Below are positions 1-20,000 of a stretch of 20,000 bases of DNA, piece by piece (positions within the stretch are counted from its first letter, which is position 1; every line of letters begins with the position of its first letter). Position numbers and translations under genes: made by a program. The notes beneath the pieces are model-generated. The model was not told the origin of the DNA and did no database searches. It worked only from the letters and a program-made list of their open reading frames with translations. This DNA is from an uncultured virus (IMG/VR IMGVR_UViG_3300029915_000022). Lineage: Duplodnaviria; Heunggongvirae; Uroviricota; Caudoviricetes. The stretch lies in IMG/VR virus record IMGVR_UViG_3300029915_000022; one strand, 5' to 3'.

Positions 1-143
1 TTCACGATGAACTCGACTTCTCCCATGCTGGCGGATTTGAACGCGAACTTGAGGAGACTAAACGCGCCATGGAGACCGCGGTTAAACTCACCGTCCCAAT
101 CCTTTGCGAAAAGAAAATTGCGGCCCATTGGGGCGCGTGCTAA
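1..143 (+). CDS. DNA polymerase family A, C-terminal fragment (gene begins left of the window)
   Basis: Manual translation from nt 3 gives HDELDFSHAGGFERELEETKRAMETAVKLTVPILCEKKIAAHWGAC*, with TAA at 141-143. HDEL matches PolA motif C, and M...L.VP........W matches the typical PolA C-terminus. Confidence 0.88.
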   Translation, partial: HDELDFSHAGGFERELEETKRAMETAVKLTVPILCEKKIAAHWGAC

Positions 144-147
144 TCGC

Positions 148-177
148 TGGTTATAGGGCGGCGCATGGCCCTAGCCA
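148..177 (+). terminator. Small hairpin directly after the polymerase stop codon (possible weak terminator or processing site)
   Basis: TAGGGC (154-159) pairs with GCCCTA (168-173); TGGT/GCCA extends the stem. There is no good U-tract. Confidence 0.3.
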
Positions 178-237
178 ATTAAACAACCATGTAACCGTAC
201 CCCTGCAACTATACTACCTTGTTACCAAGGAGAACCA

Positions 238-498
238 ATGGAAGATTCAAAGACGCCAGAAGTAAACTTCAAGACCACTACGGACCTCGTTGCTTACTTC
301 GAGGCGGATTCCTGCATGAAGCACTGTATCGCTTCTGCCCAACACATGGGATCTATTGGTCAGGAGCAGATCCAAGCGTTCTTTATCGTTCAGGCAACCG
401 GGTTCCAAAAGTTCATCCAGGAGCTCATTCGCAGGAACTCTTCTGGAATCCAGGTTGTCGGAGCGATTCCAAATGGCGTCAAGCCTCCTGGAGCGTAG
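238..498 (+). CDS. Hypothetical protein (86 aa)
   Basis: Strong SD (AAGGAG) before the ATG, normal protein-like composition, and it ends just before the terminator hairpin. Confidence 0.75.
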   Translation: MEDSKTPEVNFKTTTDLVAYFEADSCMKHCIASAQHMGSIGQEQIQAFFIVQATGFQKFIQELIRRNSSGIQVVGAIPNGVKPPGA

Positions 499-504
499 GC
501 AACG

Positions 505-542
505 CAAATAGGGCCGACTCCCGAAGGAACCGGCCCTATTTG
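505..542. terminator. Intrinsic terminator, probably bidirectional, between the converging replication and late modules
   Basis: A perfect 12-bp inverted repeat CAAATAGGGCCG/CGGCCCTATTTG encloses an inner stem that reads TCC-TTCG-GGA (cUUCGg tetraloop) on the - strand. It lies between convergent stop codons at 498 and 561. Confidence 0.85.
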
Positions 543-560
543 GTTATGTCCACAAGAAGT

Positions 561-1142
561 CTAACAGTGCGGCGTCAGGGTGAACGGCCCGGAGGTCGGG
601 TAATCCGGAGATGCGCCGGATGTAAAGATCACCTTGATACTGTAGTAGTACCGTCCAGGCACAGTTGAAGCGGTGTCGCTTTCGTTCATAGCAATCTGAG
701 CTTCCCCGAGCGTGGCCGAAATGATACTAATATCGCCATTCAGTAAACTCTTCTGGAAAATCAGAATGCTGGATGGGAGCGGTCCCATTCGAACCGTCAA
801 GATAATGTCTTCGACATTATCTAGATTGATTGGCGTGGTGCGATCTGCCGAATCAAGGTACGTCCAGCCGATCGGCATCCCAGAACCGCACGGTCTTACA
901 ATCGGCGTTGCGGCTTGTCCAGGCATCCGGTAGACTCCATAGATCATCGCGATATCTCGTAGACCGAGAATCTCGTAGTGGGGAAGAAAGGACTCAACCG
1001 ATACGATATCTTGTAGACCAAGAATATCGTTGAGCGGCTCCTGGAACGGCGGGAGCGTTGTGGTTACAGGAGGCTCTTCCTCCCTTAAAAGAAGAAGCAG
1101 GAAGAGATCGTCTTCGTCCTGCTTATTCCAAAGGAAGTTCAT
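561..1142 (-). CDS. Putative virion accessory protein with a C-terminal Ig-like/BppU-like beta-sandwich; possible alternative start at 926
   Basis: The C-terminal ~120 aa (PINLDN..IILTVR...G.AQIAM..SDT...PGRYYYSIKV) resemble the BppU-type N-terminal domains of phage structural proteins. An internal ATG at 926 has its own GGAG SD. Confidence 0.55.
   Translation of the reverse strand: MNFLWNKQDEDDLFLLLLLREEEPPVTTTLPPFQEPLNDILGLQDIVSVESFLPHYEILGLRDIAMIYGVYRMPGQAATPIVRPCGSGMPIGWTYLDSADRTTPINLDNVEDIILTVRMGPLPSSILIFQKSLLNGDISIISATLGEAQIAMNESDTASTVPGRYYYSIKVIFTSGASPDYPTSGPFTLTPHC
950..1030. repeat. Two 27-bp quasi-palindromic direct repeats separated by 27 bp
   Basis: 950-976 is CGATATCTCGTAGACCGAGAATCTCGT and 1004-1030 is CGATATCTTGTAGACCAAGAATATCGT (24/27 identical). 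Confidence 0.85.
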
Positions 1143-1150
1143 CCTTTACC

Positions 1151-1651
1151 TCAGTTGGACTGGTAGAGCCGAAGGCAATAGTCGAAGAGCTCTCCGGGTT
1201 CCGTGAGCTCAGGCGAAAGCGTGTAGACTTCCGGGTAGGTCGGCTCAAGGCGAAGAGTCCGAACCACCAGGGCAGAGCACATAGATGCGTGAGCACCTGA
1301 GAATGCGGTCCGCCACTTCAGGCCAGCCTTTTTCGCGAGGTCGTTGAGCCCTGCGCAGATGTCTGCTTCCCAATCGTACGAGTATCCGGTGTATCGCTTG
1401 ATCGATTCTTTCAGTGCGGCGGTAAGATCCACTTTGGGATCAAAGGTCGCCACTACCTTTCGATTCTCAAGTGCAAGGCCGAACTCGGCGAGCTCCAGAA
1501 CCGGACCTCGGCTATCAGCTTGGTAGACGAGCTGCCCCCATTCTGATTCGATCAGAAAGAACGCGTGGGAAACCTTCGCGCTCGTAATCTTTTCGATTAC
1601 CTGGGAGTCGAGATCCGAACTTGTTGAAAACCCGATAAGGATCTTACTCAT
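1151..1651 (-). CDS. Circularly permuted papain-like NlpC/P60 hydrolase (YiiX/YebB-like)
   Basis: Motif order is I...T....SHA (His first), then Y.YDW, then MCSALV (Cys later), then a terminal TEPGEL, as in permuted NlpC/P60 enzymes. Confidence 0.8.
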   Translation of the reverse strand: MSKILIGFSTSSDLDSQVIEKITSAKVSHAFFLIESEWGQLVYQADSRGPVLELAEFGLALENRKVVATFDPKVDLTAALKESIKRYTGYSYDWEADICAGLNDLAKKAGLKWRTAFSGAHASMCSALVVRTLRLEPTYPEVYTLSPELTEPGELFDYCLRLYQSN

Positions 1652-1875
1652 TGGCCAGTGCCTCCACCAATGCCATCCGACGCATGAGTGAAGTACGCCG
1701 CGATGTCCGTATCGGCTTGCGCAAGGGTGGTTCTGGCAAGGGTAAAGGTTCTCGTCACAGGGTTCCCGTTATCGTCAAGCCACGACAAGGTGAGAGTATT
1801 CATCCCGGGTCGAGGGTCGACAGTGAACGTAGCTCCTGACTTATCGTCGATTGCTTGCTGAGGAAGAATGGGCAT
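1648..1875 (-). CDS. Hypothetical protein (75 aa)
   Basis: GGAG SD, ATGA overlap with the downstream gene, and it fills the operon gap. Confidence 0.7.
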   Translation of the reverse strand: MPILPQQAIDDKSGATFTVDPRPGMNTLTLSWLDDNGNPVTRTFTLARTTLAQADTDIAAYFTHASDGIGGGTGQ

Positions 1876-1885
1876 TGGAGTCTCC

Positions 1886-3466
1886 TTATCTAGAAAGGAA
1901 GGTTAAGGGTTCACGGAAATGAACTAGATCGATTGGAGGCGAGGCGTCGCACCCGACCCCCATCAGGGACATTGTGCATGTGGAGCTTGGGCTGGTCAGC
2001 AAGATCTCCGCGAATCCGACAGTCCAACTCGTTGGAGTGGCTGTGTTCGACGCGCCGATCGTCACGGCAGATGTCCCCGTGCTCCACGCGTTCTCATTCC
2101 ATAGGATACCAGTTGCCCCGGATGTATTGTTATTTGCAATGGTTGCTTGCGGTGTCGTGGTTGGAGTGCGGCTAGTTTGATTCGCGCTATCTACGCCCCC
2201 ACCTAAGAGCAGACTTCCCTTTGCCGCCGGAGTGATCGTAATCGCCGCCGGACCCGAGCTGGTGGCCCCACACTGGAAATTCGCAGGCAACGTTTTTTCT
2301 GAATAAAGAGGTGCAACTACGAATATTGTACTTGAGATCAGCGAGGTCGCAGTGAATGTGGCAGTGACCGTCTTGCTTGAAGCCTGACTCGTTGTTACTG
2401 CGCACCACTCGTCTACCAATGCAGTCGTTCCATTCATGCATGGGGCGCCGAAAACATGCTGCCAACCCGCACTCGTTTTGGAGATTCCGCTATCGGAAAT
2501 GGCGACGCTAGAGCTGGTAAGTCCGACGCCTTGAACTTCCACCATTGCGCATAGAAGTTCAGACGGTGCCGACGTTGATCGGCTGGGGGAAGTCGTATTG
2601 GTGGTTGCTGTCGTAGTGCTGTGGCCCGGACAACTCGGAATAATGCCCGAGCTATTATTAGTTGCAGTTGGGCACCAGACGGGATCTACACCCACGTTTA
2701 CAGACGCGTCGAAGATCTCTACGGGATAACCGGACCAAGTTTGGGTTACGACGGCAGGACTAGCAGAGGCAACCAGGCTGCCTCCGGTGCCAAGAGGCGA
2801 AGTCATTAGCCACAGCGCATGAGAATTTGCGGCATCGAGCACCTGATAAGTCACGGTCCCGCTAATTGCCGTTCGTGACGTTGCGCTATGCGAGTCGGCG
2901 AACCCAGCAAATGAATAATTATTTGCAGTCGTGAGTCCGCTAGGGTTCGCCGTCGCTGTAGTTCCCGTGTCGGTTCCGCCCTGCGCTTTCCCGATTGTCG
3001 CGGGAGATCCAAATACCAGCGGGACGCCAACTATATCTTGCACCACTCCGCTAGTAGTGGTGGCCGAGAAGTTACAAGTGACTCCCGTTAGCGCAGACGA
3101 CGTATAGGCGAAGAACGAAGCAGAGCACGTTGGTGTAGTGGTTGAACACTCAGTTCCTACGTTGCTAACCGAGACGAGGAAAGTTCCTGAGCCTCCCGTG
3201 AAGGTTGGCGTTGCGAACGAGATTGTTCCAGCCGTCGCAATAGCCATCACGTGGATCTCAATCAACTCAATCCCGTTCATCGCGGCGGGTGGCGCGGTCG
3301 AAAATGAAGACGTGGAAGCGGTGGTGGTGGTGCCCGATCCGAGGATATTGCTGGCCACAGGACACGATCCCGCCCCGGTTGGGCAAGCTGACGTGTCGAA
3401 CGTGAGAGCTGCGCGCGCGGAGCCGGAGCACAGGAGCAGTGCCAGGAGGATCTTAACGGCACGCAT
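1886..3466 (-). CDS. Exported Ser/Thr-rich protein with two tandem ~230-aa beta-rich domains
   Basis: Preferred start is ATG 3466 (GGAGG SD 8 nt upstream), giving the signal peptide MRAVKILLALLLCSGSARA|AL. Both halves show D...CPT...SCP, DS....TSRT and W....(V/A)EI. Confidence 0.75.
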   Translation of the reverse strand: MRAVKILLALLLCSGSARAALTFDTSACPTGAGSCPVASNILGSGTTTTASTSSFSTAPPAAMNGIELIEIHVMAIATAGTISFATPTFTGGSGTFLVSVSNVGTECSTTTPTCSASFFAYTSSALTGVTCNFSATTTSGVVQDIVGVPLVFGSPATIGKAQGGTDTGTTATANPSGLTTANNYSFAGFADSHSATSRTAISGTVTYQVLDAANSHALWLMTSPLGTGGSLVASASPAVVTQTWSGYPVEIFDASVNVGVDPVWCPTATNNSSGIIPSCPGHSTTTATTNTTSPSRSTSAPSELLCAMVEVQGVGLTSSSVAISDSGISKTSAGWQHVFGAPCMNGTTALVDEWCAVTTSQASSKTVTATFTATSLISSTIFVVAPLYSEKTLPANFQCGATSSGPAAITITPAAKGSLLLGGGVDSANQTSRTPTTTPQATIANNNTSGATGILWNENAWSTGTSAVTIGASNTATPTSWTVGFAEILLTSPSSTCTMSLMGVGCDASPPIDLVHFREPLTFLSR

Positions 3467-4808
3467 ACATTCCACCTCCGCTCACGTTCGTAGATCCTCC
3501 GACGGCTACACAGACATTCTGCGAAACGGTCGCTGTCGCGTTAATCGGGTGGCCAGCAGAAGGGGCCATACCACCTCCAGCCGCGAAACCCATCGAAGCC
3601 GTCGTATTTCCCCACATGCCGCGAGGTGTTCCGCCAGCGCAGGAGGATCCTGTACCCTCGATAATCGATACGAGCTGAGCAGATCCCGACGAAGAATTGA
3701 CAAGCGTTAAAGAGCAGATATAGATCTGTTTCCCTGAGCAAAGCGGAATGATGATTGCGGTGCTCGCCGTTGAGAAGGAAAATGGAGTATCACAGACGAT
3801 CGCCGTCGAGGTTCCGTCAGACAACTTGAAGGATCCAATTAGGGCAGACCCCGCAACCAGCCCGATCGTCCCACCAGTCGCCTGCATAACCGCTGAGCCA
3901 AGAGAAGCCAGAATCGCCGCGAGAGTCGTCTGCGACGCAGCCCCCGTAGGCAACGGCTGTGCAGCTCCGTTTGGTGACAAAGAAACTGTAGTCGCCTTGT
4001 CCCCGGCTACAGGAGTGGTCGAGCCGGGCTGAACTTTCGCCGTGTTCGTACCGTCACTGGTCCCAACCCACGGAGTCGCGTTCGCAGATCCTTGATTCGC
4101 GTTTATCGTCGTCGGCGGCGTGAGGGCCGCGAGCTGGAGCGCCGTGAGAACAACAGGCCACGACCCCGCAGCTAGGGCTTGTCCCTGAGCTGGGATCTTG
4201 TCCGTGTCCGTCTTGATCGCGGCGAGGTTGCCTCCGGACTCGAGAGCGAGCAAAGAAGTATTGAGATTCGTGCCCGCGTTGGCGGTGAACGCAGTGTTGC
4301 TGATCGAGCCGATTGCAGACGCTCCTCCGCCAAGGATCACGGTCGGGTTGACCGCGAACGCAGGCAACGTTCCCGAGATACCAAAGCTCGTGTTGCTGAT
4401 GCTGCCTCCAGCGATATTGAAGGAAGGCGTCGATGCGAACGGTGGCAGTGTGCCGCTGATCCCAAAGGCGGTGTTCCCGATATTTCCTCCGCCGAGATTG
4501 AACGTAGGTGTAAAAGCGAATGCGGGGAGTGACCCGGTGAGCGATACAGATCCCGACACAGGTTGCGGAGTAGTCCCTGTTGGGTCGATACGAACCGGAT
4601 TCGTCAAAGATCCCAGCGTATTCGATCCATCGTAGAGTTGAACCTTCGCCGACCCGTTGGTAAGAGTGGTGTCCGTTGTAGCCACCGGAGTACCGCCCAA
4701 GAATCCCTGAATCTGCTGAATACCTGGAGCGTTGGTTGCAACTGCGACTCCTGTGGCCACAAGGAGTGCGCCAACAACTCCGGCCAAAACGGCTTTTCCA
4801 TTCGTCAT
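3453..4808 (-). CDS. Fibre/appendage-like protein with N-terminal signal peptide, internal 27-aa repeats and a Cys-containing C-terminal beta domain
   Basis: N-terminus MTNGKAVLAGVVGALLVATGVAVA|TN, a Gly/Ser/Thr/Ala-rich body, and tight coupling to the neighbouring genes. Confidence 0.7.
   Translation of the reverse strand: MTNGKAVLAGVVGALLVATGVAVATNAPGIQQIQGFLGGTPVATTDTTLTNGSAKVQLYDGSNTLGSLTNPVRIDPTGTTPQPVSGSVSLTGSLPAFAFTPTFNLGGGNIGNTAFGISGTLPPFASTPSFNIAGGSISNTSFGISGTLPAFAVNPTVILGGGASAIGSISNTAFTANAGTNLNTSLLALESGGNLAAIKTDTDKIPAQGQALAAGSWPVVLTALQLAALTPPTTINANQGSANATPWVGTSDGTNTAKVQPGSTTPVAGDKATTVSLSPNGAAQPLPTGAASQTTLAAILASLGSAVMQATGGTIGLVAGSALIGSFKLSDGTSTAIVCDTPFSFSTASTAIIIPLCSGKQIYICSLTLVNSSSGSAQLVSIIEGTGSSCAGGTPRGMWGNTTASMGFAAGGGMAPSAGHPINATATVSQNVCVAVGGSTNVSGGGMYACR
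4287..4541 (-). repeat. Three tandem ~27-aa protein repeats
   Basis: LTGSLPAFAFTPTFNLGGGNIGNTAFG / ISGTLPPFASTPSFNIAGGSISNTSFG / ISGTLPAFAVNPTVILGGGASAIGSISNTAF. Confidence 0.85.
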
Positions 4809-5102
4809 TTAGAATTCCTCGACAAAGCCGGTTTGACCACCGTCAGCAGAAAAGATCCAGATATCTTGGGAAGTCGGGAGGATCCGGGATTCTTCCCCAG
4901 ATGCGATAACTTTCCCGGTCGACGCATTTACGCCGTTGTCGTATCCGTAGTAGATGGGAGATCCGGGGCCAGATCCAATGTCGACGCTTATCCGGGCAAT
5001 TAACCGTCCGGACAACCCAATCGCTGGGACCTTAACCGGCGTGTTCGCGGTTAAAGGACCCCAAGCCGTTAGTTTCGCAGCGGTTGAGAATGGTGTCGAC
5101 AT
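4809..5102 (-). CDS. Small beta-rich hypothetical protein (possible appendage base or decoration protein)
   Basis: 97 aa with a GAGG SD; its stop abuts the next ATG. The function is inferred only from size, composition and position before a fibre-like gene. Confidence 0.55.
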   Translation of the reverse strand: MSTPFSTAAKLTAWGPLTANTPVKVPAIGLSGRLIARISVDIGSGPGSPIYYGYDNGVNASTGKVIASGEESRILPTSQDIWIFSADGGQTGFVEEF

Positions 5103-5112
5103 TTGGCCTCAG

Positions 5113-5850
5113 TTAGAAGCTAAGCGACGGGCCGAAAACGAGACGAGCTGCAACGTCCCCGATAAAGCCCTTCCACCACCCGAAAGACGCATAGCCATTC
5201 AGGACGCTTGCGACAACCCCGATGGATACCTGTTGCGCGACGAAGTCCACCCTTCCGCACGCGTTCAAACCAACCGAGTACCACTGGCCCTTCCACGCAG
5301 TCGCATTGTAGCAGAGCCCCGGTTGGAAGGCTCCTTCAACCTTCTTTGTATGAAGATTGATCGACGTAACAATGACCACCGCGGCTGGTTGGAAACTGAA
5401 GACGCCGACGGTCCCGCCGAACGAAGTCGTCGTCACCGGTGGAGTATCGGACGATGCGACCTTGGGCAGAACCGGTTCAACCTTGACAGGATCCGCATGA
5501 GTCGAAAACGATAGAAGTAGTGTGGCAAGGAAGATCCCAACCAGAACTGGGATCAAGGCGAATCCATTTGGAGGAGTCAATGTAGTCCTTCCGGACCCAA
5601 GTTCGATAGCCATCGGGTGGCCACTCGGAACGGCGGCAAGTAAGGGGAACTTCAGTGGATTCTCGGATTGGGTGTCGTAGTGCTCAGCAATAGAGAACCT
5701 CGCGCACACCAACTTCAGCAAGGCAAGGATCGCCGGAGTGAAGGTCGTGGGGTGCTCAGTCACCATCGTGAAGATGGTCGGCGCGAAGGCAGACGCGATC
5801 AAAATCAGCATCGTCTGATGAGCAACCAAGAATGCGAGAAAGCCGGACAT
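5113..5850 (-). CDS. Lysis-associated membrane protein: holin-like N-terminus, internal hydrophobic signal segment, beta-rich C-terminal domain ending in Phe
   Basis: Directly downstream of the endolysin with an AAGGAG SD. Hydrophobic segments at about aa 1-30, 38-52 and 97-116; the C-terminus is RLVFGPSLSF. Confidence 0.6.
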   Translation of the reverse strand: MSGFLAFLVAHQTMLILIASAFAPTIFTMVTEHPTTFTPAILALLKLVCARFSIAEHYDTQSENPLKFPLLAAVPSGHPMAIELGSGRTTLTPPNGFALIPVLVGIFLATLLLSFSTHADPVKVEPVLPKVASSDTPPVTTTSFGGTVGVFSFQPAAVVIVTSINLHTKKVEGAFQPGLCYNATAWKGQWYSVGLNACGRVDFVAQQVSIGVVASVLNGYASFGWWKGFIGDVAARLVFGPSLSF

Positions 5851-5904
5851 AGAATCTCCTTTGAAGGTAAGTGATCGTCTACTACTTTGGGAAGATTTGC
5901 AATC

Positions 5905-6378
5905 CTATTCTGGATCCTGAACAGGAGTTGACCACAACGCGCATTCGGCTTCCCGGCGGTTGATCAAACCTTGGCTGACCTTAAGCTCGTGAGGCGGCGC
6001 GGGATCCGTCTCTTTGTTCCAGAGACGAATGTGGTCCGGGACTTCCGAAAGACTCCCGGCAAGGGCGAGAGCTCGCGCGGAGCTCGTCGCGAACCTGCGA
6101 AGTCCAATGTTGTACGCCAGGATCACAAGAGCGCTGTACTGGTTGTCATTCAGTATCGCGCCGCGCATAAGCGAATTGATCCCGATGCAGAAAATCTGAA
6201 CGTCTCGGTCGTACGCACGGTCTGCTTGATCCTGGGTCCAAACAAGCCCCATAACAACGTCGGGTCCAGTGTGCCCGTACCCGATTGTCCAGACGAGTTT
6301 CTCGTCTTCATAAGCCTTGAACTTGCAGTCTTCCAGGCGCTTCAAAAGATTCTTTGCACGGTCTGTGAACGTATTCAC
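5905..6378 (-). CDS. Endolysin, glycoside hydrolase family 24 (phage lysozyme)
   Basis: E-x8-D-x5-T triad in EDCKFKAYEDEKLVWTIGYGHTG, plus LNDNQYSALV..AYNIG and GLINRREAE. There is no N-terminal SAR segment. Confidence 0.95.
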   Translation of the reverse strand: MNTFTDRAKNLLKRLEDCKFKAYEDEKLVWTIGYGHTGPDVVMGLVWTQDQADRAYDRDVQIFCIGINSLMRGAILNDNQYSALVILAYNIGLRRFATSSARALALAGSLSEVPDHIRLWNKETDPAPPHELKVSQGLINRREAECALWSTPVQDPE

Positions 6379-6389
6379 GATTCACCAGG

Positions 6390-6418
6390 TTGCAAACGGG
6401 TTAGCCCTTGGTTATACT
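6390..6418 (+). promoter_or_regulatory. Sigma70-type promoter for the antisense lipoprotein gene
   Basis: TTGCAA (6390-6395), a 17-nt spacer and TATACT (6413-6418), followed by a GAGGTG SD and ATG at 6437. Confidence 0.7.
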
Positions 6419-6436
6419 TTTACCAAGAGGTGACAC

Positions 6437-6697
6437 ATGCGCTTTCTAGTTCTTGTGACGCTAGTTTCCTGCGGGGTCTCTACGCAACTCCAAAGTTCGG
6501 CCAATCCTCCGGATTCGGTATGTTCCGAATTCTACTGCCCTTCTGGGTTGATGGAACTCAATGCTCAGTTCCAACCAGCGGAGTGTATTTGCTACTGCAG
6601 TGATTCGCTCCCGCCAGTTGAACTAGATAACCCACTTCCGGTTACGCCACAAGGAATCCAAAATTCCGAATTTCTTTGGAGGACCTTCTGCGGTTAA
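6437..6697 (+). CDS. Small Cys-rich putative lipoprotein (moron-like)
   Basis: MRFLVLVTLVS|C has a lipobox-like signal and five more Cys follow. It has its own promoter and SD, fills the gap between tail fibre and endolysin, and its TAA overlaps the tail fibre TAA. Confidence 0.7.
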   Translation: MRFLVLVTLVSCGVSTQLQSSANPPDSVCSEFYCPSGLMELNAQFQPAECICYCSDSLPPVELDNPLPVTPQGIQNSEFLWRTFCG

Positions 6698-8040
6698 CTG
6701 GAAGGAGTTGTGGTTCGGTATGAGAGCATCTTGAAGTAGTCAATCGCGATGAATTTCGTTCCGGCACCAGTTCTGGATCCCACTCGAAAATATGGGGTGT
6801 ATCCAACATCCAGGAAACCTGGAATAGTTGATACCGGATACCCGATTGTCATTGTACTGTCCGGACTAAAAAGGGTTCCTCCAGTATCCCCGCTTGCGTT
6901 CACCAACGCGATTGTGAACGCGTACCCATCGACAAGGTTGGAACGGCCAACGGCTTGCATTCCGATACGGACATGACAACTATTCGTGATTGTAGGCCCG
7001 TTGAACCATGTGCTGTAGGCAGCTCCGGATCCTGCTTTATCGTGTCCAAGGGAGAACTTGGTTGCATTCACCGTCGAATCAAAAACGGCTGCAACGTAGT
7101 TGTTTGGAGTACCGCCACTGGATAAGGATCCATTATCCCAAAGTCCAAATTCAACAACTAGATTCGTCAGTGAGCTTGGGAACTGGAACTGGCATTCGAT
7201 ATAAGGCTCAAACCCTGCCCATCCTTGCCCAGTTGTGGTGAAAGCAAGCGATAAGGCTTCCCAGTCGCTCGCAGCAGAAGCTGCACAAGTGACTAATGCA
7301 GAACTGTCCTGGACAGTTACAGATCCCGCATTCGTTCCATGCGATGTAACCCACGGCCCACTCGTCACTAATCCAGTTCCAGGAAAATCGTCAAAAAAGA
7401 GTCCGCGATTCTGAGCATCCGCAATCCAGAGACTTTCCGGAGTGATCATAACGTGGTCTATCTTTGCCTGCGCTCCGGAAACAGCCGTGCCCTCTTGCGT
7501 AAATCTCCAGTCGAATGTATGGTGTCCTTCACGAAGAATGTCTGACGTCCATTTCCCGCTCAGCGGAATCGTATCACCTCGCGGCTGGAGAGGGGCAACA
7601 ATTGACCCGTCAATGTAGAAAGAGAGTATATCTCCGTTCGTATTACTCGCAAGAAGGTTAAAGAAAAAACTAACCCGACTTGGAGAAGTGATGTAAAAAT
7701 CTAGCCCGAGGGATGCAACTTGCGACGCCGCTTGCCCTGAAGGTCGATCAGCGCTTGCAGACCCTTCAAGCGGTGTCGAAGTAGAACGAATGTACCCGAG
7801 GTCTGATCCGTACCGACGAGATGGAGCAGACCATGCACCTGAAGGACTAGGAGGCGGAAAGGTTGCTGACTCGAATTTTTCAAGCATCGCTCCTGAATTC
7901 AAAAGCGAGTTGAGGTAAGCTGTCCGATCCGCCAACTGCTGAAGTGAAGTCGCGATCGACGCGCCATTTAGAACGTCGGTATCATCTGGCGAAGTGATTG
8001 CCGGAAAAGCTGTGGGGTCGTCGACAATAGGATCGGACAT
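6694..8040 (-). CDS. Tail fibre / receptor-binding protein
   Basis: Follows the wedge genes. The N-terminal P.D.D...GAS....LQQLADRTAYL is typical of myovirus fibre attachment regions, and two beta-sandwich/lectin-like domains follow. Confidence 0.8.
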   Translation of the reverse strand: MSDPIVDDPTAFPAITSPDDTDVLNGASIATSLQQLADRTAYLNSLLNSGAMLEKFESATFPPPSPSGAWSAPSRRYGSDLGYIRSTSTPLEGSASADRPSGQAASQVASLGLDFYITSPSRVSFFFNLLASNTNGDILSFYIDGSIVAPLQPRGDTIPLSGKWTSDILREGHHTFDWRFTQEGTAVSGAQAKIDHVMITPESLWIADAQNRGLFFDDFPGTGLVTSGPWVTSHGTNAGSVTVQDSSALVTCAASAASDWEALSLAFTTTGQGWAGFEPYIECQFQFPSSLTNLVVEFGLWDNGSLSSGGTPNNYVAAVFDSTVNATKFSLGHDKAGSGAAYSTWFNGPTITNSCHVRIGMQAVGRSNLVDGYAFTIALVNASGDTGGTLFSPDSTMTIGYPVSTIPGFLDVGYTPYFRVGSRTGAGTKFIAIDYFKMLSYRTTTPSS

Positions 8041-8048
8041 GATCTTTC

Positions 8049-8978
8049 CTAGGGAGTCCAGTAGGTAGGAGCAGGCGACGTGTTATCGCCCCAAAGTGTT
8101 TTCGTAGTTGCCCAAGTCTTGCTGGTCATCGGACCGGGGTATCCCCAAAGAGATCCTTCGCCACTGGTGGGGATAACGATTCTTACGCAGGTGGAATGCG
8201 CACTCTTCCATTGACGGATAAGCGACGCAACCCGCAGAGCCTCAGACGTTCCATTTGCGGGAGGAGTTCCACCCCATGCGGTGGGGTATGGAGTAAAGAT
8301 TACGACTGCGAACTGACTCCAAAAATCCTGACCCTTACACTGCCATCGGACAGATCCTTCGTCCGTAATGGAGCCGACCGATGTCTTCCAGGTTGGTTGT
8401 GTAGTTCCGGAATTCCCTCCAAGAGAGGTAACGTAGAAGAACCCGTTCCTTGGAGAAGGAACTAGTACGTCTCCAGGATTCCAAACCGCACTGATTGACC
8501 AAGAAACTGGATTCTTGAGCGGAGACATCGGTCCAAAGTAAGACCGTGGGCTTGGAGTAACCACAAGATTCTGGTTTGCGTCAAGGGTGTACCATCCACC
8601 AAGTTGCTGGATGATCCCGACGTTCGTATAACCAGCGTCGTAGAGAGCCCGCAGAACCCCTTGGTGTGTTCCAGCGTAGGGCCAGACAGCCCACGCATTC
8701 AGAAGTCGGACAGCGTACGCAAGATCAGTCTCACCGGGATTTGCGTAGATGCCGCGTTCTTGCCCAATGGCAGTTAAGGCGTCTGGAGGAGCTAGACCTG
8801 GAAGCGGAAGTTTGGACTTGATCGAAAGACGAATACGAAGCGCAAGATAGTCTTTGACGGCTGCGAACGCCATCGAAATCGCATTTCCAACCGGTTGCTG
8901 AGTTTGCGAAGTGGCAATAGACTGATAGTACGTTTGCCATTCCGAAGGAGTTAGCTGTTGAAAAGGGATCCCAGACAT
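8049..8978 (-). CDS. Baseplate wedge protein (P2 gpI / Mu gp48-like) with an inserted Trp-rich module
   Basis: Position directly after baseplate J; motifs L..IGQERGI....GETD..Y..RL, GT..G+..AL and WKSAHS. Confidence 0.75.
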   Translation of the reverse strand: MSGIPFQQLTPSEWQTYYQSIATSQTQQPVGNAISMAFAAVKDYLALRIRLSIKSKLPLPGLAPPDALTAIGQERGIYANPGETDLAYAVRLLNAWAVWPYAGTHQGVLRALYDAGYTNVGIIQQLGGWYTLDANQNLVVTPSPRSYFGPMSPLKNPVSWSISAVWNPGDVLVPSPRNGFFYVTSLGGNSGTTQPTWKTSVGSITDEGSVRWQCKGQDFWSQFAVVIFTPYPTAWGGTPPANGTSEALRVASLIRQWKSAHSTCVRIVIPTSGEGSLWGYPGPMTSKTWATTKTLWGDNTSPAPTYWTP

Positions 8979-8979
8979 C

Positions 8980-10485
8980 TTAGACCGCCGTAAAGATCAA
9001 CGAATTGGTCAACGTTGCAACTTGACCAAATGTCAAAGCGACGTCGGCCGTTCCGCCATTCAGCGTAAGACCTGTAATGGTCTTAATCGAAACTCCTGGA
9101 CCACCACCCGAGGATCCAACTGCCGCTCCGATTTCCTCGTAAGAAACCTTCACCGAACCAATATTGTCAGGTCCGATTTGAATTGGCGTAAGATACGCGG
9201 CAAGAGACGCCGCGACCGCGTTCTGGATAGCCGTTAGAGTAATTTTCGAGGCGTAGTAGAACACGGTGCCTGCAACCGTCATGACGGCGTTAGTTGCTGA
9301 AGCGACCGAGATAGTTGCTGGCATTGCAACTAGGGGAGTAACGTAGGCCGTGACATCAGTGACCGCCTGCGGAGCTACTGCACCCGCTGATCCAGCAAGG
9401 TAGATATCGATCTGGCCCGCAATGGCTGGATCCGGCTGGGCAAGTGCCTTCGTGACCGTTGTTGGGTGAGATGCCGATTTCTCCGCGAGGGTCGCCCACA
9501 GCTGATACGTTGCCGCTGGGGATCCGCTTCCCAGAGCGGGCCACCGCTGCGTGCATCGAAGCATGTAGGCTGCATCAAGTTCTGGGTCGGTGCCCTGGGA
9601 CGTAATCCAGGATCCAGAACCCGGATCCGGATTGGATACGGTTACACCAGGGAGAGTTCCGGCAATGATGGAGGTAATAGACCCGTTGCCGACGTTGAAG
9701 GCAGATCCAGCGGACTGTGCAGCAATCGAAACCTGCAAAGTTCCATTTTTCGGAAGCGTCCCACCAGTGAGGTTTGAATAGAGTAGCCCGCCAGTGGATG
9801 CGAACCACATGGACCCTGGAGCGATCGTGAAGGGTCCGGCGCCCTGAGCGTCCGTGAGGGTTTCAAGACCCATCGTGATCCCAACAAGGTTCCCGACTCC
9901 CAAGCGAGCTAGCCCGTAGAACCCGTTACCGATCAGATCCGCCCAGGATCCTGAAGCGTAGTTCGTGTATCCGCCAGCGGCAAGAGCCGATTGCTGCGTC
10001 GACGAAGCGGCGAGTGCCTGCGCTTCCGTCTCAACCAGTTGACGATAAGAGGAGGCAGGCCCCCATGATGTAATCGGCAGGCTGGGAATCGCCAGGGCGA
10101 ATGTAAACGTATCGCCAATTACGAAGCTTCCAGCGGCTCCCACCGGCCCCGAGATAAACGTAACCGTCGCGCCAGTGGCACCAAGTACGAAGGTTCCGGT
10201 GGTTGCCGGAACAGTCTGGCCCGTCGTAAACGTCGCACCACCATCTAGCGAATACTGGAATAAAGCAGTTCCAAGTTCTCCGCTGGTGGTTATATTGACG
10301 ATAACCAGAGGATAGCTACCCGCCGGTGTTCCGGATAGGGCAATGCTTCCAGATCCCAAAGCGACTCCGCCAGCGGCGGAACCACTCTCTACGACAATTC
10401 CAAGCCCTTGCAAGGAGCTCAGAATCATCTTCCGCCAGTCATCGACTGAAGGAGCCGCAAGTAGTTGCGCAAGAGTAAGCGGCAT
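8980..10485 (-). CDS. Baseplate J family protein (P2 gpJ / Mu gp47-like)
   Basis: ASGSWADL, A...GSAFNV..G.IT, GTDPELDAAY.LRC, G....Y..WA and G.IDIYLAG motifs, in the canonical position. Confidence 0.9.
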   Translation of the reverse strand: MPLTLAQLLAAPSVDDWRKMILSSLQGLGIVVESGSAAGGVALGSGSIALSGTPAGSYPLVIVNITTSGELGTALFQYSLDGGATFTTGQTVPATTGTFVLGATGATVTFISGPVGAAGSFVIGDTFTFALAIPSLPITSWGPASSYRQLVETEAQALAASSTQQSALAAGGYTNYASGSWADLIGNGFYGLARLGVGNLVGITMGLETLTDAQGAGPFTIAPGSMWFASTGGLLYSNLTGGTLPKNGTLQVSIAAQSAGSAFNVGNGSITSIIAGTLPGVTVSNPDPGSGSWITSQGTDPELDAAYMLRCTQRWPALGSGSPAATYQLWATLAEKSASHPTTVTKALAQPDPAIAGQIDIYLAGSAGAVAPQAVTDVTAYVTPLVAMPATISVASATNAVMTVAGTVFYYASKITLTAIQNAVAASLAAYLTPIQIGPDNIGSVKVSYEEIGAAVGSSGGGPGVSIKTITGLTLNGGTADVALTFGQVATLTNSLIFTAV

Positions 10486-10901
10486 TAAGTCACCTTCAGG
10501 ATTTGGAGTGTTACACTCGTTGCAGCAAGAACGAACTGGAACGGCCCGGTGCCAGTAGTACCATTGATCTCAATGGTAACCGTCTGCCCTTGAAGATCAG
10601 GGAAAGGATCCGAGACAACGACACTAACATCCGAGGTCTGGACAGTGTCTTCGCGATCAACTTCCCTCTGAATATCCGACTGCATGGACGATTTGACTTC
10701 GTCTGTTAATGTCTCGTTCAAGTAGTTCAGTACATTCGTGCATTCTTCAGGAGCCCAAGACCAGGCGCCTCTGTCGTTCGAAATTCGACGACATACGCGT
10801 TGACAAAGTCCAACATTCCCGGCCACTAATGTGCCGAGTGGATCAAAATCTGGGAACCCGCCGATGTCTACGCCAAGATCAAGCATTAAGGGGAATCTCA
10901 C
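10485..10901 (-). CDS. Baseplate wedge subunit (T4 gp25 / P2 gpW / Mu gp46-like); start uncertain
   Basis: ~135 aa acidic protein immediately before J, with L.Q...RR+...RG and I..E...E..V patterns. Confidence 0.7.
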   Translation of the reverse strand: MRFPLMLDLGVDIGGFPDFDPLGTLVAGNVGLCQRVCRRISNDRGAWSWAPEECTNVLNYLNETLTDEVKSSMQSDIQREVDREDTVQTSDVSVVVSDPFPDLQGQTVTIEINGTTGTGPFQFVLAATSVTLQILKVT

Positions 10902-10932
10902 TCTTAGTAAGAAGACATGGTAGTGTCGCCGG

Positions 10933-12024
10933 TCAGTACGTCTCTAGTGTATTCCAGCCGTAGTTCAGATACACAGACGTGTTGGACAGTGGCGTAATCG
11001 TTGTGAAGGGGAATGCGGCAAGCCACACGTTGCTCGGCGGCACAGTGGATGGCCCTGCATACTGGGTTCCGTCGATGCTGCACGAGATCGACGGGCTCGC
11101 ATGTCCTGCGGGGATGTAGACTGAAAATGTATGGTAGTTCGTATCGGCCGCCACACCGGTATTGACGCAGTTATAGTTGGTGCCGTTTCCGGCGCAGCAT
11201 TGATAGTTCGCACTGACGGCGGAGTCATAGCTGATACCAGCGAATTTGCACGCCGACGATGTGGATGTAGTGACACCGGGAGTAGCATTCAGAAATGTGC
11301 AAGCCGAGCCCGTTGTAGCGCCAATCGCTACCCACATGCGCGTGAACGCGGTAGTTCCGTTTCCTAGACCAGCGTATTGCGTATAACGAGGGTCAAAAGA
11401 GAAAGAGGTGTTGTCTCTGTTTTGAGGAGCGATGCCTGTATATTGGCCAGCCGAAGAACCAGACTGGACAAACATCGTGTTGACATAGACCGAGAAGGTT
11501 TCGTTGTTTCCGCTAGACCCGATTGTCCCGAGCAGCCCCCAGTTATTAGAGCTTCCGGCGCACGTAAATCCGCTTGAACTGCCCAGATCGCTCTGGGAGA
11601 TGCGGCACATCTCCCACTGCTTCTGCGCAAACAGCGCGGGGATTGTCGCAGGATAGACGACACCTCCGTCGCTGGCGAGCGCCGCCCCTGCGGTATAAGG
11701 CAGCGACGCCGTGTTCGTTCCGCCGTCGGCGATGGGATTCACGACCCCTGACGGAATGCCTCCGTCCGCATAGCCGGGCGCGTTCTGCACGAACGCCCAG
11801 ACCTGCGAGCAGATCGTCTTCTGCTGCTTGGTCGACAGCGGCGGACCGGAAAACCCTGCATCTGGATCTGATGTCCACGCCGTATAGATGTCAGCCGAGA
11901 GCGTGCCAACTCCGCCGTCGCACGTCGCGTTCCCGACCGGCTCGGCCTGCGCGGTGCTGCCGCCGACGACGAGCAGGCCTACGAGCAGCGCGCCGAACAC
12001 GAGAGCCGCGAGAATCCGATTCAT
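10933..12024 (-). CDS. Signal-peptide-bearing fibre/lectin-like protein inserted in the baseplate cluster
   Basis: Signal peptide MNRILAALVFGALLVGLLVVGGSTAQA|EP, a fibre-type PIADGGT motif, and a C-terminal ConA-like pattern (TGVAADTNYHTFSV...CSIDG). ATGA overlap with the spike gene. Confidence 0.7.
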   Translation of the reverse strand: MNRILAALVFGALLVGLLVVGGSTAQAEPVGNATCDGGVGTLSADIYTAWTSDPDAGFSGPPLSTKQQKTICSQVWAFVQNAPGYADGGIPSGVVNPIADGGTNTASLPYTAGAALASDGGVVYPATIPALFAQKQWEMCRISQSDLGSSSGFTCAGSSNNWGLLGTIGSSGNNETFSVYVNTMFVQSGSSAGQYTGIAPQNRDNTSFSFDPRYTQYAGLGNGTTAFTRMWVAIGATTGSACTFLNATPGVTTSTSSACKFAGISYDSAVSANYQCCAGNGTNYNCVNTGVAADTNYHTFSVYIPAGHASPSISCSIDGTQYAGPSTVPPSNVWLAAFPFTTITPLSNTSVYLNYGWNTLETY

Positions 12025-12530
12025 GCTTTCACCTGCGTGTTGCCAGTTGGGGGGCCGATTTGAGCAATGATTGGATACGGGCCTGCAGTGCCGATAACTT
12101 GATCGCCTTCGCGCGCAACTAGCGCACCAGCCGCTCCAAGGCTTACGGAGCTTGATCCACTCCCAACCGTAACAGTTGTCGCATTAACCGTTACAGTATC
12201 TGCGGTTAAAACTAACTCCGAAACGCTTGACTTCTCCCAGACAGTCGCAATGCGATTAGAAGGATCACCATTTGCGAACTCCAACAGAACGCGGGATCCT
12301 GCTTTAATCGTTGCAGTTACTCCTGGAATCCCGTAAAAAATCGGAACGTTGGAAAGAGGTGGGATCCGAGGATCATCTGGTTGAAGCTCAAGTGTTCCAT
12401 CGCCGTTCTGAAACACCACCTTGCACTTGTAAGCCGCAAGATAGTCCACTTGAGTGATAAGAAAAGATCCCATCACCTTACGGATGAACTTCGTAAGCCC
12501 GGACAGTTTTCTGTCGAGATCATTAGGCAT
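12021..12530 (-). CDS. Baseplate central spike (gpV / gp5 OB-fold type)
   Basis: N-terminal OB-fold-like region (LSNVPI...G.RVLLEF.NGDP), a short Thr/Val/Gly beta-helix-like stretch and a terminal VAREGD motif; follows the hub gene. Confidence 0.8.
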   Translation of the reverse strand: MPNDLDRKLSGLTKFIRKVMGSFLITQVDYLAAYKCKVVFQNGDGTLELQPDDPRIPPLSNVPIFYGIPGVTATIKAGSRVLLEFANGDPSNRIATVWEKSSVSELVLTADTVTVNATTVTVGSGSSSVSLGAAGALVAREGDQVIGTAGPYPIIAQIGPPTGNTQVKA

Positions 12531-13225
12531 TAGAAGTTCTCGTAAAGAATAGAGGTCTGGATTCTTCCGCTCGAAATATTGTGCGTAACTACGGAGACCT
12601 TTAGGTTCTGTTGATCTTGAATTCCGGTGCTGAACTGGAGGATTTCTCCAGGCGCGATATCCGGATCGTAAGACCCGATCATGATAGAGGAGTGAGATGG
12701 GTCCGACTTGAGGTAGGCTGTGTTATCAAGATTAACCACAGGCCAAGTCTCGTACCCTACCCAAATCGATCCGTCGGGGACTACTCTCCAAGATGGGGTA
12801 TTCGGGATGGAATCCAGGATGGCAAGGAGTGCGGAACTCCCCGGAGAAGCGAATCTCACCCATCCACCATTCAAGGTGTAGTTCAAAATTGCGGGGTCAC
12901 TACTTGCAGAAAGGCTTTCGCCACTGTCTGTTAAAGCGTCGGCCAAGGGGATGCGCGCAATAACCGGGTTGTATCCCTTGGCTTGTACCAAGGTTCCCAG
13001 CGTTCCCATACCGCCAACTACCCGGACCCGTTGACGACCTCCTAAATCTCGGCCAGACTGAAGACTAAACGCCCCCTGCCAAGTCTGACTTCCGAGAACG
13101 AATTCAGCCGTTCCAGAAGGAGCGTCAAGAGTCGCAACTGAAAGATCAGCGTGCCAAACCCCGATTCGAGGGAAGGTGACGGATCCGTCGTAGACACCGA
13201 CTCCGTTAAGAGTACACTGAGCCAT
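12530..13225 (-). CDS. Putative baseplate hub protein
   Basis: Position between the post-TMP gene and the spike; WRVVPDGSIWVG resembles the W....G.L motif of hub proteins. Confidence 0.6.
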   Translation of the reverse strand: MAQCTLNGVGVYDGSVTFPRIGVWHADLSVATLDAPSGTAEFVLGSQTWQGAFSLQSGRDLGGRQRVRVVGGMGTLGTLVQAKGYNPVIARIPLADALTDSGESLSASSDPAILNYTLNGGWVRFASPGSSALLAILDSIPNTPSWRVVPDGSIWVGYETWPVVNLDNTAYLKSDPSHSSIMIGSYDPDIAPGEILQFSTGIQDQQNLKVSVVTHNISSGRIQTSILYENF

Positions 13226-13843
13226 TTAAGGCTTAGCTTTCGGAGTTGTCGGAGTCTTAGGAAGAGTAGAAGTCGTGACGGTTCCATCTGGATTCTGCAC
13301 GTTGGCTGCACGACTCTTTAGACCACCGGCCCCTGCTGCGTTCTTCATCGTAGCGAGGTATTCAACGCACTCGATATCGATCGTCATTAGATTATTGACG
13401 ATATCAGGGATGCCTACTCTCGTGACAAAGATGTCCGTAATCTTCGCCAACCTCATTGCAGGGTGGTCGACTGATACGGCTTTCGGTGATACCGCGGATG
13501 TCGGAGCCGGAGAGATAAGTGGCAGGAATCTCTGCAACCACTCGAATTGCTTCGGTGTCCAGATATGGATCTTCACCGAGAACTGCGCGTAATCGTACCC
13601 GTAGAAATTGAACAGAGCGCCAGAATCGCCGGGAGTCTGGTCGGCTGAGAACCGCTTAGCCCTCCCGCCTTTTACGATCACGTAACCAGGCGCACGCATC
13701 TTCGCCATCTTGATCGTATTCCAAGGCGAGAGATACGAAGGCCAGGGGGCGCTCTCGTTGTCCGGGAGAGCGGACCACACCGAAGCAGGTACGTTGGCGA
13801 TTCCAGGATCCCAAAACGGGATCCCACTCGAGGAAGGGCTCAT
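13226..13843 (-). CDS. Putative tail tube initiator / distal tail protein
   Basis: First gene after the tape measure gene (ATGA overlap), 205 aa; assignment mainly from gene order. Confidence 0.5.
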   Translation of the reverse strand: MSPSSSGIPFWDPGIANVPASVWSALPDNESAPWPSYLSPWNTIKMAKMRAPGYVIVKGGRAKRFSADQTPGDSGALFNFYGYDYAQFSVKIHIWTPKQFEWLQRFLPLISPAPTSAVSPKAVSVDHPAMRLAKITDIFVTRVGIPDIVNNLMTIDIECVEYLATMKNAAGAGGLKSRAANVQNPDGTVTTSTLPKTPTTPKAKP

Positions 13844-15762
13844 TTTTGATCCCCTCCGGTTTGATCATTCAAGTGGTCAAAGAACTTCTGGACGATAACG
13901 TCGATCGTTTCTTTATGCGCCTTATCAGCCTGTTCTTGCAAAGCCTTGTGGTCGTGCCCGTTCCCATGAATATGTAAATGAGATTCGACCTTAATCTCGT
14001 GCTTTACAACTTTTGGGGAGTCTTTCGATCCTGGCAACGGCGGGAGAGCGGGGTAGTCCCGCAGTAAACCCCCCTGAGGAGTTGGCTTTTCCGGGTCTGG
14101 GGTCGTAACCATGTCCACGACGCCCGCTGCGACGTTAAACGGGTGCGGAACCCACGGAAGTAGATCGTACACCGCTAGAAAGCGTTCGATTCCCGTAATG
14201 GATCGGGTAAGAATCGCATCCAGTCTGTCAAAGAAGGATTCAACCCGCGCAAGTCCACTACCCCCATCGAAACTCTTAAACATATCTCCGAATAGATTGG
14301 CGATATGCTCAAGTTTTCCCTGGACTTTAGAATCCTGAAGAGCTATAACGAGATTATCAAAAGCTCCCAGGAATTCCTTCCAGCCTTCAGATTGGCCGAG
14401 TTTGCCCAACATTGAATCGATGGACGCATTGAAGCGCCCCGCGATTCCGTCAAATGTTGTCTTGGCTCTTTCAAGGGAGGAATTACCGAGAGCTCCGCCC
14501 TCTTGATCCTGAATGGTCTCTTTCAGCGCTTGTGCGCCCATCTGGCCGCTGATGTACTTATGGGAGACGAGCCAGTTCGCCTGCGCAACGGAAGTCTTCT
14601 TCCCTGTGGTTAACTCAATGTCTTTTGCAAGTTTTAACCACAACTTGCTTTCGTCAACGACGCCGGTGAGGGTGCCTTTGAATGCGCGAATATTCAGGAT
14701 TGGCTGGGAGAACATTTGCTCGTAAGCTGTCTCGAGCTTACCCGCTTCCCCTCCCATAACTTTCATGTCGCTGATCGAAAGCGTCAATGCGTTGGATTCT
14801 TCTTTCGAAGCTCCAATGTTCCCGAATTCTTTCCCTTGCTGGAATAGTTCATCCGCAGGGCGACCCATTTGACGGGACATTTCGTCGAAGCGATTCGTAG
14901 CCCAATCCGCCCCTTCGGCTCCAAAGGCATGGCGGAACCCAAGTCGGCCCTGCTCCCGAACACTGATAGCCGGGACCATACGATCCCACGTTGCTCGTAG
15001 AGCATTAAAGAAGGTGCCGACTACACTTTCTGCGATTGAGAGGGATTTGCCAGCGACGTAAGATCCTGCCGCAAAGTCAAGAATGTCGTAGCCGGATCCT
15101 TCATCCTTGACCTTCTTCCCCTGAATAACCGGTCCCTGCTCAAGCTTCTTCTTAAGCTCTAGAGCTTTAATATGCTCTAATGTCATTTTCCGAAGGGCGG
15201 CTTCTTCCTTCGTGGCAGCGTCCGTTTCGGTCTTATGCGCTGCAATCTGATCAAGACCGCGTTTACGGGTCAACTGCCTATCAAGATCAAAAGCTCTTGA
15301 GTGTGCAACGCCCATTGCGCGGAGAGCTTTTTCGTCCGCGGCGGTAGTATCGCCAATTTTGAAGGAATTCTGACGCTTTTCCTCAGCCGCTTGCCACTTC
15401 CAAAAACGCTGCTGACGAATCTCGCGCCTACGCGCAACCGCATCTTCCTTAGCGGTAGCATCGTCGATTCGGAACTTCAACTGCTCGTTTTCGATCTGAC
15501 GCTCAAGCGAAGCTTTCTTATTTAGAGATTTTGCTGCATCGCGCTCATTCTGCTTCAGCATTCTATCTGCGCGAAGTAGATCCGCCTTCTGGCTGGCGGT
15601 TGGCGGAAATACTCCGCCAAACGTCTCCGTATTCACTTTCATACGGAGTTGCTGAGCCTGCAATTTCCTGATCGCAGCCGTAAGCTTGTCGATCGAACTC
15701 TGGGCTTCCGCCGCAGGTCCGCTCATCTGGTTTTCGAGCTTAACTAGGAATTCAAAAGCCAT
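13840..15762 (-). CDS. Tail tape measure protein
   Basis: 640 aa, helical and coiled-coil rich; N-terminal F.VKL.NQMSGPA; follows the chaperone; GAGGAG SD. Confidence 0.88.
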   Translation of the reverse strand: MAFEFLVKLENQMSGPAAEAQSSIDKLTAAIRKLQAQQLRMKVNTETFGGVFPPTASQKADLLRADRMLKQNERDAAKSLNKKASLERQIENEQLKFRIDDATAKEDAVARRREIRQQRFWKWQAAEEKRQNSFKIGDTTAADEKALRAMGVAHSRAFDLDRQLTRKRGLDQIAAHKTETDAATKEEAALRKMTLEHIKALELKKKLEQGPVIQGKKVKDEGSGYDILDFAAGSYVAGKSLSIAESVVGTFFNALRATWDRMVPAISVREQGRLGFRHAFGAEGADWATNRFDEMSRQMGRPADELFQQGKEFGNIGASKEESNALTLSISDMKVMGGEAGKLETAYEQMFSQPILNIRAFKGTLTGVVDESKLWLKLAKDIELTTGKKTSVAQANWLVSHKYISGQMGAQALKETIQDQEGGALGNSSLERAKTTFDGIAGRFNASIDSMLGKLGQSEGWKEFLGAFDNLVIALQDSKVQGKLEHIANLFGDMFKSFDGGSGLARVESFFDRLDAILTRSITGIERFLAVYDLLPWVPHPFNVAAGVVDMVTTPDPEKPTPQGGLLRDYPALPPLPGSKDSPKVVKHEIKVESHLHIHGNGHDHKALQEQADKAHKETIDVIVQKFFDHLNDQTGGDQK

Positions 15763-15769
15763 GAACTCC

Positions 15770-15919
15770 TCATAAGCCGCGAAGGGTTATAGTTACGAGT
15801 GCGTCAGCTAGGAGCGCAGCTCCTAATTTCGCAAGTCGCCGAGGCTTACCGAGCCTGAAAGCAAGGAGAGCCCGACTGGCGAGCATCGGGTCTCCTTTTG
15901 CCGCTTTCAGAGATCGCTG
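15770..15919 (-). CDS. -1 frameshift extension of the tail assembly chaperone (gpGT-like C-terminal part, 49 aa)
   Basis: The -1 frame after G-GAT-TTC reads QRSLKAAKGDPMLASRALLAFRLGKPRRLAKLGAALLADALVTITLRGL* and stops on the tape measure SD. Confidence 0.7.
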   Translation of the reverse strand, partial: QRSLKAAKGDPMLASRALLAFRLGKPRRLAKLGAALLADALVTITLRGL

Positions 15920-15925
15920 AAATCC
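15855..15925 (-). promoter_or_regulatory. Programmed -1 ribosomal frameshift signal: slippery heptamer plus stem-loop
   Basis: GGATTTC at 15925-15919, an 8-nt spacer, then a stem CTGAAAGC..AAGGAGA-CCCGA / TCGGG-C-TCTCCTT-GCTTTCAG spanning 15910-15855. Confidence 0.7.
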
Positions 15926-16326
15926 ACCATCTCTGCTTCTTGGTCCATGCCGCCGAGGATCGCGATTTTGTCGGCAAGCGTCTGCGCAAGCGCAGGCTCT
16001 CCGCCTTCGATGATGCGATCACTGATTGCCGCGCCGTCCGGATCAACGCAATTCGCAATGGTCAAATTCTCCATTGCAGCCTTGTTCCGCTTGGGATCTC
16101 CAATCGCTTCACGGAACGAATGCCATTGCTGGCGAGTCGGAGAACGGATCCAGAACTCTTCTCCGTTTGCGACAACGAGCCCGATCTTCCGCTTCGGGTT
16201 CTTTGCTTCGAGCTCGGCCTTCTTTGCACGGCGTTCCGCCTTCTTCTGGTTCTCCGATGGAACTTCGTCCGGAAGTGCCATCGAAGAATCCAGGACCAAA
16301 GGCGGGGTCTTTTTCTCATCCGACAT
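15907..16326 (-). CDS. Tail assembly chaperone
   Basis: Lies between tube and tape measure genes. Preferred start is ATG 16326 (MSDEKK, AAAGG SD); contains an F.IRSPT..QW motif. Confidence 0.75.
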   Translation of the reverse strand: MSDEKKTPPLVLDSSMALPDEVPSENQKKAERRAKKAELEAKNPKRKIGLVVANGEEFWIRSPTRQQWHSFREAIGDPKRNKAAMENLTIANCVDPDGAAISDRIIEGGEPALAQTLADKIAILGGMDQEAEMVDFSDL

Positions 16327-16345
16327 GGTAGAGCCTTTCTGTAGG

Positions 16346-16852
16346 TTACGGAGCGGCACCGGCAGACGTTGCGATGCGGGAGAGGGCTCCGAATGCGGGA
16401 AGACCGTTCACGAGCGCGTACAATGCTACGAACGGAAGGTCAACCGCAAGTGCGTCACCGGATCCCGCGCTGATCTTGTGGGCGTCTTCGGTGAACCGGA
16501 TTCCGAAAAGTTCGTCCTTTGCGTCCGGAAGAAGCAAAGGCTGGTGTTCCTGATAGGTCACGGTTCCAAGAATCATGGCTTCCATGAAGCCAAGTCCAAG
16601 AGCCGAGATAGTCAGGGCCAGGAAGTCGAACTCCGAACGGTACATAGTGACCCGTCCAGAAACGTTGTAGACTCCGCGAGTGAAGCCGATTGCCTGCGGA
16701 GTGAACCCTCGGACTTCGACCGGCTTCAGGCTCTGGTTCCACTCGAACTCAGAGCATCCGATAAATCGGACGCCGTTGAGAACAAGTTCGATGCTTGAAG
16801 CATCGAATCGCGGACCAGCGCCAAGCGGATAGTTGATCGGATTGGTTGCCAT
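16346..16852 (-). CDS. Tail tube protein
   Basis: 168 aa directly after the sheath, with a G..PQAIGFTRGVYNVSG.VTM pattern typical of contractile tail tubes. Confidence 0.85.
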   Translation of the reverse strand: MATNPINYPLGAGPRFDASSIELVLNGVRFIGCSEFEWNQSLKPVEVRGFTPQAIGFTRGVYNVSGRVTMYRSEFDFLALTISALGLGFMEAMILGTVTYQEHQPLLLPDAKDELFGIRFTEDAHKISAGSGDALAVDLPFVALYALVNGLPAFGALSRIATSAGAAP

Positions 16853-16861
16853 GGTTGTTCC

Positions 16862-18589
16862 TTAGGCTGCCGCCTGAATGGCAAGCCCTTGATTGGTGAA
16901 TCCGATGTCGGCGTTGACGAAGAGAACATACCCGACCGGGACGACTCGGATAGTCGGAAGAAGCGTCTGGGTCGCGAGAAGGTTGTTGGTGCGATCAACC
17001 TGAACAACGAGACTGCTGATGTTGCTGCCAGCCCCATTCAAGATGGTATTCGTCACCCAGCTCTCGATCTTAACAGCGTCCTTGCTGCTGATCGTCCCGT
17101 TCGGGTTGACGCGAACGGAGGCATTCAAGAACTTCAGGAGTCCTTGGTACGCCAGGGAGCAGACGATATCCATCACCCGACCATAGGGCCAGAACGAATA
17201 GTCGCTTCCCGTCGGAGCCATGATGCGACCGGGTCCGGTGATATACGCGCCCTGCTTCCCGGAGAGGGAGGTTCCAGTCAGGAACCGGCCCGTATCCAAG
17301 CCAGGGGTTGCGAATTCGTCGCGAGTAAGCTTCACGACGCCAGGAAGAGATCCCGTATCGACCCGACCGAGTGCCTCAGACGGGACGACGCATCCGGCAC
17401 GGGCGATTGCCTGCCAAGCGATCGAACGGCTCTGGACTCGTCCATTCAGCGGAGAAGTCTGGGTTTCGTACCCAGCCGCAACGGAAACTCGAGTCGAAGC
17501 CGCATTCGCATACGCAGCCAGGATCGCGGAGTCCGTATCCTGCGGAGTCTCCATCATGAGCCGCGTCCACTTGTTCATTCCCGCCGCACCGGACAAAAGA
17601 AGATCCAGTGCAGCAAGAAGCGTCGCTCCTGCCGAAGACGAAGCAGGGGCGCCGACAACGTGGATCCCGTTGCCGGGAGTAAACCGCTGATCCGCGATCA
17701 ACGCGTTGAACCCGGCAGTGAGATCACTCGTCGTGCAGCTTGCACCGGTTGTCACGAACGTGAAGGTGTCCCCGACCACGTAGGTTCCGGCAGCGAACGC
17801 GAGGTACATTCCGGTGGAATTGTACGCTCCGGTCTTGTTCTGATCCACCCCGTCCGTAACAACGAAGTTGCCAGAGCTCGGGATCAGGTACGGCTGCGAA
17901 GTCGTCACTCCGCCATCAAGAGAGATGGTGAACATGCCGACGCCACGTGCGCCGCCCGTGGTAATGGTGATAACCACAGAATAAGCGTCGACGATGCTGC
18001 TTGCCGAATGGGTCACGTCCTGGGCGTCGCTTCCGGTATTCGTGACAGTTCCGGTGGTGGCGATAAAGAACATGTCCCCGGTAACCGCAGTACCAGCGGC
18101 GAAGGCAAGCGTCGTGTACGAGACGCCAGGAATGATCACGGTGGCAGCGGATACCCAAGGAGATCCGTAGGTGACTCCACCATCGACCGAGGTCTGCCAA
18201 GTCGACGTTCCGACGGCTCCACCGAGAACGCATCGAATCTGGAAAGCCGTGGCAGGCTTCGCAGTGACCGTCGGTGCAACCGATCCGGTTCCGGAGTGGC
18301 TGACAGCTCCAGCGGTTCCGTACGTCGAAGGATTGACAGGGACGAGAAGGAGGTTTGCCGGGCGGACAGGTCCTGATCCGCCCGCCGTGATCGCAAGGGC
18401 AGCCGACTCGGCGACTCCTCCGCCGTTGCCAAGTTGCTTGACAAGAGAGTTATTGTCAGCTGCCGAGAGGACCGTGTTCAGCAGGCCCAAAGGCGAGCAA
18501 CCGAGCTTGGCGAACGAGCTTCCAGATCCGACTCCAGAAATGCCGAGACCTTGGTCTCGAACTGTCACGTTGATTGCAGGTGCGGTCAC
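16862..18589 (-). CDS. Tail sheath protein (DUF2586-like) with two inserted beta-sandwich domains
   Basis: 575 aa, N-terminal INVTVRDQGLG and C-terminal MAPTGSDY....GRVMD and IRVVPVGY...VNADIGF; upstream of the tube gene. Confidence 0.88.
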   Translation of the reverse strand: MTAPAINVTVRDQGLGISGVGSGSSFAKLGCSPLGLLNTVLSAADNNSLVKQLGNGGGVAESAALAITAGGSGPVRPANLLLVPVNPSTYGTAGAVSHSGTGSVAPTVTAKPATAFQIRCVLGGAVGTSTWQTSVDGGVTYGSPWVSAATVIIPGVSYTTLAFAAGTAVTGDMFFIATTGTVTNTGSDAQDVTHSASSIVDAYSVVITITTGGARGVGMFTISLDGGVTTSQPYLIPSSGNFVVTDGVDQNKTGAYNSTGMYLAFAAGTYVVGDTFTFVTTGASCTTSDLTAGFNALIADQRFTPGNGIHVVGAPASSSAGATLLAALDLLLSGAAGMNKWTRLMMETPQDTDSAILAAYANAASTRVSVAAGYETQTSPLNGRVQSRSIAWQAIARAGCVVPSEALGRVDTGSLPGVVKLTRDEFATPGLDTGRFLTGTSLSGKQGAYITGPGRIMAPTGSDYSFWPYGRVMDIVCSLAYQGLLKFLNASVRVNPNGTISSKDAVKIESWVTNTILNGAGSNISSLVVQVDRTNNLLATQTLLPTIRVVPVGYVLFVNADIGFTNQGLAIQAAA

Positions 18590-18592
18590 GGG

Positions 18593-18943
18593 TTACTCCT
18601 TGCTCGTCAAAGAGCTGGGATGCGTGCCATCCGGAAGATGACCGCCGATTGAAATGTTGTCGACTTCCGTAAGAGAGTCCGTAAACGCCTCTTCGGTCAT
18701 CATTGGCCACTCATCTTCCCACTTGCCGGAAGCCTTCGCGCCCGCAAAGAGCATCTGAAACTTCTGCTGCTTCAAGCGTTCCGAGTGGGCGGCGATCTTC
18801 GCGACTTTGGGGCAAAGGCGCGCATACCAGTCGGTAGGGGTCCGCTGCACGGCCTTTTCCGCAACGGGCGCGGCAACTGGGGCCGCAACAGGGGCAGGCT
18901 TTGGGGTAGGCGAGGAGGGTTGCGCGGTTTCGGTGTCAGGCAT
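18593..18943 (-). CDS. Hypothetical protein with Pro/Ala-rich N-terminus preceding the sheath
   Basis: AAGGAA SD and tight spacing to both neighbours; contains PVAAPVAAPVA. Confidence 0.7.
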   Translation of the reverse strand: MPDTETAQPSSPTPKPAPVAAPVAAPVAEKAVQRTPTDWYARLCPKVAKIAAHSERLKQQKFQMLFAGAKASGKWEDEWPMMTEEAFTDSLTEVDNISIGGHLPDGTHPSSLTSKE

Positions 18944-18952
18944 GGAATTCCT

Positions 18953-19513
18953 TTAGACAACGACGATAGATCCGTCGGCAAGAGGTCCGATTTCGGCGGT
19001 CTGATCGATAGTCTCGATTTCGACCGAAACAGGGATATTCGGCGGAAGCACTTCATTTACCGCCAAGTTCACAGCGAAGTAGGCGATGCACCTGTGGCCA
19101 AGTGCCGCTGCCTCTGTTCCTGGGTTAATCCACTTCTCCCCAGAATAAATGTATCCGCCAGGAAGGATGTTCTGCATCGCTGTAACCACAGCGTCAAGCA
19201 AGAACTCGGTTGAACTGTATTCATCAACCGACGCGGATTCGCCGCCCCAAAGATGGCAATCTAACGAGAGTAAGCGCGTACGAAGAGCGCGAGGAACAAA
19301 ACCGCCGTTAGCCGAAAGAGCGTCCTGCTGATCCTTACTGACAGACACATTTGGTCCGCTCGCTTTGCTTTGGTTTGGAACCCAAAACACACTCTTTGGG
19401 ACCGTCTTCAACCTCTTGGGACTGGATCCCAGTTGGAGCGGAGTTGAATCCGGAAGGACGCCAAGCCGGATAAGTTCGTTGTTAATGGCCCAGAGGGTGT
19501 CTTTGAGTGCCAT
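18953..19513 (-). CDS. Putative tail terminator / completion protein
   Basis: 186 aa between the virion morphogenesis gene and the sheath; TAATG coupling to the upstream gene. Confidence 0.6.
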   Translation of the reverse strand: MALKDTLWAINNELIRLGVLPDSTPLQLGSSPKRLKTVPKSVFWVPNQSKASGPNVSVSKDQQDALSANGGFVPRALRTRLLSLDCHLWGGESASVDEYSSTEFLLDAVVTAMQNILPGGYIYSGEKWINPGTEAAALGHRCIAYFAVNLAVNEVLPPNIPVSVEIETIDQTAEIGPLADGSIVVV

Positions 19514-20000
19514 TATTTCCGGCCTTTCTTGAAGAGTTCTGGAAATTCAGAAGCAAGTTCTCGGTCAAGAGCAGACATGCTATCTTTCTTTCCGCCTGTA
19601 CTCTTACCGACACTTACGCCAGATCCGGCTCCAAACTCGAAAGCTGTTTCGTTCTCGACCCATTCTATTCCCATTTCTTGGCAAGCCTTAGCGAAAGCCG
19701 TATTCAAAAGAAGTTCGAGTTCCGAGGAATCCGCGTCCTGGTCGGGGTCACTATCGTCGGACCAAGCAGGAAAGATCCTTCTTTGCGCCATCCAGCGGGT
19801 ACCGTGCTGGTGGAACATTACGTGATCGGCACCTTCGCCTTCTGAAAGGATCAAAAATCCGTCCCTTAGAATTCGAACTTTGATGCTTTTGTAGATACTC
19901 CCCGATTTCCCGCCAAGTAGAGCTGAACGGCCTTTAGCTTGATCCTTCGGGCGTACGTAGTCCGCCCATTGGTCGCCATTTGGATCCTGTTGCTTCTCGA
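19513..20000 (-). CDS. Phage virion morphogenesis protein (P2 gpS / Mu gpG-like), N-terminus outside the window
   Basis: The frame is open to the window edge: EKQQDPNGDQW...LL...SGSIYKSI...FHQHGTRWMAQRRIFP matches the DP.G..W and HQ.G...M..R motifs. The 19854 start in the ORF track is therefore internal. Confidence 0.85.
   Translation of the reverse strand, partial: EKQQDPNGDQWADYVRPKDQAKGRSALLGGKSGSIYKSIKVRILRDGFLILSEGEGADHVMFHQHGTRWMAQRRIFPAWSDDSDPDQDADSSELELLLNTAFAKACQEMGIEWVENETAFEFGAGSGVSVGKSTGGKKDSMSALDRELASEFPELFKKGRK

What the first reader, a model, noticed from the sequence alone, without database searches (positions are those of the whole stretch)
5113..5850. Gene after the endolysin looks like a holin, internal signal and outer-membrane beta-barrel polyprotein: candidate non-canonical spanin or lysis protein
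Seen: residues 1-52 have two hydrophobic segments. Residues 96-119 read G|FALIPVLVGIFLATLLLSFSTHA|DP, resembling a prepilin N-terminal motif (GFxLxE, here with P in place of E5) followed by a signal peptidase I site. The remainder is a Pro/Thr linker and about 6-8 amphipathic aromatic-rich strands ending in LVFGPSLSF. Established: a C-terminal Phe is the BAM-recognised signature of outer-membrane beta-barrels; a non-SAR GH24 endolysin needs a holin; Gram-negative phages usually carry Rz/Rz1 or a u-spanin. None of these is otherwise recognisable in the window. Inference: one gene may supply both inner-membrane and outer-membrane lysis functions, either as an uncleaved envelope-spanning protein or as a processed polyprotein.
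Basis: partly seen in the sequence, partly recalled or inferred. Interest (0 to 1): 0.75.

Follow-up and report, generated by a model that had tools for sequence, protein, structure and literature searches.

The report
Holin-like, signal-peptide, OMP-like lysis precursor
The gene after this phage's endolysin encodes a small membrane module joined through an internal secretion signal to an outer-membrane-like beta domain, a conserved but unnamed design that may give the phage both its holin and a new kind of outer-membrane lysis factor.

Summary
Window 5113-5850 (minus strand) is a 245-aa gene with a strong ribosome-binding site, 54 nt after a non-SAR GH24 endolysin.

It belongs to an unnamed family of 46 full-length proteins, almost all from metagenomes. 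The conserved core is a hydrophobic segment ending small-x-Ala, then a ~105-aa Gly/aromatic-rich, low-charge beta domain.
- AlphaFold2 models the domain at pLDDT 93 as six long antiparallel strands.
- Its nearest folds are beta-barrels, many of them outer-membrane ones, but only weakly (Z ≤ 6.5).
- Ten members are just signal peptide plus domain. Thirty-six carry unrelated N-terminal membrane modules.
- Two of those modules weakly hit holin families.
- The query's own module also occurs fused to a lipoprotein signal.
- In 2 of 4 loci a peptidoglycan hydrolase gene lies directly upstream.

Best reading (0.45): a lysis-cassette precursor, cut by host signal peptidase I into a holin-like inner-membrane piece and an exported, outer-membrane-directed beta domain.

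The prepilin resemblance and the uncleaved envelope-spanning form are not supported.

Nothing is shown experimentally, about 21 kb of the phage genome could not be seen, and the host is unknown.

The parts
5113..5850 (-). Whole gene, 245 aa plus stop (P0001)
   Evidence: ORF list and translation. It is 100% identical on a second, 65-kb contig (L003).
5856..5861 (-). Shine-Dalgarno AAGGAG, 5 nt before the ATG
   Evidence: Read from the sequence. Supports M1 as the start, as does N-terminal conservation with P0005, P0008 and P0011.
5566..5850 (-). N-terminal membrane module ('type A'), residues 1-95: TM helix about 3-32, amphipathic or weak TM helix 36-56, then a disordered loop that carries the positive charges
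   Evidence: Hydropathy. AF2 helices, and pLDDT below 50 for residues 54-98. 34-42% identical to P0005, P0008 and P0011 across the whole alignment. No Pfam, PHROG or NCBIfam hit.
5494..5565 (-). Internal signal-peptide-like segment, residues 96-119 (GFALIPVLVGIFLATLLLSFSTHA); predicted signal peptidase I site after A119
   Evidence: Hydropathy 2.56-2.75. The small-x-Ala site is conserved in 45 of 46 members by script, and A119 is at least 90% conserved. Cleavage itself is inferred.
5419..5493 (-). Pro/Thr/Val-rich linker, residues 120-144
   Evidence: Translation. Low to medium pLDDT. Length varies from 12 to 115 residues across the family.
5116..5418 (-). Conserved beta domain, residues 145-245: six long antiparallel strands, C180/C198 cross-strand pair, C-terminal GPSLSF
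   Evidence: AF2 pLDDT 93.2 and pTM 0.80. Alternating conserved small/polar face and hydrophobic face. Cys covariation. Barrel-like structural neighbours.
5905..6378 (-). GH24 endolysin (P0002), no SAR or signal sequence, directly upstream with a 54-nt gap
   Evidence: PF00959 E 2e-28; phrog_7 endolysin E 6.7e-39; translation.
6437..6697 (+). 86-aa Cys-rich lipoprotein-type ORF (P0039) on the opposite strand. Probably not part of the cassette, but listed because it is the only lipobox ORF near it.
   Evidence: Lipobox scan; translation; promoter-like TTGCAA-17-TATACT at 6390-6418; GAGGTG before the ATG.

Best explanation
The gene encodes a lysis-cassette precursor with three parts: (1) a small inner-membrane module of holin type; (2) an internal Sec-type signal peptide that ends in a signal peptidase I site (THA|D after residue 119); (3) a short linker and a ~100-residue beta-meander domain that resembles a small outer-membrane barrel.

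Proposed course of events:
- Late in infection the protein inserts into the inner membrane, N-terminus out, with a positively charged loop in the cytoplasm.
- The third hydrophobic segment threads the C-terminal part into the periplasm.
- Host signal peptidase cuts after A119.
- The ~119-residue N-fragment stays in the inner membrane, accumulates, and serves as the holin that lets the cytoplasmic GH24 endolysin reach the wall.
- The ~126-residue C-fragment is oxidised (C180-C198) and goes to the outer membrane, where it weakens or breaches that layer once the wall is gone. In this it takes the place of a spanin.

Shown here: the architecture, its conservation, the modular exchange of N-modules, the predicted fold, and the gene neighbourhoods.
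Inferred: topology, cleavage, outer-membrane targeting, holin activity and outer-membrane disruption.
For: 1. Family. An exhaustive HMMER search found 35 representatives at E <= 1e-3. A profile search added 11 and locus scans added 3. That gives 46 full-length members.
2. Signal site. A small-x-Ala site follows the last hydrophobic segment in 45 of 46 by script, and in the 46th by eye. It is A-x-A in 36, and the next residue is Q in 23, D in 7 and E in 4.
3. Short forms. Ten of the 46 are only an ordinary N-terminal signal peptide plus the domain, so the domain works as an exported unit.
4. Long forms. The other 36 carry at least one upstream TM-like segment, of several unrelated types.
5. Holin hints. 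P0020 residues 35-104 hit phrog_1299 'holin' at E 1.4e-4. P0012 residues 37-96 hit PF09682 Holin_LLH at E 0.0023, 18.8 bits against a cut-off of 24.9.
6. Second fusion. The query's own N-module recurs in P0008 and P0011, fused there to a lipobox signal (ISSC|S, ASGC|S). So it pairs twice with a partner that can be sorted to the outer membrane.
7. Domain fold. pLDDT 93.2 and pTM 0.80, with six long strands.
8. Two faces. One conserved Gly/Ser/Thr/Glu/Asp/Arg/Tyr face (information 2.79, hydropathy -0.25) alternates with a variable hydrophobic face (2.46, +2.11).
9. Composition. Mean charged residues 9.7%, Gly 16.3%, aromatics 12.8% over 46 domains.
10. Oxidising location. The 147/152 Cys pair is present in 43 of 46. 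C180/C198 occur together in exactly 3 and never singly, at cross-strand positions.
11. Structural neighbours. They include OprF-N, PagL, OmpA, NspA, PapC, TamA, BamA and CarO at Z 4.6-6.4. ESM Atlas models of OMP_b-brl clusters match at TM 0.60-0.65, and the nearest named feature hits are PagL, Phage_OMP and PagP at 0.86-0.87.
12. C-terminus. P0001 ends G-P-S-L-S-F, which fits G-x-x-hydrophobic-x-hydrophobic (the motif is recalled).
13. Context. A GH24 endolysin lies directly upstream in the window. A Tlde1-type L,D-peptidase domain (PF10908, E 4.9e-11, above its cut-off) lies 21 nt upstream in L006.
14. No rival lysis genes seen. No other endolysin, holin or spanin was recognised among the 55 ORFs scanned in the 44 kb held of this phage, nor among the ORFs scanned in G001 (rated complete) and G002 (86%).
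Against: - No experiment supports any step, and no dedicated signal-peptide or topology predictor was available. Cleavage and topology rest on motif conservation and the positive-inside rule.
- P0001's own N-module hits no holin family in Pfam, PHROGs or NCBIfam.
- Only 2 of 36 N-modules gave holin hits. One is below Pfam's cut-off, and about 50 proteins were scanned per call.
- The domain has six long strands, fewer than the eight of the smallest known monomeric outer-membrane barrels.
- Structural matches are at Z <= 6.5, a range the tool calls common. They mix in soluble barrels such as lectins, TbpB lobes, designed barrels and Cap15. Foldseek on PDB gave nothing at E <= 0.001.
- No Pfam outer-membrane-protein family is hit at E <= 0.1 by any of the 35 members scanned.
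- At least 11 members (P0038, P0040, P0041, P0043-P0050) carry a 15-30 residue polar tail after the last strand, so the terminal hydrophobic residue is not always C-terminal.
- Only four gene contexts could be read. In two of them (L004, L005) no peptidoglycan hydrolase was recognised.
- About 21 kb of the 65-kb phage genome could not be fetched, so a canonical holin or spanin there is not excluded.
- The genes after this one encode three proteins with signal peptides, so this gene could belong to a secreted-protein set rather than to lysis.
Confidence: 0.45

Rival explanations
1. An uncleaved inner-membrane lysis protein: a holin or antiholin whose last TM helix anchors a folded periplasmic beta-barrel domain. 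The domain would regulate or drive hole formation, in the way T4 holin T carries a large periplasmic domain or the CBASS effector Cap15 couples TM helices to a small beta-barrel.
For: The position right after the endolysin and the TM segments are the same facts as for the best explanation. The Cap15 barrel is among the structural neighbours (Z 5.6-5.8, rmsd 3.7-3.9, 78-83 residues aligned). P0001's hydrophobic stretch (about 18-19 residues) is long for a signal peptide h-region. The T4 T and Cap15 architectures are recalled, not tested here.
Against: The small-x-Ala motif is kept in 45-46 of 46 members, which a plain anchor would not need. Ten members have short, typical cleavable signal peptides such as MKKLLALSALLFACLMPVMAKA|Q. 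The hydrophobic face of the strands and a charged-residue share of only 9.7% fit a water-exposed periplasmic domain poorly. No hit to the Phage_holin_T family or any other holin family for P0001.
Confidence: 0.2
2. An exported envelope protein unrelated to lysis: a phage-encoded small outer-membrane or periplasmic protein for superinfection exclusion, receptor masking or envelope remodelling. The N-terminal membrane modules would be unusual extended leaders that control export.
For: Phage-encoded barrel-type outer-membrane families exist. The nearest named Atlas clusters are viral PagL-like and 'Phage_OMP' PF24653. The same operon goes on to encode proteins with clear signal peptides (451 aa and 529 aa; also a 363-aa one upstream). 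In L004 and L005 no hydrolase was recognised next to the member.
Against: A hydrolase lies directly upstream in 2 of 4 loci from unrelated phage types: a myovirus-like tail module in the window, and an SU10-adaptor type in G002. There are holin-family hints in two N-modules. The gene is co-oriented and tightly spaced within the late operon, unlike the oppositely oriented lipoprotein ORF with its own promoter.
Confidence: 0.2
3. An uncleaved 'reversed u-spanin': the TM helix stays in the inner membrane, the C-terminal strands insert into the outer membrane, and the single chain bridges the periplasm to fuse or tear the two membranes.
For: The T1 u-spanin gp11 bridges the envelope with a mainly beta-sheet periplasmic domain (passages of PMC6139136). 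P0001 has about 126 residues beyond the TM helix.
Against: The conserved cleavage motif. In 30 of 45 members the linker is 30 residues or fewer, and the domain is predicted to be compact. Ten members have no anchor other than a typical signal peptide. None of 58 u-spanins has a periplasmic Cys, whereas this family keeps a Cys pair in 43 of 46.
Confidence: 0.07
4. A pilin-like or pseudopilin-like protein processed by a prepilin peptidase at G95|F96.
For: G-F precedes a hydrophobic helix in P0001. G-F/Y is found in 14 of 36 long forms. Three members gave weak TrbC/VirB2 pilin hits (best E 0.0029, below the cut-off).
Against: The motif is internal, not N-terminal. No member has Glu at +5. It is absent in 22 of 36 long forms, and where present it reads G-F-(A/I/V)-(R/K), like the charged n-region of a signal peptide.
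Confidence: 0.02

Closest known systems
Unimolecular spanin (T1 gp11 type)
   Same: A single phage lysis-cassette protein with one membrane-anchoring element for each membrane and a beta-rich periplasmic part (passages of PMC6139136).
   Different: gp11 has an N-terminal lipoprotein signal and a C-terminal TM helix. Here the order is reversed, there is no lipobox, a signal-peptidase-I site is conserved, and a Cys pair is kept, whereas none of 58 u-spanins has a periplasmic Cys. No sequence similarity was found.
Two-component spanins (lambda Rz/Rz1)
   Same: The position after the endolysin, and the presumed task of dealing with the outer membrane.
   Different: There is no coiled-coil inner-membrane subunit and no lipoprotein subunit in the same orientation. 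The only lipobox ORF nearby is on the other strand.
Disruptin (phage phiKT gp28, cationic peptide)
   Same: A non-spanin answer to outer-membrane disruption. About 15% of phages were reported to lack spanins (abstract of bioRxiv 10.1101/515445, seen in the listings).
   Different: gp28 is described there as a cationic antimicrobial peptide. This domain is a low-charge, Gly/aromatic-rich beta structure with a signal peptide.
Holins, including class III T4 T with its periplasmic domain (recalled)
   Same: A small membrane module encoded beside an endolysin that lacks any export signal. Two relatives' modules weakly hit holin families.
   Different: P0001's module hits no holin family. No known holin is described as fused to a cleavable signal and a barrel-like domain; searches found none.
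Phage-encoded small outer-membrane barrels (lambda Lom/Ail type, PagL-like, Pfam Phage_OMP PF24653)
   Same: A signal peptide, amphipathic strands, a hydrophobic C-terminal residue, and barrel-like neighbours.
   Different: Six rather than eight long strands. No Pfam hit to those families at E <= 0.1. Most members carry an extra N-terminal membrane module.
Bradyrhizobium FbcH cytochrome b/c1 precursor (recalled, not checked here)
   Same: A bacterial polytopic membrane protein and an exported protein made as one chain and separated at an internal signal peptide.
   Different: A respiratory complex, not a phage protein, with no sequence relation. It is cited only as a precedent for the processing step.

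Membership tests
Sec signal peptide with signal peptidase I site (here internal) | Hydrophobic h-region followed by small residues at -3 and -1 | tested here: met
   P0001 reads ...LLLSFSTHA|DP. Small-x-Ala in 45 of 46 by script, A-x-A in 36.
Sec signal peptide with signal peptidase I site (here internal) | Actual cleavage by signal peptidase | not testable with these tools
   Needs a western blot or N-terminal sequencing.
Holin | Small membrane protein with at least one TM helix, encoded in a lysis cassette | tested here: met
   Two to three hydrophobic segments within residues 1-119. The gene lies 54 nt after a GH24 endolysin.
Holin | Sequence membership of a described holin family | tested here: not met
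   P0001 has no Pfam, PHROG or NCBIfam hit. Among relatives, only P0020 (phrog_1299, E 1.4e-4) and P0012 (PF09682, below cut-off) gave hits.
Holin | Forms lethal membrane holes that release the endolysin | not testable with these tools
   Needs complementation of a holin-null lysogen.
Outer-membrane beta-barrel (BAM substrate) | Export signal followed by amphipathic antiparallel strands with a lipid-facing hydrophobic face | tested here: met
   Strands. Face hydropathy +2.11 against -0.25. Charged residues 9.7%.
Outer-membrane beta-barrel (BAM substrate) | A closed barrel of eight or more strands | tested here: inconclusive
   Six long strands plus one short one. Model coordinates could not be inspected for closure.
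Outer-membrane beta-barrel (BAM substrate) | C-terminal beta-signal ending in an aromatic or hydrophobic residue | tested here: inconclusive
   P0001 ends GPSLSF. The last aligned residue is L in 20, F in 17 and I in 3 of 43, but at least 11 members carry tails after it.
Outer-membrane beta-barrel (BAM substrate) | Similarity to known outer-membrane families or structures | tested here: inconclusive
   No Pfam outer-membrane family at E <= 0.1. VIA Z <= 6.5, with outer-membrane and soluble barrels mixed. Atlas TM 0.60-0.65 to OMP_b-brl clusters.
Unimolecular spanin | N-terminal lipoprotein signal and C-terminal TM helix | tested here: not met
   No lipobox, and no C-terminal TM helix in P0001.
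Two-component spanin | A type II inner-membrane protein with a coiled-coil periplasmic domain, plus a lipoprotein gene embedded, overlapping or adjacent on the same strand | tested here: not met
   The periplasmic part is all beta. The only nearby lipobox ORF is on the opposite strand.
Type IV prepilin | A short N-terminal leader ending in Gly, then Phe/Met, then Glu at +5 | tested here: not met
   The motif sits at residues 95-96, +5 is Pro, G-F/Y is present in 14 of 36 long forms, and Glu at +5 in none.

The most novel reading that the evidence does not exclude
This family is a third mechanistic class of phage outer-membrane lysis factor, beside spanins and the cationic disruptin. It would be a small barrel-like domain, directed to the outer membrane (probably by BAM), that many phages make as a polyprotein with their holin and that the host's own signal peptidase sets free. 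That would make it a natural signal-peptidase-processed polyprotein in a bacterial virus. It would tie inner- and outer-membrane lysis functions together in a fixed one-to-one ratio. It would also account for some 'spanin-less' phages of Gram-negative hosts.
Probability: 0.25. Interest if true: 0.85.

Novelty: new variant of a known kind. Interest (0 to 1): 0.65.

Why it matters
How phages without spanins get through the outer membrane is an open question. One preprint abstract puts such phages at about 15%, and only one alternative, a cationic peptide, has been described there.

This unnamed family sits beside endolysins in unrelated phage types. It combines exchangeable holin-like modules with a conserved, exported, outer-membrane-like domain. 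That gives a concrete candidate that can be tested in lambda complementation systems.

It would also be a rare bacterial-virus case of one gene yielding two envelope proteins through an internal signal peptide.

If instead the domain proves to be a soluble periplasmic regulator, it would still define a new holin-linked module.

Tried and rejected
- Word-based homologue searches. With P0001 only the protein itself was found. A search for short stand-alone copies of residues 1-119 found none. This search has limited sensitivity.
- Locus scans that failed or found nothing:
  - Alignment too variable.
  - Viral contigs with A2, A3, A7 and P0005: none confirmed.
  - Species genomes with A3: none.
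  - The metagenome scan returned only the same phage.
- The rest of that 65-kb record could not be fetched. A 41-nt end pattern found nothing in viral contigs.
- tblastn of P0001, P0021 and P0044 against 50,697 GenBank phage records: no match.
- PDB sequence searches: nothing for the family profile, for the 299-aa neighbour in L005, or for the Tlde1-like neighbour in L006.
- NCBIfam: only noise.
- Foldseek against PDB: no match at E <= 0.001 for either model.
- Homotrimer prediction of residues 141-245: verdict 'no answer', score 0.00. This is neither support nor evidence against.
- Earlier notes of this scan: nothing by place or by sequence.
- Sequencing runs: no RNA holder listed.
- Contigs of four DNA runs laid on 4800-6800 were identical to the window, so no variants were available to test selection.
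- An internal start at M80 was considered and rejected. There is no good ribosome-binding site before it (read), and no conserved Met in relatives.
- P0039 as an o-spanin was considered and rejected: it is on the opposite strand with its own promoter-like site.
- Literature searches found no description of a barrel-type lysis protein or of a holin fused to a cleavable signal. The library does not cover subscription journals.
Full report
WHAT IS THERE

Window 5113-5850 is a minus-strand ORF of 245 codons. AAGGAG lies 5 nt before its ATG (sequence).

It starts 54 nt after a 157-aa GH24 lysozyme gene at 5905-6378 (PF00959 E 2e-28; phrog_7 'endolysin' E 6.7e-39). That lysozyme's N-terminus is hydrophilic, so it has no export signal of its own. 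The target gene is followed after 10 nt by the next gene of the same operon.

The window is part of a 43,968-nt phage contig:
- A myovirus-like tail module with sheath, tube, chaperone, a 640-aa ORF in the tape-measure position (no family hit) and baseplate J.
- On the other arm, family A DNA polymerase, primase, helicase, ligase, ThyX and a DpdA/QueC/QueD/QueE set.
- No head or terminase genes are present.

An identical copy of the gene lies on a 65,243-nt contig (L003), so about 21 kb of the genome was not visible to me.

Hydropathy shows segments at residues 1-32, 36-56 and 91-119. AlphaFold2, run with a 44-row alignment, gives:
- helices at 3-10, 12-32, 38-52 and 100-113;
- a disordered stretch at 54-98;
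- a very confident C-terminal domain (block means 93-97) of six long antiparallel strands.

Folded alone with 47 rows, the domain reaches pLDDT 93.2 and pTM 0.80.

A FAMILY, NOT AN ORPHAN

The word-based search found only the protein itself. The exhaustive HMMER search found 35 representatives at E <= 1e-3. A profile search added 11 and locus scans added 3.

I set aside one fragment (P0028) and two proteins that share only the N-terminal part (P0008, P0011). That leaves 46 full-length members. None has a Pfam, PHROG or NCBIfam name for the conserved part, and no sequence relative is in the PDB.

The conserved unit has four elements:
- A hydrophobic segment that ends small-x-Ala: 45 of 46 by script, the 46th by eye. 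It is A-x-A in 36, and the next residue is Q in 23, D in 7 and E in 4.
- A linker of about 12-115 residues.
- The motif FGGC...C.GP.
- The strands.

Ten members are nothing more than an ordinary N-terminal signal peptide plus this domain. The other 36 carry one to four extra TM-like segments in front, of several unrelated sequence types.

WHAT THE C-TERMINAL DOMAIN LOOKS LIKE

- Two faces. Along strands 2, 3, 5 and 6 a conserved face of Gly, Ser, Thr, Glu, Asp, Arg and Tyr (mean information 2.79 bits, hydropathy -0.25) alternates with a hydrophobic face whose residues vary (2.46 bits, +2.11).
- Composition. Over 46 domains, charged residues average 9.7%, Gly 16.3% and aromatics 12.8%. From general knowledge, a conserved small/polar face with a variable hydrophobic face and low charge is what membrane-embedded barrels show. 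Soluble barrels show the reverse.
- Cysteines. A Cys pair at the first hairpin is present in 43 of 46 members. P0001 lacks it but has C180 and C198. These two occur together in exactly three members, never singly, and sit at cross-strand positions of the predicted hairpin. This supports the strand register and an oxidising, extracytoplasmic location.
- Structure searches agree in kind but are weak. VIA-align's best Z is 6.4-6.5. The lists mix outer-membrane barrels (OprF-N, PagL, OmpA, NspA, PapC, TamA, BamA, CarO, OprH) with soluble barrels (designed barrels, lectins, TbpB lobes, Cap15).
- Foldseek on PDB found nothing at E <= 0.001.
- The ESM Atlas places the domain nearest unnamed bacterial clusters. 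By structure it lies nearest OMP_b-brl-type clusters (TM 0.60-0.65), and the closest named feature hits are PagL (a viral cluster), Phage_OMP PF24653 and PagP at 0.86-0.87.
- BFVD holds one likely relative, a 200-aa protein of an uncultured phage (TMq 0.74, E 1.5e-3).

Six long strands are fewer than any known monomeric outer-membrane barrel has. I could not inspect the coordinates for closure.

The family's last aligned residue is L in 20, F in 17 and I in 3 of 43. One subfamily carries 15-30 polar residues beyond it.

I therefore call the domain 'outer-membrane-barrel-like'. I do not file it in any outer-membrane family.

WHAT THE N-TERMINAL MODULES LOOK LIKE

P0001's module (residues 1-95) matches nothing named. 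Two other module types do give hits:
- P0020 residues 35-104 hit phrog_1299 'holin' (E 1.4e-4, profile positions 8-75 of 100).
- P0012 residues 37-96 hit Pfam Holin_LLH (E 0.0023, below the cut-off).

With about 50 proteins scanned per call, these are hints rather than proof.

P0001's own module recurs in P0008 and P0011, at 53-59% identity over the matched stretches and 34-38% over the whole alignment. There the following signal is a lipobox (ISSC|S, ASGC|S) and the exported part is an unrelated Ala-rich lipoprotein. So the same module is fused to two different partners that a diderm cell could send to its outer membrane, one through a signal-peptidase-I site and one through a lipoprotein site.

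By the positive-inside rule, P0001's positive charges (K46, R51, K67, R88) lie between the first and third hydrophobic segments. This suggests N-terminus out, loop in, C-terminal part out (inference). Relatives that carry an extra cleavable N-terminal signal (P0008, P0011, P0025, P0026, P0007) are compatible with an outward N-terminus for that module.

GENE NEIGHBOURHOODS

Only four could be read.
- Window: GH24 endolysin directly upstream.
- L006 (contig G002, rated 86% complete; an SU10-adaptor type phage by Pfam PF24175): the order is tail fibre, two small ORFs, a 104-aa coiled-coil protein with a C-terminal TM helix, a 122-aa Tlde1-domain protein, then the 199-aa family member 21 nt later, then a strand switch. 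The Tlde1-domain protein scores PF10908 E 4.9e-11, above the cut-off, and shows the HG...GC motif of L,D-transpeptidase-fold enzymes by eye.
- L005 (contig G001, 47,455 nt with terminal repeats, rated complete): the member has four TM segments plus the signal. It lies at the end of the structural operon, next to a 299-aa protein of PHROG 19005 (function unknown). That protein shows papain-like Cys, His and Asn-Thr-Trp-Gly motifs by eye. A 132-aa single-TM protein follows.
- L004: a 3.5-kb fragment with two TM ORFs, an HNH endonuclease, the member and a downstream lipoprotein.

So a recognised peptidoglycan hydrolase lies directly upstream in 2 of 4 loci.

No other endolysin, holin or spanin was recognised anywhere among the ORFs I scanned in G001 and G002. 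These were 70 ORFs plus 29, chosen by length, with a GC3 filter for the 70; two short filtered ORFs were not sent. The same holds for the 55 ORFs scanned in the 44 kb of the window's phage.

No member was found in 50,697 GenBank phage records. Only one was found among the representative genomes of 185,579 species.

HOW IT MOST LIKELY WORKS

Confidence is 0.45. Every step below is inferred unless marked as shown.
- The late operon makes the endolysin in the cytoplasm, and makes this precursor.
- The precursor inserts into the inner membrane.
- Its third hydrophobic segment acts as a signal peptide.
- Signal peptidase I cuts after A119. (Shown: the site is conserved. Not shown: the cut.)
- The N-fragment accumulates as the holin.
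- The C-fragment is oxidised and delivered to the outer membrane, where it weakens that layer. Once the wall is degraded, the cell bursts.
- Making both from one chain fixes their ratio and timing.

RIVAL READINGS

- An uncleaved holin or antiholin with a periplasmic barrel (0.20).
- An exported envelope protein unrelated to lysis (0.20).
- An uncleaved 'reversed u-spanin' (0.07).
- A prepilin-like protein (0.02).

The remaining 0.06 is left for explanations not listed here.

The uncleaved bridge is unlikely because the cleavage motif is conserved, ten members have no other anchor, and in 30 of 45 members the linker is 30 residues or fewer. However, T1 gp11 shows that a short beta-rich chain can bridge the envelope (passages of PMC6139136).

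The prepilin idea fails on position, on Glu +5, and on conservation (14 of 36).

COMPARISON WITH WHAT IS KNOWN

- u-spanins have the opposite polarity and no periplasmic Cys.
- Rz/Rz1-type spanins need a coiled-coil subunit and a lipoprotein subunit, neither of which is present here.
- The phiKT 'disruptin' is a cationic peptide (abstract).
- T4 holin T, Cap15, lambda Lom and the Bradyrhizobium FbcH precursor are partial analogies, recalled from memory and not tested here.

Three full-text searches found no description of a barrel-type lysis factor or of a holin fused to a cleavable signal. The library lacks most subscription journals, so this is not proof of absence.

VERDICT

The feature is real and conserved.

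I rate it a new variant of a known kind (a phage lysis cassette), with interest 0.65. I give a 0.25 chance that it is a new class of outer-membrane lysis factor.

Noticed in passing
window 6437-6697 (+), promoter-like site 6390-6418: An 86-aa Cys-rich lipoprotein-type ORF (MRFLVLVTLVSC|G...) sits on the strand opposite the late operon, between the 448-aa fibre-like gene and the endolysin. It has TTGCAA-17-TATACT and GAGGTG before its ATG. By position it recalls the exclusion or conversion lipoproteins encoded beside receptor-binding or lysis genes (T5 Llp, lambda Bor; recalled). No family hit.
   Followed up: partly
window 10933-12024 (-), 3453-4808 (-), 1886-3475 (-): Three late proteins (363, 451 and 529 aa) in or after the baseplate/fibre region begin with textbook signal peptides: ...GGSTAQA|EP, ...GVAVA|TN, MRAVKILLALLLCSGSARA|A. 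They are Ser/Thr/Gly- and Cys-rich. Export signals are unexpected on virion-module proteins. No family hits.
   Followed up: no
P0008 and P0011 (metagenomic proteins): The query's N-terminal module is here fused, after an extra N-terminal signal peptide, to an internal lipobox and an Ala-rich ~130-aa lipoprotein that ends in a cationic amphipathic stretch. This is a second 'membrane module plus exported partner' design.
   Followed up: partly
L006 7018-7697 (contig G002): A 122-aa Tlde1-domain (L,D-transpeptidase fold) protein sits in the endolysin position of an SU10-adaptor-type phage. It is preceded, with overlapping start and stop, by a 104-aa coiled-coil protein with a C-terminal TM helix. 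This may be an unusual holin-endolysin pair.
   Followed up: partly
L005 5102-6001 (contig G001): A 299-aa protein (phrog_19005, function unknown) next to the family member shows papain-like motifs by eye (GDCAY..., GGHAVFV..., CNTWGQ). G001, rated a complete genome, has no recognised endolysin, so this is the candidate.
   Followed up: partly
G000 contig 23132-27609 (L001 3132-7609): A DpdA-like transglycosylase with QueC, QueD and QueE homologues, plus ThyX. This is a 7-deazaguanine DNA-modification set of the kind seen in some phages of Gram-negative hosts. The primase is 57-58% identical to those of Pseudomonas, Stenotrophomonas and Variovorax phages.
   Followed up: no
L008 10934-13858 (contig G001): The 974-aa helicase carries Hint and LAGLIDADG homing-endonuclease domains inside it (PF05203, PF05204, PF14528). 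It is probably an intein.
   Followed up: no
window 4800-6800 in public runs: The stretch is held by 19 listed runs, all labelled peat metagenome: 13 with at least half of the sampled words, and 8 flagged as possible sources. Contigs of four of the runs were letter-identical to the window.
   Followed up: partly
L004 3214-3510: A 98-aa Cys-rich lipoprotein ORF lies downstream of the family member. Its signal region weakly hits phrog_3198 'Rz-like spanin' (E 0.0051, residues 10-32 only). This probably reflects signal-peptide similarity alone.
   Followed up: no
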